Positions 1 through 64,000 of a DNA stretch of 64,000 bases are shown piece by piece. This DNA comes from Escherichia virus TH32. Within the stretch, counting starts at the first letter, position 1. The number at the start of each line of letters is the position of its first letter. The stretch lies in sequence record MT446405.1. The stretch is one strand, 5' to 3'. Under the pieces are notes generated by a model. The model saw nothing but the letters and a program-made list of their open reading frames with translations. It was not told where the DNA came from and searched no databases. Position numbers and translations under genes: made by a program.

Positions 1-374
1 AATCGCATCGATTCGCCGATGAATGCTGCAGCCATTTCGCCGCCAGCTTGTTCCCAGTAGCCTTCACGCTCGGCGTGGGTGTCTGGGTTTATACCGTTCT
101 CCATGAGAACTGCTTCAAATACTTCTTTAAGGTTTTCCCAGTCACCAAGATGGTTGTCAATTAGTGCACCAGTGCTTAATGGGATTTCTTGTCCCACGTC
201 AAGCTCGACTTTTGCAAAGCTCAACACTTCCATCGTATACTCTGAACGAAAAGCAGGGTCTTTCGACATTGCAAATTCTACGAATCGACGCTGAATATTC
301 CAGCCTTCCATCGCAGTCATTTTGCTGATTTTAATTTCTACTGTACGACCAGTTTGTTTGTTGGTGATCTTCAT
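1..374 (-). CDS. Partial CDS (N-terminal part; gene continues beyond window start), hypothetical tail-region protein
   Basis: Minus-strand ATG at 374 preceded by GGAA-type RBS; open frame runs off the window edge, so it is absent from the complete-ORF track. Lies in the tail gene block. Confidence 0.45.
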   Translation of the reverse strand, partial: MKITNKQTGRTVEIKISKMTAMEGWNIQRRFVEFAMSKDPAFRSEYTMEVLSFAKVELDVGQEIPLSTGALIDNHLGDWENLKEVFEAVLMENGINPDTHAEREGYWEQAGGEMAAAFIGESMR

Positions 375-375
375 T

Positions 376-936
376 TTATATTCCTACTGTTGATTTTATT
401 TTATTATATAACGAACTCACAGTCGTAGTCAAACTGACTGGTTCTTTAATGGCAACACCATTTGATGATTCGTCTGCAGATTGTTTAGGGTCGAAGCTTC
501 CTTGAATGCTAAATGACGTTTGCTCGAAAGTTATTACTATTGAGACTCCATTCAAGTTTTCTTCTGACTGGGTTATTTCAACGTCGGACATCGACATTTT
601 ACTGGCAATGATGCTTCGAGAAGTTATTGAAAATGTGACTTCGTCATCATCAAATGAATTTATGATATTTTCAATTGTAGACTGGTCATTGCAAATTACG
701 TTTAACGCCATATGGGCTGGCATTACAACCTTTGCCGCCTGTAAATTGCTTACTGATGACGTGCTTGATACTTCGACAACCTGCATGGCTGTACCAGCAA
801 GAGGGAATTGAGTTGTTTCTGCTGGGGATGTTATTTCTGCAGAAACAGGTGAAAGCCTTGTCCAGACAGGAAGGCCTGTTGACTCATTCGTTATGGTCAA
901 AGATTGACCAGAAAGCAGAATCGAAACGAAGTCCAT
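376..936 (-). CDS. Hypothetical virion (tail-region) protein
   Basis: 186-aa ORF, contiguous with the minus-strand structural operon; start abuts the stop of the next gene. Confidence 0.45.
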   Translation of the reverse strand: MDFVSILLSGQSLTITNESTGLPVWTRLSPVSAEITSPAETTQFPLAGTAMQVVEVSSTSSVSNLQAAKVVMPAHMALNVICNDQSTIENIINSFDDDEVTFSITSRSIIASKMSMSDVEITQSEENLNGVSIVITFEQTSFSIQGSFDPKQSADESSNGVAIKEPVSLTTTVSSLYNKIKSTVGI

Positions 937-1469
937 CAGAACATCCCCTTGATACCATTCATCACCTTTGTAGCGACGCCAGTGACGCTGGCAGAAGTTT
1001 CTTTTATGTATGCAATGCCGCGCTCTATTACTGTTGAGTCGCCTGCCTGCGCTGTTTGAATAGACACATCCTGCTGTGTTAATATCTCATGGAAGACCAA
1101 TTGTATGGGCTGAGACGTTATATTGTCAGCGTCCTGGCTGAAGTTGTTATTTTGCAGCACCATACGTTCGAATATTAGACCACGGGAATTAATTGTGTAT
1201 ATAGTCGACCTGTTTTGCAACATCTTAGCTATTGCATCTGATGCGCTTTTCGTCTGAGCTATCACGGTGACAGTGAGTATTCGCGGCATCTTTACTCTGC
1301 CATCGACAATATAGCTGCCGTCTTCCCTTTGGTTTTTGAATATCTTCGCTTGGAGTCTTATTTTGACGTTGACTATGGCCCATCCAAGCGTGGATACTTC
1401 TCCAAGGTTGAAGCTCTTTATCGTGAAGCTTCTGTTTGATAGACTATATGACAGTAAATCGATAGCCAT
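936..1469 (-). CDS. Hypothetical virion (tail-region) protein
   Basis: 177-aa ORF in the tightly packed minus-strand structural operon; start/stop overlap with neighbours. Confidence 0.45.
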   Translation of the reverse strand: MAIDLLSYSLSNRSFTIKSFNLGEVSTLGWAIVNVKIRLQAKIFKNQREDGSYIVDGRVKMPRILTVTVIAQTKSASDAIAKMLQNRSTIYTINSRGLIFERMVLQNNNFSQDADNITSQPIQLVFHEILTQQDVSIQTAQAGDSTVIERGIAYIKETSASVTGVATKVMNGIKGMF

Positions 1470-1966
1470 TAAATGGACCCCAATATGCTCTGCACCACGC
1501 CCTTGGCAATTTGAGACGTGCTCTGTGCGCCACCGTAGCTGGCAAACACAAATGTGTATCGGTTTGTCTTGCGACGGCCTGATTGCTCTATGGAGTCACC
1601 AAGCGGACCGCTGATTATCGTTCCGTTAGAGAATGCCACCCTTCCACCGTCAGGATATGTAATGAGCATCGATGTCACATCCTGAATTGGCAACCACTTG
1701 AATCCACCTTTACGGGCAGATAATAAAAGCTTAAGATTTATGTCGTCTTCAGTGTTTGGAATGACCGCAATGGATACGCGAACGACGGCGGCTTTGTCGT
1801 ATATGCAAATGCCGCCGTCGTAAGTAAGTTGATAACCTACTGATTCAACTTCCTCAATAATTAGCGAATCCTGGTCATCAGACAAAGAACTGATATTCAG
1901 CCCAACAGGAAAAGATTGAAGAGCGACAATTCTAATGCTTGTGCCAAATCCACTAATATTGACCAT
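1469..1966 (-). CDS. Tail tube-like protein, paralog of 2917..3384
   Basis: N-terminus MVNISGFGTSIRIVA closely matches MINVSGFGASIRLVA of ORF 2917..3384; similar size (165 vs 155 aa); sits beside the putative sheath gene. Confidence 0.45.
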   Translation of the reverse strand: MVNISGFGTSIRIVALQSFPVGLNISSLSDDQDSLIIEEVESVGYQLTYDGGICIYDKAAVVRVSIAVIPNTEDDINLKLLLSARKGGFKWLPIQDVTSMLITYPDGGRVAFSNGTIISGPLGDSIEQSGRRKTNRYTFVFASYGGAQSTSQIAKGVVQSILGSI

Positions 1967-1968
1967 GT

Positions 1969-2235
1969 TTACTCCGCAGATGCAGATTTAACTGCAGCAA
2001 GAATTTCATCCTTATAAGAAAGACCCTTGATGTCAATGCCATTTTCTTTAGCATAAGACTTCAATTCTGAAACGCTCATGGAATCAAAATCTAGTTCTTG
2101 TTCAACGGATTTTTCTTCGACCTGCTCTTTGATTTCTGCAACAGGCTCAACCTTCTTATTAAACAGCTCTGATGCGTCTTCAAATTTTTCGCCAAATTTC
2201 ATGACGCCATTTGCAAAATGAATTACTTGTGCCAT
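1969..2235 (-). CDS. Hypothetical protein (acidic, possible assembly chaperone)
   Basis: 88-aa acidic ORF between tail genes; 3-nt gap to the downstream gene. Confidence 0.4.
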   Translation of the reverse strand: MAQVIHFANGVMKFGEKFEDASELFNKKVEPVAEIKEQVEEKSVEQELDFDSMSVSELKSYAKENGIDIKGLSYKDEILAAVKSASAE

Positions 2236-2591
2236 TATTGATTACTCACCTTTATACGTTCGCCATAAATAGTCACCACTTCTGCAGTGAATCCAAGGAT
2301 ACCGTTTTGGATGGTGACAGTCAATGAGTCGATTCCGGCAACGTCTGCTTTCTTCAGAATAGCATCTGCAATCGACTTTCGCGCACCGTCTTCGTCAACG
2401 GGCGACTTGAAAACGGTCCCCAAATAATCGACACCGTTTTCTATATCGTACAAGTCTTCACCAAGTCGCATCTGGTGCGCGGCCTTGATTACTTGCACCA
2501 TCGCTTTTTCTCCTGAAAGAATATTTAAGTTTCTTCCATCAGGCAGAAAAAGGTCATTATTTTCGTTAACTTCAATTGTTAGAGTTGTCAA
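2235..2591 (-). CDS. Hypothetical tail-region protein
   Basis: 118-aa ORF, coupled start/stop with neighbours. Confidence 0.4.
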   Translation of the reverse strand: MTTLTIEVNENNDLFLPDGRNLNILSGEKAMVQVIKAAHQMRLGEDLYDIENGVDYLGTVFKSPVDEDGARKSIADAILKKADVAGIDSLTVTIQNGILGFTAEVVTIYGERIKVSNQ

Positions 2592-2917
2592 ATTGCAAAC
2601 TCCGCTTCAGCAGTTGCCTGGAATTCAGCCAACTCAGATTCTGACATGTAATATAGATTACAGCCGCCAGAGTTAAAACTTTCATAATCAGGTACGCTGT
2701 CGAAAATGAAATTACCGTACCCAATCATGAGATACTTATAAGGCACCATTGGGATACCACCAAAACAGCGCACCCCTTGAATCAAAAGTTCACCGTTGCG
2801 GTATACGTCGGCGCACATGTGCTCGATAGCAGCAAAAATGTGCAACTGCCAATATGCACCGTCAACGTTAAAGCTGATATTCTGGTTAGGTACGCTGTCA
2901 AGTGGTATTTGATACAT
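2588..2917 (-). CDS. Hypothetical tail-region protein
   Basis: 109-aa ORF, 4-nt overlap with neighbours in the operon. Confidence 0.4.
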   Translation of the reverse strand: MYQIPLDSVPNQNISFNVDGAYWQLHIFAAIEHMCADVYRNGELLIQGVRCFGGIPMVPYKYLMIGYGNFIFDSVPDYESFNSGGCNLYYMSESELAEFQATAEAEFAI

Positions 2918-3384
2918 TATAAAATCTCTTGGTTGCTCACGCCAGTTTTGACTACGTTCTCAAACTTGAAGCGATATTGACGTGTTTTCACACGACCTTG
3001 AGACTGGATGCCAGGAATTACTGAACCAGTTGTCAAGGTGCCTTTGTTCAGCGTGATAACCATTCCAGAAGGATAAGTCAGCACAAGTGTGATCACGTCT
3101 TTTGCAGAGTTCTTACGCTTGCCTACGCGGTTTGCGGCTGCAAGAACGTCCAAGTTGACATCACTTTCAGAAGTAGGGATGATGTTCACACCTACTTCAA
3201 GCGGGTTTGCACGGTTCCATACTACTAAGTCACCGTTAAGGCCCATTGCAGCCTCAGAGATTTGCAGGTCCGGCGCGTCAATCGGATCAGCATCATCTGC
3301 AAAATCAGAAAGAGTCACACCATTCGGAAAAGTGTTTGATGCTACCAAACGAATCGAAGCGCCAAAACCGGAAACGTTAATCAT
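2917..3384 (-). CDS. Tail tube-like protein
   Basis: 155-aa ORF immediately downstream of the 512-aa putative sheath gene; shares N-terminal motif with 1469..1966. Confidence 0.45.
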   Translation of the reverse strand: MINVSGFGASIRLVASNTFPNGVTLSDFADDADPIDAPDLQISEAAMGLNGDLVVWNRANPLEVGVNIIPTSESDVNLDVLAAANRVGKRKNSAKDVITLVLTYPSGMVITLNKGTLTTGSVIPGIQSQGRVKTRQYRFKFENVVKTGVSNQEIL

Positions 3385-3431
3385 TACAGATTCCTCTCAG
3401 AGAGATGGCCGCCATTTACGGCGGCAATTAT

Positions 3432-4970
3432 TTAAATAAGAACGTCACGACCTTCAACGCGACGCACAGCATCATCTTTAGAGTAGATTAGCGTGTATGT
3501 TGCATAGTATTCGGTGCGGTTATCGGAAGTGGTTTCAGTGTCAAAATCGACAGTCAACCAATAACCGATAGTCTCAACCTGCCGCCAAGCAGTGTTGTCA
3601 CCGGAGGTTTGCGTGATGTACTGTTTCTGAATTTCCGTCAGCGCCTTACCGACAGAGATGGTGCCGTTAACCTTCGCATTGTCAACAGCAACTTGAATCA
3701 TGGCTTGGACAGTCGCTTTGCCTTCTTCGTTTGCAGGCACGCGACCAAGATTCAAGAACATGCTGAACAGCTGAGAAGTGATAGCAGATTTAAGCCACAT
3801 CTCGTTGGCATAAGTGTTCATGTCAACTGCTGCGGTAGACCCGCCCATCAGAACACCACGCTGGAAGAACGCGAGAGTTTGACCAGCTTGCTGAGTCGCA
3901 CCGATATAGTTTGCACGGTTTTGATCAGCAGTATCTGCGCGTGAATCAGTCGATACGGTTACATTTCGCGTTTCAAACTGATAATACATGTAGTTTTGAG
4001 TTGCATTTACAGTGTTATAGTTTGTCGCCGCAAGAATTTCAGCAGGTGCCTGGTCGATGTAATCATTAGCGAGGTTAGTTGCACGGATCATCATACCAAC
4101 GCCTGAGTAACCTTTCAACGCGGTATAGTATGAGCCGATGTTGGCGAATGCAGTCGAGAACAGATACATGTACATGTTGTTCTGCGAGTGAGTCCAAGCT
4201 GCAACGGCTGTGATTTCTTCCAGCGTTCGGTCTGCTCCAGCGAAAAGGAATGAGCCAAAGTTGTTGGAAATCTCCACAGATGCTGCGATGGCTTCTACCG
4301 GACTTGCTACACCCTGGCCAGCAACCGTAACGGTGCCAGTAGTCGTCCAACCAAGCGCCTGAGATGGGTCGGTCGGTTGGCCTGTGACGTTGATAGACAG
4401 GTTGCCTGCACCAGCGGTCGAAGGCGCTGCTTCCAGCGTAAACTGCTGAGTATTAGCATTCCAATACACTTCTGCATCAGCAAGTGCAGGCACCGACGTG
4501 CCACCTTCTGCTGCGAATTTAGTATTGATTGCCGTTTCCAGAAGTTCAGCAACATTTGCCAGACTTGTCGCCGCTGAAAGGTTAATTGCGTCAGTCAGGT
4601 AGTCTGTGCCATCGTAAGTGATGCTTAAGATAGCGCCAGTAAATGCTTGAAACGTAGCAAGCACTTTAGGCTCAGTATCGCCGATAACCATTGCAGGAAT
4701 CGCCGTGGATACAACGCGAGAAAAGCTGATTGAATCAGGCGAGTTGATTTGCTTGCTGATGAATCCAAAATACAGTGCTGCGCGCTTGTATTCTTCGGAA
4801 GAAAAACCAAAATATGATCCAACGGCATCAGCAGTTGAAAATTCTGCTACAATGCCTGGCGGCAGAACTGTATTAGAAGTCATGACGCGAAGCGACAGTT
4901 TGCGAACTGCAACAGCCGCGCCTGCTCCGACCCCTGATACAATTTTAATATAACGAGATTGACTGATCAC
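3432..4970 (-). CDS. Putative tail sheath protein
   Basis: 512-aa ORF directly upstream of a tube-like gene in the structural operon. Assignment is by size and position only. Confidence 0.4.
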   Translation of the reverse strand: MISQSRYIKIVSGVGAGAAVAVRKLSLRVMTSNTVLPPGIVAEFSTADAVGSYFGFSSEEYKRAALYFGFISKQINSPDSISFSRVVSTAIPAMVIGDTEPKVLATFQAFTGAILSITYDGTDYLTDAINLSAATSLANVAELLETAINTKFAAEGGTSVPALADAEVYWNANTQQFTLEAAPSTAGAGNLSINVTGQPTDPSQALGWTTTGTVTVAGQGVASPVEAIAASVEISNNFGSFLFAGADRTLEEITAVAAWTHSQNNMYMYLFSTAFANIGSYYTALKGYSGVGMMIRATNLANDYIDQAPAEILAATNYNTVNATQNYMYYQFETRNVTVSTDSRADTADQNRANYIGATQQAGQTLAFFQRGVLMGGSTAAVDMNTYANEMWLKSAITSQLFSMFLNLGRVPANEEGKATVQAMIQVAVDNAKVNGTISVGKALTEIQKQYITQTSGDNTAWRQVETIGYWLTVDFDTETTSDNRTEYYATYTLIYSKDDAVRRVEGRDVLI

Positions 4971-4982
4971 GTCGGTGTCCTC

Positions 4983-5468
4983 TTATTTAATGACTTGGCT
5001 GCTGACAGATTGCCACATGAGGCTAGTGTGAATCAAAGGCTTGTCGAATCCCTTCACACGTACAGTATATCTGGCGTTTGGTTGCCACGGTCCGTTTTTA
5101 ATTGATTCGACAATCTTTGCTTCCATCGCAAGCCCAATCTGACCTAATGCCTGTCTAGCGTCTATTTTACCGGAAAAAATCTTTTTAGCAATTTTATTCT
5201 CTATTTCACTGCGCTCACTAACGAATAATTCATAGGCATATCTCATGAATGGTCTGGGTGGCACTTCTACCCTGACTGGCCCTTGCCCAAAGTTCAAAAC
5301 GGCTATGTGACCAAATTCATTAAGTCGCGCGACTTCTGACACCAACATTCCTTCCCCACCAGTTTCTGAAGGGTATCTGGTAGAATCAAACCATCCTGCT
5401 TCAACAGTAAGACCCTTCATCGATTGAAGCGCCTTTATCTGTTTTTCTATCATTTTTGATTTTGTCAT
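4983..5468 (-). CDS. Hypothetical virion protein (head-tail joining region)
   Basis: 161-aa ORF between capsid and sheath genes. Confidence 0.4.
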   Translation of the reverse strand: MTKSKMIEKQIKALQSMKGLTVEAGWFDSTRYPSETGGEGMLVSEVARLNEFGHIAVLNFGQGPVRVEVPPRPFMRYAYELFVSERSEIENKIAKKIFSGKIDARQALGQIGLAMEAKIVESIKNGPWQPNARYTVRVKGFDKPLIHTSLMWQSVSSQVIK

Positions 5469-5469
5469 A

Positions 5470-6051
5470 TCACACCGGAATATCGCCTAAATCGTTATTA
5501 ACAGCTCTTGCAACAGCAGGCGTGTCAATTGAAATTGCGTTTCTGTGAAGGATTACCAAATCAAAAGAAGGAAACGATTCAAACTGAGACATGTCGTCAT
5601 AGAACTTTTCATTGTTGTTCATGTCGACTCTATATACTGAAGCTTGATGCCTTTTAAACCAATCCCTCAAATTAGCCTTGTGGGTTATGAATCTTGCTAA
5701 ATAAGTCAAAACGTCATTAGCCGTAGGCTTTTCTGGATTGCCAGGAACTTCTGGAAATAAGCCGCTAATTTGAAAACGTGTTGCGTATATCTGATCTTCA
5801 ATATCTTTAAATTTGCCATTAACGAATTGAGATTCATCATTGACAAATTCATTCTTTCTCATTGACCAACCGAATGGGACTGAGAATAAAAGGTTAAACC
5901 AAATCTGATCACCAGTCGGAATGCCCTGTTGAGTCGGTTGGTATTTTTTCTGGACCGGAACAGCAGAAAGGTCTGCACGACTATACGCCGCCAGACCTTC
6001 TTCAATTCGCGTTGCCAGCATGTCAATCAGGTCGACATCTGTCATATACAC
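5470..6051 (-). CDS. Hypothetical virion protein
   Basis: 193-aa ORF, 1-nt spacing to neighbours. Confidence 0.4.
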   Translation of the reverse strand: MYMTDVDLIDMLATRIEEGLAAYSRADLSAVPVQKKYQPTQQGIPTGDQIWFNLLFSVPFGWSMRKNEFVNDESQFVNGKFKDIEDQIYATRFQISGLFPEVPGNPEKPTANDVLTYLARFITHKANLRDWFKRHQASVYRVDMNNNEKFYDDMSQFESFPSFDLVILHRNAISIDTPAVARAVNNDLGDIPV

Positions 6052-6052
6052 C

Positions 6053-6439
6053 TCAAGTAGACACTGGAAAGCTTTGTTTTACTTCCACGGCAAGGCAAGA
6101 CGTCCAACCATCTTGGTCAAACCATGTCGTTTCATCTTCCATCTTGTACGTTTTGCCACCAAACACAAAATAGTCGCCGGAAGCGTCGCGGTCAAGGTCA
6201 ACAATGTCTTTGTCCACCCAGATTTTGACATAGTTCTTTTGAAGCTCTAAACCAAGCTCAACGTATTGGTTTCGAAGTACAGCCTGCACCGAAGCAAGTA
6301 AGGTGATTGGTTCTTCATATGTAGTGACATAGTTGCGCATCTTATCAAGGGTGCGCCCCTTGTACATGTAATATTGAATCGGTTGGCGACCGATAACCTT
6401 TGTCGCAACTCGATATAAGTTTACGCCAGGAATCCTCAC
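6053..6439 (-). CDS. Hypothetical virion protein
   Basis: 128-aa ORF in operon. Confidence 0.4.
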   Translation of the reverse strand: MRIPGVNLYRVATKVIGRQPIQYYMYKGRTLDKMRNYVTTYEEPITLLASVQAVLRNQYVELGLELQKNYVKIWVDKDIVDLDRDASGDYFVFGGKTYKMEDETTWFDQDGWTSCLAVEVKQSFPVST

Positions 6440-6900
6440 CAGAATACCCCACCAATTTTACGGAATCCTTCACGCTCTGGAAGGCCGCCGAATGACAAGC
6501 CGCCAACGGCCAGTGCTTGAAGAAGCGCCCACAGCGCCATGCCATATGGAGTGCTTGATAGCCAGTATTCCCAGCCATCACTCGCAGGCGGCGCGACTTT
6601 GTTCACTGTGATGTCACCAATTGTTGCTCCAGTCACGAAGCCGCCTTGTTCAACTCCGTCACCAGAAGACACAGACACTTGTTGGTCTGCGGCTATGCAT
6701 AAAAGATGAGCCGTCATATATTCCAATGCCAGCTCCAATTTACTGCCATTTAAAACACGACAAGGACTGTCTTGTGATTCAATAAATTCACATGCCATGT
6801 CATAGAATACTTGAAGTGTTGTGTCAGGGAATTTAACCTGATCAGCAAACTGTGGAAATTTAATTCTGAACTTTTCGTAATCTAATGACATGGCATTCAC
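6436..6900 (-). CDS. Hypothetical virion protein
   Basis: 154-aa ORF, 4-nt overlap with upstream gene. Confidence 0.4.
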   Translation of the reverse strand: MNAMSLDYEKFRIKFPQFADQVKFPDTTLQVFYDMACEFIESQDSPCRVLNGSKLELALEYMTAHLLCIAADQQVSVSSGDGVEQGGFVTGATIGDITVNKVAPPASDGWEYWLSSTPYGMALWALLQALAVGGLSFGGLPEREGFRKIGGVFW

Positions 6901-6905
6901 CTTAT

Positions 6906-7370
6906 TTAAACGCGGAACAAATCATCTTCTTGGTCGCCGCTCAATTTTACCTTGATGCGCTTGTCAGCAGTTTCGCGCGTCATAGGCGCAAACGGGTCGT
7001 CTGACATGCTGCGAACTTCTTTAGCGACGGCTTTGTGGTTGCCAACAATGTCGTGATTTACGACTTTCACCAAACCTTTTTCAAGATGCTGCTTAAACAC
7101 GTGATGATCTTTCAGATGCTCAAAATCTGCATCGCTTACAACGGTGACGATTCCTTCAGGAGTCCACAAAGGTGCACCGTCAGCGCCTTTTGCCATTTCA
7201 CCAAAGCCGGAAGTTGCTGAAGTAAGACCAGCGCCGCCCTTGATTAGAATCTGTTTGCGAATATTTGGAAGAGCGCCTGAACCAGCTTTTGCATTCGGGT
7301 TTTCTTTCACTTCCGTATAGAAAGTGTAGTTAACTGACATAGACATAGTTGAAACGATGTATTTTGACAT
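6906..7370 (-). CDS. Hypothetical virion protein
   Basis: 154-aa ORF downstream of the major capsid gene. Confidence 0.4.
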   Translation of the reverse strand: MSKYIVSTMSMSVNYTFYTEVKENPNAKAGSGALPNIRKQILIKGGAGLTSATSGFGEMAKGADGAPLWTPEGIVTVVSDADFEHLKDHHVFKQHLEKGLVKVVNHDIVGNHKAVAKEVRSMSDDPFAPMTRETADKRIKVKLSGDQEDDLFRV

Positions 7371-7485
7371 TTTGTAGTCCTATTTATATAAGCCTCAGAT
7401 AAGCCCCTACAGCCCTTGAGGTCTATTGATATGGGGCGAAGCCTTTCGACCACGCCCCATGTGTTTTACTGTGTAATCACAGCAA

Positions 7486-8625
7486 TTAAATACCAGTCAT
7501 ACGGACGACTGCGAACGGACGCTTGAGCAGAACGCCTGCTGTTGCGTTTGCGTAGTCTTCAACGTAGCTCTTAGCACGCTTTTCAACGCCCAGAGTCATG
7601 AACTTGGTTTGAACCAGCTGACTGAATACGGAACCATCATCGCTTGAACCATCGATTGAGGAATCGATGTGATCGGCGTACAGGTATGCCACGTTCAAGA
7701 AAGTCGGGTCACTGCCAAGTGCGCCGTTGAGTTCCGGTGCAGATTTGATCTTCATCTTCGGATAAGTCTGGGTGATCCAGTCACGTACAGAAATACCGAA
7801 GTCAGTGGTGTTGGACAGCCAATCGATAGAGTTAGTCGGCAGCGCCAGAGTCATGTCAACTTTCTCTGGATCAATCTGGTCCTGAGAGTTCACACGAATT
7901 TGACGAACCATCAAACGGATGTCTGCAGTTACCTGTTGGAAAGTCGCAGTAGCCCAGCCGGAAGTGGTGTTGGAAGTCATCGCCGCTGGCAGGTTTGGAT
8001 CATTCAGGAAGCCGAATGTGCGGTTGTTCCCGTTGTACCAGCCATAGAAGCCGATTGCGTTACGCATGATTTCCAGAGATACAGCAGCCTGCTGGCGCTT
8101 GGTTTCTGCGGAGTTCAGACGCATCGCAGACGCGCGGCCTTCTTCCAGCATACCAACTGCCATGCCCATTTCGCCACGAACGATAGAACGACGTTCAAAG
8201 TTTACGTTCCAGCTTGCCAGAGGAATAGAGGTGAAATCACCATATTCGACTGCGGTGCCAGCTGGTTCAACGATGCCCTGAACGATTTCTGCATCTTCCC
8301 ACTGACCAACGGTATCAATACCAACCAGCTCGTCGATTTTACGAGCAGCGGTCATGATTTTGACGAAGCCAGGCAACCACTGCTGCAGGAACTGCAACGG
8401 GGTCGGGATTGACGGAGTGGTCTGCGGCGCAGTAAACGCGGCATCACCTACGCGGAAAGCGCCTGCACGGTTTAAGTGCTCAATCTGATCACGCACAATC
8501 GCGGAATCAAACACAATACCGATACGAGCAAGCTGGGAAACAGCCGCGTCGGTGACGGATTGCATATCAAAAGGTCGCACCTTGCTCGCTGGGAGGCGAG
8601 AGTGTGTTTGGCTAATGCGAGTCAT
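7486..8625 (-). CDS. Major capsid protein (putative)
   Basis: 379-aa ORF immediately downstream of the scaffold-like gene in head-module order; preceded by a 115-nt intergenic region as expected for a highly expressed gene. Confidence 0.55.
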
Positions 8626-8639
8626 TATTCACCTGCCTA

Positions 8640-9278
8640 TTAACGAGTCAATTGTACAATGGTATAAGTGGAAGACTGGACGCTTGGGCCGGAAAGGGCA
8701 ATAGCAGTCGGGTCAATCACGATACCGCCTGGAATGGCAACCATGCCAGTTGGCAGTGAGCCAGTATAGGCGATAATTGCACCGATAGGCAAGTTGTTCG
8801 GGTTGTTACCGCTGGAAATGCCTTTAGGTACATAAGCGAGCAGGTCGCCGTAGTTCAGCGTCTGCGGACTGGTGCTTGGGTTGAATACTTCAACTACGAG
8901 GCCCGTGCACATATCGTAGAACTCGCCTTCGCTATATTGAGGCAGAACCATGCTGGCACCCAAAGGACCAGTAGAGTTGCCATACAGAGCGTAACGCTTG
9001 CTGTTGCCAAGGATGCCATAGTAATTGGTGCCGCCCAGTTCAACTTCAAAGTCCTGCGCGCCCAAGGTTTTGGTCTGGCCAGTACCCATTAATGACACAT
9101 CAGCCTTAAAACCAAACACACGGCTGATGGCGTTTACGTTTGCACCGTCGTTGGCGCTAACGATTCGGCCTGGCTTCCCACGCTGTGGGCCGTCGCGAAC
9201 GATGTCGCCAGGAAAGCCAGTTGTATATTGACGGCCTACACTAGTTTGGAAAGTCATGTTTATTCCCCTTTCAACCAA
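8640..9278 (-). CDS. Hypothetical head protein (possible decoration/accessory)
   Basis: 212-aa ORF between scaffold-like and capsid genes. Confidence 0.4.
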   Translation of the reverse strand: MVERGINMTFQTSVGRQYTTGFPGDIVRDGPQRGKPGRIVSANDGANVNAISRVFGFKADVSLMGTGQTKTLGAQDFEVELGGTNYYGILGNSKRYALYGNSTGPLGASMVLPQYSEGEFYDMCTGLVVEVFNPSTSPQTLNYGDLLAYVPKGISSGNNPNNLPIGAIIAYTGSLPTGMVAIPGGIVIDPTAIALSGPSVQSSTYTIVQLTR

Positions 9279-10681
9279 GCTTCAAATGCTTCGTCAGTTG
9301 CTGCAGAATCCGCAGCGGCCTTTTGTTTTGCGACTACACGCTGTTTTTGACCGTGCTCAACGCCGCGCAGATAATTATCCACCACGTCAAACTCAGCCCC
9401 ATCAACGCACTTCAAGCCTAACTTTTTAGCGCCATATTTCGCTACGGACTTGGAGTCCATAGTTGCATGATCAAAGGCACCAACAACTTTAGACAGGCGC
9501 TGGTAGAGGCTATTCTTACGAGCAGAATCAGCGTAGAAAGCAGCAACTGCTGAATCAGATGCCATTGAGTGTTCCCCTTTTGCTGGACCTGGCGACGCTT
9601 TCGCCGCTTTTGTCGGTTTGTCATCTTTTTCGACCGAAGCCCCCTTTACGTTGCTGTTTTGCAGGCCGCTAACCACATCTTCAGCTTTGTCGCAAGGTGA
9701 TACATCTTCAGCCTTGACTTCAACTTCTTCTTCGTCTTTGACTTCGGCTTCAACTTCTTCTTCATCACCTACCGCGCCACCTTTCAGTTTTGCAATAAGT
9801 GCTTCGATTTGGCTGATCAATTGCGGAAGTTCGCCGCCAGCGTGAGATTCAGCTTCAACTTCAAACTTCTCTTCACCTTCTGGGGTTTCTTCTGCTTCTG
9901 CCTTGACTTCTGGATCAACCATTACTTCTTCACGATTTTCGGTTGAGTCCTTCTCTTCTGCTTTCACTTCAACTTCATCCTGATGAGCAGCTTCAGTACT
10001 CTCTTCGTTCAGAAATTGTTCGAGCGCAGGAATCAGTGATTTCAGCTGTTCAACAGCATTATCACGCGCTTTACCTTTTAACGGTTTTGGCATGTCTAAA
10101 TCCTCGTTGGATGGTGTTACAGTCGTCAAACAAAGATGGTCAAAGCAACGACCATCCAGCACCCGTGCACCTGGTACTCGACCAACGTCCACGAGAGCAA
10201 TGTGGTTGCCGCGAAGAGTTGTCTGCACCACTTCATACGGCTGCCCGTCAAACTCTCCAGACTGTATGATGAATTCACAGTCATAGCCCAAAGACAAGTC
10301 AACCTTTCCAGAATCAATGGCCTTCTTAAGACGACGGCTGAACACTTTAAGGTCGCCGCGCATCCATGGCTTGTCATAATAAACATTGCCAGTCAGAACG
10401 CCATCAACTCCATACTCTTCGGGTGCTGTGTTATCCTCATCACCTTCAAATCCAGAAAGCATTTCGTGATTGTCGATGAAAGGGATATTTTTGAATGAAT
10501 CTATCGCTTCGGGGTCTTTCACCGCTGACTCAGGGCGATAGACTTTTACGATGCGATTCGGATCACCATCAAGACCAACTTGACCAGCAGAATAATCAAA
10601 AATGCCAAATGACGAAATTGGACAACCCATAATCGTCAAGAATCCATTTTTGTCAATTTCGCGTGCCGTTTGCATTCGCAT
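9260..10681 (-). CDS. Scaffold-like protein with acidic low-complexity core (possible prohead protease/scaffold fusion)
   Basis: 473 aa; central run of E/V/K/A repeats (EEEVEAEVKDEEEVEVKAED) typical of scaffolding proteins; sits upstream of the capsid gene. Confidence 0.45.
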   Translation of the reverse strand: MRMQTAREIDKNGFLTIMGCPISSFGIFDYSAGQVGLDGDPNRIVKVYRPESAVKDPEAIDSFKNIPFIDNHEMLSGFEGDEDNTAPEEYGVDGVLTGNVYYDKPWMRGDLKVFSRRLKKAIDSGKVDLSLGYDCEFIIQSGEFDGQPYEVVQTTLRGNHIALVDVGRVPGARVLDGRCFDHLCLTTVTPSNEDLDMPKPLKGKARDNAVEQLKSLIPALEQFLNEESTEAAHQDEVEVKAEEKDSTENREEVMVDPEVKAEAEETPEGEEKFEVEAESHAGGELPQLISQIEALIAKLKGGAVGDEEEVEAEVKDEEEVEVKAEDVSPCDKAEDVVSGLQNSNVKGASVEKDDKPTKAAKASPGPAKGEHSMASDSAVAAFYADSARKNSLYQRLSKVVGAFDHATMDSKSVAKYGAKKLGLKCVDGAEFDVVDNYLRGVEHGQKQRVVAKQKAAADSAATDEAFEAWLKGE

Positions 10682-10779
10682 CCACCCTCAAATAAGTATT
10701 GTGTATTATATCTAATGAAAAAAACTTAGGCAAACAATAATTATGGTTTGAATATGTATAACAACCGATATAGCCGCGC

Positions 10780-11060
10780 CTTTATTAGTGTGATACGGAT
10801 GATACGGATAAAATGAGGCGTATTTTTATCCGTATCGGTGTATAAGCCGCGCTATCACTGGTGTGCTACGGATGATACGGATGATACGGATACTTTTCAT
10901 ATATAAGAGTTTATAAAAAAATAAAATTAAATTAGATATATAATTTTAAATTAATTTATTTGAATTCCTATATAGTACTGCGGCAACGCGTATCATCCGT
11001 ATCATCCGTAAGATTCTTTTGAAAACAACAACTTACTTGATACGGATGATACGTCATTAT
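10780..11060. repeat. Iteron cluster: 9-bp tandem GATACGGAT-type repeats in both orientations flanking an ~85-bp AT-rich spacer
   Basis: tgatacggatgatacggata (10791), ctacggatgatacggatgatacggatac (10866), AT-rich 10895-10975, cgtatcatccgtatcatccgtaagatt (10989), gatacggatgatacg (11039). Same motif family recurs at 26.97-27.3 kb. Confidence 0.7.
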
Positions 11061-11096
11061 ACGTATAAAACTCGCAGCAATCCTTTGCCGATGAAT

Positions 11097-11234
11097 TCAG
11101 TGAATATTAAATAGCACTCCTGCCACTAAAACGCCAATCAACATCGAGTCATAAACAGCCCATTTCCAAGAAAGCAAAGAGTTGCAATTAATATTTCGCA
11201 CTTTAACATAACGTGACTGAATAATCTTTTGCAT
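11097..11234 (-). CDS. Small hydrophobic protein (45 aa)
   Basis: Minus-strand ATG with AAGAGGAAG RBS; product MQKIIQSRYVKVRNINCNSLLSWKWAVYDSMLIGVLVAGVLFNIH has a C-terminal hydrophobic segment; below the track size cut-off. Confidence 0.3.
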   Translation of the reverse strand: MQKIIQSRYVKVRNINCNSLLSWKWAVYDSMLIGVLVAGVLFNIH

Positions 11235-11244
11235 AACTTCCTCT

Positions 11245-12165
11245 TTAGTTCAGCTTAATTGCGGTGATCTGTCCGTAAACGGTAGATGTCAACGCGTCGG
11301 TGCACTGATAGTTTAAATACACATTACCAGGCGCGGCAAGAGTAATTACTTTTGTTGGGATGTTGCCGCCGAAGCGACCTGCAGCCCGAATGCCAGCTGA
11401 CATGGCAAATGCATCATCCGTAATATCTGAATTGCTTGTTGACAATTTGACTGTAATTCCGGTATTCGCTTGAACGCCTGCTGTCGCGACAGTCAACTGA
11501 CTTGCTGTTACAAGCCATTTCCCTGCAGGAAGGTTTAAGGTTGCCAGATTGACCAAAGTTGTTGGAGGATTGCTGACGCTATTAGTGGCATTCTGGACGG
11601 TACTTGCTGCTGCATTAAGCACACCAGACCCATCAATTGATAGAGTTGTACCGACCTTTACGCCGCCTAAAGTAGATGCTGAGGCAATCGGCAATGAGTA
11701 TTGGGTGACGCTGATTGTACCATCACCTGCTACGCTTATTCCGGTGCCTATTTTGACGCCACCAAGAACGGAAGCTGTTGCCGCTGGTAACGTGTATTGG
11801 TTGCCGCTGGTTTTCACAACTTTGACTGCGACAGCGTTTTTCGACCCTCCAGACTCCATACCTATGATCACTGCTTCACCAAAAGCAATGGTGATTGTTG
11901 ATGCAGTCAAGCCAGTTTGAACGTCTGTGATGTTCATCTTAGGCACAGACAATGTCAGGTTAGGCTTGCTGGTCGAATCGCCATCATTGCCAATCATAAA
12001 GAATTGACCTACTGAGTTATACCCTGATGCAAGCGGCGGGCTCAGTGGAACAATCAAGTTTTTATCAGAAGTGAATTCTGAGACAATTGCCAAGCCATTA
12101 GCATACACCGCAGGCAAGACTGGAGTTTGTCCAGATAGAGGGAATGTGTTGATTGGTATCGTCAT
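11245..12165 (-). CDS. Fibre-like protein with tandem G/V/T-rich repeats
   Basis: Internal repeats TLPAATASVLGGVKIGTGISVAGDGTISV / SLPIASASTLGGVKVGTTLSIDGSGVLN resemble phage fibre repeat units; start moved to the internal Met (12165, RBS GAGG) to avoid overlapping the upstream gene. Confidence 0.45.
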   Translation of the reverse strand: MTIPINTFPLSGQTPVLPAVYANGLAIVSEFTSDKNLIVPLSPPLASGYNSVGQFFMIGNDGDSTSKPNLTLSVPKMNITDVQTGLTASTITIAFGEAVIIGMESGGSKNAVAVKVVKTSGNQYTLPAATASVLGGVKIGTGISVAGDGTISVTQYSLPIASASTLGGVKVGTTLSIDGSGVLNAAASTVQNATNSVSNPPTTLVNLATLNLPAGKWLVTASQLTVATAGVQANTGITVKLSTSNSDITDDAFAMSAGIRAAGRFGGNIPTKVITLAAPGNVYLNYQCTDALTSTVYGQITAIKLN

Positions 12166-12172
12166 AATGACC

Positions 12173-13024
12173 TCAGATAATTGGTATTTTTCTGCACTTG
12201 CAGTGTATTGCCCATCCAGGAGGACCGATGTCACCCTTTTTGAACTTAAGTTCTCCACCTACTTCCCATAAGCGTTTGTCATCAAGCTTGAATCTCATGC
12301 CGTCGACGTGCTCATGTGATATTCGCGGCTCTTTGCCTGCTCCTGAATGCGCCCACTCAAATTCCTCAACGCCATTCTGTCGCATCCTTTCATCACTTAA
12401 TACGCAATAAAGTTTGCTCGTTTGGTCTTTGGCGATAAGGTCTACGCGTTTTGCAGAGAATTGTTTTACATTCCTTAGTGCCGCCTGAATGCCGGATGTG
12501 CCTTGCTGCGCTGGGTCTGGCGAAGTCAGCGAAAGCATCACCGCTTCGTACACCCTGTTGTGAATATCCTCGCCAACCTTAGTCACTAGAGTCGTGTTGA
12601 ACGTCTCGCTTGTTTTAAGAGTGTTCTCAACGAATTTATTATATGTGGCTTTTGGCGCTTCTATTCCTGCAGATTTAAGACTTGCGAATGTAGCAGAAGT
12701 CGCACCCTTTTCAACTGACTTGATGAAATCTGCGGCAATCTTTGACCCAACACGGGCGAATGCTTTTGCCCATTTCAGTTGAAGGCGCTTCATCAAGGTC
12801 TGAAAAGTTGAATCAGCAGAGTCTTGCGCAAAGAACTTTTTCACCTGCTTCTTTTCAAGCCACTCAGCAATGCCTGCCTGATAGTCATCAATCATCGCAT
12901 AGCAAAGACCTTTCATCTCACGACGATAGGCCATCGCAATAGCGTTGGATGGGATTATCGGACTGCCGCGCCCGATTCTATCGGGTGAGCGGCGTTCGCG
13001 TTTTTTCGAAGCTTTAAAAGCCAT
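12173..13024 (-). CDS. Head morphogenesis protein (Mu F / SPP1 gp7-like)
   Basis: C-terminal PPGWAIHCKCRKIPI matches the P-x-H-x-x-C-x-C signature of this family; lies just downstream of the portal gene. Start placed at the internal Met abutting the portal stop. Confidence 0.55.
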   Translation of the reverse strand: MAFKASKKRERRSPDRIGRGSPIIPSNAIAMAYRREMKGLCYAMIDDYQAGIAEWLEKKQVKKFFAQDSADSTFQTLMKRLQLKWAKAFARVGSKIAADFIKSVEKGATSATFASLKSAGIEAPKATYNKFVENTLKTSETFNTTLVTKVGEDIHNRVYEAVMLSLTSPDPAQQGTSGIQAALRNVKQFSAKRVDLIAKDQTSKLYCVLSDERMRQNGVEEFEWAHSGAGKEPRISHEHVDGMRFKLDDKRLWEVGGELKFKKGDIGPPGWAIHCKCRKIPII

Positions 13025-13025
13025 A

Positions 13026-15434
13026 TCAACCTTGCTTCGGTGAATTAGTAGGATTATTGAGTGCTCCATATGCTTGAGAGCAATCACCCTTCAACCACTC
13101 CTTGAATGAGTTTACATCCAATTCGTGGATTGAGTCAAATCCATTCCAACCGTTACCAAATGATGCTTGATAAGCTTCTTTCGCTTCTTCTGCTGAATCA
13201 AATCCAAGCATACACTTGTGTTCATCAAATTCGCCAGAATAATTATCATTTTGGTTAACGATAAAGACTTTCGGCGACTTCATATTTGGACCAACAAAGC
13301 AGTCGACTTCATCGTCGTCTGCACCCTTGGTGCCTTTGATGAATCCGTAGTGGTGCGACATCTTCACTGCCCATTCACCGTCAAGGCTGTTCCCTCTACG
13401 GATGCTGTTGCGAGGATTCTCAATACCAAGAATCATCCCGTGCAACTTCATCTTAGGTAATGATGCTGCGTCCATTTTACCAACGTTATGGCGTAAGTTT
13501 ACGACGTTCCCTTTGACGCTTGGAAGGGTAGACGGTTGCACCGACCGTGAATCTTTTTGAGGGTCAAAATCCACATCCTGCCCTTCTTTCAGGTAGTAAT
13601 CAGCAATGCCCTCCAGACCTTCTTTCAACTGCGTTAGGACATCAACCTGATGGCTTGATTCATCATCGGTATCGTCCATGTTGATTTCGACAGGTGCTCT
13701 GTCAGGGTTTTCCGCCAACTCACCACGCGCGGCACCTTCTGGCATAATACCTGTTTCGCTATAGAACTGGCCGCCCATCTTAACGACATCAGCTTTCGCC
13801 TGCTCAATATCGGCCTTACCTTGCAGGACTTCACCAGCAGACTTGCCAAGCAATGCCATATTCTCTGGAGACATTCCTGGGGTTTCTTCTGCTGCGTCTT
13901 CCGGCAGACGGTTGTAGCCGCTGTTTTTGTCGTCTTTGATGCGGTCGCGCTCTTCATCAGGAGAAATGACGCCAGCATCAATAAGAGTTTTGCCAGTGTT
14001 AGCTCGCTTGTCGTTGATTTCTGCAAGTTGAGTAGCAGTAAGTGAGCCAACTGGTTCCCATGCAACCTTAACGTCGACTTCCACCCCTTCTGATTTGAGA
14101 AGGATTTTATAATGGCGGTCGAGAATTTTTGTCAGGTCATGCTGCTGGCACGTTTCCAACTCTTCGTGATAGCTGACCATCTCGAATTCACCAGTGGCGT
14201 TAAAGCCTTTTGGCGAAGTACCAAGCAGTTTGGTCGACGGAACTTTTGCGATTGCGGCCACCAGCTGGTACTGGTTCATGATGATGCTGTCGAAGTCTGA
14301 CAAGTTAATGTCGAACTGGTCCATCTCTTCTTTTTGGCCAAGCACTTTGACTGCATAGTTGTCGCGATACTTGATCCACATCATCAGACGTTCGGCAAAA
14401 GACCGCTCATTGGCAATCGCCTTGTCAACGTCGGTCCGCAGCGTGGTTGTACGCTTGGACATCGCCAGCAATGGCGCTTCGTTAGCGGTGCGTTCAGCGG
14501 CATAGATGCGTTCATAAATCTGCTGAGTCAGAGGAATGCCGCCGTAAATATAAGTCGGCTTTAGAATATCAGCTGGCTCATCGTTGCGCAAGATGATTAG
14601 GTGGCTGCGATGATAACGCTGGCCGCTGATCACCCAGTATTCTGGATCATAGAAGTGCTGTGATGCAGGGTCGGCGGTGTTTTCAGACGTCAAGAATGGC
14701 ATCATCCAATAAGGGTCAACCTGAATAATTCCCTTATAAGACCCTTTTGTCACACCATCGATGTTAAAAGGTTTGCTATAATATTCTGGGTCATCGCTGC
14801 GCACGTCAAATATGATGACGCGAATGCCAAAAATATTCTTGAATCGTTCGGCTTCAACTAAGTGCTCTTTGATATTAAATTCTTTATCAATTTGCTTTAG
14901 GCGTTCGCTGGCCTGTACTGACAATTCCGACTCAGAACTGGATTTGACTTCCCAGCCTTTACGGACCGCATCGCGGCCTACCATGGAACAAGCCTTGTTC
15001 ACCAGCCAGTGCTGCGCGATGATGGCGCAAGCTTGATATCCGATAAATGATTGCGATAAGTACCAGTTTTGCAACTGAATAGGTACTGTGTATGGATTAA
15101 CCTGCCCTTCTGAACTGATGTTCTTCAAGGCATTGTCCATAACTTTTTTGGATACGGTTGCTGAATCTACTGAGCGACCTTTGATGATTGCAACACCGTC
15201 CCCGTTGATATCAGGCTCATATAAAGGAAAGTCATCAACGGTTTTAAAGGTCGGGCGGTTGCTTTCGGTCTTATCCCAGCGTTGACCGCTGCCGCGCCTT
15301 TCCAGGCGTTCAAACGGTGCCAATGGGTCGCCTGGCGGCATCTCCGCTTGTTCGGCTTCTGGTTGCGTCTTCTCCCAGAGTTTTATGCCAAGAATTTTCA
15401 TTGTTAACGCCACCTGACAGTGAAAGGGAATCAA
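13026..15434 (-). CDS. Portal protein (putative)
   Basis: 802-aa ORF between the large terminase and the MuF-like head gene, the canonical position for portal. Size and position only. Confidence 0.5.
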   Translation of the reverse strand: MIPFHCQVALTMKILGIKLWEKTQPEAEQAEMPPGDPLAPFERLERRGSGQRWDKTESNRPTFKTVDDFPLYEPDINGDGVAIIKGRSVDSATVSKKVMDNALKNISSEGQVNPYTVPIQLQNWYLSQSFIGYQACAIIAQHWLVNKACSMVGRDAVRKGWEVKSSSESELSVQASERLKQIDKEFNIKEHLVEAERFKNIFGIRVIIFDVRSDDPEYYSKPFNIDGVTKGSYKGIIQVDPYWMMPFLTSENTADPASQHFYDPEYWVISGQRYHRSHLIILRNDEPADILKPTYIYGGIPLTQQIYERIYAAERTANEAPLLAMSKRTTTLRTDVDKAIANERSFAERLMMWIKYRDNYAVKVLGQKEEMDQFDINLSDFDSIIMNQYQLVAAIAKVPSTKLLGTSPKGFNATGEFEMVSYHEELETCQQHDLTKILDRHYKILLKSEGVEVDVKVAWEPVGSLTATQLAEINDKRANTGKTLIDAGVISPDEERDRIKDDKNSGYNRLPEDAAEETPGMSPENMALLGKSAGEVLQGKADIEQAKADVVKMGGQFYSETGIMPEGAARGELAENPDRAPVEINMDDTDDESSHQVDVLTQLKEGLEGIADYYLKEGQDVDFDPQKDSRSVQPSTLPSVKGNVVNLRHNVGKMDAASLPKMKLHGMILGIENPRNSIRRGNSLDGEWAVKMSHHYGFIKGTKGADDDEVDCFVGPNMKSPKVFIVNQNDNYSGEFDEHKCMLGFDSAEEAKEAYQASFGNGWNGFDSIHELDVNSFKEWLKGDCSQAYGALNNPTNSPKQG

Positions 15435-15563
15435 TCTATATTATAAATATTCATGTGTTTGTAAGCAAATGATATGTATAGTAATCATAAATAGTTCATA
15501 AAATATTTTGCTTTTGTATCATTTTGAGTTATATTTTAGTTAACCAAACGAAAGGAGATTGAA

Positions 15564-15980
15564 ATGAGCACAACAATTGTATTTGTCGTCCTTCATCAAG
15601 GCGAAGTGGTAAACGTATGCGAATATGAAGAGCTGGCAAAAGCCACTGCTGCGCGATATGAAGGTGCCACAGTTGACCCTTGGATTTTGGATGCGCGAAA
15701 CGTGTTGCAGGCGACCATGGATGAGTGGCTTTTAGGTCGCAAGGTGTATCCGGTTGAAAACATCGAATCCATTCAAGGTGAAACAGTATACTTTGAAGAT
15801 GAATGCGTTCGCGGCATTGGTAAATTTATTGGATTGTGCCCATCTTCATCCAAAAATAAATTTTATCGTATTCAAGTTGAAGAGAACGATATGTTCGACA
15901 AAGTAACGCGCTCGATTGTTCCTGGCGGCGGCACTCCAATCTTTATGGCAGAATCAGACATCAAGGGGATCATCAAATGA
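15564..15980 (+). CDS. Hypothetical protein
   Basis: 138-aa plus-strand ORF with AAAGGAG RBS, in the gap between portal and terminase genes. Confidence 0.45.
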   Translation: MSTTIVFVVLHQGEVVNVCEYEELAKATAARYEGATVDPWILDARNVLQATMDEWLLGRKVYPVENIESIQGETVYFEDECVRGIGKFIGLCPSSSKNKFYRIQVEENDMFDKVTRSIVPGGGTPIFMAESDIKGIIK

Positions 15981-16216
15981 GAACGTTAACCGAACTCGAT
16001 GTTTTGAAAGACGTTGCAGCCGCGCTGGGCGTAGAATTATCCGAAAAGGCGACACTAGGTGCTTTGCGTCGGGATTTACTCGAAGCCGTTGACCGCAACG
16101 ATTTTGACCGTAAATGTATGCAAAAGAAGATTCGGCAGGCGGTGAGAGCGGGTAAGCGATTCCGTGCCAGGTCGTTTGCCGCAAGAAAGCTTGACCTTCA
16201 GCACGGAATGCTTTGA
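15977..16216 (+). CDS. Hypothetical protein
   Basis: 79-aa ORF translationally coupled (ATGA overlap) to 15564..15980. Confidence 0.4.
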   Translation: MRTLTELDVLKDVAAALGVELSEKATLGALRRDLLEAVDRNDFDRKCMQKKIRQAVRAGKRFRARSFAARKLDLQHGML

Positions 16217-16219
16217 TTG

Positions 16220-17680
16220 TTAAAGGTTAGAGAAGAAGCCGGATGCTGCAACGATTGGTTTCATCAATGCCATGATTGCTGCGTCCGCTTTGTTAGGTGA
16301 TTTGACTCCACGCTTTGCCATATCCTTTTTGGATTCAACTTTGAACTTGCCAAGAACAGACGTATCTTTGCGCGGCGCTGACATCTCAAAAAGAAACGTC
16401 TCAATCTCTTCAGTAGTCCAAGCTGGAATCCCAAGTTCCGGTATACCATCGGTGTCGATTGAAATCAATTCATCAGTCGGATATACGGCTTGCCCAGTTG
16501 CATATTCGTATGTCTTTCTGAATCTCTCTGCAATTTCAGTCCACTTTTGCGCTTTTATGTTTGCGAAATGGTCTTTATTGAGTATTTCAACGTGTGGTAG
16601 CTCAAGAAAAACGTCATCAGGATCATCAACAGACCCTTGCGCGTTGAACGCATTAAATTCGATTCTTGGAAATGATGGATTTTCATGTATTGCATACTCG
16701 TTTAGTTCATCAAATTTTGAACCAGCAAAAGCGCCGACACCGATGGCGTCATAAGTTATAGAAGCGCCAAATGTAAGCGCATCTTTCCAAACTCCGCTTG
16801 CCGATTTCAACAATTCATCTTCCAGACCTTCCCACGTCTTGATGCCGCGCAATACGTTTCCTGTAACGAATGCAGTGGCGTTAAGGTCGTCGCCATCGTC
16901 CGCTACGTCAAAGCCTATACGGTTAGACCCTGACAAACTCCAGCCCAGCGTAGGGTGTTTGTGGAGATTAAGAGCGGCCTTAACGAATGCACGGTTGATT
17001 ACAGATTTATCGCCGCCAGTCTTCGGCACGCCGCCATAAACGTGCTCTGCCTTTTTCGGGTCGCGCTCGTACATGCCTGCGATAACATCCAGCATTGTTT
17101 GCGACAAGAATGGGTTGTCTTGCCAGTTTATCTTTTTAACTATGGCATTCTTCGGCGGTCGCATAACAAAGTTTTGGTAGACGAAATCGGCCTCTTCATC
17201 AGGGTTAAAGATGATCCATATTTCTGACCCTTCTTTACGGATTGTCGGCTCAATAATGTCCCACTGTTCTTCAGTAAGTGCGTGCGCTTCTTCCAGCCAA
17301 AGAACATCAACACCTTCCGTTGATTTAATTTCATCAACGTTACGTGCGATACCGTAAAATAGAAATTCAGATTTAGTTCTTTTATGCTCGATAGAGTTCT
17401 TTAATAAATTGAACTCATCTTTAAAATCAGAAATCTCTATTTTATCTTTTAATAGAGTATATACAGATTCAGAAATCTTGTTCTGGAATTGTCGAACGCA
17501 AAGGAATTTTAATTTGAAGTTTGCCGCCAAATAAATAGCAAAACCAGCGGCATCATGCGATTTGGAAGATGCACGACCGCCGTATATTACTTTGTATCGC
17601 GCTTTTGTCTTCCAGACTTCTTTTAAAGCAGGATTCAACTGGTACATGACTTTCCAATTATGTGTTAATATTTTATTCAT
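16220..17680 (-). CDS. Terminase large subunit
   Basis: 486 aa; N-terminal Walker A-like YGGRASSKSHD (terminase ATPase P-loop type), acidic nuclease-type C-terminal half. Confidence 0.8.
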   Translation of the reverse strand: MNKILTHNWKVMYQLNPALKEVWKTKARYKVIYGGRASSKSHDAAGFAIYLAANFKLKFLCVRQFQNKISESVYTLLKDKIEISDFKDEFNLLKNSIEHKRTKSEFLFYGIARNVDEIKSTEGVDVLWLEEAHALTEEQWDIIEPTIRKEGSEIWIIFNPDEEADFVYQNFVMRPPKNAIVKKINWQDNPFLSQTMLDVIAGMYERDPKKAEHVYGGVPKTGGDKSVINRAFVKAALNLHKHPTLGWSLSGSNRIGFDVADDGDDLNATAFVTGNVLRGIKTWEGLEDELLKSASGVWKDALTFGASITYDAIGVGAFAGSKFDELNEYAIHENPSFPRIEFNAFNAQGSVDDPDDVFLELPHVEILNKDHFANIKAQKWTEIAERFRKTYEYATGQAVYPTDELISIDTDGIPELGIPAWTTEEIETFLFEMSAPRKDTSVLGKFKVESKKDMAKRGVKSPNKADAAIMALMKPIVAASGFFSNL

Positions 17681-17797
17681 ATTATAGTTTGCTTGTGCAA
17701 GCTATATCAAGTAAAATTATGATTCCAGCTTAGTAGTGGATAAAGGGTGATCTTTCGGCCAGATTCTTTCTGGCCATTTTTTTATCAGGAGTAAACC

Positions 17798-18028
17798 ATG
17801 GCCCTAGTCAACATTCAACTCACTCCCTCTTATACTTCCGTAATCTCTGTTGCTGAAAACGTATCAGGAGCACTTATTCAAGTTCGCGGCGGTGCCGCTG
17901 AGATTTGTTTTGGGGAAAAGGCCGATGACAATTTGATCGGAATCGCAGTTGTTGGTACAGTCACAATCCCGCCAGGCGTTGAGATTTTCGCAAAGGGAAG
18001 TGGCACATTAATTGTGTCTTCACACTGA
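17798..18028 (+). CDS. Hypothetical small protein
   Basis: 76-aa ORF with AGGAG RBS downstream of the divergent region at 17.7 kb. Confidence 0.35.
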   Translation: MALVNIQLTPSYTSVISVAENVSGALIQVRGGAAEICFGEKADDNLIGIAVVGTVTIPPGVEIFAKGSGTLIVSSH

Positions 18029-18116
18029 TACGATGCCATGGACGGCATAATTCACAAAAAGTTTGCCTTTCTGAAACTCTGCGTTATAATCATATTAACT
18101 CAAAACCGGAGGTAAT

Positions 18117-18332
18117 ATGAAACTCATCGACCGCGCCATCAAAGCCATAGACAACCATTCCACGGCTATTGCATTTGTAATGGGATTCTGTTTTACTGCT
18201 GCGTTTGGCGACGTTCACACATTCAAGTCTGTCATCTTGTGCTGGTCTATCTGGTCCCTCATTTCTCTGGTTTTGATTCTTCCGATGACGTGGCTTGTCC
18301 TTACTTGTCTGGAATCTCAAGGTGAAGACTGA
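18117..18332 (+). CDS. Small membrane protein (two predicted TM segments)
   Basis: 71 aa; hydrophobic stretches AIAFVMGFCFTAAF and ILCWSIWSLISLVLILPMTWLVL; GGAGG RBS. Confidence 0.4.
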   Translation: MKLIDRAIKAIDNHSTAIAFVMGFCFTAAFGDVHTFKSVILCWSIWSLISLVLILPMTWLVLTCLESQGED

Positions 18333-18553
18333 TGAGACTATCAATAAAAGAGCGGGCAAAACGTCCCAAAAGGAGTGAGCCAAAAGCGAAATATACATGC
18401 GTAGGCGGTCCATTCGACGGTCAAGCGATGTGGCTTTCAAAATCTAATCCATCGACGGTTGAGTTTAGCCTTCATGGAATGCGCGGCAGATACCTGCTAA
18501 ACAGAGAAACAATCGGCAGCACATTTGTGGAGTGGAAAGAAAATGGCAAGTGA
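18332..18553 (+). CDS. Hypothetical protein
   Basis: 73-aa ORF coupled to the upstream gene. Confidence 0.4.
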   Translation: MRLSIKERAKRPKRSEPKAKYTCVGGPFDGQAMWLSKSNPSTVEFSLHGMRGRYLLNRETIGSTFVEWKENGK

Positions 18554-18776
18554 ATTAACTTTAAAAGTACCAAAAGAAGTGCTAGATAAGGCATATGCAG
18601 ATTCTGTAAAAGAATTGGCCGTGGTGCTTGGGATTGAAAATGAATTTAACGTTCAATTGCAATTCCTTAAGGACACGCTTCAAATTAAAGAGAATAGAGA
18701 GGCTGGAAGCGGTGCGCCTTTAGCTCTGGCAATCCTCTATACAGGTCTGATTTTGCAATCTGGAGACGAACTGTGA
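18543..18776 (+). CDS. Hypothetical protein
   Basis: Start placed at the internal Met (MASELTLKV) with GGAAAG spacing; the track ORF begins at 18525. Confidence 0.4.
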   Translation: MASELTLKVPKEVLDKAYADSVKELAVVLGIENEFNVQLQFLKDTLQIKENREAGSGAPLALAILYTGLILQSGDEL

Positions 18777-18972
18777 ATCGTTGGTGCAGTTGGAAGTTGA
18801 AACGTCTTGCCTGGGCCAATGCCGCCAATTCTGCTGGCGTCATCACCGCTGGCGTTGGGTCGGTATGGGATGGCGAAGGCCGTTGGGACTCGCTGTGTGG
18901 TACGCGCCTATTCTTTCGCGTAAAATAATTATCACCCTTCCCACTTCGGGAAGGGAATTTAAAGAGGTTATC

Positions 18973-19314
18973 ATGAACAACACTTTATCACAACTGCTAA
19001 TCTGGACTATCGCCGCTATCATCGGCACCGTTATTATGATGTCAAGCGCAAAGGCTGAAACGGATATTTGCGGCAGACTGATTTCTGAAAACGGTGAAAT
19101 TTACTATGGCAACTCAAAAGGCGATTACATATCACCTGAAGTTTGCGCTCAGAAGAAAGCGGAAATGCAAAAGCAGTATCATGAAGATCAATCTATATCT
19201 CAAGCCGCGCTGATTGAATTAAGTATATCAGCCATCATCTTTCTAATCGTTTTTATGCTCATTATTAAACCAAATAATGGCAGTAATCGTCATATTCCTC
19301 TCAAAAGAAATTAA
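18973..19314 (+). CDS. Secreted/membrane protein with N-terminal signal-like segment
   Basis: Internal Met with AAAGAGG RBS; MNNTLSQLLIWTIAAIIGTVIMMSSAKAE looks like a signal peptide; second hydrophobic segment near the C-terminus. Confidence 0.4.
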   Translation: MNNTLSQLLIWTIAAIIGTVIMMSSAKAETDICGRLISENGEIYYGNSKGDYISPEVCAQKKAEMQKQYHEDQSISQAALIELSISAIIFLIVFMLIIKPNNGSNRHIPLKRN

Positions 19315-19352
19315 GGTTATAATACGGTTGTCGACAAAAAGAGGACCGTAAA

Positions 19353-21656
19353 ATGCCAAGGCTAATATTCAAAAACAACTTTGAGGTCGCACTGGCTCAG
19401 CCAACGACGACTTCAGACACCACAATCACAATCCGCTCAGGGTCTGGCTTTCCGACCTTGGCCGCAAACGAGCGTGTAGTGGCGACAATCGTCGACGCTG
19501 CAACAGGCCTCCAATTCGAAATCGTCACAGTAACAGCCGTGGTCGGAAACGTGTTGACTGTCCAGCGTGCACAGGAAGGTACTGCAGCGCGTGCATGGGC
19601 GGCTGGCGACATGCTCTCCATTCGAACTACTGCTGCGACTTTGACTAATACCGTCCGAAATTACGGCACAATTCCATCAGGGATGGATTTGAACGCATTA
19701 GATGGCACCTGGTTTGGGGAATATCAGCAACCAAGTGCAGGCGCGGCATCCAGTTCTTTACACTATCCTGTTTCACAAGCAGGGGTATTACTTGTCAAAC
19801 AGGTGAACGAGCAAAATCCATCTCACTGCATTCAAATATACTATCCTACACTGGAAGGAATAGTATATGTCAGAAGGTACAGAGGTTCATGGACTGGATG
19901 GGTTCAAATGTTTGGTCAAGGCGATGTTATTCCAGTAGGGAATGGCGGTACAGGCCAAACAACCATTCAGGGGATGAAAGACGCTTTTGGATTTGGAACA
20001 GTTGCTGATCAGAATATAGTTCCGACTTCCATGGGCGGCACAGGTTCTGCTGATAATGCTCAAGCATGGCTCAACATTCGACCGCAAGGTTCAACGCCGC
20101 TGGCGGGTGACCCAGTAAACGATTATGACGCTACGACTAAACGTTGGGTTGAGAACTTGATCAACACAGGCACCGTTGGCCCAAGCATGAACGGTGTCAT
20201 GAATTATGGCGTTGGCGATTTCCATTTACGAGATAGTCGTGCTTACATCCAACCGTATGAAGTTGTTGCAGACGGGCAATTGCTAAACCGTGCGGACTGG
20301 CCTGAGCTTTGGGCTTATGCGCAGATGCTGACGCCTATTGCTGATGCAGACTGGCTTGCAGACCCTTTGAAGCGCGGAAAATATTCGCTTGGTAACGGCA
20401 CAACAACATTCCGTGTACCAGACCGTAACGGTGTGCAAACAGGGTCCATAGATTCATTGTATGCACGTGGCGACGGTGGAATATCAAGTTTAAACGGTAA
20501 CGTGATCGAATCAGGCGCACCAAACATTACTGGATCACTAAGGACTGTAACTTCTTATTCGGTCTTCGAGTCTGTATCAGGAGTCACAGGAGCATTTAAC
20601 GGTTCAGAGTTGCAACAATACGCGGGGTTGACTGTAGCGCCTGGTTCTGCAAGTAACTATCCGAGAACGGTAACGTTCAACGCATCAAGGTCAAGTCCTG
20701 TTTACGGCAGAACTTCCACTGAAATCCGACCGAAATCATTCATCGGTGTTTGGGTGATTCGTGCATCTGGTGGATTTGTTGCTGCGAATACGCAGTGGAG
20801 TGTAATTACTGGTGACTCATCCCGTCCGTCATCAGGAGTAACAACGGACGGTGGCGAAATAATTTCAAGATATAATATTGGAACGGCACAGGAAGCCCAG
20901 ATGAGCTGGCGCGTCCGAGCTTTAATCGGCGGGACATATTATGCTCGACTTAATGTATCGAACGCAACAAAAGGCACCACCACTGTATTTGATTTTGACG
21001 ACACTGGCGCAATGGCTGCTCCTGGTCCAATTTCTGCTGGTGCTGCTGGTTCCAATTTTAAAAGCACAATAGAAGTAAATAACGTTTCTTATCCAGGACT
21101 TTTGTTCAAGCCTACGTACACAAATGGAAGCGTGATACCTGATACTGTTGTTGGAGGGAATACATTTTTTGAATGCTCATTTATTCAGGGGCAAATATCA
21201 GGCGTGCAATTGTATCGTAGAAGGAAAGACGGGATTGCCACAGGGCAAATAGCAATTTCCTTCCCTACCACTGCAGGAACGCTTGCACTTCAAGGCACAT
21301 CAGGCATTGAATATAAAAAGGACGTTGTAGATGCAGATGCCAAGGAAGCTATGGAGCGAATCAATTCGCAGCGTCTTGTCAATTTCATTTATAAGGATGA
21401 TGAGCAAGAGCGTGTGAGATTTGGTATAATCGCTGAAGAAGCAGAATTGATTGCGCCGCAATATATCAAGCACAATCAAGAAAACGTTTCCGACATTCTT
21501 GATGAAGAAGGAAACAAGATAGGCGAGGAAACGCGCGACCGACCTTCAGTTGACACCAACCCAATCGTAATGGACTTGATGGGTTGTGTGCAATATCTCA
21601 ATAAGCAGATTGAGGATTTGAAGGCAGAGATAGCCGCGCTGAAAGCAGCGAAATAA
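19353..21656 (+). CDS. Tail fibre protein with C-terminal intramolecular-chaperone-like domain
   Basis: 767 aa, G/T/S-rich; C-terminal ~120 aa (GTSGIEYKKDVVDADAKEAMERINSQRLVNFIYKDDEQERVRFGIIAEEAELIAPQY ... coiled-coil end) resembles the autoproteolytic chaperone domains of phage fibres and tailspikes. Confidence 0.6.
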   Translation: MPRLIFKNNFEVALAQPTTTSDTTITIRSGSGFPTLAANERVVATIVDAATGLQFEIVTVTAVVGNVLTVQRAQEGTAARAWAAGDMLSIRTTAATLTNTVRNYGTIPSGMDLNALDGTWFGEYQQPSAGAASSSLHYPVSQAGVLLVKQVNEQNPSHCIQIYYPTLEGIVYVRRYRGSWTGWVQMFGQGDVIPVGNGGTGQTTIQGMKDAFGFGTVADQNIVPTSMGGTGSADNAQAWLNIRPQGSTPLAGDPVNDYDATTKRWVENLINTGTVGPSMNGVMNYGVGDFHLRDSRAYIQPYEVVADGQLLNRADWPELWAYAQMLTPIADADWLADPLKRGKYSLGNGTTTFRVPDRNGVQTGSIDSLYARGDGGISSLNGNVIESGAPNITGSLRTVTSYSVFESVSGVTGAFNGSELQQYAGLTVAPGSASNYPRTVTFNASRSSPVYGRTSTEIRPKSFIGVWVIRASGGFVAANTQWSVITGDSSRPSSGVTTDGGEIISRYNIGTAQEAQMSWRVRALIGGTYYARLNVSNATKGTTTVFDFDDTGAMAAPGPISAGAAGSNFKSTIEVNNVSYPGLLFKPTYTNGSVIPDTVVGGNTFFECSFIQGQISGVQLYRRRKDGIATGQIAISFPTTAGTLALQGTSGIEYKKDVVDADAKEAMERINSQRLVNFIYKDDEQERVRFGIIAEEAELIAPQYIKHNQENVSDILDEEGNKIGEETRDRPSVDTNPIVMDLMGCVQYLNKQIEDLKAEIAALKAAK

Positions 21657-21663
21657 TTCACTC

Positions 21664-21690
21664 AAGGCGCTGAAAAGCGCCTTTACTTTA
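21664..21690 (+). terminator. Putative intrinsic terminator after the tail fibre gene
   Basis: Hairpin aaggcgc-tgaaaa-gcgcctt followed by a T-rich tail (tacttta); the T-run is weak. Confidence 0.35.
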
Positions 21691-21725
21691 TGCGCTATTA
21701 AGTTATACTCATTATACGTTAACAG

Positions 21726-22025
21726 GTGAGGTGGTTTATGAAATTCGAAGACATCGATAAGGCTCAAAAAGCAAAGGCTCTTCCAAAATATTTGATTTGC
21801 GGCATTGACCCTGCAGACAAGCGCCTTGTCTTTTTGAAAGCCGTCAAGGGTGATGAACATGGCAACGCAGTTGATTGGTGCATCCCGCTCTTTGAGACAA
21901 AGGGAGAAGCCGAACAGGCATTGTTAGAAAGCAAGATGCCTTCGCATTACAAAGTCAGGACTCAAGATGAAATTCCAACCTTGATTTTGGACAACATTAA
22001 CAGCGGAGAAGACTCTAATGGATAA
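21726..22025 (+). CDS. Hypothetical protein
   Basis: 99-aa ORF with GGTGAGG RBS. Confidence 0.4.
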   Translation: MRWFMKFEDIDKAQKAKALPKYLICGIDPADKRLVFLKAVKGDEHGNAVDWCIPLFETKGEAEQALLESKMPSHYKVRTQDEIPTLILDNINSGEDSNG

Positions 22026-22116
22026 AGAGGCACGACGCTTTGCATTTTGGGGAACGGTTTGTGTTGTCGCCCTGTTTGGAATCGTTTACGCAATCATCCA
22101 CGCTGCTGCGGCATAA
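22018..22116 (+). CDS. Small membrane protein (32 aa)
   Basis: MDKEARRFAFWGTVCVVALFGIVYAIIHAAAA; start overlaps the upstream stop; single TM. Confidence 0.25.
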   Translation: MDKEARRFAFWGTVCVVALFGIVYAIIHAAAA

Positions 22117-22118
22117 TT

Positions 22119-22514
22119 ATGATCATCGATATTGAAAAGGCGCTCAAGCGCGAATTGACGCCAGGTGCGACCCCTGGCGAGGAAGCCTACTACCGACCAA
22201 AAGCGCAGCGCACCAATGAGATTCCTGTTGTTAAGCGGACAGTGAATAAGAACGGTCAGCGGTCTAGGATGCGCTCTATCCGGTCCGGTGAAAGGCTGAA
22301 AACGATTCGCCAGTGTCTACAACGTCTCGAAATCATGGGTTGTCGCGCTTATATCGACCCTGATGGAAAGGTTCTGGTGAGAATTGGCAATAGTACACAA
22401 CTACAAGACGGATTGCCATGCGGTGAATCCAGACCTATTACCAAGACCGACCGTGTGGCTACGGGTCGCGAGATTGAGGAAAGTTGGTTAGGTGCTTTCT
22501 TATTAAAATATTGA
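22119..22514 (+). CDS. Hypothetical basic protein
   Basis: Track ORF 22047..22514; start moved to the internal Met (MIIDIEK) that follows the small ORF. Confidence 0.4.
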   Translation: MIIDIEKALKRELTPGATPGEEAYYRPKAQRTNEIPVVKRTVNKNGQRSRMRSIRSGERLKTIRQCLQRLEIMGCRAYIDPDGKVLVRIGNSTQLQDGLPCGESRPITKTDRVATGREIEESWLGAFLLKY

Positions 22515-22521
22515 GGTTGAA

Positions 22522-22770
22522 ATGAATCAAAATGAATCAGTAGCATTCTTACAATGGCTGGAAGGTGTGGTGGAGTATTACGCTCCAAAAGACCGTTTCA
22601 TCTTTCAAGGCAAAAGCTTCAAGCGCAAAGGTCAAGCACAGAAAGCAGCGCGTAAGTACTGGAAGGAAGTTTATTCAGAGTTCTTTCAGCAGATGGGCAT
22701 TATCGGTGCGACCGTATCCGGCGACCCAGCACAGTTGGTATCGATTGATGAATCCAATCGTTACAATTAA
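22522..22770 (+). CDS. Hypothetical protein
   Basis: 82-aa ORF with GAGG RBS. Confidence 0.45.
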   Translation: MNQNESVAFLQWLEGVVEYYAPKDRFIFQGKSFKRKGQAQKAARKYWKEVYSEFFQQMGIIGATVSGDPAQLVSIDESNRYN

Positions 22771-22845
22771 TAAACCGATTTGAATGCCGCGCCATGCGGC
22801 TTTATTATAGTTATTGTTAATCACCCAAATATTAAAGGTAATGAT

Positions 22846-23226
22846 ATGTCAAATAAAAATGATTCTATGAGTCACACATATACTAAAGGCAGCGGCATTG
22901 CTTTTGGTTCCAGCATCAAAATTGACGCTCCACCTTGCTATTCTGATGGATTGGAAGTTGGCAACCGTGACTTGACATGGGTTTTACGTCGCCAATCCGA
23001 TTTAGAAGAGAAGTTGGAAAATATTGAGCGTTCTCTCGAAAGTTTGCGCGACCAGCTTTTTGGTTGTTCTGAAGATGATTCTAAATCTCCAGAGTATTGC
23101 GTTAATCATGGTTTGATTGATAATATGCTCGCCACAACCGCTCGATCAATTGGTAAAACTGTGTCCATTGAGTCGTTGATCAGCCAGATTGCTGATGGAT
23201 TTGGTGATGCCCATAAGAGTGAATAG
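22846..23226 (+). CDS. Hypothetical protein
   Basis: Track ORF 22780..23226; start at the internal Met with AAAGG RBS; last plus-strand gene before the ORF-free island. Confidence 0.45.
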   Translation: MSNKNDSMSHTYTKGSGIAFGSSIKIDAPPCYSDGLEVGNRDLTWVLRRQSDLEEKLENIERSLESLRDQLFGCSEDDSKSPEYCVNHGLIDNMLATTARSIGKTVSIESLISQIADGFGDAHKSE

Positions 23227-23257
23227 TGGGTGGATGTTGCTTTAACCGTGAATCGTG

Positions 23258-23285
23258 GGTCGCTGTGGCGGCCCTTTCTTTTGCC
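23258..23285 (+). terminator. Putative terminator after the plus-strand gene block
   Basis: Imperfect GC hairpin gggtcgc-tgtg-gcggccc followed by tttcttttg. Confidence 0.3.
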
Positions 23286-23924
23286 TGCCGCGCAGGAGTG
23301 TACTGCAAATTTCCTGTGGGTACAAAATAGTACGGTACTGTCCAGGACTTTTTCTTTGAAAAGTTAGTGGACCAAATGTGTAGTATTTTGATTAGTGTAC
23401 CGCAAATTCCATCAAGTACCAAAACGCACCAAAAGACCCATGCCATAAAAACCACACGAACGCAATAATCAATCGACGTTACAGTTTCCAGCGTTACAAT
23501 TCGAAAGCGAATGATTCGACGCATAATAATATGAAGCATAATGATTCGAAAGCAAATGATTGCGTGTAGGATAATATCGGTGGGGATTATTCTAGATGCA
23601 TGTAATTTCGCATGCGTACTATTTTCGGACGAAGGGTCGGCATATTCCTCGTTTTAGTTCGGAACGAAGGGAAAGTTTTGCGCCTTTATAAAACAACGAC
23701 TTACGCGACCCGCCCTAACGGTCCGATATAGGTGTCTATATAAAACAAGGACTTACGCGATGTTCTCCATTTAACGTAATACCTGTTATGCGAACTAAGA
23801 CGCATCTCGAAGAAGATTATGCGACGACGAAGGGAAGGATAAAGGAGTTTTCGCGTAGGAGCGCATCGAGATAGGGACGAAGAAAAGCCGCGACTAAGCG
23901 CGGCCTATTAGTAACGGAAGGGTA

Positions 23925-24215
23925 TTATAAGGAGACGATTTTAAAATAAGTTACTTCGCCGCCGAGTTGCGGTACAGCGATATATTCGCCGCCGATTTCG
24001 GTAATCGTATAAACGAAGCCGTTAATCGTTACGCGATAGGATACGATGTCCTCGTCGCGATACTTGTAAAGGTCGAGGAAGTTGATCGGCTCATAAATAG
24101 ACTCGATAATCGCGTCTACGTTAGAGAGATAAACGCTCTCTAAGGTTTCGCCAAATACGTTAGAGTTTTCGGAAGTTTCGACGCGAGCGGAACGGATAGC
24201 GGCTAAAGTAATCAT
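23925..24215 (-). CDS. Island paralog family member 1 (96 aa), unknown function
   Basis: AGGAG RBS; paralogous to 24850..25134 and 24324..24626 (shared SEN..VY..NVD..IE, F.LY, NG(F/Y), EIG blocks); own promoter-leader cassette. Confidence 0.55.
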   Translation of the reverse strand: MITLAAIRSARVETSENSNVFGETLESVYLSNVDAIIESIYEPINFLDLYKYRDEDIVSYRVTINGFVYTITEIGGEYIAVPQLGGEVTYFKIVSL

Positions 24216-24283
24216 AATAATCTCCTAGTTGGTCGGGCGGGTAGCGACCTATTCGCTACCTCATCCCCTCTCGATATAAAACA

Positions 24284-24320
24284 TTATAGTCTTAGTGTAC
24301 GAAGAAGTAAAGCACTTTTT
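24284..24320 (-). promoter_or_regulatory. Conserved promoter of paralog 1 (CTTTACTTCTTCGTACACT ... TATAAT)
   Basis: Minus-sense GTGCTTTACTTCTTCGTACACTAAGACTATAAT followed by the ATATCGAG leader; the same element precedes the other two paralogs. Confidence 0.5.
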
Positions 24321-24323
24321 TCG

Positions 24324-24626
24324 TTATTTTGCGATAAAATATTTATAAGCTTTATCGCCTTCTACGTCGATATACTCGACGATAATTAATGCTTCGCCGC
24401 GAGGCGTAACCGTCTCGATAAGGGTAACGGCTTCGTCGTCGGTCTTCGCGAAGCGGATGGCGCTACGTTCGGCGTATTTAATTTCGTCGAAGGAAAGGCC
24501 GACGAAGGCGACGGCGCGCGCTTTAATAATGCTCGTTTCGAGTTCCGCGTTAACGGCAGCGATAAGAGAGCGAACGGTTAAGCGGTCTTCGTCGTAAGTA
24601 AGGATGGAAGAGATTAAAGTAGTCAT
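24324..24626 (-). CDS. Island paralog family member 2 (about 100 aa), unknown function
   Basis: Track ORF 24324..24683; start placed at the internal Met MTTLISS (RBS GGAG) which aligns with the paralog N-termini; conserved promoter upstream. Confidence 0.5.
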   Translation of the reverse strand: MTTLISSILTYDEDRLTVRSLIAAVNAELETSIIKARAVAFVGLSFDEIKYAERSAIRFAKTDDEAVTLIETVTPRGEALIIVEYIDVEGDKAYKYFIAK

Positions 24627-24683
24627 AATAAAGCTCCCGATGCTAGTAGAAGGAAGGGCCATCGCCCGTCTCGATATAAACAA

Positions 24684-24725
24684 GTATACGCGAGTGTACG
24701 AAGAAGTAAAGAAAAAGATAAAATA
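24684..24725 (-). promoter_or_regulatory. Conserved promoter of paralog 2
   Basis: Minus-sense CTTTACTTCTTCGTACACTcgcgTATACT then tgtttATATCGAGACGGG. Confidence 0.45.
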
Positions 24726-24747
24726 ATTTATCGCATTTTTATCGAAA

Positions 24748-24790
24748 AAGTGCTTTACTTTTTTCTACACTATATTATAATGTACTCATA
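24748..24790 (+). promoter_or_regulatory. Conserved promoter of paralog 3 (divergent from the paralog 2 promoter)
   Basis: GTGCTTTACTTTTTTCTACACTatatTATAAT then gtactcATATCGGGACGGG. Confidence 0.5.
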
Positions 24791-24849
24791 TCGGGACGGG
24801 ATGAGTTAACGAATAGGTCGTTAACGCCTCTCCCAACTAGGAGTTTAAA

Positions 24850-25134
24850 ATGGCTATTCTTAACGTTTCTTCTATCCGTAACGCCATCGTCGAGAACTAC
24901 GGCGTAAAACAAAAATTATCCGAAGTCTACGCCGCGAACGTAGACCAAACTATCGAAGAGGGTGGGGTAACGGTCGCCGAGGCTTTTAAACTTTACGCGG
25001 CGTTACCGGAATCGGACCGCGAAGCCTTCGAAGTAAACGTTAACGGATACTTCTTCGAAGCGGTCGAAATCGGTAATATTTTACTCGTTATGGGCGAAGA
25101 AGAATTTGAGACCTTCTCCCTCGTCGAAGCGTAA
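24850..25134 (+). CDS. Island paralog family member 3 (94 aa), unknown function
   Basis: AGGAG RBS; clear paralogy to 23925..24215; leader carries a conserved hairpin. Confidence 0.55.
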   Translation: MAILNVSSIRNAIVENYGVKQKLSEVYAANVDQTIEEGGVTVAEAFKLYAALPESDREAFEVNVNGYFFEAVEIGNILLVMGEEEFETFSLVEA

Positions 25135-25214
25135 GAGAGGATTTTTAGAGCGTCGTGCGCGGCGCTTTAATAAAATTCTTTCGCGCCTAGCGCCCTAACA
25201 AATAGGAGTTTATT

Positions 25215-25841
25215 ATGGTTAGCTTAAATCGCTTTTCTACTAGCGGCGACGTTATCGCAACTAAGACCGCCGACCTCGTTGCATTTTACAATGCAAATTC
25301 CGGTTCGAAGCCGATTAAAAAGTTCGCTGACCGCCGGACCGCCGAGACTCGCGTAATCGCGCTAATCGAGTCCTTAAACGCGCTCGATGAGCCGTCCAAC
25401 GAATCGCCCATCCCAGACGCGAAGCCGCGCGAGGAAGTGTCCAGCGATGTAAAAACGCACAAGGCGCGTGCGGTCGTTAAAAAGGCCGAGCCGACCCAGG
25501 AAGAACTCGACGCGATGAGCGATGAAGAGTATGAAGCCTTCGTTAAGAGCGGCTTAAACGATAGTGCAAATTGCGTAGTGCAAAATGGAACTCCTTCCCA
25601 TCGCCGTTCGAATAGCGAAGGTATTGCAAAAAGTTGGGATAATAAGGAAGTGGCGCAAAAGCGTCTTACCCGTAACGGCGTTATGGTCGAGGGTGTAGGC
25701 GAGTTCAAATCGGTCCGCGTAGCATTCGCCGCGCTGGGCTTACCGGATAGCAAACACATTCGCTTCCGTATGAAGCTTAAGGAAGCTGGGCGCTTGAACT
25801 TCGAGTTCGGCAACAAGTCCTACACATTCCAGATTATCTAA
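25215..25841 (+). CDS. Hypothetical protein (208 aa)
   Basis: AGGAG RBS; shares the CG-rich codon style of the island; contains two ATAGTGCAAA boxes read as D-S-A-N-C. Confidence 0.45.
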   Translation: MVSLNRFSTSGDVIATKTADLVAFYNANSGSKPIKKFADRRTAETRVIALIESLNALDEPSNESPIPDAKPREEVSSDVKTHKARAVVKKAEPTQEELDAMSDEEYEAFVKSGLNDSANCVVQNGTPSHRRSNSEGIAKSWDNKEVAQKRLTRNGVMVEGVGEFKSVRVAFAALGLPDSKHIRFRMKLKEAGRLNFEFGNKSYTFQII

Positions 25842-25891
25842 TCGAATGGCGGCCCTTCGGGGTCGCTTTTCATAGTGCAAATTGGTGGCTT

Positions 25892-26155
25892 ATGAATACG
25901 CTTATTCTCATCGCTACGTTGTCCATCGGAAGTGGTCGCACCTTATCCCTTTACGACCATAGTGCAAATTGCGCTTACCCTACGCGCGTTGCGGCAATAG
26001 TTAATAGTGCAAATCGAATGCTATTCGAAACTTGTTGGCGGGTCGATAACGAGAAAGGGCGCATCGTCTTAGGTTATAGTGCGAATCTGCTGGTGGAGTC
26101 GTTCGATTGGACGGTTGAAGGTCGTAAATTGTTACGTAAGGTGACTAAAAGATGA
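25892..26155 (+). CDS. Questionable ORF overlapping the ATAGTGCAAAT boxes
   Basis: 87-aa ORF whose frame reads the boxes as xSAN; no convincing RBS; may be non-coding. Confidence 0.25.
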   Translation: MNTLILIATLSIGSGRTLSLYDHSANCAYPTRVAAIVNSANRMLFETCWRVDNEKGRIVLGYSANLLVESFDWTVEGRKLLRKVTKR

Positions 26156-26269
26156 CTTATAATAATACACTTTCTAACGCGTTTATGGTTGTAACCTTCC
26201 CCGTCGTATTACCGATGGCCCTAGAAGTGGAGAAAATGTGTTCTAGGGCCGTTTTATAGTGCAAATTGG

Positions 26270-26758
26270 CTAGTGGCGGGAGAATTGCTCGCCTTCTTTG
26301 GCCGCCTCTCCGAAATCCTTGTAGAAATCGTCCATGGAACGGCCCATTTTACTATTGCCGTTTTCATCAATCATCGTGATGCCGTAGATGATATTCAGTT
26401 CACGAATAGCATTAAGTTTGGCTGACGCCGCGACTTCTGGATCACGCACAAGCTTGACCAAATTGTGAATTGCACCTTTTACGCTCCACAAATCCTTGAG
26501 TGGCATCTCTTCCATACGCTTTTTGAAGCGCATTTTGTAGTATGGGTTGCGTTGCGCGCAAAGGATTCGCTGGCCAGTGTAGCTATCCGTTGCAACTTCC
26601 ATTCCAAATACTAGTGCAAAAGCTGCGCGCATGTCATGGCCCTGAATAACAAGGTCAATGAACTCATCGAATAAAGCCTGATTGTGCTCTGCAAATCGCG
26701 GGTCTTCAAAGTCTTCAGGCATCGCTACATAATCTTGACTCATAGTGCAAAATCCCAT
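26270..26758 (-). CDS. Hypothetical protein (162 aa)
   Basis: Minus-strand ORF with typical phage codon style; start region coincides with the ATAGTGCAAAT boxes, so the true start may be the second Met (MSQDY, at 26743). Confidence 0.45.
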   Translation of the reverse strand: MGFCTMSQDYVAMPEDFEDPRFAEHNQALFDEFIDLVIQGHDMRAAFALVFGMEVATDSYTGQRILCAQRNPYYKMRFKKRMEEMPLKDLWSVKGAIHNLVKLVRDPEVAASAKLNAIRELNIIYGITMIDENGNSKMGRSMDDFYKDFGEAAKEGEQFSRH

Positions 26759-26969
26759 AGTGCAAATTAATAGTGTGAATTATACAATGGATGGACATTA
26801 TATTCAAGTGCAGATTGATGTTCATTATGGCTATAAACGTACACAAATCACAGTGCTGAATGGATAACGGACCGTGGTGCGTGGTGTACTGTTTGATACG
26901 TATAAAAGAAATCCATCCCTTTTGCCGCTTGTTATGCAAATCAATGACTTAGCCGCTGCTGGCTGGTCG

Positions 26970-27300
26970 AAGCGTATCATGACGTATCATCCGTATTGCC
27001 GCAAGTCTTTGTTTTTACTTATATCTTACGGATAATACGTTAAATATATAAATTAACATAAGTATGAGGATGTAGAAAAAAATTAATTTAAATGATTTTA
27101 AAATGGAGTTAATTAATTTTTCAAATTATATATATAACGATGCCCAGTTTTATCCGTATCATCCGTAAGATTAATGTACAAGCCAGGCGCGGCAAGGGCT
27201 GTACACTGATACGGATAAAAAACCATGACGTATCATGACGTAAGGGTGTACCAATTTGGAAAGGATGAATCCAGGAACGGCGCGGCCTGTAGCCATGATA
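26970..27300. repeat. Second iteron/AT-rich region, homologous to 10780..11060
   Basis: cgtatcatgacgtatcatccgta (26975), AT-rich 27040-27140, ttatccgtatcatccgtaagatt (27149; near-identical to 10989-11015), gatacggataaaaa (27208), catgacgtatcatgacgta (27226). Confidence 0.7.
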
Positions 27301-27581
27301 CGCTTAATTTTTAACCGTATTTTAGGCGTATCAAATGTGTTCAAACACCAAGTTTCACGACACTAAAATTTCAATCCATAGACAATTCCTAACAAACACC
27401 ACGGACTAATAGATACGCCCTATAAAATATATTTCTAAATATTTCCGCACAATCAATAAATAAAACACAACCTCATAATCATTCCATCGCAAAACACGAC
27501 CCAAACAACAAAAGGCCGCATAAAGCGACCCATTGCACACATTCCATTCTTCAAAACACGTAAACAGTGTTCGTTTATTCA

Positions 27582-28118
27582 CTATATCTTAGGCATTAAT
27601 CCCTTTTCAGTTCTCCTTTTTATTTCTTCTTTTATCATTTTATTGGTGACTTTATAGCCAATCCTCTCCAATTCCAGCAGCACTTCGTTTTGGTATTTTT
27701 TTATCTTCACAATATCGACTGTATCCCTCCAATAAGAAAATACCTTCTGAATTACTGCTTCATCCATTTTATATCTTGCTGTCGTCCTGTATTTCGATTT
27801 GAAGATATAATTGATTGCATCAGTCTTTAACCATTCGCTTCTCAACTCAGGGTGATCATCCCAAAGAGCTATGGCAAACTCTTGCGGGCTTTTACATCTT
27901 TTTCTAAGCTCCTTTATGTAATCAGTTATGCTGGTTTTGTCACAAAAACGTTTGCGGCAAACTTTGCATTCTTCCTTGAGTAACCATTCAGCCTTATTAC
28001 TTTGCGACGCTGATTCATTATCCCTTCTGTACCTGCCGCATATACTTATTCCTTCATTATCCAAGAAGTAATGCAAGTCTTTAGAATACTTAGCTTTACG
28101 CCAAAAGCCGCCCATCAA
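27582..28118 (-). CDS. Hypothetical Cys-rich protein (178 aa)
   Basis: Last gene of the minus-strand early cluster; several Cys pairs (CKVCRKRFC, RKRCKSP). Confidence 0.45.
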   Translation of the reverse strand: MMGGFWRKAKYSKDLHYFLDNEGISICGRYRRDNESASQSNKAEWLLKEECKVCRKRFCDKTSITDYIKELRKRCKSPQEFAIALWDDHPELRSEWLKTDAINYIFKSKYRTTARYKMDEAVIQKVFSYWRDTVDIVKIKKYQNEVLLELERIGYKVTNKMIKEEIKRRTEKGLMPKI

Positions 28119-28558
28119 CCCTCCTTAACGACCCGATAAGCAATAATCTTTGCACCAGTCGGGCTTGTGACTTTATCCCATGTCAAACTATCCGAAGGAA
28201 CGGCCTCTTTTGATTTATAACCGTTGAGTAATTCAAACTCAACCATCTTCCCAGGCACCGGATTCGCGCCACCAAACCACACGGTCCACGCTTCCTCCTT
28301 CGGCGAATCCTTGCTACGGTTTATTGTTTCGCTGAAAAGTTTAACAACATCTTCAGCGGCTTTGATGCGCTCGCGGTATTGCTCAAGCTCTTCTGTTAAT
28401 GACTCATTAAGTTTAAGCAGCGCGGCATAGTCCTCATATTCAACGTAGCCGCCTTCATCATCCTTTACAACTTCGCAAGTGCAAGCGTGCTGTGTGCAAT
28501 AATCAACATCGTAACGTTGTATCATAAATAGTCTGCCTTCTTCGTTTCTTTTATGCAT
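28115..28558 (-). CDS. Hypothetical protein; shares a C-terminal domain with 29407..29916
   Basis: C-terminal GGANPVPGKMVEFELLNGYKSKEAVPSDSLTWDKVTSPTGAKIIAYRVVKEG aligns with the C-terminus of 29407..29916. Confidence 0.5.
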   Translation of the reverse strand: MHKRNEEGRLFMIQRYDVDYCTQHACTCEVVKDDEGGYVEYEDYAALLKLNESLTEELEQYRERIKAAEDVVKLFSETINRSKDSPKEEAWTVWFGGANPVPGKMVEFELLNGYKSKEAVPSDSLTWDKVTSPTGAKIIAYRVVKEG

Positions 28559-28851
28559 TTGATCACTTGGCTTAAATTGACATCTACCGAAATATCGCTA
28601 TACGTCATCTCTTCAATGTGTTGCTGTTCACATCTGATCGGGTTGTGCATTGAGCTAATCTCGTAGACGTTTATTTCGCCGACAACGGGTAATAAATATT
28701 TTCTTACCAAGCTGATCAATACGTCGTGAGTATCCTTGCCTTCTATTTCTGCTTTAAGATTATTCTCTTCACAAAAGTTCGCAATGATGTCACCGTCCAT
28801 GAATCCGAATTTGCTGGCTAAATCTCTAGCTCTTAGTTTAATTGTTTTCAT
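28522..28851 (-). CDS. Hypothetical protein
   Basis: 109-aa ORF in the operon. Confidence 0.4.
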   Translation of the reverse strand: MKTIKLRARDLASKFGFMDGDIIANFCEENNLKAEIEGKDTHDVLISLVRKYLLPVVGEINVYEISSMHNPIRCEQQHIEEMTYSDISVDVNLSQVIKCIKETKKADYL

Positions 28852-29069
28852 TTCAATTTCTCCAAAATGCGAATAGCCGTTTCCGTTTGCTTCTCAAGAG
28901 CAAGAAGCAGGATGTTGATTTGCATATCACGGTAGGCCAATTCTGCGGCGATGTCGGACTTGCTGTGAAGCCCTTCATGAGTCATGGCATGGATGTGGCG
29001 CGTATAATAGCCGCCCTCGTCGAGTTGCTCGATGTCACGTTGTCCGACTGCGTAGTATTTATTATTCAT
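28848..29069 (-). CDS. Hypothetical protein
   Basis: 73-aa ORF, 4-nt coupling overlaps on both sides. Confidence 0.4.
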   Translation of the reverse strand: MNNKYYAVGQRDIEQLDEGGYYTRHIHAMTHEGLHSKSDIAAELAYRDMQINILLLALEKQTETAIRILEKLK

Positions 29070-29407
29070 TTAACCTTCTCCAGATTGAATCTTGTTTCAG
29101 GAAAGCCCGCAACAAACATGTCACGGCCCTCGACATCACGCTTCACAAACCAACGCATTCCGCTGACTACCGTGAAGACAATTTGCCTTCCATCAATAAT
29201 AAGTCCTTTTGCCTCATAAAGCAAATAGGTCTGACCGACCTTGAAGCTTAACATATCCTTGCTTGCGCTGGTGCACTTGAGCCGCCACTTGGTGAGATTG
29301 GATTCGCTCGCCTCAATGTCAACAACCTTACCGCGCAGCGGCGATGTGCGCTGAATCTCTTTCATTTGCTCGTCGAACGTTAGCTCACGGCCTTCTTGCT
29401 CTTCCAT
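29066..29407 (-). CDS. Hypothetical protein
   Basis: 113-aa ORF; FKVGQTYLLYEA block resembles FKIGETYELFHG of 30328..30693. Confidence 0.4.
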   Translation of the reverse strand: MEEQEGRELTFDEQMKEIQRTSPLRGKVVDIEASESNLTKWRLKCTSASKDMLSFKVGQTYLLYEAKGLIIDGRQIVFTVVSGMRWFVKRDVEGRDMFVAGFPETRFNLEKVK

Positions 29408-29916
29408 TATTCCTCCACGACGCGATAAGCAATGATGTCTTCGCCAAAAGGTCTACCGACAATTTCCCATGTCATACTATCCGAAATTTTAGGCTTTCTT
29501 GATTCATAACCGTCTCGAAGCTTATACATAACTTTCTTACCTGGTACTGGATTCGAGTCGCTGCCGTCCCAATCAATCCAGCCGTCAGCAGTCTTTTGCT
29601 TATCCTTCAAATGCTCATGCTTCTCACCGATGTGGGCAATTGGCTGGTTGCTTTTGTAAAAGAATCCAAGCGCAACATCGTAGCACGGGTGGCTATGGGA
29701 AAGGCAAATGTCATCACACCAAAGCTCCATGGTGCGCGACTTAAGCGTCATGATGTTAGTATACCACTCGATGGTGTAGTGGTCGTTAAGGTTGCCAACG
29801 ATATAGAAGTTGCGACAAAAGTGCGCGGCGTCATCCGACTTCTCGCGATGCCAGCTTTTGATTGCGCCTGCCTTTACAGCCATTTCCAATACTGCTTCGA
29901 GTTGTTCGATTTTCAT
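29407..29916 (-). CDS. Hypothetical protein; paralog (C-terminal domain) of 28115..28558
   Basis: C-terminal GSDSNPVPGKKVMYKLRDGYESRKPKISDSMTWEIVGRPFGEDIIAYRVVEE. Confidence 0.5.
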   Translation of the reverse strand: MKIEQLEAVLEMAVKAGAIKSWHREKSDDAAHFCRNFYIVGNLNDHYTIEWYTNIMTLKSRTMELWCDDICLSHSHPCYDVALGFFYKSNQPIAHIGEKHEHLKDKQKTADGWIDWDGSDSNPVPGKKVMYKLRDGYESRKPKISDSMTWEIVGRPFGEDIIAYRVVEE

Positions 29917-30164
29917 TTCTTTACTCCGAGTTCAATTTGATAGCCGATTGACAATTCATTTTCGCCGATGTTGAATGCATCGACGGGTTGCGACATCACA
30001 GCCTTTAAATATACCTTCTTGCGTCGCTTCGCCTTGTACAAGCAACGGTCGCCGCTGCGGTTGTAGATGTTAAGCCAGGTGCGTTTACTAATCTTATAAG
30101 GCACATGCGGCTTGATGAATAACAAACGGGCTTTAAGATTGGATGTCATGGTTGTCTTCTCCAA
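29913..30164 (-). CDS. Hypothetical basic protein
   Basis: 83-aa ORF, coupled. Confidence 0.4.
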   Translation of the reverse strand: MEKTTMTSNLKARLLFIKPHVPYKISKRTWLNIYNRSGDRCLYKAKRRKKVYLKAVMSQPVDAFNIGENELSIGYQIELGVKK

Positions 30165-30331
30165 ACTGCGTGCAATGTTTTCTGGTCAAACTTGGAAAGC
30201 GTTTCACGCTCCGAAGCCTTAAGGAATCGCGTGCCAAAGAACAACATGCCTTGCGGCGTTTTAACTAGCGACACGCCTTTGTTTCGGTAAAAGCTTACCA
30301 GTACTGATGCGTTATGGACTTCGGTGCTCAT
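30146..30331 (-). CDS. Hypothetical small protein
   Basis: 61-aa ORF overlapping neighbours. Confidence 0.3.
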   Translation of the reverse strand: MSTEVHNASVLVSFYRNKGVSLVKTPQGMLFFGTRFLKASERETLSKFDQKTLHAVWRRQP

Positions 30332-30693
30332 AACTCACCCTCTTTAAATATGAAGCCGCTGATTATGGATTGGTAGTAAGTTACGCCTTGCAACTCTACC
30401 GCCTTGCAGCGATGAGCTTGGCCCTTGTATTCTATCCACCAAACCTCCAGGTCAGGCAAATTGTCGCGACGTGTCAGCCATCCATGAAACAACTCGTATG
30501 TCTCACCGATTTTGAACGGCTTAAACACGCCGTTATAAGATTCATTCAACGCTACGCAGACGACATCATGGCTGTCCATCCAAACGCAGTCATGAAATAA
30601 TCCGCTTCTGCCAAACCTTTCGTCGTAACTCATAATCAATTCTCCTTTGCTTGATGAATTAAGTATAATACAGACAGATAAAAAGGCAAGCAC
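30328..30693 (-). CDS. Hypothetical protein
   Basis: 121-aa ORF with AAGGAG RBS directly downstream of a terminator-promoter unit. Confidence 0.45.
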   Translation of the reverse strand: MLAFLSVCIILNSSSKGELIMSYDERFGRSGLFHDCVWMDSHDVVCVALNESYNGVFKPFKIGETYELFHGWLTRRDNLPDLEVWWIEYKGQAHRCKAVELQGVTYYQSIISGFIFKEGEL

Positions 30694-30703
30694 TTAGCTC
30701 ACC
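30677..30703 (-). terminator. Intrinsic terminator (stem with G-U pairs) followed by a promoter -10
   Basis: RNA sense GGUGAGC-UAAGU-GCUUGCC + UUUUU; next to TATTATACT -10; near-identical copy at 31939..31965. Confidence 0.5.
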
Positions 30704-30711
30704 TTTTTGAA

Positions 30712-30972
30712 TTAAATGTGATCGGCTTCTTCGTGTAGACCGACTGACCTTAACTTACGCCGCAAGTAAGCTTTCTTTTCGCACTCGCGCCCGGCTGGAG
30801 TGATGCGGTACTTTAATGTGTTCTCTCTATTCTTGCGTCGGTTGTTCTCGTCGAGTAGCTCTACCAGTGCCTTTGCGTCGTCGAGTGTTAACACCACGGG
30901 CCGCGACCCATTAACGGCCTGTCGAAGCTTCCGCGCGGCAAGGGCCAGTGGCGTCATCGGACCCTTATTCAA
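30712..30972 (-). CDS. Hypothetical basic protein
   Basis: 86-aa ORF. Confidence 0.4.
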   Translation of the reverse strand: MNKGPMTPLALAARKLRQAVNGSRPVVLTLDDAKALVELLDENNRRKNRENTLKYRITPAGRECEKKAYLRRKLRSVGLHEEADHI

Positions 30973-31361
30973 GCCAGCTCCTTATTCATCGGCGTGATAG
31001 ACAACACCTTCACTTCAGTGATGTCACGGTTGTATTCGCGCTTGATTTGTAGAATCTGAGATTGAATGCGCGCAATAAAGTGAGGCGTGATTCCTTCCTT
31101 AACGTTAATCCAGGCCGCAAGCTGAATTGAGTCGATGTCGCTTCTCATGCCTGTTGGGCGGTTAATGGTACTTGGTGCGCCGTTCGCGCCGTAAGCCAGT
31201 TGGAAATCATAAGCCGAATACTTGAACGCAACCAGAAACATGCGCTCTTCAAGTTGGCTTTCGCTTCTTGGATTCTTATCGCAACCAGACATGTGCTGCA
31301 CAAACTCTTCATGAGGAAGGTGCATGACGTCGTGGCAATAAGGGCAACGTTTCATTCTCAT
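30969..31361 (-). CDS. Zinc-binding protein (Cys/His cluster)
   Basis: Track ORF 30969..31442; start moved to the internal Met MRMKRCPYCHDVMHLPHEEFVQHMSGC to give ATGA coupling with the upstream gene. Confidence 0.4.
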   Translation of the reverse strand: MRMKRCPYCHDVMHLPHEEFVQHMSGCDKNPRSESQLEERMFLVAFKYSAYDFQLAYGANGAPSTINRPTGMRSDIDSIQLAAWINVKEGITPHFIARIQSQILQIKREYNRDITEVKVLSITPMNKELA

Positions 31362-31594
31362 TTTGCATACTCCATAGCATATTGCTGCAACTTGAATGCA
31401 GCCTTTTGTAATTGTTTGCGACGCTCGTTCAACACTTCCCATTCTTCTTTAGGGCAAGCTCGAGAGTCGGCCTTGTTTGTAATCTTGATTAATGATGAAT
31501 ATGTTTGTTGAAAACGAGACACCATGCGCAACTCATTGCGCTTATTGAATGACAACTTGCCCAGCGCGGCATTCATAATTGCACCTCGACACAC
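31358..31594 (-). CDS. Hypothetical protein
   Basis: 78-aa ORF. Confidence 0.4.
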   Translation of the reverse strand: MCRGAIMNAALGKLSFNKRNELRMVSRFQQTYSSLIKITNKADSRACPKEEWEVLNERRKQLQKAAFKLQQYAMEYAK

Positions 31595-31890
31595 GATTCA
31601 CTAGCCTCGAAGCTCCAGCCATCCAGACCGACTTCGCCGCAACAGCGCACCTTTGCCCATCCAGTCATGAGCCATTCGCGGTGCATCTCGAAATACGTTG
31701 GCCTTTCTGAATAACAATGAACAAGGCCGTTATTGTCAATGGCAACGTAACGCGTCCAAGGCGCAACTGGTACAACTACGTCGGGGTGGCCATCTGGCCA
31801 AGGCTTGATGTGTACAGCTGTGTTCAAGTCTACGTTTAACACGCTTCCTAACCGCTCGTCTTGTTCCTTGTCGATGCCTAAGTAAATCAT
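31573..31890 (-). CDS. Hypothetical protein
   Basis: 105-aa ORF with GTGAGGTGA RBS downstream of the second terminator-promoter unit. Confidence 0.45.
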   Translation of the reverse strand: MIYLGIDKEQDERLGSVLNVDLNTAVHIKPWPDGHPDVVVPVAPWTRYVAIDNNGLVHCYSERPTYFEMHREWLMTGWAKVRCCGEVGLDGWSFEASESCVEVQL

Positions 31891-31938
31891 AATTCACCTC
31901 ACTTGTTCGTCTTGATGAAAAGAGTATAAGTATTGATA

Positions 31939-31965
31939 AAAGAAAAGGCAAGCATTTAGCTCACC
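31939..31965 (-). terminator. Intrinsic terminator (second copy of the GGUGAGC/GCUUGCC unit)
   Basis: RNA sense GGUGAGC-UAAAU-GCUUGCC + UUUUCUUUU, followed by TTATACT. Confidence 0.5.
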
Positions 31966-31975
31966 TTTTTGATAT

Positions 31976-32308
31976 TCATTTTACATAGTGGAGTAGGTCA
32001 ATCTCTATCTCGTGCCTTGTCCTTGTTATCTTTGTATCACCCGTCCGGTGGGAGAATTGATAGAAGAAAGAGTCTTTGTGAGCACCTCGTTCAAACGTCA
32101 TGCTGGCAATTCTGCACCCGCATATTGCATCAAGCTTTGCTCCGTTAGACAAAAGGTTGAATGTCAATACAGTGTTATCCATCCTTGCGTTTTGTTTGAT
32201 GCAAGACTTTAAGAATGCATAAGAGTCAGCAAATAATGCGTGCCTTTTACAAATCTCTTTCACCTTCTCACGCTCATGCGCGGCGAGTATCTGATCACGG
32301 GTCATCAC
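31976..32308 (-). CDS. Hypothetical protein
   Basis: 110-aa ORF. Confidence 0.4.
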   Translation of the reverse strand: MMTRDQILAAHEREKVKEICKRHALFADSYAFLKSCIKQNARMDNTVLTFNLLSNGAKLDAICGCRIASMTFERGAHKDSFFYQFSHRTGDTKITRTRHEIEIDLLHYVK

Positions 32309-32544
32309 TGTACCTCTGTTATTCCGGTAATTCGAACGATGACTGTGTCATCCAAATTGAACTGCTGCCGCGCGACGCGTTTTATGTCGTCCTTAAGGTC
32401 CGCAATCAACTCCCTTGTTAACACTGTACGCTCTGAAACGTCATATTGAACGTCAAAGGTATACTCACCATAAAATACTGCGCCATTGGGGAGTTGCACG
32501 ACATAGAATGCCATATACATAGCATTTATATAATCTTCCATTAT
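32305..32544 (-). CDS. Hypothetical protein
   Basis: Track ORF 32305..32655; start moved to the internal Met (MEDYINAMY) to give ATGA coupling. Confidence 0.35.
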   Translation of the reverse strand: MMEDYINAMYMAFYVVQLPNGAVFYGEYTFDVQYDVSERTVLTRELIADLKDDIKRVARQQFNLDDTVIVRITGITEVQ

Positions 32545-32888
32545 ACATTCTCCACTGGTCGACGAATGAGTTTGCGTAATCCTTCGGGCCATACCTTCTT
32601 GATCACAGCTTTCGCTGGGCTGGATGAAAGCTTCTTCAGTTTCAATAGGACACATCCTTCATCATCGTTCGGTTGCACCTGGATAACGACTCGTGCTTGT
32701 CGGTCGATGACCATGACATCGCCAATGCGAATGTCTTTTACCAACACGCCCATCTCTTTCGTGCCGGATACGCCAATCACATGGTCGCATCGAACGCGCG
32801 GCGGTAGCAGCGTGCCACCGGAAGCCATCTCACGCACGCGCTTCTTAATTTCTGCGCCATACAACGTTTCATCTTTAACATGAGCCAT
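32541..32888 (-). CDS. Hypothetical protein
   Basis: 115-aa ORF. Confidence 0.4.
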   Translation of the reverse strand: MAHVKDETLYGAEIKKRVREMASGGTLLPPRVRCDHVIGVSGTKEMGVLVKDIRIGDVMVIDRQARVVIQVQPNDDEGCVLLKLKKLSSSPAKAVIKKVWPEGLRKLIRRPVENV

Positions 32889-33369
32889 GGTCGAGTACCT
32901 TATAAAGAGTGCAAGAAGGACTGTTGAATTCCCTTAATGCATAAGCCACGTTCAAGCTGCCAGGTTCTTTCTTTGCGTTTGTCACTTCCATGTATTGGCA
33001 GCCGTTTATGCTGTATCGTCTTACTACAACAGCATTGAAAATCTGACTGCCGTAATAGACGCAGACGATAACATCACCGACTTCTATTTTATCAGCCGGA
33101 ACAGGCTTAAGGCGCGGCTTTTTATCAACATAAGTCTTGATAGGAACTTGTACGCAACGAGATTGATGGTAAATAGGTCTTGTTGCACCCTTGACGTTGC
33201 GCTTCAGCAATTCATCAATGGCATAGTCAACATCATCACTTTCAAACTCCTTCATGATGAAGTCTCTTACCCTTACACGAAGGTTAACATCTGCTTCTGC
33301 ACGTCTCAATGCGTGCAGGATTTCTTCACACTCTTCTTTCTTTAACATTAAAGGGCGATGAATGATCAT
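32875..33369 (-). CDS. Hypothetical protein
   Basis: 164-aa ORF. Confidence 0.4.
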   Translation of the reverse strand: MIIHRPLMLKKEECEEILHALRRAEADVNLRVRVRDFIMKEFESDDVDYAIDELLKRNVKGATRPIYHQSRCVQVPIKTYVDKKPRLKPVPADKIEVGDVIVCVYYGSQIFNAVVVRRYSINGCQYMEVTNAKKEPGSLNVAYALREFNSPSCTLYKVLDHGSC

Positions 33370-33371
33370 AA

Positions 33372-33527
33372 TTAACCTCTGATTTGTGACACAAAACGTT
33401 TATAATGTTCTTTTGCTAAGACGCGTGCACGCTCTTTCGTGTGGCCGCTGGCTTCAAGTACGCGGCGAAGCTGCTTGATTGCGTCTGCCTTACTGATTTT
33501 GTTATCGCTAAACTGAAATTTATTCAT
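33372..33527 (-). CDS. Small basic protein (51 aa)
   Basis: MNKFQFSDNKISKADAIKQLRRVLEASGHTKERARVLAKEHYKRFVSQIRG; start overlaps the upstream stop (ATGA); below the track cut-off. Confidence 0.3.
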   Translation of the reverse strand: MNKFQFSDNKISKADAIKQLRRVLEASGHTKERARVLAKEHYKRFVSQIRG

Positions 33528-33745
33528 GCTTCACAAGCCGCCTTAATTTGACGTGGAGTAACGATGACCACTTCACCAACAAGTGACTTGTCATCTTCTT
33601 TTACCGTATCGATTCGAACGCGGTAGTGATTGCGACCGCGCGAATCAGTAAGGTGTTGATCCAGCTCAAGGATGGTGCCTGCGCGCATATTCTGTCCTGA
33701 CATCCAACGGATGCGGTCACCAGCCTTAAGAGTTTTCTTTCTCAT
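33524..33745 (-). CDS. Hypothetical protein
   Basis: Track ORF 33524..33910; start moved to the internal Met (MRKKTLKAGDRIRW) to avoid a 158-nt overlap. Confidence 0.35.
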   Translation of the reverse strand: MRKKTLKAGDRIRWMSGQNMRAGTILELDQHLTDSRGRNHYRVRIDTVKEDDKSLVGEVVIVTPRQIKAACEA

Positions 33746-33752
33746 CTTCAAC

Positions 33753-34031
33753 TCACTTATAGTATTTAAACATAGCCGCGCAAAAGTCTTGCATGGCATT
33801 CTTAATTTGCTTCTTGAACAACGGATCATGCATCGTCTCAACATTCGTCTTAATCCGAACGTGACCGATAACATCAAACGCAGTCGCTGGCATCGGCTCA
33901 TAGATTTCATGATCGTTCAAGATTATATCTAGCTTTGACTCAGAAATCACGGGATAATTCTTGCCAGCAGTAAATTGGTCATCAATAGATGATGTGCATT
34001 TGACAAAGAATACTTTGTATGTAGTAATCAT
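33753..34031 (-). CDS. Hypothetical protein
   Basis: 92-aa ORF; ATGA coupling with the upstream gene. Confidence 0.4.
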   Translation of the reverse strand: MITTYKVFFVKCTSSIDDQFTAGKNYPVISESKLDIILNDHEIYEPMPATAFDVIGHVRIKTNVETMHDPLFKKQIKNAMQDFCAAMFKYYK

Positions 34032-34237
34032 AGAGAATCCTTCGGGCCGCAGTAGCGCCCGTCCAGGTAGCGGTCGTATTGGATTAAAGCGAATGTTTTC
34101 AACGAAAGGTTACGGCGCTTAAACAGGTGACCCGTTGATGGATTCTGCTCGTGCGCCGTTGGATAAAGGCGTGAAAGGTAGTGAATGAGGACTTGTAAAG
34201 CCCTACGTTGATTTGTTATTCTCCCCTGTGTATTCAT
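34028..34237 (-). CDS. Hypothetical small protein
   Basis: 69-aa ORF, stop overlaps the next start; underlying DNA is unusually GC-rich with a ccttcggg tetraloop-like hairpin. Confidence 0.3.
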   Translation of the reverse strand: MNTQGRITNQRRALQVLIHYLSRLYPTAHEQNPSTGHLFKRRNLSLKTFALIQYDRYLDGRYCGPKDSL

Positions 34238-34427
34238 GGCTGAATCTACCCTCTGTCAATATCCGGTCATGGATGACTATACCAGTGCAGCGCAGGCGGT
34301 TGGCATTGCTTCGCGCCTCTGCTGCTTGATGAGGATTGAACAAGCCGAACAAACTAGCCTTAAAAGCAAACTGGTAATATTTGATTAAGGTGCTAAGTGC
34401 TAACTCAATCCTGTCTAAATTAATCAT
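34203..34427 (-). CDS. Hypothetical small protein
   Basis: 74-aa ORF with GAGGTG RBS. Confidence 0.4.
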   Translation of the reverse strand: MINLDRIELALSTLIKYYQFAFKASLFGLFNPHQAAEARSNANRLRCTGIVIHDRILTEGRFSHEYTGENNKST

Positions 34428-34466
34428 AATATCACCTCGTCAGAAAAGCAAATATTTTGATGATAA

Positions 34467-35114
34467 TTATCCTGTGGCCTGCATATTGCGTACATACTTC
34501 TGCTCTAATGAATAGATGAAGTCGGCGACAGTCAATCCCTTCGTGTGCCATTCATACATGGTGAAGCCTGTATTCAGGAAATAGCCGCGCACCTTGTCCA
34601 TCGCTTCAGCTTCCTCCATTGAAGCCATCAGCGCCGCGACATTGTCATAAGAAGGCACAAATCCCTTCTTGCGTAGCGCATTGCGCAAATCCTTAGTTCG
34701 GAATCCAATCTTGCAGGGGTCATCACGACCCGTGGATGATGCGACCTTTGGAAGAGCAAGGAACTCTTTAAGGAACATTGCAATGTTCAAGTCGCCTGCG
34801 TCATCAAGCTTCTGGATTCGGTTGCGACCGCGACCCTTGAATTCACTCGCACGAGGGTGAGAGCCAAAACAGTGCGCCCCTTCCAGTTTAGGGTCAATGA
34901 TCATTACATCTTTCCCAATGCGCAACTCTACGTAGTAAAGATAAGACTCATCGACAAGCTTTGTGCGCTTGCAAGTGATTGAGTCCTTATCATAACCAAA
35001 GCCACGCAACACGGTTGAAATCATCCGGTTCATTTCTTCGCCGTGAACATCACTTTCTTTGTTCAGTTCACCAAGATGTTGAAAGAATTTAGCGATGTTG
35101 ATTGCTTTATTCAT
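34467..35114 (-). CDS. Hypothetical protein (215 aa)
   Basis: Coupled (ATGA) to the primase-helicase gene. Confidence 0.45.
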   Translation of the reverse strand: MNKAINIAKFFQHLGELNKESDVHGEEMNRMISTVLRGFGYDKDSITCKRTKLVDESYLYYVELRIGKDVMIIDPKLEGAHCFGSHPRASEFKGRGRNRIQKLDDAGDLNIAMFLKEFLALPKVASSTGRDDPCKIGFRTKDLRNALRKKGFVPSYDNVAALMASMEEAEAMDKVRGYFLNTGFTMYEWHTKGLTVADFIYSLEQKYVRNMQATG

Positions 35115-36784
35115 CAGAATTCATCCTTATCTCTTCCCAAAGAACGTTTACGCTCAATAACCTTCTTCAAGAATTCAATATCTTCAGGGTCAGACTCATC
35201 GCGGATAAGATACGCTAAGATGGTCATCAAATCAGAAATGTATTCTCCTGCTTCATTCTTAATCAGCGGCGTAAAGTAACCGCGCTGGTTGCGATAGGTT
35301 GCAGGCTCAAAACCAAGCTTCGACATATGCGGCGCAAGGGTACGAGAGAAAGGCGACTTGCCGCACTTCGCTCTGAATCCCATAGCAATAGCACCACTGG
35401 TGATGTGCCAGCGTCCGCTGTGATGTCGGTCATAAGGCGCGGTGATGACGACTTCAACAAGGTCGTTGTCCACCATCTCATCACGAATAACGCCGCGCGC
35501 ACGTTCCATTTCGTTCTTACTAAACTCAGTAAGCATGCGAGATGTTTCACCAACAAACGCGTTGTAACCTGCTTCGCCGTGTTTTTCCATCCACGCAGCA
35601 CACTCAGCCATCAACTGCCAAACGTCTTCTTTCAAAGTGGAAAGGTCAGCTTGGAAATCTTTCGACCAGTTCGGTTGCCCGTCCTTGTCAGCGAGTTGGC
35701 CAACAAAGATAGGGTACACACGACGGTTGCCCGTGTCGTCACGCTGCATGCCTGCGTATTCGTTGCCGTCCATGATCGCAATCCACTGGCGTGGTTTAAC
35801 CTGAGTATCTTCAAATTTGAAGTCCAGGTCATCTTCCGTCTTAGTCAGGAATGCTTTCATGTTTTCGATGTCGGCCTTTTTAAAGCCTGTCATCTCGCCA
35901 ACGTTCGCGATAATTGAGCGACCCGTAATAGCTCGCAAGAACGGGTTGAAGTTCTGCGCGGCTAAGTTCAACGGAATCGGTGTTGCGTGGCGGTCGTTCA
36001 TAATAGCTTCGCAAAGCAGCTTGCTAAAATAACTTTTCCCTGCGTTCTGGCCGCCGATGAGCGCGATAGAAATTGGCGCTTGACAGCCAGGGTTGGTCAG
36101 GCGGTTATAGAGCGATAGCCAAAAATACACACCGATTTGTCGGTTTAACTCTGTATCGAACGGTCGGAATAGCTCGATAAGGTATTTCTCGATGCGCGCA
36201 GTACCGTCCCATTCAGGCAGCTTCTTGTAGAAGAAGTCCATCAGGTCGTCGCGCTGATAACGCATGGCCCATTCCTTATAGGATTGAGCGACCTGACGTG
36301 AGTTTGGGTTAGACAGCCCTGCTGCGTCGACAGCGGCAACTATCTCTGTGACTTCCAAGGTACGGTCAGTGAATGTTTCGCCGCGATGGTCGACTAAGCG
36401 CCCACGAAAAGTATCTTTGTGAGGGAATGGAACAATGCCACTTCCCTTATCAAACAACGCGTCGAAAACCGCATAACGGTTCATGTCACTCGTCCGGTCT
36501 GCCTGTAGAACGAAGTCATCTTTGGTAGGCTTGTAGTGAGGGAACTTGATTACCTGAAGTGAGGCGAGCAAGCGTGCTCTTTCAACCAAGTCTTCTTCAC
36601 CGTAGCATTCCATGCGCTCTGAATCTTTTTCAACAGCTTTATGTTGAAGGCTGATTTTAGCTCTGGTGCCTTGCTGCTCTGCTGCCTGCATTTCTTCCGA
36701 AACGCCTGCATCTTGAATTTCGTCAAAGATTGCACCAAATTCATCACCTGTATCCTCTGGAAGATTGTCATTATTAATTGACAT
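35114..36784 (-). CDS. Primase-helicase, SF3 type (P4/D5-like C-terminal ATPase)
   Basis: 556 aa; Walker A IALIGGQNAGKSYF in the C-terminal half with an N-terminal domain of primase-associated size. Confidence 0.6.
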   Translation of the reverse strand: MSINNDNLPEDTGDEFGAIFDEIQDAGVSEEMQAAEQQGTRAKISLQHKAVEKDSERMECYGEEDLVERARLLASLQVIKFPHYKPTKDDFVLQADRTSDMNRYAVFDALFDKGSGIVPFPHKDTFRGRLVDHRGETFTDRTLEVTEIVAAVDAAGLSNPNSRQVAQSYKEWAMRYQRDDLMDFFYKKLPEWDGTARIEKYLIELFRPFDTELNRQIGVYFWLSLYNRLTNPGCQAPISIALIGGQNAGKSYFSKLLCEAIMNDRHATPIPLNLAAQNFNPFLRAITGRSIIANVGEMTGFKKADIENMKAFLTKTEDDLDFKFEDTQVKPRQWIAIMDGNEYAGMQRDDTGNRRVYPIFVGQLADKDGQPNWSKDFQADLSTLKEDVWQLMAECAAWMEKHGEAGYNAFVGETSRMLTEFSKNEMERARGVIRDEMVDNDLVEVVITAPYDRHHSGRWHITSGAIAMGFRAKCGKSPFSRTLAPHMSKLGFEPATYRNQRGYFTPLIKNEAGEYISDLMTILAYLIRDESDPEDIEFLKKVIERKRSLGRDKDEF

Positions 36785-36920
36785 TTAATCCTCCTGATAC
36801 GGCTTTGTTATATTGTTGCATGGATATATCCTTTCAGGGTGCGGTAAATAAACGCCAGAAATCTGGCGTTGTATATTAATATAGTAAAACTCAATTTAAA
36901 GCAATATAACTGGTGAACTA

Positions 36921-37211
36921 TCAGCAAGGAAATTGGTTGGCGTATGCCTTTCTCAATTTGTTTACTGATTGAACAGCATGAAGGTATTGGCAATCGGTGA
37001 AGATGCGGCGCAAATGATCCATAGAAGACAGGTCATCGTTAGTAACCACCAGAATCTCTTCCGAAGGACAGCCAGCCTCTTTGACAATCTCATTGAGATT
37101 TGCGCCACTAATTTCTTCAACACGTTTCACCTCATCGATACCGTAAACATCAACGGCAACTTCGATGTCGTCATCGCTGATATTTTCACCATAAAGAATT
37201 ACAATATTCAT
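36921..37211 (-). CDS. Hypothetical protein
   Basis: 96-aa acidic ORF. Confidence 0.35.
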   Translation of the reverse strand: MNIVILYGENISDDDIEVAVDVYGIDEVKRVEEISGANLNEIVKEAGCPSEEILVVTNDDLSSMDHLRRIFTDCQYLHAVQSVNKLRKAYANQFPC

Positions 37212-37330
37212 CCACTCACCCCTGCCAAATAATATGCCATATCCAATACATATAATAGCCCCAGGATGATGACAAGGGAAATGATTAATGTGTATTTCTT
37301 TACGGCTTTCATAAGTATCTATACCTAAAT

Positions 37331-37594
37331 TTACTGTTGAGGATCACCAATGGAGTCTGTTGCATCCCATTCAACGCGTGCTGTGCGTTCTGCTGGTGGG
37401 CAACCTTCGCCAGCGTAAAGCTCCACAACACCTTCATGAGAGCAGCACTGGCACTCTACAAGGTCGCCATCTTCCCAGGCACCTTCCTCCGCGTTGCGAT
37501 GTTGCCGCACCTTGATAACATCGCTCGCACAGTTAGGACAAGTCGAGAGATTGCTGGTAACGTTCCAGATGAACTCGTTACGGAAAGCACCCAT
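37331..37594 (-). CDS. Zinc-ribbon protein
   Basis: CPNC ... CQCCSHEG ... GCPP Cys pattern; start at the internal Met with AGAGG RBS. The antisense plus-strand ORF 37337..37651 was rejected. Confidence 0.4.
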   Translation of the reverse strand: MGAFRNEFIWNVTSNLSTCPNCASDVIKVRQHRNAEEGAWEDGDLVECQCCSHEGVVELYAGEGCPPAERTARVEWDATDSIGDPQQ

Positions 37595-37595
37595 G

Positions 37596-37886
37596 CTACA
37601 CCTCTTGATCTCTTTGCTGTTGAATCGCGGCTGAAGCTTCGTCAAAATTGACTGGCTCAACGGTGAACGTTGCACTGACTGTAAGGTCTTTAATAGTCAG
37701 CAGCGTGTTGAATCGCTCGGCCTGAAGATTCATAGCTACATGCGTGGATACGTTAAGGATTGCACCAACAACTTCCTCCACTGCGTAGCCTGCAAACAAG
37801 GGGAGAATCTGGTTGACAAGCTTAAGCTCGTTTTCAACACGAAGCTTTTGTGCTTCTTCAACGGTCATCATTTTTGGTTCGTTCAT
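37596..37886 (-). CDS. Hypothetical protein
   Basis: 96-aa ORF. Confidence 0.4.
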   Translation of the reverse strand: MNEPKMMTVEEAQKLRVENELKLVNQILPLFAGYAVEEVVGAILNVSTHVAMNLQAERFNTLLTIKDLTVSATFTVEPVNFDEASAAIQQQRDQEV

Positions 37887-37888
37887 CT

Positions 37889-38035
37889 TTATTCCTTAAC
37901 AAATTCAGAGTAGTGTTTGGCCGCAGCCGCTTGATGGTGAGCCATGACTCCTTGAAGGGTCGGAAGCTCTGCTGGTTTAGGTTCTAACGACTTTAACAGA
38001 CATTCAACCTCGATGTTCAATTCTTCGCTTTGCAT
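37889..38035 (-). CDS. Small protein (48 aa)
   Basis: GAGGTGATTC RBS; MQSEELNIEVECLLKSLEPKPAELPTLQGVMAHHQAAAAKHYSEFVKE; stop 2 nt before the next start. Confidence 0.3.
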   Translation of the reverse strand: MQSEELNIEVECLLKSLEPKPAELPTLQGVMAHHQAAAAKHYSEFVKE

Positions 38036-38093
38036 GAATCACCTCTGCTTCAGTTCATAAAATGATTATAGTTGCTATGAAAATAAAAGCAAA

Positions 38094-39176
38094 CTATTTT
38101 ATGCCACCTGCACGACGATTTATCATGTCAAGTTGATTCTCAATATAAGGCATGACGATTGCTTCAACAAAAGCAGTCCAACCTTTCTTGCCTTCCCCTT
38201 TCCGGTGACAGTCGTGGGCGCAACCGAACACAAACTCATGTTCTGCACCAGGGATAGGGCCGCGAAAGTAAGCGCCATACGGGTCGCCGTTGGTGTGTTC
38301 TTCACCCCAAGGACAGATTATGCGGCACTTGCCTGACATATTCTCGATGACGTCGCCATCAGACCCTTCACCCATCTTGTTGCGCGCTAGAATTTGCTGG
38401 GCTATTTTATACCAAACAGCATCATACTTGTATTCATCGACGTCAATTTGAATCTCACGCTTTTGCGGCATGACGACGTGAAAGCCAAATGCCTGACAAA
38501 TGTCTTCGATGGTGTAGCGCAAGGAGTAGTCTGCATGGACAAGTCGGCAGCGGAACGGGTTGCCGTTCTCATCGACATATTTATAGGGGCCGTCGTGAGT
38601 CACACGCTTGTTGTTGATGCACCCAGGAACACGGCCCACGCGCGTTACGTCTTTAATCGTGTTGTCGCCGCCCTTCTTGAGTACCATGTTTACGAAAGAC
38701 CCAAGGAATGCTTTGAACTGAATAAGATGGTCAATCGGTTCTTTAAAGAAGTACCAAAGCTGGTGGTTGTTCGGTGAAGTCTCGACGATGACAGTCGGCT
38801 TCAGTCGCTCAAAAAAGAATTCCAAATCTAAATCGCCTTTGGACCCTTTACCGTGACCGATGTCGTCGACCATCATCGCCATGCCGTGACCAAAGGCCGA
38901 CTCTGTACGCCAGTATCGCATCTCACCCGTCTTTGGGTTGGGAGACTTACGCATTGAACTGATGCACGCATAGCCGTTTTGGTGCTGCATGAGCGGCTTG
39001 CCCAGCTTCCAAGGCTTAGGCCAAAAGCTACTGTTAATCTTCTTGCCGCGCTCATCGGTCTGCACCGTTGCTTCAGGCGCAAACACCGTCATGACGCGTT
39101 CATCTTCTGGAATGCCTCTTTGGAGTTCTGTTAAAAACTCTTCGATTATTTTTGCTTCTTCTCTTAAACTAGCCAT
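38094..39176 (-). CDS. Primase-polymerase (prim-pol)-like replication initiation protein
   Basis: 360 aa; acidic catalytic-looking blocks MMVDDIGHG and PTVIVETSPNNHQLWYFF plus a C-terminal Cys/His cluster (CPWGEEH ... CAHDCH); first gene of the minus-strand early operon. Confidence 0.45.
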   Translation of the reverse strand: MASLREEAKIIEEFLTELQRGIPEDERVMTVFAPEATVQTDERGKKINSSFWPKPWKLGKPLMQHQNGYACISSMRKSPNPKTGEMRYWRTESAFGHGMAMMVDDIGHGKGSKGDLDLEFFFERLKPTVIVETSPNNHQLWYFFKEPIDHLIQFKAFLGSFVNMVLKKGGDNTIKDVTRVGRVPGCINNKRVTHDGPYKYVDENGNPFRCRLVHADYSLRYTIEDICQAFGFHVVMPQKREIQIDVDEYKYDAVWYKIAQQILARNKMGEGSDGDVIENMSGKCRIICPWGEEHTNGDPYGAYFRGPIPGAEHEFVFGCAHDCHRKGEGKKGWTAFVEAIVMPYIENQLDMINRRAGGIK

Positions 39177-39336
39177 CTTTCTTTCCTTCGGTGATCAATA
39201 CCTGCAGTATAATATTGAGTGATACAAAGTCAACAATATTTACCATTTAGTTCACAATTTCGATTTACTTTGCTTTATACTATATCTGCAATTATACTAT
39301 CAGAAAATATTTCCGCACTAACAAAGGTCGCCTGAA

Positions 39337-39663
39337 ATGAACGAAAAAGATACGAAGCAACGCGAACGTGCAACACACGTCGGCATCGTTGAGTCCTTCC
39401 TTAATACCCGAATGAACTCAAGCCTAACAATCATGCGATTCCTGGGTCAACCAGACAGAATCAAATTTATTTTTGCCGCAAATCCGGTATCGCTGTACAT
39501 CCCTGTTGAATCCATGGCGTACTTAGTGCGCGACGAGAAAGGATGGAAGATACCAAACACAACTGTTTTCTTCAGCCATGTTGATGGTGAGATGTTTGAA
39601 CGAAAAGAAGATTGCCATTTTATTCCAGTATATCTGGACCTTGACAGCGTAGTGGAGTTATAA
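39337..39663 (+). CDS. Hypothetical protein
   Basis: 108-aa ORF, first gene of the plus-strand replication block. Confidence 0.45.
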   Translation: MNEKDTKQRERATHVGIVESFLNTRMNSSLTIMRFLGQPDRIKFIFAANPVSLYIPVESMAYLVRDEKGWKIPNTTVFFSHVDGEMFERKEDCHFIPVYLDLDSVVEL

Positions 39664-40847
39664 TGAACATTCCAGAATTTAATGATGAGCCAGTGATTCA
39701 GTTTAACGCGCAACAAATCGATGCCATCGAGAAGGCCGTTGCATGGTACAAGCGATTGCAGGACGGTAAAACGACGAAGCGTGTGTTTTTCATTGCTGGC
39801 TATGCAGGGACTGGTAAAACTTCTATTGCTCGCGAGATTGTGCGCCGCTGTGTCGGTGAGTACGGAGCTATCTATATTGCGCCGACCGGAAAGGCTGCAA
39901 GCCGATTAAAGCAAAAAGGCTGTCGTGGCGCTAAGACCCTTCACCAGTTCATCTATAACGTGCGCGGCGTAAATGACGACAATGAGCCAATCTTTTCGAG
40001 GAAGTCAAAGCTGGATGAAAGGCCGCACCTTGTTGTCCTCGATGAAGCGTCGATGGTTGGCGAGTGGGACACAGAGCGCCTTCTTGATCACCGCATCCCT
40101 GTGCTGGCATTAGGCGACATTGGACAAGTCCCTCCGGTAAAAGCCGCCGCCTACTTTACTGAAGATGCCGTTGACGTGCTGTTAACCGAAATCATGCGGC
40201 AAGGGAAAGAGTCCAATATAATCCGCGCCTCCTTCTTCGTGCGCCAAGGCAACCGCCTTCCTCCGCGTGAATACGATGACGTCAAAGTATTGGCAGAATC
40301 GCCGCGCGTTACTGCATTGAAGAAATTCATGGGCGAAGATGATCAAATTATTTGCTCCTATAATAGCACCAAAGATAAATGGAATTCATTATTACGGCAA
40401 GTGAGCGGACGTATAACGCCAATGCCAGGAATCGGCGAGAAAGTTATTTGCACCTTCAACCAGCACGGGCCAGGATTCTGTAATGGCGAGCAAGGGATTG
40501 TTATTAGCTATGAACCAGTGCCGGACTTTGAAAGGGATGAAGACGAGTCGAATGAAATAATGTATGTCAACTTGCGTTCATTAACTGATGGTAAAGATAT
40601 AAAGGTGAAGATCAATCCTCTTTCCTTCTCTACTGATCAGGAAGTGCGCAAAGAAGCGCAACGCGCTGTTGGCGGGATGGACTATGGCTATGTAATCACG
40701 GTGCACAAATCGCAAGGCAGCGAGTGGGACAATGTGTGCGTGCTGGAAGAAATCTTGCGCGGCGTTCCGTACTCCAAGATGATGTACACCGCAATCACCC
40801 GCGCTAAGAAGAATCTGACCGTGTACCGTGATTTGAAAGCGCGTTAA
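39663..40847 (+). CDS. Dda/RecD-like SF1 DNA helicase
   Basis: Walker A GYAGTGKTS, Walker B LVVLDEASMV, motif VI VITVHKSQGSEWD. Confidence 0.7.
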   Translation: MNIPEFNDEPVIQFNAQQIDAIEKAVAWYKRLQDGKTTKRVFFIAGYAGTGKTSIAREIVRRCVGEYGAIYIAPTGKAASRLKQKGCRGAKTLHQFIYNVRGVNDDNEPIFSRKSKLDERPHLVVLDEASMVGEWDTERLLDHRIPVLALGDIGQVPPVKAAAYFTEDAVDVLLTEIMRQGKESNIIRASFFVRQGNRLPPREYDDVKVLAESPRVTALKKFMGEDDQIICSYNSTKDKWNSLLRQVSGRITPMPGIGEKVICTFNQHGPGFCNGEQGIVISYEPVPDFERDEDESNEIMYVNLRSLTDGKDIKVKINPLSFSTDQEVRKEAQRAVGGMDYGYVITVHKSQGSEWDNVCVLEEILRGVPYSKMMYTAITRAKKNLTVYRDLKAR

Positions 40848-41001
40848 TGTTGACGTAAATTTACGAAAAATAAAACTGAAAATCAGTTTAATTAAAGTGG
40901 CATTGCCGCCATAGTTTTTAGTTGCTACTGGCGGCGACTGAAGGCATAATTAAGTTATCCCAAACGGGGGAATATAAAATAAACTAATTTATTTAAGGAC
41001 T

Positions 41002-41847
41002 GTGAACATGGCCGAAGCAATCAAAGTATTATCTAAAGAAGAAAAACAAGCAGCTGCAGCAGAACGTCGTCGCGTGGCTGAAGAGAAACGCCTGGCTAAA
41101 AAGAAAGAAGCCGAAGAAAAACGCCAGAAGCGTGAGCAGGAAAAACAAGCCAAGCGTGAAGAAGCTGCGCTGAAACGCAAGCAGGCTGCTGATGAGAAGG
41201 CTCAGAAGCGTGCTGAAGAAGCGGCTAAGAAAGCTAAAGAGCGTGCAGAAAAGGCTGCTGCTAAGAAAGCAGAGCGTGAAGCCGCTAAAGCAGCAAAAGA
41301 AATCGAAAAGGCAAAGGCTAAAGAAGAAGCCAAGCGCCTGAAAGCTGAACAAGCTGCTGCTAAGAAAGCAGAGCGTGATCAAGCCCGTGCTGCAGCGAAG
41401 GCCGAAAAAGAAAAGGCCAAAGAAGAAGCTAAAGCGAAACGCAAGGCAGAGCGTGAAGCTGCTAAGATTGCGGCGAAAGAAGCTGCAGAACAGCAGAAAG
41501 AACAGCGCAAGAAAGAAGCTGAAGAGCGTCGCAAAGCGATTGCAGAGCGTAAAGCCGCCAAGAAAGCTAACGGTCAGCGTCGCGCTAAAGCAACTCACTT
41601 TGTTTACACCGGAAACGGCCTGAGCCAGCCGCAAGAGCATTCCACCCGTGGACGCGTTCTGGCGGCGATCAAAGAAGGCGAAATCGGTCAGCCGCAGTCT
41701 ATCGACGAGCTGGGTGAAAAAGTTAAAGATCAGCTGTTTGGCGCTTCCGTTCGCTCTTACCTGAGCAAGCTGGAAGAGATGGGCCACATCGAGTTCATCG
41801 ATGTTGAATCCAATGACGATGCCGAAGACGGTGATCAAGCGGAATAA
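41002..41847 (+). CDS. Lys/Ala/Glu-rich repeat protein (histone H1/TolA-like low complexity) with structured C-terminal domain
   Basis: About 190 aa of KAEREAAK/KEEAK repeats followed by a non-repetitive C-terminal ~90 aa; followed by a strong terminator. Confidence 0.5.
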   Translation: MNMAEAIKVLSKEEKQAAAAERRRVAEEKRLAKKKEAEEKRQKREQEKQAKREEAALKRKQAADEKAQKRAEEAAKKAKERAEKAAAKKAEREAAKAAKEIEKAKAKEEAKRLKAEQAAAKKAERDQARAAAKAEKEKAKEEAKAKRKAEREAAKIAAKEAAEQQKEQRKKEAEERRKAIAERKAAKKANGQRRAKATHFVYTGNGLSQPQEHSTRGRVLAAIKEGEIGQPQSIDELGEKVKDQLFGASVRSYLSKLEEMGHIEFIDVESNDDAEDGDQAE

Positions 41848-41875
41848 CCTGTAGGACGGTTATGTAGCGGTAATT

Positions 41876-41903
41876 GACCCACACTTGTTGTGGGTCTTTT
41901 TTC
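41876..41903 (+). terminator. Intrinsic terminator
   Basis: gacccaca-cttg-ttgtgggtc hairpin followed by tttttt. Confidence 0.65.
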
Positions 41904-41981
41904 GTCTGTACTAAATAAAAATGACTTGTTGCTGTAAGATAATTTAGCTATTATACTTCTCATATCACCCACAAAGGACAA

Positions 41982-42977
41982 ATGAACATGAAACAACCTG
42001 TAATGATTATCGGCGGCGGACTGGCAGGACTTATCACCGCTTGCCACTTCCCAAACTCCATTGTGTACGAAGCAGGGGAACGAGCGCCACAGCACAAGGC
42101 GCTACTACGCTTTCGCGGCGAAGAAGTAAGCCGTATTACCGGAATCCCTTTTAAGGCCGTGACAGTTGACAAGGCTGTGTATTTTCGCGGCAACTACTAC
42201 CACGACCATTGCCCAATCAACCTTGCCAATATGTATTCCATGAAGGTCACCAATCAGTTTGGCAGCCGTTCAATCATGAAGCTTAAAACTGCAACGCGTT
42301 ATATTGCGCCTGATGACTTTTATGATCAACTTGTCGATAAGCTTGGCGACCGTATATTCTTCAATACTCCGGTCGACACCCTCTGCGGCTATAGCGAGAC
42401 GCCAATCATCAATACATCGCCGCTGCCCGTCATGATGAAGCTTGCTGGTATTGATCAAAAGCTCGACTTCTCGTTTGATAAGGCAAATATACGCGTTTAT
42501 CGTTTTAAGATTAAGCGCAAGTGTGAACTGTATCAAACAATTTACTTCCCTGACTATTCTGTAAGGACTTACCGCGCATCAATTACTGGTGACACGCTGA
42601 TTATCGAAACAATTCCATTGGTAAGCGTCAGCGCGGCAGCAGTTGAAGCCGCTGGCGGCATTACCCGTTATCGCGACATGAAGTTGCGTGCAGAAGTGGA
42701 CGAAGTTCTGACCGCTTTTGGTCTTTCATGGAATGACATCTCTTTGGAAGAAGTTGAAAAGGTTGACCAGAAGTATGGCAAGATTGTCGACATTCCTAAA
42801 GACTTGCGCCACGCCTTACTGCTCCAGCTGACCATGGATTTGAACGTATTTAGTGTCGGTCGCTTTGCTACTTGGCGAAACATTTTGCTTGATGACGTTG
42901 CTCATGACCTTGTTGAAGTTGAAAAACTCATCAAAGCAAATAACTATCAAAAATTTGCTTATATTGCTAATAAATAA
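41982..42977 (+). CDS. FAD/NAD(P)-binding oxidoreductase
   Basis: N-terminal Rossmann dinucleotide-binding motif VMIIGGGLAGLITACHF ... YEAGER. Confidence 0.5.
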   Translation: MNMKQPVMIIGGGLAGLITACHFPNSIVYEAGERAPQHKALLRFRGEEVSRITGIPFKAVTVDKAVYFRGNYYHDHCPINLANMYSMKVTNQFGSRSIMKLKTATRYIAPDDFYDQLVDKLGDRIFFNTPVDTLCGYSETPIINTSPLPVMMKLAGIDQKLDFSFDKANIRVYRFKIKRKCELYQTIYFPDYSVRTYRASITGDTLIIETIPLVSVSAAAVEAAGGITRYRDMKLRAEVDEVLTAFGLSWNDISLEEVEKVDQKYGKIVDIPKDLRHALLLQLTMDLNVFSVGRFATWRNILLDDVAHDLVEVEKLIKANNYQKFAYIANK

Positions 42978-43042
42978 TTTGCTTTCTGCTTCAATGGGCG
43001 TATACTTTAATCATTGAAGCAGAACTCATAGAGGAAACGAAA

Positions 43043-43489
43043 ATGAAACGAATCACTGGAATCGCGCTTGCCGCGACTGCTATTCTCGGAACCATGTATA
43101 TGGAAGCGACTGAAGCCGCTGTCCGTACTTCCGATTCAATCGCCGTGTATGATTGCGAAGCGATGGACGGTAAAACCGCAGCAACCACTGGCGCAACTAT
43201 CACAGCTTACATCGGCGTGAACGAGCAAGAAGGTTTGAACATTCAGATTCAAGGATTCACAGGGAAAGGTGCCAACCGTACTCCGTGGATGCAACGTTTC
43301 ACTTTCGTTCAGCCTCGTTCAACTGGCGGCTTCATCAACCTCATTGGTGAAAACCGTTCTGGTGCAGAAATCTTTACATCAATGAGTTCTAATGATGAAC
43401 CAAAGAAAAGTTTTCAGTTGCTTTATAACGCACAATTCGTTTATCATTGCACCTTCTCTGGTGATCAGCAACTAGTGAATTACCGTTAA
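43043..43489 (+). CDS. Predicted secreted protein
   Basis: N-terminal signal-like segment MKRITGIALAATAILGTMYMEA; GAGGAAACGAAA RBS. Confidence 0.4.
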   Translation: MKRITGIALAATAILGTMYMEATEAAVRTSDSIAVYDCEAMDGKTAATTGATITAYIGVNEQEGLNIQIQGFTGKGANRTPWMQRFTFVQPRSTGGFINLIGENRSGAEIFTSMSSNDEPKKSFQLLYNAQFVYHCTFSGDQQLVNYR

Positions 43490-43502
43490 TAGGATAATTA
43501 AA

Positions 43503-44333
43503 ATGAAAGTTGAATTAATTCGATACACCCAAAATGCACTTGACCTTTTGCTGGAAACAAAGAACACGCGCATGACTGGCAAGCCCGTCTCTGAGATGAC
43601 AGAATCAGAGAAGCAAGAGCACTGGCGCTACATGCTTGACACCATCAAGTCACCTTTCGACTTTGTTGACTATATCTTTGACATCACTGATGTATCAAAG
43701 AATATGACTCATCAAATGGTGCGCACACGAACAGGTGCATATCAAGAACGAACAAGCCGCGCTCAGGAGTCTTCTGCCTTTGATGCGATTCGTCCGAAGG
43801 CATTTTCACACCAAAATCCAGAGTTGATTGATCACTGTGAAGCATTTGGAACTGATGAAGAGCAACAATCTTTACTTCAAAAGCAATACTTAGCAGAGAA
43901 GTGGGATGACGCAATGGCGACTATCGATGCTTTGTATCAAGAACTTCGCGCGGCTGGCGCAGAGATTCAAGATGCACGTGCCGTGTTGCCTTCTAATATG
44001 CAAACGCATATCATGGCAAAGTTCAACTTGCGCACCCTGCAGCAAATGGCCTCTAACCGCTTGTGCACGCGCACTCAAGGCGAGTATCAAGAAGTATTCC
44101 GTGCAATGGTTGCGGAAGTCCTTAAGGTGCACCCGTGGGCTAATCCTTTACTACAGCCGCAGTGCATCGGTATGGGTAAGTGCGCATTTCCTCGTCACGG
44201 TAAGGCCCATTGCCCTTGGTATCGTGATTGGATGGATACCACGGCACAGCAAGAAGAGTTGCGCATCCAGTTTTGGAGTGCAATGCCAATCACCAACAAT
44301 CCAGTTGCTAAAGATGGAGTATCAAAAGGATGA
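43503..44333 (+). CDS. ThyX-like (flavin-dependent thymidylate synthase family) candidate
   Basis: RTR-x8-S segment (VRTRTGAYQERTSRAQESS) resembling the ThyX RHR-x7-S signature and a downstream LRTLQQMASNRLCTRTQGEYQ block; divergent, so tentative. Confidence 0.4.
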   Translation: MKVELIRYTQNALDLLLETKNTRMTGKPVSEMTESEKQEHWRYMLDTIKSPFDFVDYIFDITDVSKNMTHQMVRTRTGAYQERTSRAQESSAFDAIRPKAFSHQNPELIDHCEAFGTDEEQQSLLQKQYLAEKWDDAMATIDALYQELRAAGAEIQDARAVLPSNMQTHIMAKFNLRTLQQMASNRLCTRTQGEYQEVFRAMVAEVLKVHPWANPLLQPQCIGMGKCAFPRHGKAHCPWYRDWMDTTAQQEELRIQFWSAMPITNNPVAKDGVSKG

Positions 44334-45202
44334 GCATTAAAAACAGCGAAATCTTAAACGTATTCGACCTTGACGGAACGCTGTTTGATGACCGTTGGCG
44401 CTTAGACCGCATCAAGGTGGCAGGTCCGTTGTCAGACTATGATGACTATCACAGCGGTATTGGTTATGATCAGTTCTATCCTCACATTGCATCAGCAGTA
44501 GAGGCTGCATCTCTTCGCGGTGAGGCGGTTGAATATTGGACTGCAAGACCAGAAAAATACAGACAAGTGACTTTTGAGCGTCTGGACAATGTTTTCCCTT
44601 TTGATGAATTTACAATCAAGATGAGAGACTCTGGCGACAAACGTCCATCAACTATTATGAAATCTGCATGGCTATCGCACGCTTTGCGGCACGGCGATTA
44701 TCGAATCATCAATGTATTCGACGACCGACAAGACGTACTCGCGCGGATGCAAGATGAAGCATTGTATTATAACTCCGTTGCTCAAAATAAAATCGCTTTT
44801 ACATTTAATCTTTGCAAAGCAGGTGAAGTGGTGCAACAATTAGCAATTGATCCAAGCGCAACAGGGCAAGAAGATACTAAGGCTGTGGAAGTTGAACAAT
44901 CTCCGGCAACTGCCGCCGATATTCTTGATGCGATGGCCGCGACCTTCCGTGAGCGCAACGCCGTTTATGGCGATAACGCTGTGATGGTGGGCCAGGTGAT
45001 GCAAGTTCTCTTCCCTAATGGCGTCACGTTGAAAACGCCGGAAGACTACCACATGTGGCACCTCTTCGAGCTTAAGATTGTCAAGCTTACACGCTTCGCA
45101 ATCAGCGGCCTGAAGCACGAAGACTCTATACACGATGATGGTGTTTACAGCGCCATGTGTGAACGTCTTGTGAACACCCATAATATTAATTTCAATAAAT
45201 AG
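44330..45202 (+). CDS. HAD-superfamily phosphatase-domain protein with C-terminal domain of unknown function
   Basis: HAD motif I FDLDGTLFDD at the N-terminus, FDDRQD-type motif later; C-terminal ~140 aa unassigned. Confidence 0.5.
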   Translation: MSIKNSEILNVFDLDGTLFDDRWRLDRIKVAGPLSDYDDYHSGIGYDQFYPHIASAVEAASLRGEAVEYWTARPEKYRQVTFERLDNVFPFDEFTIKMRDSGDKRPSTIMKSAWLSHALRHGDYRIINVFDDRQDVLARMQDEALYYNSVAQNKIAFTFNLCKAGEVVQQLAIDPSATGQEDTKAVEVEQSPATAADILDAMAATFRERNAVYGDNAVMVGQVMQVLFPNGVTLKTPEDYHMWHLFELKIVKLTRFAISGLKHEDSIHDDGVYSAMCERLVNTHNINFNK

Positions 45203-45267
45203 TTTACTTGTGCGTTTCGATGAGTTATATTTATCTCATCGAAACGAAGTCCAAAAAGGATAAATAA

Positions 45268-45951
45268 ATGAAAAAGGTAATTGTTGTAACAGGTGCCAAT
45301 TCCGGTCTTGGTAAATCTATTTTTGACACCCTTGGCGCTTACGGTCACGAAGTCGTCGGAATCGATTTAGAGAACGGCTATGACATTCGTAACGCAAAAC
45401 AGATGAAAGAACTTCTTAGCGGTTACGACGTAGAAGGCTTGATCAACTGTGCTGGCGTAAACTCTAACAACTGGTTTGAAGACGTCGATTATGAAGAGTT
45501 TAATCGCGTTATGCATACTAACGCATTCTCTTTCGTCAACACAACACAGGCTGCGTTGAAAAGTCTTGTCGATAATAAAGGCTTTGTTATTAACATTGTC
45601 TCTAACGCCGCGCATATTCCTATGACGTCCAGTTTGTGCTATAATGCATCCAAGGCCGCTGCGCTTATGATCACTAAGCAGATGGCGCACGAGCTTACGC
45701 CTAAATACGGTATTACGGTATTCTCTATTAGTCCGAACAAGTTGCGCGGCACTGGCATGTCTAAACAGATTGAAGATGCTGTTTGTGCAACTCGCGGGTG
45801 GACCCCTGAGTATGCCGCTGAATACCAGAAAAAGGCATTGATGAACGGATTGGAGACTGAGCCGCAAGTAATTGCTGACTTCATTCGCCATATCTTAATT
45901 ACGGGCGCATGGCGCTTTATGTCTGGTACTGATATTCCATTTGGGAAATAA
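45268..45951 (+). CDS. Short-chain dehydrogenase/reductase (SDR)
   Basis: TGANSGLGK cofactor-binding motif and YNASK catalytic motif. Confidence 0.65.
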   Translation: MKKVIVVTGANSGLGKSIFDTLGAYGHEVVGIDLENGYDIRNAKQMKELLSGYDVEGLINCAGVNSNNWFEDVDYEEFNRVMHTNAFSFVNTTQAALKSLVDNKGFVINIVSNAAHIPMTSSLCYNASKAAALMITKQMAHELTPKYGITVFSISPNKLRGTGMSKQIEDAVCATRGWTPEYAAEYQKKALMNGLETEPQVIADFIRHILITGAWRFMSGTDIPFGK

Positions 45952-45954
45952 ATC

Positions 45955-46170
45955 ATGAACAAAGCCTGGTTAGCGGTGATTGGTCTGGTCCTTCTGGTTG
46001 TATTGGGATACACTATCAAATTTGAAGTTCCAAATCCTGCTGAGCCTGACAAAAAGATTGTCGTTGAAGTACCAGGCGCGAAAGGGGAATTACCAAAACC
46101 TAAATTCGAAGTGGTAACGCCTGCGCCTGAAAAACCGCAGGACTCTGATAACACCGTAATCAATAAGTGA
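45955..46170 (+). CDS. Small membrane protein
   Basis: 71 aa; N-terminal TM AWLAVIGLVLLVVLGYTI. Confidence 0.35.
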   Translation: MNKAWLAVIGLVLLVVLGYTIKFEVPNPAEPDKKIVVEVPGAKGELPKPKFEVVTPAPEKPQDSDNTVINK

Positions 46171-46303
46171 GATTATGGAAGAAGAATTTAACATCCCTGG
46201 TCTGGATGAAGAAAAAGACTATGCTGCTGAAGTAGTCAGCAAAGAAGAAACTCATGAAGCCGACAACGTTTGCGGCGATGCTTGTAAAATCTAAGGAAAC
46301 AAA

Positions 46304-46855
46304 ATGCCACATTTTAAAATTGAACAAATCGCCCTGTCAATTCCAGATGCTCAGCGCGCACAGGATTTCTTGGCTAAAATCGGCCTGACAGAATGGTTCC
46401 ATGATCATGTTGTTGCTACTGGTCGCGTATTTGAAGCTGATGACTTTAAAGGTCGTCGCGACGATTGCACCAATGAAGCTGACTTGCGCTTCAACTATCA
46501 GGCTGGCAACGGTACTGATGGCAGAGCTGGTAAGCCTCTTGAGCTTGAAATCCTTGACTACACAATGGGCTGCAACTGGATTAACGAAAACATCGAATAT
46601 ATCGATGCGCATGACAATCAGGTCAGCCACCTTGGCATGCACGTGACTGCCGCTGAACTTGCTGAATGGCGTAAGTTCTTTAAAGAAGAAGGTATTCAGG
46701 TTGCACAGGAAGTTGTAACTGACTCTCATACCAACCCGAACATTGCTGGTCAACGTCGTTACAACTATGTGATCTTTGATACGCGTGAAATCATCGGCGT
46801 TGATTTGAAGTTTATCGTGCGCTTGAATCAAGACGGTACTCCGTACACCGTATAA
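46304..46855 (+). CDS. Hypothetical protein (possible VOC/glyoxalase-like fold)
   Basis: 183 aa with His/Glu-containing blocks (WFHDH, LELEILDY, HLGMHV) loosely resembling metal-binding VOC proteins. Confidence 0.3.
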   Translation: MPHFKIEQIALSIPDAQRAQDFLAKIGLTEWFHDHVVATGRVFEADDFKGRRDDCTNEADLRFNYQAGNGTDGRAGKPLELEILDYTMGCNWINENIEYIDAHDNQVSHLGMHVTAAELAEWRKFFKEEGIQVAQEVVTDSHTNPNIAGQRRYNYVIFDTREIIGVDLKFIVRLNQDGTPYTV

Positions 46856-46871
46856 CGAATCGTGAATCTGT

Positions 46872-46897
46872 GGCCGTCCTAATGGGCGGCCTTTTTG
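46872..46897 (+). terminator. Intrinsic terminator
   Basis: ggccgtcc-taat-gggcggcc hairpin followed by tttttg. Confidence 0.6.
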
Positions 46898-46909
46898 TAG
46901 GAGGCTAAT

Positions 46910-47452
46910 GTGTTATTTCTCCCTTATGACTTCGAAACAACCGGATTGACCGTGCACCCGAAAGCGCCGCTTGGGATGCAGCCGCGCCCTATTGAATTTG
47001 CAGGTCTGTTGACAGACGGCAAAGAGATTCTTGAAACGTTTGAATTCATAATTAATCCTGAAATCGTGATTGAAGAAATTATCACAAAGATTACCGGATT
47101 AACAAATGAAGATATTGAGTGCAATCCACCGTTCATCAATTTCGTCCCGCAGCTAAAAGAAATATTCAAGAAGACTGATGCAACTATCGCGCATAACCAT
47201 GCGTTCGATAAAAACATTCTTGATTATGCACTACAGCGCGAAGGACTTACGCTTGATGATGTTAATTTTCCAGAAATAAACATATGTACAGTTGAGCAAA
47301 CCTTGCCTATTTTTGGCCGAAGAGTTAAGCTTCAAGAGCTGTATGAATTATATTTCGGAAAATATGAACAGAAGCACCGTGCATTAGACGACGTAATATT
47401 ACTGCACAAAGTCTGCCAACAAATTGGTGTATATGACATCTGGAGTAAATAA
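46910..47452 (+). CDS. DnaQ-like 3'-5' exonuclease (DEDDh proofreading subunit)
   Basis: Exo I YDFETTGL, Exo II HNHAFDKNIL, Exo III HRALDDV; GTG start after AGGAGG RBS; stop overlaps the DnaE start. Confidence 0.7.
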   Translation: MLFLPYDFETTGLTVHPKAPLGMQPRPIEFAGLLTDGKEILETFEFIINPEIVIEEIITKITGLTNEDIECNPPFINFVPQLKEIFKKTDATIAHNHAFDKNILDYALQREGLTLDDVNFPEINICTVEQTLPIFGRRVKLQELYELYFGKYEQKHRALDDVILLHKVCQQIGVYDIWSK

Positions 47453-50349
47453 TGTTTCCACAATTGAGAGTTCGCAGCGGTTACACGTTCAAAGAAGTTT
47501 ATGGACGGCACCCTGAAATTATAGCACGGCTCAAAGAGTTGGGCTGCGAAGTCGCGGCATTAGTTGATAACAACACATGGGGTCATGTCCGCTGGGAAAA
47601 GGAATGCCAGAAAAATTATATTAAGCCTATGTTTGGGATGGAGATTCCAATCATCGACCCTGATGCGGACCCGAAAAAGGGATTCAAACCGAAGGCTTGG
47701 ATTCTTGCGCTTGATTTAAAATCTTTCTACAACGCAACCACGCTTGCAACCAAAAAGGGCGGCTTAACCCGTGCAGAGTTCGGTGCGCTTGATGGCGTAG
47801 TTAAATTCTGTGGCGGTGCCGTGGAGCTGTTGCGGCCAGAGGACTATGACTATATAGACGTCAACCCATCATCGTTCCTTTTGGCAAAGCGCCAGGTATT
47901 GGCTCATCGCGCAGGAGGAAGGCCGCTGGTTTTAACCGGATACAATCACATGCCTTCACCTGAGCACGTTGACTTTGCTTATGCTTGGGAAGTGCGCGAC
48001 ACGGTTAAGCCGCACTGCATCGTAAGCGATGAAGAGTTGCGGAGTCAACTAAAAGGTATTCTTACAGAAGACGAGCTTGCACAGGCAACTTCAAATGCCA
48101 TTGACATCGCAAATGGCATAGTCGGGCTTGACCTTAAACTGCGCAAGGCTCCGATTATTCACCTTGCAGGCGACATGGTAAAACTTGCTCGTGAGGGGAT
48201 GGAGTACCGTCTAAAAGCAGGTCACATCAAAGAATGGACTCAGGAATATGAGGACCGCTTCAACGAAGAAATTCATCAGATTCAGCTGAAAGATTTCGAC
48301 TCATACTTTCTGGTGGTAGCGGACCTTGTACGATTCGCAAAAACAAAAATGCTCGTCGGTCCTGCGCGCGGCTCATCGGCTGGTTCACTGGTTTGTTATT
48401 GCTTAGGCATCACGGAAGTGGACCCAATCCCGTATAAGCTGCTGTTTGCCCGATTCATCGACGTAAGCCGCGCCGACCTTCCTGACATCGACATCGACTT
48501 TGAAGATACCAAACGCTATATGGTGTTTGATTATCTTAAAGAGAAATACGGCGAAATGAACGTTGCAAAGCTTGGCAACATCAACACGCTTAAGGCCAAC
48601 TCAGTAATGGCTCAAGTTGGTAAGAAGTTCAACATTGGATACCACGAAACAGCCAACATTAAAAACGCACTGCTTGAATACTCATCCGGTGACGCCCGTT
48701 ATGGTCACGGCCTGGAGGATACCTTTGCAACAACGACCACGGGTCAAGAGTTCGTGGCTAAATATCCTGATGCCGCGCGTTGCATGGGTGACCTTGAGAT
48801 TCACCCGTCCCACACAGGTGTTCACGCAGCGGGAATCATTGTGTGTAATGACCCAATCTCTGATTACTGTACTGTAACTGCAGAAGGGATTGCGCAAATC
48901 GATAAGCCTGACAGCGAATACCTCAACCTTTTGAAGCTTGATGCGCTGGGCCTTCGTACTCTCGGCATTATTTCTGATACAGGCGTTATTGATGCTGAAA
49001 CGCTCTACGGAATCAAGCTTGATGATCAAAGCGTCCTTGACATTCTTAACGAAAACAAGATGTCAGGCATCTTCCAGTTTGAAGGTGATGCTGTACGTTC
49101 AGTAACAAACTTTGTGCACGTCGACAACTTTAACAAAATCGACAACCTGACGGCTTTGGGTCGACCTGGCCCGTTGTCATCCGGTATGGCCCAGAAATAC
49201 ATTGAACGCGCGGCAGGGCGTGCGCCGATTGAATACGACGTGCCGCAGCTTGAGCCGTACTTAAAAGAGACTTACGGCGTGTTTCTTTACCAAGAGCAAA
49301 TCATGGCCGTGGTTAAAGAGATTGGTTCATTTGACTGGGCGAAAACGTCAGCTGTACGTAAGGCGATGTCAGGCCGTAAGGGTGAGGAATACTTTAACAA
49401 GCTTGGCGAGGACTTTGTTGCAGGCGCAATCAATAACGGCGTACCGGAAGCGGATGCAAGAAAGCTTTGGCAAGCGATGGCTACGTTCGGGTCATGGGGC
49501 TTTAACAAGTCACACTCCGTGTCATACGCGGTCGTGACCTACTGGACCTTGTGGCTTAAGCGACACTACCCGTTGGAATTTGCCGCTGCCTGCTTACGCG
49601 CTGCTAAGGACGAAGACCAGACGATTGCGATATTACGTGAACTTGCAAAGGAAGGCGTGGATTATGTGCCAATCGACCCTGATCACTCTTCGATGAACTG
49701 GACCATCGCGAACGGAAAGCTAATCGGCGGCATCATGAACGCGAAAGGGTACGGCATGGTGAAGGCGATGAAGTACATCGAAGCGCGTGAAGCCGGAACC
49801 TTAACGCAGAAACAAAAGGACGCATTGGCCAATGCTGAAGTAAAATACGGCGACCTTACAGAGATGCACACAAAGTTCGGCTGGGCGTATAATGACCCGT
49901 ATCTGATTGGGGTGACGTCCGGCGCTTCAATACGCCAGATGAAGGAAGTCGGTGATGACGAGCGCGCAATAGTAATCGGCAAGTTGACAAAGAAGGTGCT
50001 TGCGGACGAGAACGAAGCAACACGCATCCGTAAACGACTTGAGCGCGGCATCTATACAAAGCACGGCAAGCTTAAAAAGGGTCTTCAAGCTGATGGCCGC
50101 TACGCAGAGTTTGACCAGTACGGGAACAAGCTTGAGACTCAGTTCATCGACCTTATGTGCAAAGACGACTCGACCGACTCGCCAATGCGCTTCAGGATTC
50201 GTCCAGAGAAGTTCCAGAAGTACGGGAAGTACATCGCTGAAAACGTCGGGAACGGCGCATTCTTCCTGATGAAAGGTCGTAAGCTTGAAGGCATTGACAT
50301 GTTCATCGTTGACGTGATCAAACAGGTGTATCCAGATGGCAACAAATAA
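47452..50349 (+). CDS. dnaE: DNA polymerase III alpha subunit (DnaE-type replicative polymerase)
   Basis: 965 aa; N-terminal PHP-like region; GPARGSSAGSLVCYCLGITEVDP matches the conserved DnaE motif. Confidence 0.8.
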   Translation: MFPQLRVRSGYTFKEVYGRHPEIIARLKELGCEVAALVDNNTWGHVRWEKECQKNYIKPMFGMEIPIIDPDADPKKGFKPKAWILALDLKSFYNATTLATKKGGLTRAEFGALDGVVKFCGGAVELLRPEDYDYIDVNPSSFLLAKRQVLAHRAGGRPLVLTGYNHMPSPEHVDFAYAWEVRDTVKPHCIVSDEELRSQLKGILTEDELAQATSNAIDIANGIVGLDLKLRKAPIIHLAGDMVKLAREGMEYRLKAGHIKEWTQEYEDRFNEEIHQIQLKDFDSYFLVVADLVRFAKTKMLVGPARGSSAGSLVCYCLGITEVDPIPYKLLFARFIDVSRADLPDIDIDFEDTKRYMVFDYLKEKYGEMNVAKLGNINTLKANSVMAQVGKKFNIGYHETANIKNALLEYSSGDARYGHGLEDTFATTTTGQEFVAKYPDAARCMGDLEIHPSHTGVHAAGIIVCNDPISDYCTVTAEGIAQIDKPDSEYLNLLKLDALGLRTLGIISDTGVIDAETLYGIKLDDQSVLDILNENKMSGIFQFEGDAVRSVTNFVHVDNFNKIDNLTALGRPGPLSSGMAQKYIERAAGRAPIEYDVPQLEPYLKETYGVFLYQEQIMAVVKEIGSFDWAKTSAVRKAMSGRKGEEYFNKLGEDFVAGAINNGVPEADARKLWQAMATFGSWGFNKSHSVSYAVVTYWTLWLKRHYPLEFAAACLRAAKDEDQTIAILRELAKEGVDYVPIDPDHSSMNWTIANGKLIGGIMNAKGYGMVKAMKYIEAREAGTLTQKQKDALANAEVKYGDLTEMHTKFGWAYNDPYLIGVTSGASIRQMKEVGDDERAIVIGKLTKKVLADENEATRIRKRLERGIYTKHGKLKKGLQADGRYAEFDQYGNKLETQFIDLMCKDDSTDSPMRFRIRPEKFQKYGKYIAENVGNGAFFLMKGRKLEGIDMFIVDVIKQVYPDGNK

Positions 50350-50758
50350 CCGTGAGCAGAAATACATATTCGTGCCTTTGAAGAAGCATTCAGAATCGGT
50401 ATTGAAGCTTCAACGAATCGAGTCGATGACTGGTGATGGCGTGCCGGACGTAATCGGCACCAACCGGAAAGGGCGCGGCTTTTGGCTTGAAATGAAGTTC
50501 TTTGAATCGTGGCCTGCAAGGGCCACCACTGCACCTTTCAGAAATGCATTTGAGAAAGGCCAATGCAGCTTCCTTTCTTCGTGGAATGATTGGCGATACC
50601 CATCATTCGTTTTGCTTAAGGTTGATTCTGAGAAGATGTTTTATTTAGTCCACCCTTCTATTGAATTAAAGCGTTATAATACTGCAGACGTTCAACGTGA
50701 GATAATCGTGAAGGGAACTATTCATCACATCATCAAGTATTTAGAGGAATTGTCATGA
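50336..50758 (+). CDS. VRR-NUC domain nuclease
   Basis: TGDGVPDVIGTNRKGRGFWLEMKF fits the G-x-PD ... E-x-K VRR-NUC signature; immediately upstream of an SNF2 helicase, a common pairing. Confidence 0.5.
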   Translation: MATNNREQKYIFVPLKKHSESVLKLQRIESMTGDGVPDVIGTNRKGRGFWLEMKFFESWPARATTAPFRNAFEKGQCSFLSSWNDWRYPSFVLLKVDSEKMFYLVHPSIELKRYNTADVQREIIVKGTIHHIIKYLEELS

Positions 50759-52278
50759 AAACACAAGGAATGCGCCACCAATTATTGGCGCTTGATAAAG
50801 CAGGCCGCAGAAAATACTTTGCTTATTTTATGGAACAGGGTCTTGGTAAAACCTGGACTGCTTTGGCAGAGTTTGAAAAACACTTCGCCGCTGGCGCATT
50901 TGATGCCATGGTTGTCATCGCTCCTAACGGTGTCCACTCGAACTGGATTCGTCGTGAAGCACCAGAACACCTTTCCATTAAATGGATTGGTCATTACTGG
51001 CGCGGAAATGACAAGATGAAAACTAAAAAGGGTAAAGCCATTTGGGAGAAGATGTTTGCTGATCACTATCCTGAAGGTGAAGTGCCTGCGCGCATCTTCT
51101 CATTCAACATCGATACTGTCAACACACCAGTCGGTTATCAACACATCGAGTCTGTCCTGAAGAAGTACCGCTGTTTGATGATCATTGACGAATCGACGCG
51201 TATCAAAAATAACACAGCCAAACGCTCCATCAAGGTTGTAGAATTGGGACGGCTGGCAAAGGCCCGTCGCATACTTTCCGGCACGCCGCTGCCGCGCTCG
51301 CCTGCTGATATTTACATGCAGTATCACTTCCTTGAAGCTGGCTTGCTCGGCACCAAATCGTTCCGTGCATTCAACTCTGAATTCACAGTGCTGCTTGAAG
51401 CGCACGACCCAGAGATGCAGGCCATTCTCAAGAAAATCGGCGGCAACGGTTATGGCATTCCGCAAGTGCCGCGCAAAGACCAGTTTGGCCGACCGATGTA
51501 CAAGAACCTTGACAAGCTTATCCGGCTGATGGAACCGCACTATTTTCGTGCAACAAAAGCAGAATACTTGCCTGACCTTCCAGAGAAGGTGTACAAGTTT
51601 ATTGACTTCGAGTTGTCGCCTAAGCAGCGCGATGTATACGATGAACTCAAGAATGAGTACAACTATTTGATGGAATACAAGGGCGAAGAAGAAAACGTCA
51701 AGTTTGAGATGATCGCGTCGCGCACCAAGATGAAGCAGGTTACATCCGGCTTTGTCAAGGTGTATGATGAGATGGTCTACATGGAAGACAACCCACGCTT
51801 CACGGCCTTTAAGGATTATGTGGAAGGGGTGTTGGAAGACGACCCAGAGCGCAAATTCATCGTTTGGGCCATCTTTAAGGAAGAGATGAACCAGATTAAG
51901 GAATGGCTTGAGTCTGAAGGCGTGGTCACTGGTGTATACAACGGTGAAACATCAAAAGAGCAGCGCGAGTTCTTGATTGATGACTTCCAGAAAAACACAG
52001 TCGCGAATGGTGGAACACAGGTATTGGTTTGCCACGCTGCAGCGGCAGGCATCGGCATCACACTTACCGCTGCTGACTTGGCAATCTATTATTCTTGCAA
52101 CTATGACAATGAGTTGCGCAAGCAATCCGAAGACCGAAATCACCGCATCGGCACCAAATCAAGCGTGTTGTATGTTGATTTTATTGGGGTTGATACCATC
52201 GACGAAGAAATTCAGCGTTCATTGAGTATGAAGTCTATGCTTGCTGATCACATCCTCGACGGCAAAAAGATGAATTAA
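50755..52278 (+). CDS. SNF2-family helicase/ATPase
   Basis: Motif I EQGLGKTWTA, motif II IIDESTRIKN, C-terminal helicase domain. Confidence 0.7.
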   Translation: MKTQGMRHQLLALDKAGRRKYFAYFMEQGLGKTWTALAEFEKHFAAGAFDAMVVIAPNGVHSNWIRREAPEHLSIKWIGHYWRGNDKMKTKKGKAIWEKMFADHYPEGEVPARIFSFNIDTVNTPVGYQHIESVLKKYRCLMIIDESTRIKNNTAKRSIKVVELGRLAKARRILSGTPLPRSPADIYMQYHFLEAGLLGTKSFRAFNSEFTVLLEAHDPEMQAILKKIGGNGYGIPQVPRKDQFGRPMYKNLDKLIRLMEPHYFRATKAEYLPDLPEKVYKFIDFELSPKQRDVYDELKNEYNYLMEYKGEEENVKFEMIASRTKMKQVTSGFVKVYDEMVYMEDNPRFTAFKDYVEGVLEDDPERKFIVWAIFKEEMNQIKEWLESEGVVTGVYNGETSKEQREFLIDDFQKNTVANGGTQVLVCHAAAAGIGITLTAADLAIYYSCNYDNELRKQSEDRNHRIGTKSSVLYVDFIGVDTIDEEIQRSLSMKSMLADHILDGKKMN

Positions 52279-52352
52279 TATCAAAAATAATTTGACTTGT
52301 CACGGAAGATGAGTCATAATTACTTCATCGAAACGAAACAGAGGAATACAAA

Positions 52353-52616
52353 ATGGTACGCATCCTTGAACGTTACAAAAATGAAGCTACTGGCGCAATC
52401 GCTTTCAAACGTCTTTTGGTCAAAGAAATTGACGGAATGTTTCGCATTGTTAAAGAGTTTGATTATGGCAACGGTGCTGGGGTGAATACCGTTATCATGC
52501 CTGGCATCAAGGCGTATAAAACCTTAAAAGGCGCTGAGAAGGCTTTGGCGGCTTGGAAACCTGAACGTTATCAAATGACCCGTGTTGAAGGGCTAATGCA
52601 AGAAGGTAAAATTTAA
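52353..52616 (+). CDS. Hypothetical protein
   Basis: 87-aa ORF with GAGGAATA RBS; upstream GATGAG/CTCATC hairpin element. Confidence 0.4.
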   Translation: MVRILERYKNEATGAIAFKRLLVKEIDGMFRIVKEFDYGNGAGVNTVIMPGIKAYKTLKGAEKALAAWKPERYQMTRVEGLMQEGKI

Positions 52617-52864
52617 TGAGTAAAAAAGTTCTGTTAATTGGGCCGCGTAACTCCGGCAAGACTACCAGTGCAAATAAAATTGCCGAAGTCATGGGACTTG
52701 CAGAAATATTTGAGCTTGACGGATTCAAAGTGCCAAACGGTTATAAGTTGCGCGATGACGTTGATGCCCTGTTTATAGCATCAAAACTTCCTCGCGGAAT
52801 CCGTCGAGAACATTTTGACATAGTCATTGAAATTAATAAGGGGTACATAAATGTCAACTATTAA
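52616..52864 (+). CDS. Small P-loop NTPase-like protein
   Basis: Walker A-like LIGPRNSGKTT. Confidence 0.4.
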   Translation: MSKKVLLIGPRNSGKTTSANKIAEVMGLAEIFELDGFKVPNGYKLRDDVDALFIASKLPRGIRREHFDIVIEINKGYINVNY

Positions 52865-53408
52865 CTGGGAAGATGATCTGCCGCAAGTAGCTCCTGAAAG
52901 TATTCAAGAGCGCCTTGCGCGCTTAGTATCTGAACTGGCAGAACGCCAAGAAGCTTTGACAGAGCTTGAAGATGAAGCTGATATGCAAAAGCAGCGCATC
53001 AGTGAAATCAAAACTGTTCTGCTTCCTGGCGTTATGGATGAGCTTGGTGTGTCCGAAATCAAGCTTGAGGACAAGACCAAAATCAAGGTCGAGTCCAAGG
53101 TGAACGCTTCAATCAAGAAAGAAAACGAATTAAAAGTTTTCGATTGGCTTGTAAACAACGGTTACGGCGGCTTGATCAAGTCCAGCGTCACGGCTGAGTT
53201 CGGTCGCGAAGAAATTGAACAGGCGCAAGAGATTGTTGCCGCGCTGCGTGAAGATGGTGTTGAAGCCACGTTGAAACAAGGCGTTCATTCTGCTACACTG
53301 AAGTCGTTTGTAAAAGAACAGCTGGAAGCAGGCAATCCAGTTAGTGAAGATATTAGCGTTTTTGAATACAAAGAAGCTAAAATAACCTTGCCTAAAAGCA
53401 AAAAGTAA
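52851..53408 (+). CDS. Hypothetical acidic coiled-coil protein (possible recombination-associated)
   Basis: 185-aa acidic helical protein located ahead of a 286-aa candidate annealing-type protein. Speculative. Confidence 0.35.
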   Translation: MSTINWEDDLPQVAPESIQERLARLVSELAERQEALTELEDEADMQKQRISEIKTVLLPGVMDELGVSEIKLEDKTKIKVESKVNASIKKENELKVFDWLVNNGYGGLIKSSVTAEFGREEIEQAQEIVAALREDGVEATLKQGVHSATLKSFVKEQLEAGNPVSEDISVFEYKEAKITLPKSKK

Positions 53409-53467
53409 TTTAACCTTTATCTTGAAATCAGGTTGCCACGAAACTTGATACTATAGGAAAATATCAA

Positions 53468-54328
53468 ATGTCTAAGAAAGAAACTACCGAAGTTGCAGTG
53501 AAAAACACCCAGATGTCCGCTATGGCTGATTTTGTCGACATGACCGATTTTGGCGCTGGTTTTGAAGGTGCCGATGCCGATGCGTATGCCATTCCTTTTA
53601 TCGTCGTCCTGCAGAAGATGTCTCCTATGGTCGACGAAGATGATCCAAAACACGTTCCTGGCGCAAAAGCCGGAATGCTTTACAACACCGTTACTGGTGA
53701 GTTGTATGACGGTAAGAAAGGCGTGCAGATCATCCCTTGCGCATTCAAACGCACCTTCATTCTTTGGGGCGGTCGCGAGTCCGACGATAAAGGCTTTAAA
53801 GGTGAATTTACCAAAGAGCACGTTGATGCAGAAGTCGCGGCAGGCCGCGCTGTTGAGATCAACGGTAAGGTATTCGTGCCTGACGAAAACGGCAAGGTGC
53901 ACGAGAAGAAATCGCCTTACTACGCAGATACACGCAACCACTTTGTGATTCTGTTGAACGAAGAAACTGGTGAATTTGGTAGCGCAATGCTGTCTCTGAC
54001 TTCTTCCATGATCAAGCCGTCTCGCATGCTGATGACCGCTCTGCAGCAGAAGAAAGTTCAGACTCCGCAGGGTCTGAAAACGCCGCCGACCTTTATGAAC
54101 ATCGTTCGCATGGGTACTGCATCCCAGTCCAAAGACGGCAACACATGGTCAGTTCTGAAGTTTGAGCTGGAAGGTCTGGTGCAGGACAAAGGTCTGTACG
54201 AAGTCGCCAAGGCATTCCACAACGACGTGGTTGGCGGCAACGTTAACATTGACCGCAGCAAGCAGGAAGAAGCAAGCGGTGCCGCTGGTCCTGTCAATGA
54301 AACTCCGACCGACGCAGAAGAGTTTTAA
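53468..54328 (+). CDS. Hypothetical protein (candidate single-strand annealing/recombination protein)
   Basis: 286 aa, size and position typical of phage recombinases; no definitive motif seen. Confidence 0.3.
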   Translation: MSKKETTEVAVKNTQMSAMADFVDMTDFGAGFEGADADAYAIPFIVVLQKMSPMVDEDDPKHVPGAKAGMLYNTVTGELYDGKKGVQIIPCAFKRTFILWGGRESDDKGFKGEFTKEHVDAEVAAGRAVEINGKVFVPDENGKVHEKKSPYYADTRNHFVILLNEETGEFGSAMLSLTSSMIKPSRMLMTALQQKKVQTPQGLKTPPTFMNIVRMGTASQSKDGNTWSVLKFELEGLVQDKGLYEVAKAFHNDVVGGNVNIDRSKQEEASGAAGPVNETPTDAEEF

Positions 54329-54346
54329 TCGACAATCAAATCAACA

Positions 54347-54374
54347 AGGCTGCCGATTGGCGGCCTTTTATTTA
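54347..54374 (+). terminator. Intrinsic terminator
   Basis: aaggctgccg-att-ggcggcctt hairpin followed by ttatttat. Confidence 0.55.
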
Positions 54375-54385
54375 TCTGGTGCATC

Positions 54386-54904
54386 ATGATAGAAAGAATT
54401 GTACCGCTCCTGAAGATTCTTGCCCTTGTTGGCGCGTTTGCCGCTGGATCATACGTTGAAGACCTGCAGCAAACCAACGCATCACTGACCAAGGATAATC
54501 AATATCTGAAATCGCTTAATGAGCGTAAGGACAAGATAAATGCACTCGAAGAGCAAATTGCATCTTTACAGGTTGAATCGGCATCGGCATATGAGAAAGG
54601 TCGCCAGGAAGCGCAACTGGTTGCTGATGACACTATTGCTCGTTACAAGTCTGGGAATATCAAGCTGCGCGCGCAACTCAGCTGCTCCCGTGAGTTACTC
54701 AGGCGTGTGCCCGACTCTGCGACCACTGGACGCCTCTCTATCCCAGAAGGAAACTGTGGACTATCAGAAGATGATGTCAGATTTCTTGTTCAGTTCGCCG
54801 CAGAAACAAATCGATTAAAAGAGAAAGTTAATAGCTTGATTGATACTTATAATCAGGCTAAAATAAAAATCGATCAATTCAATGCATCAAAGGAAAATAA
54901 ATGA
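54386..54904 (+). CDS. i-spanin (Rz-like)
   Basis: N-terminal TM (IVPLLKILALVGAFAAGSYV) followed by long coiled-coil; contains an embedded lipoprotein ORF in another frame. Confidence 0.55.
   Translation: MIERIVPLLKILALVGAFAAGSYVEDLQQTNASLTKDNQYLKSLNERKDKINALEEQIASLQVESASAYEKGRQEAQLVADDTIARYKSGNIKLRAQLSCSRELLRRVPDSATTGRLSIPEGNCGLSEDDVRFLVQFAAETNRLKEKVNSLIDTYNQAKIKIDQFNASKENK
54591..54818 (+). CDS. o-spanin (Rz1-like lipoprotein) embedded in the i-spanin gene
   Basis: Alternative frame: MRKVARKRNWLLMTLLLVTSLGISSC with lipobox I-S-S-C, Pro-containing mature part with a second Cys. Start could instead be at 54540 or 54627. Confidence 0.5.
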   Translation: MRKVARKRNWLLMTLLLVTSLGISSCARNSAAPVSYSGVCPTLRPLDASLSQKETVDYQKMMSDFLFSSPQKQID

Positions 54905-55494
54905 AACAGATTTATGCAAACATTCGCCAGTGGGCTTCTGACCGTAACATCATCCAAGGTTGCGACCTTAAGGACCAATACCCGAAGCTTATCAGCGAGT
55001 TTGGGGAGTTAACCGACCACGTTGATCAACTCCATGACCTTGTGTTCTTTGACCCTGAAATTGGATATACAGAGCAGGCCATCTGTGACCTGCAGGCCGC
55101 AATCAAGGACGACATTGGTGATTGTCTTGTTGTGTTAACCATCCTGGCAGCGCAAAACGGTGCTGAAATCGAAAGCATCAATGGCGGCGGTTGTGCCGAT
55201 AAAGGGGCGCACCCTCATTCATTCATTCTGCGTTTGGCAAAGACCCTTGGCCGACTTGGTGATGCGGTCGCTAAGAATCAGACCATGGATATTGATGTCA
55301 CTATCATGGCCGCAGTCGATTATCTTTCTGGTGTTGCTCACGATTACGGCCTGCGCCTTTCGGACTGTGCCCAGGCGGCTTATGAAGACATCAAGGACCG
55401 TAAAGGCGTGATGTATAACGGAACGTTCATCAAGTCGACTGATTCAACCTATGCTTATGCCATGGAACAAGTAATGAATGAGGGGAAAGAGTGA
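54901..55494 (+). CDS. MazG-like nucleotide pyrophosphohydrolase
   Basis: EExGE-type motifs LISEFGELTDHV and DDIGDCLVVLTILAAQNG. Confidence 0.45.
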   Translation: MKQIYANIRQWASDRNIIQGCDLKDQYPKLISEFGELTDHVDQLHDLVFFDPEIGYTEQAICDLQAAIKDDIGDCLVVLTILAAQNGAEIESINGGGCADKGAHPHSFILRLAKTLGRLGDAVAKNQTMDIDVTIMAAVDYLSGVAHDYGLRLSDCAQAAYEDIKDRKGVMYNGTFIKSTDSTYAYAMEQVMNEGKE

Positions 55495-56468
55495 TGGCAG
55501 GAGAGATCAAAGCGCTTAAGCCAATGAAAGGCTGTCAACGTAAGCAAATCATCGAACGCGGTGAAGACGTTCCGTTACCTTGCGGATTGTCATTTAAGGT
55601 TGATGGCATACGTGCTATGGCTTATGACAAGCTTCCTATGGGTACGTCTGGAATGCCGCTGCGAAACGTTCAAATCAAGAAAGAGTTCCTTTTCTTGGGC
55701 GATTTGATTTACGGCCTTGATGGTGAACTCATCGACGGCAATCCTAATGACAAGAACGTCATGCAGCAGGCATATACTGCGTGCATGAATACTGATGCAA
55801 TAACTAACTTTACATGGTGGGTGTTTGATGACTTCAGCGACCCCGATTTACCTTTTGAAAAGCGTTATGCGAACTATCGGGCTAGAGTTGCTGAGGTCAA
55901 TCAGTATCTCTTGGGCCATGGCCACAGACCATTCCTTCGCGCCCTTGAATACCGAAACATTGAGAATATGGATCAATACGCGGCAATGCAAGTCGAAGCG
56001 GACCAGCTTGGATATGAAGGCTTATACGGCAAATCGTGGACGGGCAAATACAAGCATGGCCGCGCAACGCCGAAGTCGCGTGATGTATGGAAAGACAAGC
56101 CGTGGACCGACGAAGAAGGACAGATCATAGATTTCGTCGAGATGATGGAGAATAACAACGAAGCGTTCATTGATGAGCTTGGTCGCACAAAACGATCAAA
56201 GGAAGCTGAAGGACTCGTTGCCAAGGGTTGTCTCGGATCATTTGTCGTAGTCAATCCAAAGTATGTAGATGAGAAGGGTGAGATGATTCCTTTCCGTGTG
56301 TCCGCAGGTTCAATGCCTATGGCAGAGCGGAAGATGCTTTGGGATAATCGCGAAAATTATCGCCACAAATACTTGACGTATAAATTCTTTAACTTTGGCA
56401 TCGTTGACGTGCCGCGCTCTGCGCTTTATAAATGCTTCCGTGATATTACTGATATGGAGTATTTTTAA
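55491..56468 (+). CDS. ATP-dependent DNA ligase
   Basis: Adenylation motif I KVDGIR, motif III LDGELI, motif IV EGLYGK, motif V lysines. Confidence 0.7.
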   Translation: MMAGEIKALKPMKGCQRKQIIERGEDVPLPCGLSFKVDGIRAMAYDKLPMGTSGMPLRNVQIKKEFLFLGDLIYGLDGELIDGNPNDKNVMQQAYTACMNTDAITNFTWWVFDDFSDPDLPFEKRYANYRARVAEVNQYLLGHGHRPFLRALEYRNIENMDQYAAMQVEADQLGYEGLYGKSWTGKYKHGRATPKSRDVWKDKPWTDEEGQIIDFVEMMENNNEAFIDELGRTKRSKEAEGLVAKGCLGSFVVVNPKYVDEKGEMIPFRVSAGSMPMAERKMLWDNRENYRHKYLTYKFFNFGIVDVPRSALYKCFRDITDMEYF

Positions 56469-56540
56469 CACACTGAATAAATAATTGGCGCGGATAATCT
56501 ATCCAGCCGTTTTATAGAATTTAATATACAGTGTGTACAT

Positions 56541-56570
56541 AAAGCCGGTTAATCCGGCTTTTCTTTTATT
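56541..56570 (+). terminator. Intrinsic terminator
   Basis: aaagccgg-ttaat-ccggcttt hairpin followed by tcttttattt. Confidence 0.6.
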
Positions 56571-56643
56571 TACCTTTCGTCGTATTTACTTTCAAAACCT
56601 TCGGCCTATACTATTACTATTCATAATCAAAAGGTGAATTATA

Positions 56644-57186
56644 ATGAAAGCTAACAAATTAAAGATTGTTTTGATCATCATCATGGCCATGCTGACAGTA
56701 ATATTCTTCACCAAAACTGCATCTGCTGAAAATATGTTTACGCCGCCGAATAGTAATGCAAAGGTGCTGACAAGATACTTTAACAACGGTCAATCTTTTG
56801 AGTTCTGCTGGAATAAATATGACGTTGTAAAGAGCAAGTTCGGCAAAGAAAAGATGTGTGTAATGAATGATCGCGGTCGACAGGTCGTGTCATTTGTTTT
56901 CGGAATGTCCATGGCAAAAGTTGATGCCCCTGAAATCGTTGTCAGGTATAATACATTGGACAGCGGCCTTGTCGACAAGACATACCCTGTTGCAGTAGAC
57001 AGCAGGACAGGCGGCGCACTCATACTTACTCCAGAAGATAAATCAGATGTCGTTAACATGCTCATCAACAGCAAAGACGTAATCGTGTTTTATCATGTTG
57101 AAGGCGTATCAGACTACCAAATGGCCTACTATCCACTGCCCTTAAGAGATGCTTCAGGTAATGTTAAGACACAGGACGTGCGTTGA
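56644..57186 (+). CDS. Secreted protein with signal peptide
   Basis: MKANKLKIVLIIIMAMLTVIFFTKTASAENMF; AAAGGTGAA RBS. Confidence 0.45.
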   Translation: MKANKLKIVLIIIMAMLTVIFFTKTASAENMFTPPNSNAKVLTRYFNNGQSFEFCWNKYDVVKSKFGKEKMCVMNDRGRQVVSFVFGMSMAKVDAPEIVVRYNTLDSGLVDKTYPVAVDSRTGGALILTPEDKSDVVNMLINSKDVIVFYHVEGVSDYQMAYYPLPLRDASGNVKTQDVR

Positions 57187-57413
57187 CATGGGTGGTAGTT
57201 ATGCAGAAAGATTTGGAAGAAAACAAAAGGCTGAAAAAGGCTTTGACGTCTCAAATCTTGTCCCTGTTGGTAAAGCTTATTGGGGAGTCAATTAGCAACA
57301 AGGTGGCACGGGCCGCGATTGTTGGCGTGATTGGCATGGCGGGGTATTACTTCGACTTGCCAGACATTGATACAAGCTCCGCGCCGCCCGTCCAGGTTGA
57401 AGCCGTAAAATAA
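57183..57413 (+). CDS. Small membrane protein (holin/antiholin candidate)
   Basis: 76 aa with one hydrophobic segment AAIVGVIGMAGYYF; adjacent to, but convergent with, the endolysin gene. Confidence 0.3.
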   Translation: MTWVVVMQKDLEENKRLKKALTSQILSLLVKLIGESISNKVARAAIVGVIGMAGYYFDLPDIDTSSAPPVQVEAVK

Positions 57414-57416
57414 ACA

Positions 57417-57436
57417 AAGGCCCATATGGGCCTTTT
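57417..57436. terminator. Bidirectional terminator between convergent genes
   Basis: Perfect palindrome aaaggccc-atat-gggccttt between the plus-strand block and the minus-strand endolysin. Confidence 0.6.
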
Positions 57437-57437
57437 C

Positions 57438-58082
57438 TTACATAACTGCTAGTGCATCCTTGTAACGCTTCCGTCGCAAATCCCCATGGTTAGCCGTATT
57501 CGGCGCGGCCCCGTTAATCCGCTTAACAGTCGAATCAAATGCACCCGCATCGGCAAGAGGAATACAGCCGCTATTCTTAAAGAACCATGCCGCGCTGTCA
57601 GCGATGTATTTTGGTTCAGTCAGAATATCAGGATTGTTCAATGCGTCATAGCCTGATTGCTTTGAATAATCTGCATAGTTATCCTTTCCAGTCAGCTGAA
57701 TGGCACCACGGCCACGGTACTTCCAACCGTCTCCCGATGCTACCGAACCGTTGCCCATGCGGTTTGCATATGTATTATTGGCGATTTCCATTGGTTTACG
57801 GGCAATCGACAATGCCAAGGAGTTGGGTGCACCGCCGAAACGACCGCTGGCGCTGTAACGGCTAGGCCATGTATTAGCAAGACCTTGAGCGGAATAATTC
57901 AAGTTTTCCACAAATGTCTTCAGACTGCCTGTTTCCACTCCTACGTTTGCAAGCAACGCCGCGATGGCGTTCTTGCTTTTGATTCCGTAGTGCTCACAAG
58001 CCTTCTTGAAAGGGTCCACCCATTTCTCTGCGACATCCATGCTGCATCCGGTCCCTTTAGATATTACGTTTGCATTAATCAT
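57438..58082 (-). CDS. Endolysin, glycoside hydrolase family 19 (chitinase-like lysozyme)
   Basis: GH19-type catalytic region including YRGRGAIQLTGKDNY and upstream E-rich catalytic segment. Confidence 0.65.
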   Translation of the reverse strand: MINANVISKGTGCSMDVAEKWVDPFKKACEHYGIKSKNAIAALLANVGVETGSLKTFVENLNYSAQGLANTWPSRYSASGRFGGAPNSLALSIARKPMEIANNTYANRMGNGSVASGDGWKYRGRGAIQLTGKDNYADYSKQSGYDALNNPDILTEPKYIADSAAWFFKNSGCIPLADAGAFDSTVKRINGAAPNTANHGDLRRKRYKDALAVM

Positions 58083-58090
58083 AAATCACC

Positions 58091-59935
58091 TTATGCGCTT
58101 CTGTACCAGCCGTTCAAGACGACATATCGCGGCAGGGTTGAGACAGCCGTTGGAACAGACTGCCCTGCGTTGCCAGTGTTACCGACCACATCGTGAGTGT
58201 GAGCGGGAAGGGTATAGCTATGGCTGTGATTGCCAGCGTAATTTATATTCAACCCATGGGTGTGTGACCCAGAAGATTGGATATTGTGGACGTGGTTGCC
58301 GTTAGTCGAGGTGTTGTATTTGTAGTTATCCCAGTCGCCGCCCTTTCGACTGCCGAAGTTGTTGTGCGTATTGTCATACACGCCATACCGCGCATCATTC
58401 GTATTCGCCTCACCCCAGCTACTGTCATGGTGGTGGTTGCCTGCCGAATCCATTCCGTGCACGTGAGCACCGTTTTGACTGGTATCGCCTGTGTGGTTAT
58501 GGCTGCCCGCATCTCCAGTGGTATTTGACCATGGACCGCTTTGTCGCGTAGTAATGTTCACGCTGTGATTGTGCAGAGGAAGCATGGCGGCGGTAAGGGT
58601 GACGGAGTCCGCGCCGCCAGTGGCAAGACCGTTTCGTGCCGTGCCGGATGTTCTGATGACCATGTTATCAGGCAATCTGGTCCACACCTGTCCATAAGCG
58701 CCAAGCTTGGTGTTTGGGTTGGTGCCATTAGTCAAGAATCGAGTCTCACCGACTTCGAATACATCACCCATAGTGATCAACTTAGAAGCCAAATCATCGA
58801 GTTGACGCTTTGTCACAAACTGTTGCGGCTCACTAGCATCAACACCGATTTGCGCCGCGCCGAATGCTTGAAGAAGACGCCAGACTGTTCCGTCATAAAT
58901 AATGGTGAAAGGCAGCAGACCGACGATGGACCCTGCTGGCAACTCGCCGCCGTCGAATCCAAGGACGGCAACCTTGTTTGCACCAATGGTCACGGTGACA
59001 GGCCCAGTGGTCGTGACATCATTGACGATGGTCAGGCGACTACCTGCTGACGGAGGCCATGAATAACCTGCTGGAACGGTAAGGATTATATCTTGTGCGC
59101 CTTTACCTGATGCAAGATTCGGCGTTCCAATTTGCACGTCTTGAACAGTAGCATTTTGAATCCAGGCACTCCAAGCACCAGAAGTATAAGAGCGGGTGAA
59201 AACATATCCGTTCATTGACGTGTATTGTTGCAGGGCGAAAGTCTGCGCATCAACCTGCCAAGCGCAAACCTGGAGGCGACCTGCAGCCTTCGTCGCACCA
59301 ACCGCGTTCGGGATGTTAGAGCAGAGAGCGGCAACGGCGTCAGATTGAATGACAATAGTTGTGGAAGTCGTGATATTATCAAAGTCCACAAAGTTTGAAA
59401 TCAGTCCGCGAACAAAATACGGGTTTTGCGCATCGCCGCCAGCAGGCATAGGAATATACTTTCGCGCTTCGCTAGGCAGCGTTAATTCCTGCCAAGATTC
59501 CGTTTCGCCGTTGGCTGGTACGGCGCTGGTGTTGCCGTCAACCACGCTCTGGAAAATGCGCCACTCAGGCGCTGAAGGAGTTCCAGAGTTGCTTACCACG
59601 ATGGCGTTTTTCGGGTATCCATCTGGCTTCAAGTCAGACGAGAAATACTGTTGAGCGCCGTGGTCCTGGATGAACATCAGGTTGTCGGTGATCAGATTCA
59701 ACAACCAGTTCATCGACTCACGTTCAACCGCTTTCGCGGCGACGTTTCCAGCTTCCAGAGCAAGTGCATAGTCAGGGGTGTAGCCGCGCTGGAAGTTCAC
59801 ATAACCGCTTGGGCTTGCATCCGGCACCACGGATACATCACCGCTTTGCGCGAAAGGTCTGTTAATAAGTGTTGGCATTGCCGTTCCTCTACACGATGTA
59901 TTTAATTTTTGATAAAAGGGTCGATGCCCAATCAC
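58091..59935 (-). CDS. Tail fibre protein with C-terminal HxH repeat (metal-binding) domain
   Basis: C-terminal HNHSVNI ... HNHTGDT ... HVHGMDSAGNHHHDSSW ... HVHNIQSSGSHTHGL ... HSHSYTLPAHTHDV: repeated His-x-His motifs as in T4-type long/short fibre tips. Confidence 0.6.
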   Translation of the reverse strand: MIGHRPFYQKLNTSCRGTAMPTLINRPFAQSGDVSVVPDASPSGYVNFQRGYTPDYALALEAGNVAAKAVERESMNWLLNLITDNLMFIQDHGAQQYFSSDLKPDGYPKNAIVVSNSGTPSAPEWRIFQSVVDGNTSAVPANGETESWQELTLPSEARKYIPMPAGGDAQNPYFVRGLISNFVDFDNITTSTTIVIQSDAVAALCSNIPNAVGATKAAGRLQVCAWQVDAQTFALQQYTSMNGYVFTRSYTSGAWSAWIQNATVQDVQIGTPNLASGKGAQDIILTVPAGYSWPPSAGSRLTIVNDVTTTGPVTVTIGANKVAVLGFDGGELPAGSIVGLLPFTIIYDGTVWRLLQAFGAAQIGVDASEPQQFVTKRQLDDLASKLITMGDVFEVGETRFLTNGTNPNTKLGAYGQVWTRLPDNMVIRTSGTARNGLATGGADSVTLTAAMLPLHNHSVNITTRQSGPWSNTTGDAGSHNHTGDTSQNGAHVHGMDSAGNHHHDSSWGEANTNDARYGVYDNTHNNFGSRKGGDWDNYKYNTSTNGNHVHNIQSSGSHTHGLNINYAGNHSHSYTLPAHTHDVVGNTGNAGQSVPTAVSTLPRYVVLNGWYRSA

Positions 59936-62627
59936 CAGTTAAGTCAGTTATGTTCATGCTTGAAACATAACCACCAGCAGCACTTCTCGGAAAGTTTACT
60001 GTTGCTACAACATCACCATTAGAAGCAATCAATTGAACTCCAGTGGCAAGTGATCCTGGGTTTTTGATGTATATAGAAGTCGCAGTTTTCTTTGCGAAAT
60101 CTTCGCTTGTTGAAATTGCAAGCGCATTCATCGTATCGCCAGACACAAGCATTAAGCTCAAAATATCAAGGTCAAGAGTCGTACCAACTTCGGTCGGCAA
60201 ATCTTTTCCTGATATCAAGCCGATGCTGATGCCGCCAGTTGATCCATCCCAGGTAGCGCCTTCAACAATCTCAGCGGCAAGGTCAATTTCGATACGTTGC
60301 AAATCACCTGCGCCTATGTTGTAGAATTTAGGGATATAGCCACCCATCCCATCCGGTACAGTTACAAAAAGTTTTTGACCGTTAACCGTGTTGTTTTTGA
60401 CTATTGCGATAAATGACAAAGGGCCAGTCAGGGTGCCAGTGTATTTAGTAGCAAGTACAGCACGTGCATAACCGGATGCTGGCACAGTCCCTATTGTAGC
60501 GGAAAGCTTGAATGATGGGAACTGGTTGGGCACACCGCTGATTGGCGTCGCTGTGACAGTGTTTGCGCCGTCCTTAACGATATTGCCAAATGAAGTTCCA
60601 TCATTAGGCCGAGTATATCGCCAATAGTTAGTGATTGCCGCGCGTGGTATTTCACGACCAAAGTCATCTCTTGATGCTTTTGAGATTGAATAGTCGTTGA
60701 CGAGCGCGCCGTCGACGACCTGGTTTACACCTTTCAAAGATTCAAGCTGGCGTATCACACCGTTGAAGTTGTTCAGCGGCCACTCGTTAATGCCGCCAAC
60801 TCTGATGATACCGTCAGTGTTAATCCACGCAACACCTTCCGTTTCAAATCCTACGCGCGTGTCTGTTATGTCGCTGACAGTCAAATCGATATCAGATAAG
60901 TCTGCGACTTCTTGGTAAAGCTGCCAGCGTATTCCGGCATTTGCTGGCAAGAATCCTTCATTCCTGTCGCCAACTAGCGTCTTAAAGTTGTCAGACAGGT
61001 TGTTGGCGAAATAAGGTCCGATGACGTATTCCATGTAATAGTCGGCGGTCGGCGGCGGCGGTACTCCATCAAGCCTGCTAACGTTCCATGAGCGTCTGAT
61101 GCCGTCAGTCTCTGCAATCAATGTGGCGTTCCCTGGGTACGGGTAGCCGCCGATTGAGCCAGAGTATGCAAGTGATGAGCCAGGTTGCATGAATGACTCG
61201 CCAACCACACCGTTTCTTGTCGTCAGCGGTCCGTTTGCACAGGAGATGTTGTTGAGCGTTCCCGCCGTTACAGACAGTATTGCTGTTCCGTCAGAAGGAG
61301 GGTTTTGCGTTCCATAAAAATAAGGCTCAGGTCCATTTGGATTCTGAACAGGGTCGCAGACGCAAATCGAGTATCCAAAAAGAAGTGCATCAGACCCTTC
61401 AGGCAATTCACGAGTTTGAGTTGATCCAGCGGCAGTCGCCTTCAACTCTATTGAAAAGCTGGTACTTACTCCAGACGCAGCGGTTGCCGTCTGCTCTACA
61501 ATCCAGATTCGATACCAATCGCCGCCGATTGCTTTGATGCCACCACGGCTTGATTCCCTTCTTACTCCATCGAATTTGCCTTTGATGAAATAGCTCAATG
61601 ACGGGTCCAAGTTGAACTGGCCAGTGACGGGGTCAAACAACTTTCCATTGCTCGATGCATCACTATTCTCTGTAACAGAAACAGAAGCGACGTTTTCAGA
61701 AAGCACCTTTATGTAGAAGCTATAGCAAACGTTAACGCCAGCCTGCGAAGGAAGGGCAATTGACTGTGCGCTTGGATTATTGGCCAAAGAATACACAGGC
61801 TCACCGCTTGAAGCCGTCTTGACGACCCTTACTGCGTTGGCAAAATTCTCTATTGCCTCACCTGGGTAATCGCCACACAACTGCCCATAGTAATCAGGAC
61901 CACCATACTGTCTGGTGTCGCCGCCGACAAGCCCTGTGCCGGAACCATTTCCCCATGAGTACCAATCTGGGTGCGCCATCCGTGACACGGTGCCTGATAC
62001 TCCGCTGATGGTCAGTCCGGCGTTGTTGCCATGGCTTAAAAGTATCTGCTTATAATCGTGCTGAATCTCAGTTGACCCCTGCCAGTCGTACAGAAGGAAT
62101 GAGCCATTGGTTGATTCAGACGAAGACACCGCGCCTTGAGTATTGTCGGTCACATATGCGTAGCGTGATGAAGAGTAATCCCAAGCCTCTCCACGGTTGA
62201 AAATCCACTTAAGCATGCGGTTGATACTTTCGATGCGGCCATCACTTGTAAGCGTCAGATAACGAAGCTTAAGAAGTATGCGCGCTTCTTCGATATTCTT
62301 TACAACCTTACCGCCAGCACCAAAGAAGTTGCCGCCGATGTTGTCCGCACCTTCAAAGTTGTCACGCGTCGGTCCAAACGCCCAGTTGTGCTCATAATTG
62401 CTTAAGTCCACAAAGTCTCTTGGTATGCAAAGAATGTCGCACCAAATATAAATGCCCATTGCATCACAAGTGTCAATGTTGAAAATGTTGTTGTACCAGT
62501 CAGTCCAAAACTGATCTTGGTATCTTTCATACCAGTCACTTTTCTTTTGCACCAAAGACGTGATGTTTGGTGCATTGTTCTGCATCCACTTAAGGTTTTG
62601 CAACAGGTTTGTGTCAAACTTTTGCAT
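59889..62627 (-). CDS. Large tail fibre/baseplate protein (912 aa)
   Basis: G/S/T/N-rich large structural ORF upstream of the HxH fibre gene. Confidence 0.5.
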   Translation of the reverse strand: MQKFDTNLLQNLKWMQNNAPNITSLVQKKSDWYERYQDQFWTDWYNNIFNIDTCDAMGIYIWCDILCIPRDFVDLSNYEHNWAFGPTRDNFEGADNIGGNFFGAGGKVVKNIEEARILLKLRYLTLTSDGRIESINRMLKWIFNRGEAWDYSSSRYAYVTDNTQGAVSSSESTNGSFLLYDWQGSTEIQHDYKQILLSHGNNAGLTISGVSGTVSRMAHPDWYSWGNGSGTGLVGGDTRQYGGPDYYGQLCGDYPGEAIENFANAVRVVKTASSGEPVYSLANNPSAQSIALPSQAGVNVCYSFYIKVLSENVASVSVTENSDASSNGKLFDPVTGQFNLDPSLSYFIKGKFDGVRRESSRGGIKAIGGDWYRIWIVEQTATAASGVSTSFSIELKATAAGSTQTRELPEGSDALLFGYSICVCDPVQNPNGPEPYFYGTQNPPSDGTAILSVTAGTLNNISCANGPLTTRNGVVGESFMQPGSSLAYSGSIGGYPYPGNATLIAETDGIRRSWNVSRLDGVPPPPTADYYMEYVIGPYFANNLSDNFKTLVGDRNEGFLPANAGIRWQLYQEVADLSDIDLTVSDITDTRVGFETEGVAWINTDGIIRVGGINEWPLNNFNGVIRQLESLKGVNQVVDGALVNDYSISKASRDDFGREIPRAAITNYWRYTRPNDGTSFGNIVKDGANTVTATPISGVPNQFPSFKLSATIGTVPASGYARAVLATKYTGTLTGPLSFIAIVKNNTVNGQKLFVTVPDGMGGYIPKFYNIGAGDLQRIEIDLAAEIVEGATWDGSTGGISIGLISGKDLPTEVGTTLDLDILSLMLVSGDTMNALAISTSEDFAKKTATSIYIKNPGSLATGVQLIASNGDVVATVNFPRSAAGGYVSSMNITDLTGDWASTLLSKIKYIV

Positions 62628-62633
62628 AGTTCC

Positions 62634-63905
62634 TCACACAAATTTAACGTTGATGAAGCCGCGCATAGTATTCGCCTTATCCCAAGGATTGGCAATCCAC
62701 TCGCTGCCGTAATCGGATGGATAATTTGGCGCTGCCTGTCCGCTTTTCACTGCTGCAATTTTGCAATCTTTAATATACAAGCCTGGATACTCGCAAGACA
62801 CTGCTGAAGCAATTTCAAAAGAAGATTGAGATTGACCTACTGTATATCCTTGCTCACCGTTAAAATTGCCATTGCCGTAATTCAACACAGCGGCAATAAT
62901 AGATTCCGCATCGGCGGTTGCTGTGCCTCTTGAAACAGTAATGTCAACATACAAGTCATATATTACTGCAGTGTTGAACTTCACAAAATAAGACAGTTGT
63001 GATTCTTCGTCTACAACTTCTATTCCATCAGGCGAGTTGACTGGATTGCCCTGATTTGTCGCACCAAAGTCCCACGGCTGGCCGCCCATTTTCGCTTTGA
63101 AAATAGTCTCAGCAAAAACTTGCTTATCGAAAGTTCCGCTTGCGCACACCCAAACACCGTTAGGCGTTGAAAAGGTGATGCCGCGTACCGTTCCAGGCAA
63201 TCCCGTGTCGTTCTCCACGACCATCACAGATTCCACGCCGTCGACCGACATGGCGCGAGCGCGAATGGCACCAAGCGATGCAATGCCCTGCTGGTAAAGA
63301 CGCTTAACGCGAGCGGCCTTTAATGCTCCGTCGCCCATGTATTGCGTTCCTGGCACAGTCGTCGTTGCTGATGTTGAATACGTTCTTGACCATCCGATGA
63401 CGCCATAACCTTGCACCACTGTAAACTCTTCATCAGGGGCAACAGTAAATGAGCCATAATCTTTTGATGCAAGAGTCATGTTGCTTGTCTTGCCAGTCGA
63501 AGTGATTTGAACGTCTTCAAGAACATACCAGTATGTGCCGTTTGAATCCGTCAGCAAACTTCCAGCAGGAATTTCCAACAGCGGCGTTCCTTCTGCGGTA
63601 ATTCCTTTCAACATCGTGCTGATGTTTTTCGTTCGCTCAATACCAAGCAATGCCGCGATGGCATCAAGGTATACGCCATATGAATAATTAGGGTTGATGA
63701 GACTTCCCAGCTCGGCGTTGTTCTTCATGACTGAAGTTCTTGCCAAAGTCTCTGTCGCGATTAGGGTGCCTTGCGGTGTCGATGCATCAACGTCAAGCCC
63801 GACCCCTAATGACTCAATCCATTCATTCTGAACGTCAGCCAGCAAATCGGCTGTGTCGATGGTTATTACACCAGTGCTTACTATGTAAGAATATTGTGCA
63901 CTCAT
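62634..63905 (-). CDS. Tail/baseplate protein (423 aa)
   Basis: Structural-looking ORF in the fibre operon. Confidence 0.4.
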   Translation of the reverse strand: MSAQYSYIVSTGVITIDTADLLADVQNEWIESLGVGLDVDASTPQGTLIATETLARTSVMKNNAELGSLINPNYSYGVYLDAIAALLGIERTKNISTMLKGITAEGTPLLEIPAGSLLTDSNGTYWYVLEDVQITSTGKTSNMTLASKDYGSFTVAPDEEFTVVQGYGVIGWSRTYSTSATTTVPGTQYMGDGALKAARVKRLYQQGIASLGAIRARAMSVDGVESVMVVENDTGLPGTVRGITFSTPNGVWVCASGTFDKQVFAETIFKAKMGGQPWDFGATNQGNPVNSPDGIEVVDEESQLSYFVKFNTAVIYDLYVDITVSRGTATADAESIIAAVLNYGNGNFNGEQGYTVGQSQSSFEIASAVSCEYPGLYIKDCKIAAVKSGQAAPNYPSDYGSEWIANPWDKANTMRGFINVKFV

Positions 63906-64000
63906 TCTATCATATCCCCAGTTCTGTTTCCAGGTCCGTTACCTATGTGACCGTGAGTGGATACATTTGTGCCGCCGATTGTTGTGCCAGTCGGAAGCGT
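63902..64000 (-). CDS. Partial CDS (C-terminal 32 codons; gene starts beyond window end)
   Basis: Open minus-strand frame ending TLPTGTTIGGTNVSTHGHIGNGPGNRTGDMIE, with stop overlapping the start of the next gene (ATGA). Confidence 0.4.
   Translation of the reverse strand, partial: TLPTGTTIGGTNVSTHGHIGNGPGNRTGDMIE

Follow-up and report, generated by a model that had tools for sequence, protein, structure and literature searches.

The window analysed here, the whole stretch of 64,000 nucleotides from Escherichia virus TH32 (sequence record MT446405.1), covers 64 of about 68 kb of the genome of a Wifcevirus, a PB1-related myovirus of E. coli. Three ORFs occupy the segment of interest (Table 1). 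The product of the minus-strand ORF, terS, was aligned by phmmer with the small terminase (TerS) of Pseudomonas phage E217 (PDB code: 7UXE) at E = 7e-34, and 7UXE was likewise the top Foldseek match of its AF2 model. Relatives annotate the ATG at 26743 as the start of terS; the ORF-finder start at 26758 is an ATG internal to one of the repeated boxes described below. The 208-aa gene adjoins terS in all relatives examined, and a homologue search with its product returned near-identical sequences only. The 87-aa gene occurs only in the box-bearing clade, and its product has a signal-peptide-like N-terminus and two conserved Cys residues. As these ORFs encode a small terminase, a phrog_4730 protein present in all relatives examined and a protein with a homologue in phage Kyle, the suspicion of the first-pass annotation that the overlapping ORFs may be artefacts of the repeat can be dismissed. 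Near-consensus promoters equivalent to the terS promoter are found in Kyle, MyoSmar and L051.

All of these features lie in a direct terminal repeat. Its left physical end falls on the same base, 27104, in two independent records (WFC and Mansfield), while its right boundary is placed at 23432 (Mansfield PhageTerm) or 23351 (WFC record). The left end is held by the AT-rich core of a terminus module, the iterons of which form a repeat family separate from the boxes; a second copy of the module, at 10793-11063, has no boxes nearby, and the module of Kyle has the same architecture. Near the right boundary there is a conserved, box-like element, AATTTGCGGTACACTAATCAAAATAC, with a second partial copy at 23297-23312 (minus strand). 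The weaker GCAAATT copies previously noticed at 23.3-23.4 kb are real and belong to the 17-bp repeat that these two stretches (23297-23312 and 23383-23408) form beside the boundary. A homologous AATTTGCGGTACACTAATCAAAATAC-type element is situated at the same distance from the right repeat boundary of Kyle.

Table 1 Features of the terminal repeat and of the box array (positions in the window).
Feature	Position	Strand	Evidence or remark
Conserved element AATTTGCGGTACACTAATCAAAATAC	23383..23408	-	22-47 bp outside right repeat boundary; resembles box with 5-bp insert
Direct terminal repeat, 3673 bp	23432..27104	.	PhageTerm / WFC records
208-aa gene (phrog_4730)	25215..25841	+	holds boxes 1-3
Box 1 ATAGTGCAAAT	25561..25571	+	within 208-aa gene; facultative; absent in RCIP0319, Eco4M-7, Ro157lw
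Box 2 GTAGTGCAAAA	25575..25585	+	facultative
Box 3 GTATTGCAAAA	25621..25631	+	weak variant
Box 4 ATAGTGCAAAT	25872..25882	+	directly 3' of terminator hairpin, just upstream of 87-aa gene RBS; no variation across 8 genomes
87-aa gene	25892..26155	+	holds boxes 5-7
Box 5 ATAGTGCAAAT	25959..25969	+	in 87-aa gene, codes HSAN
Box 6 ATAGTGCAAAT	26004..26014	+	codes NSAN; position common to Kyle gp002
Box 7 ATAGTGCGAAT	26076..26086	+	true Chi site 2 nt later
Chi GCTGGTGG	26089..26096	+	orientation active for RecBCD entering at left genome end
Box 8 ATAGTGCAAAT	26256..26266	+	between terS stop codon and terminator hairpin; followed by Chi-like GCTAGTGG (26269-26276)
terS, small terminase (TerS), 157 aa	26270..26743	-	phmmer, phrog_4783, AF2 and Foldseek
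Box 9 CTAGTGCAAAA	26611..26621	+	within terS; codes F42-A43-L44 (minus strand)
Box 10 ATAGTGCAAAA	26742..26752	+	overlaps terS ATG (26743)
Box 11 ATAGTGCAAAT	26757..26767	+	terS 5' leader
Box 12 ATAGTGTGAAT	26770..26780	+	ACACTA variant; begins 2 nt past terS promoter -10, covers predicted transcription start
terS promoter, TTGAAT-17-TATAAT, sigma-70 type	26779..26807	-	sequence
Terminus module, GATGATACGGAT / ATCCGTATC iterons	26953..27243	-	iterons flank about 110-bp AT-rich core holding left end

Twelve ATAGTGCAAAT-like boxes lie between 25561 and 26780, all on the plus strand and none elsewhere in the 64 kb. With at most one mismatch allowed, ATAGTGCAAAT was matched eight times in the window (25561-26767, all eight on the plus strand) against 1.88 matches expected from shuffled sequence, and none of 100 shuffles reached eight. 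The nine exact copies of the 9-mer TAGTGCAAA all fall within the array interval; a degenerate core search added the matches at 25622, 26077 and 26771, bringing the total to 12 on a single strand, and an independent repeat search of the window found the same box family. No copy of TTGCACTA is present outside the array on either strand of the window. These counts bear out the first-pass annotation, which had reported at least eight same-orientation copies in about 1.2 kb, three of them back to back over the start of the minus-strand gene (boxes 10-12), and had called for a genome-wide count of the motif. Its spacing of 45-180 bp has to be revised, as the distances from box to box are 13, 15, 131, 355, 180, 72, 45, 87, 251, 46 and 14 bp, a range of 13-355 bp; its statement that the array is not CRISPR-like holds, the boxes having no regular repeat-spacer period of a CRISPR-like or tandem array. 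The preference of the copies for one codon phase has a simple cause, since one frame is barred by the TAG in the box, and xSAN is encoded by four of the sense-strand copies.

Read on the terS-sense strand, the box has the core GCACTA and, in Wifcevirus, the consensus A(A/T)TTTGCACTAT. A genome-wide avoidance of this core was considered and discarded (8 cores observed outside the array versus 12.5 expected, not significant), as was helical phasing of the boxes (Rayleigh scan of 9-12 bp periods, P = 0.69 in the window and 0.50 in Kyle). A motif acting at the RNA level was also rejected, the boxes having no consistent hairpin context on either strand and some of them lying upstream of the terS promoter; an Rfam search for a structured RNA family gave no match at E <= 1. 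A resemblance to host factor sites (the NtrC half-site TGCACTA, the GCAC element of the marbox and the T4 MotA box) was discarded, as the boxes correspond to them only as half-sites or in part and have the wrong architecture. A literature search did not find the box motif in a phage context. In the alignment, 4 of the 99 columns of the nine core boxes are variable versus 208 of 1580 columns outside them (P = 0.005); judging by this comparison, purifying selection acts on the DNA sequence of the core boxes.

As a cis element, the boxes are clade-specific and strand-polar. The GCACTA core (terS-sense) is kept in seven lineages, with TerS identities down to about 41%, while the positions of the boxes turn over; polarity is strict across the about 80 boxes of these lineages, which, counted from the terS start, range between -110 and about +1180, the terS CDS containing up to 6 of them. 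In Kyle (TerS 41-43% identical) the same strand has 14 GCACTA boxes, at distances of 477-1478 bp from the left genome end, and the remainder of its 73 kb is free of T[TC]GCACTA on both strands. In five lineages the motif TATAAT-N2-[G/A]CACTAT places a box 2 nt after the -10 element of terS, over the transcription start. A search for comparable arrays near terS in other TerS lineages (2.4-kb zones) was significant only for Wifcevirus and Kyle; in a narrower 600-bp zone upstream of terS, other small repeat sets were seen in L050, PCSE1, L036 and one Pbunavirus. When viral contigs were scanned for two close boxes, dispersed arrays were found in Wifcevirus only, and the other matches proved unrelated (9-, 12- or 15-bp tandem repeats, and GTGCAAA repeats in the inverted terminal repeats of phi29-like 13.9-kb phages). 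GCACTA boxes are missing from MyoSmar, although its terminal repeat is of the same kind; the boxes are thus not required for the long-terminal-repeat packaging mode in general.

The presence of the array coincides with a variant of TerS. In the confident AF2 model, Q64 and R65 form the end of the third helix (residues 56-65) of the N-terminal helical bundle, and in an alignment of 33 TerS homologues a subclade has [Q/K/R]-R-N-P-Y-Y-K at this site, where the others have E-x (one has D-A). The seven lineages with [Q/K/R]-R in helix 3 all have the array, compared with 0 of 12 sampled lineages without it, with the reservation that the seven may be a single clade. When the array was predicted from the TerS sequence alone in five further contigs of the subclade, all five carried boxes (7-13 co-oriented copies, spread from about -110 to +955 relative to the start of terS, with many of them in the terS CDS). 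Since the seven lineages look like one clade, which also shares the 87-aa gene, the link between TerS variant and array may reflect shared ancestry, that is, one evolutionary event. The outgroup L050, with E-K in helix 3, instead carries CAACTAAC eight times shortly upstream of terS (P < 0.01); here a different TerS helix is accompanied by a box that is related but not the same.

Chi sites are found in the same zone. The Chi at 26089-26096, conserved in 8 Wifcevirus genomes, is a separate element within the array, and the box ATAGTGCAAAT does not have the Chi sequence (5'-GCTGGTGG-3'). A 23-nt repeat (D12) combines box and Chi in composite units at 26074-26096 and 26254-26276, and ATTTGCACTATCCACCAGC is such a composite unit in L047 and L048. 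Kyle has nine co-oriented Chi sites within 255-1972, versus about one expected per strand per genome, and co-oriented clusters lie in the box zones of L047 (6), L048 (6) and L051 (5). The two kinds of element occur independently of each other: MyoSmar has Chi only, and Wifcevirus and L046 have boxes with one or no Chi.

The position of the array in the terminal repeat, near a physical end and around terS, changes its most likely function from that of the first reading. Both the location near a genome end (325-1544 bp from 27104) and the linkage to, and partial inclusion in, the small terminase gene are what a pac- or cosB-type terminase recognition site would show, and the array is most likely a candidate docking signal for the packaging enzyme, of a sort not yet known for this phage group. 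We tentatively propose, at a confidence a little short of even, that the boxes are polar TerS/terminase recognition sites which tag the repeat for packaging and for the formation of ends, and through which terS is autoregulated; TerS as the binder, a service of this binding to packaging and the autoregulation of terS are each candidate roles. TerS oligomers, which are ring-shaped, would load on 8-14 co-oriented boxes in and around terS, 0.33-1.55 kb from the left end. This loading would mark the concatemer junction as viral DNA and would fix the polarity of the large terminase, which would cut in the AT-rich terminus module 325 bp off and at the right boundary with its box-like element. By way of the boxes over the transcription start and leader of terS, TerS would throttle its own near-consensus, host-type promoter.

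We favour recognition by TerS because the array has the small terminase gene at its middle and belongs to the terminal repeat, close to a left end on which two records agree, and because an array is likewise near the left end of Kyle and was predicted correctly in five contigs of five. The variant residues of helix 3 point the same way: E217 TerS, a homologue encoded, as here, far from the large terminase gene, differs in having E-S where the window protein has Q-R, and its binding to DNA in vitro was not appreciable (PMC9611059). The different box of L050 alongside its different helix, the box 2 nt past the terS -10 in five lineages, the purifying selection on the core boxes and the box-like element that Wifcevirus and Kyle have in common at the right boundary are further arguments for it. 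An excess of TerS is harmful in E217 (PMC9611059), so autoregulation of terS would be useful. Several observations weigh against recognition by TerS. The only TerS of the family that was assayed, that of E217, did not bind DNA; the irregular spacing of 13-355 bp and the lack of phasing are unfit for a simple wrapping of DNA round one ring; the left cut site has flanking iterons of its own, different from the boxes; MyoSmar lacks boxes despite its repeat of the same type; no good box is present at the terS promoter of Kyle; and the co-occurrence of TerS variant and array may be plain shared ancestry.

If the boxes were operators of another phage DNA-binding regulator, serving for example an early-to-late switch, they would shut the terS promoter and block left-repeat transcription, with packaging uninvolved. 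We consider this unlikely. It agrees with the boxes that cover the start of terS transcription in five lineages, with tandem copies spaced, like cooperative operator sites, by 13-15 bp, and with the restriction of the array to one early region driven by host promoters, but most boxes lie hundreds of bp from any promoter, inside coding sequence, and none of the three other early promoters of the terminal repeat (TTTACT-16/17-TATAAT) has a box, nor has the Kyle terS promoter a good one. No candidate regulator was found. For the 208-aa protein, a likeness to NUMOD-type DNA-binding domains is unsupported; searches of Pfam and PDB, also by profile, gave no match, and its C-terminus is almost invariant in relatives without boxes. 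The 87-aa ORF gave a weak Pfam hint of an MGMT DNA-binding domain (E = 0.097), probably spurious because of the signal-peptide-like N-terminus and conserved cysteines, and its product looks secreted. The first-pass annotation had left the choice between sites for a sequence-specific regulator and a phage-specific promoter element; in their behaviour the boxes fit an array for protein recognition under DNA-level selection, and the promoter is not supported. That some copies read TATAGT or CATAGT, similar to a -10 hexamer, and that two follow terminators and precede a gene would suit transcription start elements, yet three copies lie within 40 bp, with neighbours 13-15 bp apart, copies are intragenic and antisense to terS, and the motif is absent from the rest of the 64 kb. 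The boxes stand at no fixed distance upstream of transcription units and do not recur at the promoters of a gene class; their invariant GCAC has no promoter counterpart, the region already has ordinary sigma-70-type promoters, and the annotation of the relative Bas99 lists neither a phage RNA polymerase nor a sigma factor. A promoter function is hence scarcely credible.

A second, phage-specified polar signal similar to Chi or cosQ, of which a machine travelling from or towards the left end would read a single strand, would explain the strict polarity, the irregular spacing and the free turnover of positions, also inside genes. The machine might be the terminase motor, with the array as a cosQ-like brake that arms the precise left-end cut, or it might be RecBCD or a recombination device that, together with the Chi clusters, makes the repeat a protected, recombinogenic zone for concatemer formation. 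The co-oriented Chi clusters of Kyle, L047, L048 and L051, the composite units of box and Chi and a Chi orientation that fits RecBCD entry at the left end accord with such a signal; we nevertheless hold it to be quite unlikely, as the boxes share no sequence with Chi, clusters and boxes occur independently, no enzyme is known to read the box, and the conserved box at the terS promoter is left unexplained. Short octamer iterons are known from ori/crr of the satellite phage P4, and the co-oriented direct repeats of the array, the AT-rich stretch about 230 bp away and the strong adjacent promoter may recall an origin of replication to which a phage initiator or primase-helicase would bind. This is very unlikely in our judgement: the AT-rich stretch has its own iterons (GATGATACGGAT) and the module copy at 10793-11063 is free of boxes, a distance of more than 9 kb separates the primase genes from the array, and the array tracks terS across lineages, including within its CDS. 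The boxes neither abut the AT-rich element nor are helically phased.

Cis sites inside or beside the gene of the protein that binds them are a classic layout, as in the pac sites of P22 and SPP1 and in lambda cosB with Nu1. Similar to the array, lambda cosB (the R3-R2-R1 sites of gpNu1, from cosN to Nu1) has short repeated elements close to a genome end and to the beginning of the TerS gene; TerS is encoded first at the left end of lambda, and packaging takes its polarity from the cosB elements. It differs in having three sites and an IHF site in about 120 bp and cohesive ends, in contrast to 8-14 candidate sites over about 1.2 kb, mostly intragenic, in a 3.7-kb repeat. The pac sites of P22 (gene 3) and SPP1/SF6 (gene 1; pacL/pacR) are in or beside the gene of the small terminase that reads them, and SPP1 and P1 (pac hexamer repeats) have several short repeated boxes, as here. 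P22, SPP1 and P1, however, package by headful from compact sites (22-270 bp) with imprecise ends, whereas the window phage has fixed ends, long direct terminal repeats and an array five to ten times longer. The best functional analogy may be the packaging domain of adenovirus, the A repeats of which (TTTG-N8-CG, about 200-400 bp from the left end) are redundant, co-oriented and short like the boxes; they confer polar packaging, and their number matters, not their exact position. The packaging proteins of adenovirus, a virus of eukaryotes, are unrelated, and no homology is involved. Chi with RecBCD resembles the boxes in being strand-polar, irregularly spaced and tolerated in genes, and the Chi sites of relatives cluster in the same end-proximal 2 kb, but Chi has another sequence, is defined by the host and occurs genome-wide, while the boxes are specific to a phage clade and restricted to about 1.2 kb.

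To our knowledge, the ways in which phages with long direct terminal repeats recognize their own DNA and form exact ends are largely unknown, and for PB1-like myoviruses, in which a TerS structure has been solved, we know of no DNA target and no detected DNA binding of this protein. The array provides a concrete candidate target of TerS, an 11-bp box of which both the core and the copies are defined, and Q64/R65 versus E/S in helix 3 is a specific candidate for the protein determinant. If recognition by TerS holds true, the boxes would be packaging signals of use in engineering and in transduction vectors, and would exemplify a terminase that gained sequence specificity. The PB1-like myoviruses include the Pbunavirus phages used in therapy; in Pbunavirus the array is absent and the genomes are reported to be circularly permuted. 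The Bas98-101 phages grow on engineered E. coli K-12 strains in which the O16 O-antigen was restored and cryptic prophages were removed.

The same-orientation motif copies described in the first-pass annotation are real: with one mismatch allowed, ATAGTGCAAAT has 8 matches in the window, all on the plus strand and all within 25561-26767 (1.9 expected; 0 of 100 shuffles reach 8). Nine exact copies of the 9-mer TAGTGCAAA lie, without exception, inside the array interval, a degenerate core search yields 12 co-oriented boxes (25561-26780, numbered along the plus strand), and a de novo repeat search recovered the same family independently. TTGCACTA, the box as read on the opposite strand, has no further occurrence on either strand of the window. 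The consensus in terS-sense orientation (the window minus strand, read from the left physical end) is A(A/T)TTTGCACTAT. The minus-strand gene does begin under three contiguous copies, at 26742-26780, and the GCAAATT copies at 23.3-23.4 kb are members of a 17-bp repeat. Spacing is irregular as claimed, over 13-355 bp rather than 45-180 bp, and a test for helical phasing found none. The codon phase shared by copies in the overlapping ORFs also stands and is accounted for by the TAG in the box, which bars one reading frame; the suspicion that these ORFs are artefacts of the repeat does not, as the 208-aa and 87-aa ORFs have homologues in relatives. We found no account of the motif in the literature consulted, that on Wifcevirus included.

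By megablast, 24000-28000 matches 28 phage records (91-96% identity), all Wifcevirus or close to the genus; they comprise myoviruses of E. coli and Shigella, e.g. WFC, Mansfield and Bas98-101, with genomes of ~68 kb plus a ~3.7-kb direct terminal repeat, and distant kin of the Pseudomonas PB1-like phages (Pbunavirus). Window position 27104 is base 1 in both the WFC and the Mansfield record (Mansfield by PhageTerm). The Mansfield repeat (3673 bp) terminates at 23432, while the WFC record sets the right boundary at 23351, 81 bp further out; Pantoea phage Kyle sides with Mansfield. Measured from the left physical end, the array thus spans 325-1544 bp and falls within the terminal repeat. The conserved element AATTTGCGGTACACTAATCAAAATAC (AATTTsmsrGTACACTAATCArAAT), which includes the box-like ACACTAAT, sits 22-47 bp beyond the right boundary of the repeat, at equal distance in Mansfield and Kyle.

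Positions of features in the window
Feature	Position	Strand	Detail
Conserved element AATTTGCGGTACACTAATCAAAATAC	23383-23408		partial copy at 23297-23312
Early promoter	24311-24283	minus	TTTACT-16/17-TATAAT
Early promoter	24710-24683	minus	TTTACT-16/17-TATAAT
Early promoter	24754-24781	plus	TTTACT-16/17-TATAAT
208-aa ORF	25215-25841	plus	phrog_4730
87-aa ORF	25892-26155	plus	homologue in Kyle (gp002)
Chi	26089-26096		conserved; immediately after box 7
Chi-like GCTAGTGG	26269-26276		after box 8
terS	26270-26743	minus	phrog_4783
terS promoter, sigma-70-type	26807-26779	minus	TTGAAT-17-TATAAT
Terminus module (~290 bp)	26953-27243		holds the left genome end; GATGATACGGAT / ATCCGTATC iterons flank a ~110-bp AT-rich core
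Terminus module, second copy	10793-11063		diverged, inverted

Eight Wifcevirus genomes carry 8-12 boxes each and none on the opposite strand. Variable alignment columns number 4/99 in the nine boxes of 25872-26780 versus 208/1580 outside (Fisher P = 0.005); boxes 1 and 2, within a linker segment of the 208-aa gene that is itself variable, are absent in three genomes. Kyle, whose small terminase (TerS) is 41-43% identical and whose terminal repeat measures 3603 bp (terS at 357-839), has, between 477 and 1478, 14 GCACTA boxes in terS-sense orientation, and T[TC]GCACTA occurs nowhere else on either strand of its 73 kb. Kyle and Wifcevirus have only ~2 box positions in common, in terS helix 2 (to within 6 bp) and at the 87-aa gene's xNSAN codons; selection thus maintains box number, strand and region rather than exact positions.

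The terS product matches the small terminase of Pseudomonas phage E217 (PDB 7UXE) with E = 7e-34 over residues 3-147, and 7UXE is the sole significant Foldseek match of its AlphaFold model (pLDDT 82.5). Among 38 diverse homologues collected by profile search and aligned, one subclade (the window, Kyle and the proteins P0135, P0131, P0130, P0132, P0129 and P0142) has [Q/K/R]-R-N-P-Y-Y-K, where all others have E-x (one D-A); Q64 and R65 end helix 56-65, the third in the N-terminal bundle of the model. Arrays predicted from this variant were then found in 5/5 further subclade contigs (P0129 apart); each has 7-13 co-oriented GCACTA boxes from about -110 to +955 of the terS start, of which as many as six fall within the terS coding sequence, and 0-1 box on the opposite strand. 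GCACTA boxes are absent from the nearest outgroup (P0134, E-K, locus L050); its locus carries 8 same-strand copies of CAACTAAC at 490-730, just upstream of terS (P < 0.01 vs shuffles). Nor does a GCACTA array occur in eleven other lineages, including Pbunavirus, MyoSmar, XcP1 and PCSE1. Salmonella phage PCSE1 (locus L010) has AATATCG eight times on the same strand at 386-715, likewise just upstream of terS (P < 0.01 vs shuffles).

The three tandem boxes cover about +1 to +31 of the terS transcript, reaching the ATG, and a box begins 2 nt past the terS -10 hexamer in five lineages; boxes 4 and 8 lie immediately 3' of terminator hairpins belonging to plus-strand genes. A phage-specific promoter element, as had been suggested, is rejected, since the three other early promoters of the repeat are boxless and the Bas99 annotation lists neither an RNA polymerase nor a sigma factor. 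Promoter and leader segments are duplicated ~400 bp apart (24204-24312 vs 24615-24711), before both minus-strand repeat genes.

Pac sites lie inside terS genes, and lambda cosB lies beside Nu1; the tie of the array to terS resembles their placement. We favour the proposal that the boxes are candidate recognition sites of the small terminase, the promoter-proximal ones giving terS autoregulation, on the basis of this link, the nearby mapped end and the finding that helix 3 of TerS is more basic where the array is present. E217 provides the contrast, with an acidic helix 3; its TerS is recorded in a review (PMC9611059) as a decamer encoded ~58 kb away from the large terminase TerL that showed no appreciable DNA binding in vitro and is harmful to the phage when overexpressed. 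In Bas99, ~8.7 kb separates terS from the large terminase gene. The case for terminase recognition is weaker for the lack of helical phasing, for a left cut site that belongs to a different module bearing other iterons, and for MyoSmar, which has the same genome-end type without GCACTA boxes. Moreover, the seven box-bearing lineages, which also share the 87-aa gene, may be one clade, in which case the correlation of TerS variant and array may reflect a single event. An operator array for another regulator would account for the boxes at the terS promoter but does not cover the intragenic ones, which are the majority. Replication-origin iterons are unlikely because the adjacent AT-rich module contains iterons of a separate kind and recurs as a second copy free of boxes, because the array tracks terS and no replication gene, and because the boxes show no phasing.

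The main unconventional rival is a polar, Chi-like signal read by a translocating enzyme, of which strict polarity, irregular spacing and positional turnover would be expected. Chi clusters of relatives occupy the same zone, as the reverse complement on the terS-sense strand and thus oriented active for RecBCD entry at the left end: Kyle has 9 Chi (CCACCAGC) at 255-1972 (1.7 kb) versus ~1 expected per strand in 73 kb, and the zone holds 6, 6, 5, 2 and 4 in the related loci L047, L048, L051 and L049 and in MyoSmar, respectively, with none on the opposite strand. However, Chi clusters and boxes are found independently of each other, and no enzyme reading the boxes is known. In the window, box 7 with its Chi and box 8 with its Chi-like sequence form a 23-nt box+Chi repeat; ATTTGCACTATCCACCAGC in L047 and L048 codes for the TerS tail DLHYPPA. 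The co-oriented clusters suggest that RecBCD meets the left end rather than the right, and that the repeat serves as a recombination or protection zone. If terminase recognition is the true function, the boxes would constitute a terminase signal of many dispersed polar elements over ~1.2 kb in a long-terminal-repeat phage.

In all lineages examined, the headful Pbunavirus among them, the 208-aa gene is adjacent to terS and convergent with it; this conserved synteny suggests that its product is linked to terminase function. The protein has an almost invariant C-terminus (LGLPDSKHIRFRMKLK) and no match in Pfam or PDB. The N-terminus of the 87-aa product is signal-peptide-like, and two of its cysteines are conserved; its gene is limited to the box-bearing clade (Kyle and the neighbours of L046, L047, L049 and L051). 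The gap that precedes the head maturation protease gene holds the second terminus-module copy, and two copies are arranged likewise in Kyle (alignment score 196-222 vs a null maximum of 59); they may function as origins or in late regulation. GTGCAAA repeats, GTGGACGAT(T/A)GTGCAAA, lie in inverted terminal repeats within ~130 bp of both ends of L068 and ~15 similar 13.8-13.9-kb contigs (IMG/VR sample 3300045988), phi29-like small podophages with a protein-primed polymerase and collar proteins; their partial resemblance to the boxes appears coincidental. The most depleted 6-mers in the window are GATC-containing hexamers and GC-rich palindromes (GGCGCC 0, GCCGGC 0, AGCGCT 2 copies), consistent with avoidance of restriction or Dam-related sites.

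Follow-up and report, generated by a model that had tools for sequence, protein, structure and literature searches.

The 26.97- to 27.30-kb element of Escherichia virus TH32 (region 2) is, judging by comparison with its relatives, the packaging-initiation (pac) and left-terminus site of a Wifcevirus. A paralogous element at 10.77 to 11.07 kb (region 1) is probably an uncut second binding site ahead of the head-gene operon. Taken as a whole, we consider likely a model in which region 2 is the pac site and left terminus, arrays of short repeats are the recognition sites, and region 1 is a paralogue for the same protein. The pac assignment is already known in kind. The conserved twin and a composition switch at the cut locus appear to be undescribed; in the literature on the Pbunavirus pac region, no description of the repeats, the paralogue, or the switch was found. 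All coordinates refer to the window, i.e., the whole 64,000-nt stretch of DNA that was analyzed (record MT446405.1), which is that of a Wifcevirus, a PB1-related myophage of E. coli.

RESULTS

Anatomy of the 27-kb element

Region 2 lies upstream of the small terminase gene and has the following features.

26270 to 26758, minus strand: small terminase subunit gene terS (match to PDB 7UXE, "Small terminase," E = 6e-34; the Mansfield annotation agrees)
26779 to 26807, minus strand: proximal sigma-70-like promoter of terS, TTGAAT-17-TATAAT, corresponding to start site P041 as mapped in 14-1
26972 to 26997, minus strand: outer repeats on the terminal-repeat side, reading AATACGGATGATACGTCATGATACGC on the phage strand, 96% complementary to 11040-11063 and invariant in six genomes
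27023 to 27039, plus strand: terminal-repeat-side arm, ATCTTACGGATAATACG, in inverted orientation to 27150-27172
27039 to 27138, unstranded: AT-rich spacer (at least 85% AT), the putative terminase cutting zone
27095 to 27124, minus strand: match to a sigma-70-like promoter, TTGAAA-18-TAAAAT, located within the AT spacer and spanning the cut
27104 to 27105, minus strand: predicted physical left end, by homology, and left boundary of the direct terminal repeat; packaged DNA would start at 27104 and run to lower window coordinates
27150 to 27172, minus strand: unique-sequence-side arm, reading ATCTTACGGATGATACGGAT on the phage strand (window form TTATCCGTATCATCCGTAAGATT), two 9-bp units
27183 to 27203, plus strand: GC-rich element, copy 1, CCAGGCGCGGCAAGGGCTGTA, with the core CGCGGCA/TGCCGCG
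27208 to 27245, unstranded: outer repeats on the unique side, made up of GATACGGAT and a pair of 10-bp units, ATGACGTATC and ATGACGTAAG, with equivalents in haplotypes B and C
27271 to 27291, plus strand: GC-rich element, copy 2, CCAGGAACGGCGCGGCCTGTA

This anatomy is directly observed and sets two loci apart from the rest of the window. Stretches with at least 85% AT over 80 bp occur only at 27039-27138 and 10875-10983, and the complete Bas99 genome likewise contains just two such AT stretches. Both are flanked by inverted arrays of TACGGAT-type 9- to 10-bp units; in region 2 the arms are inverted, match over 17 bp with one mismatch, and are about 100 nt apart. For instance, 14 of the 20 window copies of TACGGAT lie inside the two regions, and the 16-mer GATACGGATGATACGG has nine matches (three or fewer mismatches), all within the two regions, compared to 0.26 expected. 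The CCAGG..CTGTA element, which the first-pass annotation had reported as a pair, was indeed found in the two GC-rich copies listed above, compared to zero matches expected by chance. MyoSmar, Ab27, Kyle, and metagenomic lineages also carry its CGCGGCA/TGCCGCG core, again on this side of the cut. The 27150-27172 arm is kept in haplotypes A, B, and C despite diverging flanks, and all motifs of region 2 are retained in these three otherwise divergent sequence backgrounds. Neither element contains a GATC site, which excludes P1-style Dam control. A single IHF-consensus match was seen, at 26939.

Mapped ends of related phages fall in the AT-rich spacer

Position 1 of Mansfield, a boundary of the direct terminal repeat (DTR) called by PhageTerm, and position 1 of WFC correspond to the same base, window position 27104. 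The terS coordinates of SP13, WFH, and ECP_WGS_SA1 (346-831, 349-831) place these records in the same register, and the ECO71P1 match ends one base before the end of its record. The cut lies about 330 to 345 bp upstream of terS, and the cut-site word, TTAACTCCATTTT, is conserved in six genomes and occurs once in the window. From these correspondences we infer the cut position predicted above for TH32. The chance of an end landing in either 100-bp AT stretch of a 68-kb genome is about 0.3%. One result counts against the model: the right DTR boundaries of WFC and Mansfield differ by 81 bp.

Ends in other genera fall in the same place. The Kyle record opens 357 bp before terS, and the PhageTerm boundary of MyoSmar is 387 bp before terS. 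In the Pbunavirus JG024, position 59,376 is the starting point of 36 of 161 long reads, and gel analysis showed a pac fragment. This position aligns exactly with position 1 of Ab27, and the Pbunavirus records Pa193, TH15, fHoPae01, and PaP1_EPu-2019 also open at the base equal to Ab27 position 1. The predicted pac site of SCUT-S1 is likewise in an AT-rich region. The coincidence of the spacer with the mapped ends of close relatives is a direct observation, and it argues for region 2 as a pac/terminus site and not demonstrably an origin. Furthermore, Chi sites in the correct orientation are concentrated immediately inside the left end, with nine in 2 kb in Kyle and four in MyoSmar; every Wifcevirus checked has one, at about 1,008 bp. 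Chi sites in this orientation point at the free end, which we count in favor of a terminus.

A paralogous element lies upstream of the head-gene operon

The 10.8-kb element, region 1, has the following features.

9260 to 10681, minus strand: prohead protease gene
10705 to 10733, minus strand: sigma-70-like promoter TTGCCT-17-TATAAT of the prohead protease/scaffold/major capsid operon, corresponding to start site P014 as mapped in 14-1
10772 to 10836, unstranded: outer repeats on the protease side, AGCCGCGC, GATACGGATGATACGGAT, and TTATCCGTATC
10866 to 11015, unstranded: core of the paralogue, consisting of an arm (10866-10893), an AT spacer (about 10894-10988), and an inverted arm (10989-11015); the arms are 22 nt, 100% complementary, and 100 nt apart
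11039 to 11068, plus strand: outer repeats on the portal side, GATACGGATGATACGTCATTATACGTATAA

The first-pass annotation had described a shared element in an iteron-AT-rich-iteron layout at both loci and had proposed that the two regions be compared. Both element and layout were present at or within a few bases of where it had placed them, and the two regions, 16.3 kb apart, align colinearly and in the same orientation, which makes the paralogy directly visible. The shared arm (27150-27172 versus 10989-11015) is a 26-nt family with 92% identity, and the arms of region 1 are better preserved than those of region 2. Conservation in related phages, on which the first-pass reading had been staked, was found for both elements: region 1 is almost 100% conserved among five Wifceviruses, and the region 2 motifs persist in the three haplotypes. 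Both elements are, by this evidence, real paralogues that are under selection.

The cut-site word is absent from region 1, and we infer that region 1 is not cut. Two records bear on this point. The E215 record begins within the region 1 homologue, in its AT spacer, so region 1 may sometimes be an end; the record is an unpolished SPAdes contig. An IMG/VR Wifcevirus contig ends exactly at the arm common to both loci, most likely an assembly break due to the repeat. Given the repeat-caused break and the unpolished contig, these ends were rejected as proof of a second cut site and are taken as hints only.

Lineage-specific repeats are shared by the two loci

Although the repeats differ among lineages, they are common to both loci within a lineage. 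This co-variation was observed directly in at least eight lineages, with repeats such as AATAACC, TAATTTGG, AAAAGTA, and TATCCGAT. Lineage-specific 7-mers are confined almost wholly to the two loci, as follows.

Wifcevirus, ATCCGTA: 14 copies in the two loci, 0.07 expected
Kyle, AATAACC: 10 copies in the two loci, 0 expected
Ab27, CAAATTA: 9 copies in the two loci, 0 expected
MyoSmar, AAAAGTA: 10 copies in the two loci, 0.14 expected

Four metagenomic lineages show the same two-locus sharing. Because the lineage-specific repeats are shared by both loci, the pattern implies one co-evolving protein that would bind both, and the earlier suggestion of paired sites for one protein is thus well supported. 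Carpasinavirus (XcP1/FoX6) and two metagenomic lineages had no shared repeats; therefore, the twin architecture is widespread and not universal.

The leading candidate for this protein is TerS. A review lists a cryo-EM structure of the decameric TerS of the Pbunavirus E217 and reports for it no appreciable DNA binding in vitro, which counts against TerS as the reader. A Pfam search of eight ORFs around region 2, terS included, returned no families. The putative recognition helix is among the more variable stretches of the N-terminal half of TerS, a point in favor of the model. On the other side, no readable code emerged when its residues were matched to the repeat motifs in 13 lineages, a comparison that is confounded by relatedness.

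A strand-composition switch marks the cut locus

Beyond the outer repeats, on the unique side of region 2, two further features were found.

27340 to 27570, unstranded: G-poor tract, A+C-rich on the window plus strand and G+T-rich on the phage coding strand, in the noncoding flank from the early operon to the pac element
27503 to 27531, minus strand: hairpin with a T-run, resembling an intrinsic terminator, immediately past the last early ORF (27582-28118, minus strand)

The tract had been described as almost devoid of G, and this is correct: it has 19 G in 231 nt, the window minimum, and the five lowest-G 230-nt segments of the whole window all lie here. A repeated GU motif, GUGUUUUG, had also been noted in it. 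Its plus-strand form, CAAAACAC, does have two copies in the tract (27490 and 27552), but the three copies in the window are not above chance. The tract starts with the early-operon terminator, so most of it should be beyond the end of the transcript; JG024/Ab27 and haplotypes B and C have corresponding terminators. An Rfam search of 26500-27900, with E values up to 1, gave no family match, and the GU-rich tract is therefore not a known RNA. Thus, of the GU-rich transcript proposed in the first-pass annotation, the G+T richness of the coding strand holds, whereas the terminator at its start and the Rfam result speak against the transcript. A reading of the tract as a Chi array was rejected, there being no Chi inside.

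A G+T-rich flank of the same polarity was found in 8 of 10 lineages. It is part of a mirror-image keto/amino switch centered on region 2, with both flanks present in 7 of the 10. No such switch exists at region 1. The composition switch therefore marks solely the cut locus, and the G-poor tract is one half of the mirror bias.

Other functions considered for the two elements

It is possible, if unlikely, that the two elements are instead two replication origins, or an origin and its cis-acting partner, with a phage initiator binding the iterons. The obvious initiator candidate would be the VapE-like helicase (PF05272; 35114-36784) with a RepB-type primase (PF16793) that the window encodes; it would melt the AT spacer and start replication. 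The packaging cut would then be secondary, with terminase exploiting an easily opened region or with terminal-repeat duplication needing local DNA synthesis. Iterons plus an AT-rich segment at both loci are classic origin anatomy. Paired iteron sites at a distance, and inverted priming sites, have precedents in SPP1 oriL/oriR, P4 ori/crr, and RSF1010 oriV. A single initiator serving two sites also predicts the two-locus co-variation, and more simply than the TerS model does. In Ab27 (Pbunavirus) and MyoSmar, a primase/helicase gene lies directly upstream of the element, and it has been suggested in print that the AT-rich pac region of a Pbunavirus "could be a replication origin." However, the helicase gene of the window is about 8 kb from the element.

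Several other results also argue against origins. First, neither element contains a DnaA box (TTWTNCACA), the single match in the window being at 57904; TTATCCGTA is two positions off a DnaA box. A DnaA-dependent origin was rejected on this ground. Second, GC skew is flat at 10.9 kb within co-oriented genes and reaches its cumulative minimum at 39.5 kb, although skew here follows gene orientation only and is a weak origin criterion in phages. The published skew minima of Pbunaviruses are in the replication module, away from these elements. Third, a bidirectional origin would show the reverse of the polarity seen in the keto/amino switch at region 2, and region 1 lacks such a switch. Finally, a cut that falls in the spacer in four genera would require an extra assumption. 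What survives of the dual origin-like elements first proposed is their paralogy and their iteron/AT anatomy; the genome end in the 27-kb spacer, the lack of DnaA boxes, and the opposite switch polarity count against the origin function itself.

Transcriptional control is very improbable as the function of the elements. Here, a phage regulator on the arrays would switch the terS and head-gene promoters, and the AT spacers would be promoters or UP-like elements. Both elements do lie upstream of sigma-70-like promoters driving terS and the protease/scaffold/capsid operon. In 14-1, the mapped start site P040 falls within the AT spacer of the pac element, and TAATTTGG repeats separate its -35 hexamer from its -10 hexamer. 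In the JG024 publication, the region 1 AT spacer was predicted to contain a sigma-70 promoter. In 14-1, however, no start site was mapped in the region 1 AT spacer, only the proximal promoter P014. The array-to-promoter distances are also unequal between the loci (about 90 to 310 bp versus about 200 to 370 bp), and other late operons have no such element, there being only two clusters per genome. Moreover, such control leaves the cut in the spacer unexplained.

The suggestion that the elements are site-specific recombination or inversion sites bracketing the 11- to 27-kb segment is almost certainly wrong. Apart from there being two similar elements 16.3 kb apart, nothing was found in its support. 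The copies are in direct rather than inverted orientation, and terS, terL, and portal are located in the segment. No deletion or inversion of it was seen among the Wifcevirus records retrieved (in all records that both searches listed, the two loci gave same-strand matches), and no recombinase was found in the complete Bas99 annotation or in the annotated stretches examined in other relatives.

DISCUSSION

Proposed mechanism

In the model that we prefer, with region 2 as the pac site and left terminus, terminase would cut the replicated concatemer inside the ~100-bp AT-rich spacer, between ..TTAACTCC and ATTTTAAAA.. (between window positions 27105 and 27104). Packaging would then head toward terS, and 27104 would become the left end of the ~3.7-kb direct terminal repeat. 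The recognition sites would be the inverted arrays of 9- to 10-bp units (TACGGATGA / TACGTCATGA) that flank the spacer on both sides, and the GC-rich CGCGGCA/TGCCGCG elements may add to recognition. The likeliest reader would be the ring-shaped small terminase, which could grip both arms and offer the bendable AT spacer to the nuclease. Region 1, without the cut-site word, would be bound by the same protein. Its candidate roles are the pairing of two terminase-bound sites and the coupling of head-gene expression to packaging. A second TerS site has no established function, and this part of the model is therefore ad hoc.

Comparison with known systems

The pac sites of SPP1 (pacL-pacC-pacR) and P1 (hexamer clusters) likewise have short repeats on both sides of a central cut zone, and they adjoin the small-terminase gene, as here. 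However, the site in Wifcevirus, Kyle, and MyoSmar bounds a 3.6- to 3.8-kb direct terminal repeat at a fixed position and does not begin a permuted series, and the Wifcevirus spacer is about 100 bp, at least 85% AT, and free of GATC. Neither SPP1 nor P1 is known to carry a second complete pac copy at another genomic position. The Pbunavirus pac site (JG024 59,376; SCUT-S1) is the homologous locus upstream of the homologous terS, with an AT-rich center between short repeats, with CGCGGCA motifs, and with a paralogue ahead of the protease gene; its repeat is TAATTTGG, compared to TACGGAT in Wifcevirus. This homologue acts as a pac site, as seen from the long-read starts and the pac fragment, like that of headful phages, and Pbunaviruses have been reported as circularly permuted headful packagers.

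The "twin-ring pac synapsis" of T4 also involves two related sequences (genes 16 and 19), a few to tens of kilobases apart, which are proposed to be bound by TerS rings. The review cited above states that a C-terminal helix of E217 TerS is proposed to stack rings. The T4 synapsis model is itself unproven and, in the words of that review, "may be limited to T4." As for iteron origins, SPP1 oriL/oriR, P4 ori/crr, and RSF1010 oriV likewise have iterons beside an AT-rich segment and two distant copies for one protein. In contrast to them, one copy here would be a packaging cut site, and DnaA boxes and origin-type skew are absent. T7 has direct terminal repeats too, with short repeat arrays and promoter- or origin-like features at the repeat boundary. 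However, its terminase and TerS are unrelated, its repeat is 160 bp compared to 3.7 kb, and it has no second copy.

Significance

An exact cut site and its recognition arms matter for rebooting and engineering, as DTR phages need correct ends, and knowledge of the cut site bears on transduction risk and on packaging-competent vectors. The arrays are also a concrete DNA substrate for the question of small-terminase recognition, with at least eight natural specificity variants; according to the same review, E217 TerS has a structure but no known DNA target. If the twin is a second terminase site, the two-site (synapsis) model becomes directly testable in a tractable E. coli phage.

A broader conjecture, which we regard as doubtful, is that PB1-like myophages (Pbunavirus, Wifcevirus, Kylevirus, Myosmarvirus, and uncultured relatives) use two-site packaging control. 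TerS or a partner protein would have to occupy both the true pac site and the uncut twin, stacked terminase rings would bridge the sites, and initiation would be licensed only on replicated concatemers or coupled to the supply of proheads. If true, this would be the first sequence-defined natural example of "pac synapsis" outside T4, and the mirror G+T/A+C composition, together with the Chi clusters, would mark the cut ends as built-in recombination substrates.

Two paralogous elements built around AT-rich spacers

Every feature described for the 27-kb region in the first-pass annotation was found in the window. That annotation had proposed an iteron-AT-rich-iteron layout shared with 10.8 kb, and the two loci, region 1 (10.77 to 11.07 kb, upstream of the prohead protease) and region 2 (~27.1 kb, upstream of the small terminase gene, terS), do align colinearly, with inverted arms and AT spacers that are similar in part; they are therefore direct paralogues.

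Features of the elements and their surroundings
10875-10983, AT spacer of region 1
26270-26758, minus strand, terS
27039-27138, AT spacer of region 2
27183-27203 and 27271-27291, GC-rich element, in two copies as annotated
27340-27570, tract annotated as almost devoid of G and confirmed as such (19 of its 231 nt are G, a minimum for the window)

The 16-mer GATACGGATGATACGG has nine matches in the window at three or fewer mismatches, compared to 0.26 expected, and these are confined to 10.79-11.05 kb or 26.98-27.17 kb. Fourteen of the 20 window copies of TACGGAT fall within the two regions. The two spacers are the only stretches of the window with at least 85% AT over 80 bp, and the complete genome of the Wifcevirus Bas99 likewise has exactly two. 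An inverted arm pair, ~100 nt apart, is present in each element; those of region 1 are perfect over 22 nt, and those of region 2 pair over 17 bp with a single mismatch. The sole match to the IHF consensus in either element, and one of six in the window, is AATCAATGACTTA at 26939-26951 (plus strand), ~155 to 165 bp from the inferred genome end (the cut, below) on the terminal-repeat side, in a stretch that is invariant in six genomes.

Region 2 coincides with the genome ends of relatives

The region matches 28 phage records at 89 to 95% identity (26 Escherichia phages, a Shigella phage, and a Wifcevirus record), of which EC150 is the top match (94.8%). The matching relatives are PB1-like myophages of 66 to 72 kb, and the window plus strand is the phage bottom strand. 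In a PDB sequence search, the terS product matched 7UXE ("Small terminase"; E = 6e-34).

The 27-kb half of the finding is, as judged from sequence comparison, the phage pac/terminus site, with the cut position assigned by homology, because the ends of Wifcevirus relatives and of other genera coincide there. First, the Mansfield genome, opened at a terminal-repeat boundary called by PhageTerm, begins at window position 27104, in the context TTAACTCC|ATTTTAAAA, and the WFC record starts at the same base and carries a repeat of 3,784 bp at both ends (~3.7 kb according to its authors). The terS coordinates of SP13, WFH, and ECP_WGS_SA1 (346-831, 349-831) give these records the same register, and the match to ECO71P1 ends one base before its record end. 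The sequence around the cut is kept in six genomes and occurs once in the window; it was not found in region 1, even when three mismatches were allowed. Second, the Kyle record opens 357 bp upstream of terS, and the MyoSmar PhageTerm boundary is 387 bp upstream. Third, in the Pbunavirus JG024, 36 of 161 long reads were reported to start at 59,376, with a matching pac fragment on a gel. This position aligns exactly with position 1 of Ab27, the base at which the Pa193, TH15, fHoPae01, and PaP1_EPu-2019 records also open.

Region 1 is provisionally treated as uncut. Two hints that it may be cut were seen. The first is the E215 reference record (NC_042080.1), deposited as a single SPAdes contig without polishing, position 1 of which lies in the AT spacer of the region 1 homologue; when the paralogous loci of Ab27 were aligned by eye, this was ~16 nt from the counterpart of the pac cut. 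The second is a metagenomic Wifcevirus contig with its end exactly at the arm common to both loci, most readily explained by the repeat having broken the assembly. Among the Wifcevirus records listed as matching region 1, none opens there.

On its right, the terminal repeat is bounded at ~23351 by WFC and ~23432 by Mansfield, 81 bp apart (window 23320-23440, minus-strand reading). This boundary is flanked by direct repeats GGAATTTGCGGTACACT and GGAAATTTGCAGTACACT and then by the palindrome CCTGCGCGGCAGG, which carries the CGCGGCA core, as at the pac site. Inside the terminal repeat is a 75-nt inverted repeat (24293-24367/24698-24772; 71% complementary, 330 nt between arms), beside which are direct repeats CCC(C/G)TCTCGATATAAA at 24265 and 24665.

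Chi sites and strand composition at the cut

Chi octamers (GCTGGTGG) are clustered just inside the left genome end, all on the strand ending 3′ at that end, and all oriented for recognition by RecBCD that enters there. Kyle has nine within its first 2 kb (1-2000) and MyoSmar has four (record 2100-2460), compared to ~0.03 expected per 2 kb per strand. One Chi, ~1008 bp in, is conserved in every Wifcevirus checked (window 26089-26096, plus strand). This clustering is as expected if 27104 is a genuine free end of the DNA, and it suggests that the left end, whether incoming or cut, is adapted to engage RecBCD/RecA.

Immediately after the last early ORF comes a terminator-like hairpin (27531-27513), with which the G-poor tract begins; on the phage coding strand, the tract is G+T-rich and C-poor. 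Its sequence differs among three Wifcevirus haplotypes; those that were aligned look G+T-rich by eye, and the WFC upstream flank has a strongly positive G+T score. Of 10 lineages, 8 are G+T-rich over the 300 nt upstream of the pac spacer, and 7 are A+C-rich over the 100 to 500 nt downstream; therefore, on each side, the strand that would end 3′ at the cut is G+T-rich. A composition switch was looked for at region 1, and none was seen. Tentatively, the G+T-rich 3′-ending strands may reflect the biology of the cut ends. A recombinase preference for G+T-rich tails is one possible source of the switch; single-strand exposure with cytosine deamination is another, as is selection against transcripts crossing the site.

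The repeats of the two loci change together

The unique-sequence side of the cut is found in three very different Wifcevirus backgrounds: that of the window, WFC, EC150, and Eco4M-7; that of Mansfield and ECML-117; and that of Bas99. The TACGGATGATACGGAT arm, the ATGACGTA units, the GCCGCG(A/C)CTGG element, and the cut word are kept in all three, which points to selection on these motifs. Region 1 is near-invariant in five genomes in which the flanking genes differ by ~5%. In Kyle, MyoSmar, and Ab27, the pac region has a paralogue in the same genome, a non-coding stretch of 420 to 650 bp upstream of the prohead protease. The short repeat differs by lineage and, within a lineage, is common to both loci.

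Repeats shared by the two loci (copies in the two loci; number expected from the rest of the sequence)
Wifcevirus, ATCCGTA: 14; 0.07
Kyle, AATAACC: 10; 0
Ab27, CAAATTA (TAATTTGG): 9; 0
MyoSmar, AAAAGTA: 10; 0.14

Four uncultured IMG/VR lineages show the same sharing, with TATCCGAT, GTTGCGG, TACCGGG, and CTATACCGG, and coding-DNA controls gave near-zero scores. All genera have in common a GC-rich CGCGGCA/TGCCGCG motif that is inverted about the spacer. Not every relative has the twin architecture, as XcP1/FoX6 and two metagenomic lineages had no repeats shared between loci. Since the repeats at both loci change in step, one co-evolving protein would read both.

A pac/terminus site is a known kind of element, already placed in papers on relatives in "an AT-rich region" (predicted for SCUT-S1). 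None of the papers found describes the repeat architecture, the conserved twin before the head genes whose repeats co-vary with it, or the mirror-image switch in composition.

Candidate readers of the repeats

The small terminase, TerS, is the natural candidate. It is encoded beside the site, its Pbunavirus E217 homologue is a decameric ring (cryo-EM structure given in a review), and, within its N-terminal half, the putative recognition helix of a helix-turn-helix ranks with the more variable stretches. For SPP1-type pac sites, the contacts are described as lying to either side of the cut, and the repeats of region 2 likewise flank its cut. Against this, E217 TerS had no appreciable DNA binding in vitro, and no helix-to-motif code could be derived from the TerS/repeat comparison across lineages.

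The paired origin-like elements of the first-pass annotation are real, and their reading as dual origins, with a replication initiator as reader, is live but less supported; the 27-kb copy is instead assigned to the pac/terminus site by the relatives' ends. A VapE-like helicase (35114-36784, PF05272) and a RepB-type primase (38094-39176, PF16793) are encoded in the window, and a helicase/primase gene abuts the element in Ab27 and MyoSmar. However, neither element has DnaA boxes, GC skew tracks gene orientation without a change at 10.9 kb (cumulative minimum at 39.5 kb), published Pbunavirus skew minima sit in the replication module, and the composition switch at region 2 has a polarity opposite to that of a bidirectional origin. 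GATC sites are also absent from both elements.

Two uncultured relatives, IMG/VR 3300044693_000257 and 3300047322_000627, encode TerS with an N-terminal extension of 25 to 45 residues and have no lineage-specific repeats common to the terS-upstream and protease-upstream regions. This pair may offer a natural test of a link between the TerS N-terminus and the arrays.

Transcription

Each element has a consensus-like sigma-70 promoter downstream of it.

Promoters
Before terS: TTGAAT-17-TATAAT
Before protease: TTGCCT-17-TATAAT

In the Pbunavirus 14-1, the homologous proximal promoters are the mapped start sites P041 and P014. A third, P040, falls in the pac AT spacer and has its -35 and -10 hexamers on either side of TAATTTGG repeats. 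In the window, a TTGAAA-18-TAAAAT promoter match overlaps the cut. No start site was mapped in the AT spacer of the 14-1 region 1 homologue, where older work had predicted a promoter. Region 1 is therefore unlikely to be purely regulatory, and at region 2 such a role would be secondary at most.

Five copies of ATAGTGCAAA(T/A) occur over a 1.2-kb stretch inside the terminal repeat, each on the plus strand (25571-25588, 25868-25885, 26252-26269, and 26745-26775), two of them overlapping the terS start codon; the word is possibly the operator site of a small regulator that acts on terminal-repeat genes. In the early-gene region, a 30-nt direct repeat, AAAAGGCAAGCA(C/T)TTAGCTCACCTTTTTGA (30681-30710/31943-31972; 97% identical, 1.26 kb apart), looks like terminator hairpins.

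Follow-up and report, generated by a model that had tools for sequence, protein, structure and literature searches.

A conserved pair of predicted terminator-promoter units in Wifcevirus resembles the PeSL cassettes of T4-like phages

T4-like phages carry PeSLs (promoter-early stem-loops), cassettes in which a terminator and a promoter are combined (Arbiol et al. 2010, PMC2839356; Comeau et al. 2014, PMC4122927). Five positional subclasses have been described, one of which has the stem-loop overlapping the -35 element, and both terminator and promoter activity were shown in T4-like phages for PeSLs with this overlap (PMC2839356). Experimental mapping in Pseudomonas phage 14-1 (Pbunavirus) gave 26 sigma-70-like promoters and 14 terminators, with overlapping transcription units; the study says nothing of terminator-promoter units that are fused or duplicated (Putzeys et al. 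2024, PMC10914365).

We analysed a 64-kb stretch of DNA from Escherichia virus TH32 (hereafter, the window). This phage is a Wifcevirus, assigned to the Lindbergviridae (PB1-like, ∼68 kb). Replication in Wifcevirus is reported to be unusually fast, and only recently has the genus become tractable on K-12 derivatives (BASEL Bas98-101). Phage 14-1 is distantly related, has no phage RNA polymerase, and its genome is likewise punctuated by host-type promoters and terminators, but its host and promoter consensus differ from those of Wifcevirus.

The window contains a pair of units that is real and conserved but ordinary phage gene-expression punctuation, closest to the T4-like PeSL cassettes. Like PeSLs, the units lie between two small ORFans, after the stop codon of the first and before the Shine-Dalgarno sequence and start of the second. 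They join a predicted sigma-70-type promoter to a stem-loop with G-T pairs, and the overlap with the -35 matches one PeSL subclass. They also lie in a gene-variable region with adjoining insertions and allele swaps. Computationally, a properly spaced sigma-70-like -35/-10 pair stands upstream of the gene. The units differ from PeSLs in that they occur in Wifcevirus and not in T4-like phages, and in number: PeSLs occur ∼50 times per genome, concentrated in hyperplastic regions ahead of ORFans, whereas we found two sequence-related copies and two unrelated terminator-promoter junctions. Their -35 is a weak TTGCCT instead of the consensus, and a distinct AT-rich tract upstream of it appears to be lacking because the hairpin occupies that space: the loop and 5' arm come first, and AT-richness is limited to an AAAAA tract and the flanking AATATC / TTAATTC. 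Finally, the units show no demonstrable concentration of recombination. The units, which stand on a leftward block of small genes, are probably PeSL-like composite intrinsic terminator/sigma-70 promoter cassettes.

A duplicated mosaic unit

A pattern search of the window returned two 28-nt copies of AAAAAGGTGAGCTAARTGCTTGCCTTTT, both on the minus strand, at 31943-31970 (copy A) and 30681-30708 (copy B), and no third copy at up to 3 mismatches. The pattern had 0 matches in 100 dinucleotide shuffles, and 0 are expected by chance. Across the 28-nt hairpin, the copies differ at one loop position. A repeat search of the window recovered the same pair (family D17; 30 nt, 97% identity, spacing 1262). 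The first-pass annotation had described a near-identical pair of ∼45 bp: the duplication stands, but the near-identical core is shorter, ∼30 nt (29/30).

The whole unit, ∼85–90 nt, is a mosaic of identical blocks alternating with diverged linkers. Its parts run in the order stop codon, A-tract, 7-bp stem, 5-nt loop, U-run, TATACT, TTCATCAAG, Shine-Dalgarno sequence and ATG. Copies A and B are alike at 29/30 positions in the hairpin with its tracts, 6/6 in TATACT and 9/9 in TTCATCAAG, versus 6/14 in the spacer, 0/3 in the discriminator and 5/23 in the 5' UTR. The features are:

31976-31978, minus strand: TGA stop codon ending the upstream gene (31976-32308), 5 nt ahead of the copy A A-tract
31943-31970, minus strand: copy A hairpin, with A-tract 31970-31966, 5' arm GGTGAGC 31965-31959, loop TAAAT 31958-31954, 3' arm GCTTGCC 31953-31947 and U-run 31946-31943, running on as CUUUUAUC
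31923-31951, minus strand: predicted sigma-70-type promoter of copy A, with -35 TTGCCT 31951-31946, a 17-nt spacer and -10 TATACT 31928-31923
31911-31919, minus strand: copy A start-site block TTCATCAAG, with the predicted transcription start A at 31916, 7 nt past the -10
31888-31900, minus strand: Shine-Dalgarno GAGGTG 31900-31895 and ATG 31890-31888 of the 105-aa gene 31573-31890
30712-31890, minus strand: four-gene module between the units (31573-31890, 31358-31576, 30969-31352 and 30712-30972; function unknown)
30681-30708, minus strand: copy B hairpin, with A-tract 30708-30704, 5' arm GGTGAGC 30703-30697, loop TAAGT 30696-30692, 3' arm GCTTGCC 30691-30685 and U-run 30684-30680
30662-30689, minus strand: predicted sigma-70-type promoter of copy B, with -35 TTGCCT 30689-30684, a 16-nt spacer and -10 TATACT 30667-30662
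30650-30658, minus strand: copy B start-site block TTCATCAAG, with the predicted transcription start A at 30655
30631-30647, minus strand: Shine-Dalgarno AAGGAG 30647-30642 and ATG 30633-30631 of the 101-aa gene 30328-30633

We rejected a coding reading of unit B as part of a GTG-start ORF (30328-30693), because WFC, IMGVR and ECP_SA1 carry a 1-nt indel between the Shine-Dalgarno sequence and the ATG. The GTG start that the kaset and AV128 records place inside the hairpin is an annotation artefact, now corrected.

The hairpin and its terminator-like features

In minus-sense RNA the repeat folds as AAAAAGGUGAGC-UAARU-GCUUGCCUUUUU. This stem-loop, which contains the -35 in its 3' arm, has a folding energy of -13.7 kcal/mol in copy A (z = -4.0) and -14.7 kcal/mol in copy B (z = -3.97), and 0/200 shuffles folded equally well. 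Folding is poorer for the plus-sense RNA (-9.7 and -11.0 kcal/mol, z = -2.3 and -3.1), since the two G-U pairs turn into A-C mismatches there. The strand-specific fold, with z near -4, bears out the G-U-containing hairpin that the first-pass annotation had placed in the minus-sense RNA; the U-run, the -10-like TATACT, the Shine-Dalgarno sequence (GAGGTG or AAGGAG) and the ATG follow 3' of it, as described there.

Both copies have the makings of an intrinsic terminator: a G+C-containing stem, a loop in the 3–8-nt range, a U-run 0–2 nt off the stem and a position on the transcribed strand 3' of a gene. Scores of the d'Aubenton-Carafa type were positive (+6.3 and +8.7; rough values), and a terminator scanner of the window reported copy A. 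The WFC record gives 'putative transcriptional terminator, -10.10', from ARNold, at both orthologous sites, and both hairpins are already marked as putative terminators in the WFC and WFH records (ARNold-based). With canonical Rho-independent terminators the units share the short stem, the 5-nt loop, the 4–5 U directly after it and the complementary A-tract before it; they differ by a G-C-poor stem and by a 3' arm that doubles as the promoter -35. The stem is made of 4 G-C, 2 G-U and 1 A-U pairs, with a core energy of -8.7 kcal/mol. Termination may therefore be weak, and the U-run could be partly sequestered by pairing with the A-tract. Rfam families gave no match in the window at gathering score (only a sub-threshold MicX hit, 21 bits versus 75), and the window contains no tRNAs.

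A stable strand-specific hairpin directly after a stop codon could also serve in RNA processing or stability: instead of stopping polymerase, it would block a nuclease or be cleaved by one inside a long polycistronic transcript and so shape the 3' ends and half-lives of the upstream messages. Phage early mRNAs, for example those of T7, do undergo processing between genes. However, the helix is merely 7–12 bp and typical RNase III substrates are longer, the U-run and A-tract are the canonical context of an intrinsic terminator, ARNold calls a terminator at the hairpin, and processing would leave the conserved -10 and start blocks unexplained. We consider this explanation highly improbable.

Predicted promoter elements and genus-wide conservation

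Exactly two copies of the unit were present in 28/28 GenBank Wifcevirus genomes, and likewise in the complete-genome contigs of IMG/VR and in one 68.5-kb metagenome contig. In 15 genomes (30 copies), the stem, -35, -10 and start-site block did not vary; the loop, spacer and discriminator did. The stems were identical in 30/30 GenBank copies and in the complete Wifcevirus contigs of IMG/VR and metagenomes, and so carry no covariation. In alignments of 12 and 11 collinear genomes, 4/60 and 6/59 columns of the elements were variable versus 80/268 and 98/330 columns of the flanks (Fisher p = 7e-5 and 1e-3), and none of the variable columns fell in the stem, -35 or -10. These comparisons show genus-wide purifying selection on exactly the predicted terminator and promoter positions.

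Blastn ('distant') against 50,697 phage records found the unit only in Wifcevirus. The same search also gave a 36-nt AT-rich match in two Acinetobacter phages. A hairpin scan of IMG/VR found only Wifcevirus contigs, apart from an unrelated hairpin beside tRNA genes and two other unrelated hairpins. A metagenome scan, whose pattern left the 5' arm and loop free and fixed only TTGCC of the 3' arm, found Wifcevirus and one hairpin-free match, as expected by chance. A host origin was rejected (no match in 5,426 E. coli genomes), as was a MITE- or REP-like mobile repeat: throughout the genus the two copies keep their fixed orthologous positions, each with its own spacer.

A promoter scan located a -35-like TTGCCT in the hairpin's 3' arm; the spacer between it and the downstream TATACT is 17 nt in copy A and 16 nt in copy B. 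The predicted terminator and promoter are thus physically fused. The -35 inside the hairpin, the genus-wide pair and the mosaic gene setting were all absent from the first-pass annotation. The pattern TT[GT][AC][CT]T-N16-17-TATA[AC]T (TTKMYT-N16-17-TATAMT), which was defined partly after some of its members had been seen, matched 14 times in 64 kb versus 0.30 expected. Both units are included, and all 14 promoter-like sites are intergenic and oriented toward the next gene. TTGCCT also serves as the -35 at two hairpin-free members, +18063 and -10733. Further terminator-then-promoter junctions, unrelated in sequence to the units, lie at +21660-21709 and +56550-56612. A generic promoter scan was not enriched (29 matches versus 26.9 in shuffles), so a 9/12 consensus match alone means little; and since the -35 is confounded with the hairpin, its conservation gives the promoter no independent support. 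The promoter prediction rests on the block identity of copies A and B, with its diverged spacer, and on membership of the 14-site set.

The units might instead be terminators or attenuators only, in which TTGCCT...TATACT is no working promoter, the downstream genes are expressed by read-through, and some other role, such as a leader RNA or a motif bound by protein, keeps TATACT and TTCATCAAG conserved. Shuffled sequence gives 9/12-level matches just as often, the -35 matches at only 4/6 positions and is dictated by the stem, and others have annotated the terminator half alone. Yet the blocks conserved between A and B are exactly the -35, the -10 and the expected start, and the spacer keeps its length of 16–17 nt while its sequence has diverged. 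Membership of the correctly oriented, intergenic set likewise argues for promoters. In addition, the genes lie up to 8–12 kb from the nearest upstream promoters (-38092 and -39233), behind two terminators, and would be poorly expressed without re-initiation. A terminator-only function is therefore quite unlikely.

The same palindrome could be read as DNA. Its half-sites, AAAAAGGTGAGC and AAAAAGGCAAGC, are alike at 10/12 positions, and a phage or host regulator that bound this 29-bp imperfect palindrome on the -35 would switch both promoters together, with the RNA hairpin incidental. The inverted repeat does overlap the -35, and the same sequence stands at two promoters without variation in the genus, as a shared operator predicts. 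However, in the sense RNA the two non-Watson-Crick positions are G-U pairs, where the antisense RNA has A-C, the sense strand folds 3–5 kcal/mol better, and the U-run directly after the fold is an intrinsic-terminator signature. Moreover, the palindrome is missing from the other 12 promoters of the set. No regulator is identifiable either: the flanking genes had no Pfam matches and matched only two PHROG families, both of unknown function (the 105-aa gene after copy A matches phrog_1972). We thus regard an operator as very unlikely, and retain the fused terminator and promoter as the preferred reading.

Proposed transcription units and gene mosaicism

The fused cassettes would work as follows. 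Polymerase arriving from upstream would transcribe the A-tract, the hairpin and the U-run. As a Rho-independent terminator of modest strength, these would end a fraction of the transcripts at the unit, with a 3' hairpin. On the same DNA, a host sigma-70 promoter would use TTGCCT in the 3' arm and TATACT 16–17 nt downstream, and re-initiation would occur ∼7 nt past the -10, within the conserved TTCATCAAG. In the new transcript, the next gene would have a 22–27-nt leader that includes a strong Shine-Dalgarno sequence. The two units would divide a gene string of ∼12 kb (39.2 to 27.1 kb) into transcription units that are insulated and driven separately, and would bracket a variable module of 4–7 genes. 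The first-pass annotation had read the elements as segmenting the transcription of an early operon. That reading is partly supported, in that the terminator-promoter-RBS architecture held on every in silico test available; we infer termination, initiation, the start site and early timing at the units, the 'early' label from the host-type promoters and small ORFan genes.

For part of a coliphage genus that has been little studied, this arrangement offers a concrete, testable map of transcription units. The 14-site host-type promoter set and the four terminator-promoter junctions can guide annotation and engineering. The pair suggests that compact fused terminator/promoter cassettes like the PeSLs are present in at least one lineage of phages other than the T4-like ones; general concepts are unchanged by the finding.

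Among relatives, the distance from A to B ranges from 1252 to 2700 nt. Four distinct insertion or allele-swap events adjoin the units, and indels occur at most gene junctions downstream of them. In WFC and Bas100, an extra gene is flanked by a 21-nt duplication of the unit's 5' half (AAATGAATATCAAAAAGGTGA, 31981-31961). A recombination hot-spot as a demonstrated property of the units was rejected: the four-gamete and breakpoint survey found a violation across copy A and equal violations at two element-free junctions inside the module. As a secondary and weaker suggestion, conserved islands between divergent genes may serve as crossover points for module exchange. More specifically, the directly repeated units might be recombination substrates that make the bracketed 4–7-gene block an exchangeable cassette; crossovers in the invariant 30-nt core, or in its 21-nt 5' half, would load, unload or circularise accessory genes. 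We consider this cassette exchange unlikely; if true, the PeSL 'mobile regulatory cassette / mini-circle' mechanism would reach beyond T4-like phages to an unrelated, PB1-like lineage.

A search of IMG/VR for distant relatives through the flanking proteins found only close relatives. By tblastn, homologues of the gene after copy A, 30–38% identical, were found in siphophages such as CAjan and Seurat.

A duplicated hairpin and promoter-like unit

The 28-nt pattern AAAAAGGTGAGCTAARTGCTTGCCTTTT occurs twice in the window, on the minus strand at 31943-31970 (copy A) and 30681-30708 (copy B). No further copy was found in the window at ≤3 mismatches and none arose in 100 shuffles; a repeat search also grouped the pair (family D17). 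Both copies lie within a series of small minus-strand genes, packed closely together, that starts at a divergent promoter region at ~39.2 kb and runs down to ~27.1 kb, the right physical genome end, adjoining the terminal repeat.

In the gene-sense RNA, both copies fold into a 7-bp core stem (GGUGAGC/GCUUGCC) with two G-U pairs and a 5-nt loop, lengthened by A-U pairs. Folding yields -14.7 and -13.7 kcal/mol (z ~-4; equally stable shuffles, 0/200); in the antisense RNA the G-U pairs turn into A-C mismatches, which costs 3-5 kcal/mol of stability. The hairpin leads directly into a U-run, beyond which lie TATACT, the conserved block TTCATCAAG, a Shine-Dalgarno and the ATG, in that order. Thus, the duplicated minus-strand hairpin of the first-pass annotation was recovered, as were the U-run, -10-like element and ribosome binding site at both copies. 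The near-identity it put at ~45 bp shrinks to a core of only ~30 nt; across the whole unit of 85-90 nt, identical blocks alternate with linkers that have diverged. The hairpin's 3' arm contains a -35-like TTGCCT, 17 nt (A) and 16 nt (B) upstream of TATACT.

The feature is real, and the first-pass reading as terminator-promoter units appears essentially right. We would refine it by placing the -35 inside the hairpin and by viewing the units, which bracket a variable module of four small genes (30712-31890), as cassettes resembling the promoter-early stem-loops (PeSLs) of T4-like phages.

Terminator and promoter evidence

The terminator half of the unit is already annotated in two public records: the deposited WFC record labels both orthologous hairpins "putative transcriptional terminator, -10.10" (for its terminator predictions, the WFC genome paper refers to ARNold), and a terminator is also marked at the copy B site in the WFH records. 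A consensus scanner classed copy A as terminator-like. A rough d'Aubenton-Carafa-type score was positive at both hairpins (+6.3 and +8.7), resembling other candidate terminators of the phage. The hairpins might instead serve RNA processing or stability; however, the helix is short and the context is that of a canonical terminator. As the stem is modest (core dG -8.7 kcal/mol), our cautious expectation for these predicted terminators is partial termination.

Matches to 9/12 positions of the sigma-70 consensus numbered 29 in 16 kb versus 26.9 in shuffles, so such a match alone is no evidence of a promoter. On a rival reading, the units are just terminators and the promoter match is fortuitous. 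The distribution of conserved blocks between A and B opposes this: identity is 29/30 over the hairpin and -35, 6/6 at the -10 and 9/9 in the block of the expected start site, while the spacer (6/14), discriminator (0/3) and leader (5/23) have diverged, the spacer keeping a length of 16-17 nt in both copies. Membership of both units in the phage's own promoter set also speaks against a terminator-only reading. The pattern TT[GT][AC][CT]T-N16-17-TATA[AC]T has 14 sites in the window, where Markov-1 simulations predict 0.30 (maximum 2 in 200); it was partly shaped by examples already seen, yet several members were new finds. All 14 sites, units A and B included, are intergenic and oriented toward the next gene, and TTGCCT is also the -35 of two hairpin-free members, +18063 and -10733. 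A palindromic operator on the -35 would be a further reading of the hairpin, but the G-U pairing is strand-asymmetric, a U-run follows, and the palindrome is absent from the other 12 promoters of the set. The case for predicted promoters at A and B rests on the two-copy comparison and on the promoter set.

Two further members of the set lie directly behind terminator-like hairpins that are unrelated in sequence to A and B:

21660-21709, plus strand: terminator-promoter junction; GGCGCTGAAAAGCGCC abuts the -35 TTTACT, and TATACT follows
56550-56612, plus strand: terminator-promoter junction; 24 nt separate AAAGCCGGTTAATCCGGCTTTT from the -35 TTTACT, and TATACT follows

With four such junctions in one genome, a terminator followed by a promoter would be a recurrent design of this phage, A and B being the sole sequence-duplicate pair among them.

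Conservation and mosaicism in Wifcevirus

A 5-kb query around the units matched 28 phage records at 80-95% identity, all of them Wifcevirus, myophages of Escherichia or Shigella (including WFC, WFH, ECML-117, FEC19, Mansfield and Bas98-101; genome size 67-72 kb; family Lindbergviridae, PB1-like phages, per one record). Exactly two places matched the unit in 28/28 GenBank records. We retrieved 14 related genomes and compared 30 unit copies. The stem, -35, -10 and TTCATCAAG were invariant, with the sole exception of a G-to-T change at the last base in one unverified record; variation was confined to the discriminator, a handful of spacer positions and the loop, which reads TAAAT, TAAGT or TATAT. 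Since stems never vary, covariation neither supports nor opposes the RNA structure. The copy A-specific and copy B-specific spacers are each conserved genus-wide, so the duplication is older than the sampled radiation.

In collinear alignments, variable columns were 4/60 in the element versus 80/268 in the flank at A (Fisher p 7e-5) and 6/59 versus 98/330 at B (p 1e-3); the conserved island at A reaches partway into the 3' end of the upstream gene. This conservation argues that the units are under selection. Scans of IMG/VR and metagenomes contributed nothing to this comparison beyond further identical Wifcevirus copies, similar sequence was not found in E. coli genomes, no Rfam family matched the units, and the proteins flanking them had no match of known function. 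A mobile repeat was rejected, as the units hold fixed orthologous positions across the genus.

A GTG-start ORF through unit B (30328-30693) was also rejected: a 1-nt indel between the copy B Shine-Dalgarno and ATG breaks its frame in WFC, IMGVR and ECP_SA1. The GTG extension is thus an annotation artefact and the true start the ATG at 30633. The extension appears in the kaset (4524-4880) and AV128 (4524-4886) records, where the gene downstream of unit B begins with a GTG in the hairpin loop.

The A-to-B distance varies from 1252 to 2700 nt among relatives, and four distinct gene insertion or replacement events abut the units. In WFC and Bas100, an additional gene of 64 aa precedes copy A. The 5' half of the unit, AAATGAATATCAAAAAGGTGA (21 nt), is directly duplicated on either side of that gene, whose Shine-Dalgarno is provided by the hairpin 5' arm. 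CWP003 has an extra gene just after the copy A Shine-Dalgarno and ATG, a 1.4-kb three-gene insertion in RCIP0319 stops precisely where the copy B hairpin begins on its 5' side, and FEC19 and Bas99 have a different gene after copy B. The genes neighbouring copy A exist as alleles ~25% divergent in nucleotide sequence, present in all four combinations, and the 74-nt unit between them is 97-100% identical. To judge from these sequences, the units have clearly been crossed over. In a gene-by-gene allele table, four-gamete violations were equal at two element-free junctions inside the module, and indels occur at most junctions further downstream. Thus, the units lie within a hypervariable region and are at most candidates for preferred crossover sites.

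The gene after unit A (31573-31890, minus strand; 105 aa, phrog_1972) falls into two allele groups within the genus, with ~65% identical protein. Unrelated siphophages, CAjan and Seurat among them, encode homologues with 30-38% identity, which marks the gene as a horizontally shared ORFan.

Relation to known cassettes and other signals

The closest described class is the PeSL, a composite cassette of sigma-70 promoter and stem-loop terminator located between ORFans (PMC2839356, PMC4122927). In some PeSLs the stem-loop overlaps the -35; stems often contain G-T pairs, and both activities have been demonstrated (PMC2839356). PeSLs have also been proposed to take part in modular shuffling and to form mini-circles (PMC2839356, PMC4122927). 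Units A and B resemble PeSLs in anatomy and setting, as read from sequence. However, they occur in Wifcevirus rather than T4-like phages, in two copies versus ~50, with a weak -35 and without a clear AT-rich upstream tract, and a role in recombination would be no more than a possibility for them. We therefore file the units as putative PeSL-like composites of terminator and promoter in a new lineage, not as PeSLs proper. The long-read transcriptome of Pseudomonas phage 14-1, only distantly related to TH32, consists of overlapping transcription units with 26 mapped sigma-70-like promoters and 14 mapped terminators (PMC10914365), making punctuation by terminators and promoters plausible in Wifcevirus.

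Partial matches occur elsewhere. Metagenome contig Ga0123357_10240658 (~212-252) carries TTGCCT-17-TATACT-ATT-TTCATCAAG upstream of a gene, without a hairpin; about one such match is expected by chance in that collection. Two Acinetobacter phages of ~103 kb (PQ859668.1, 93386-93421; PV611675.1, 90875-90910) match the -35-to-discriminator part of unit B over 36 nt (88.9% identity, E = 4e-4), probably a convergent AT-rich promoter.

Within the window, the repeated 30-nt motif GATGAGTTATATTTATCTCATCGAAACGAA, with a small GATGAG/CTCATC inverted repeat, lies on the plus strand in gaps between structural genes (45219-45248, 52308-52337 and, weaker, 15523-15552) and may act in middle or late regulation. 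Six copies of the 15-nt motif ACGGATGATACGGAT are present at ≤2 mismatches versus 0.06 expected: five (10795-11009), on both strands, cluster in a 563-nt non-coding gap (10681-11245), and the sixth (27152-27166) is found ~50 nt beyond the boundary of the terminal repeat. The motif could serve as an iteron or origin, or as a repeat related to packaging.

Window ~23430-27104 is the counterpart of the phage's direct terminal repeat. The Mansfield record, for which PhageTerm predicts a repeat of 3,673 bp, has its position 1 aligned to 27104, and the SP13 record, with both repeat copies, begins there too; thus, the window is circularly permuted and runs across the physical genome ends. The repeat holds three paralogous strong promoter-like sites (24283-24311 and 24683-24710, minus strand; 24754-24781, plus strand), two of them divergently arranged, that share TTTACTTCTTCGTACACT and a conserved leader, TTTATATCGAGAsGGG. 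These are likely the first promoters used after injection.
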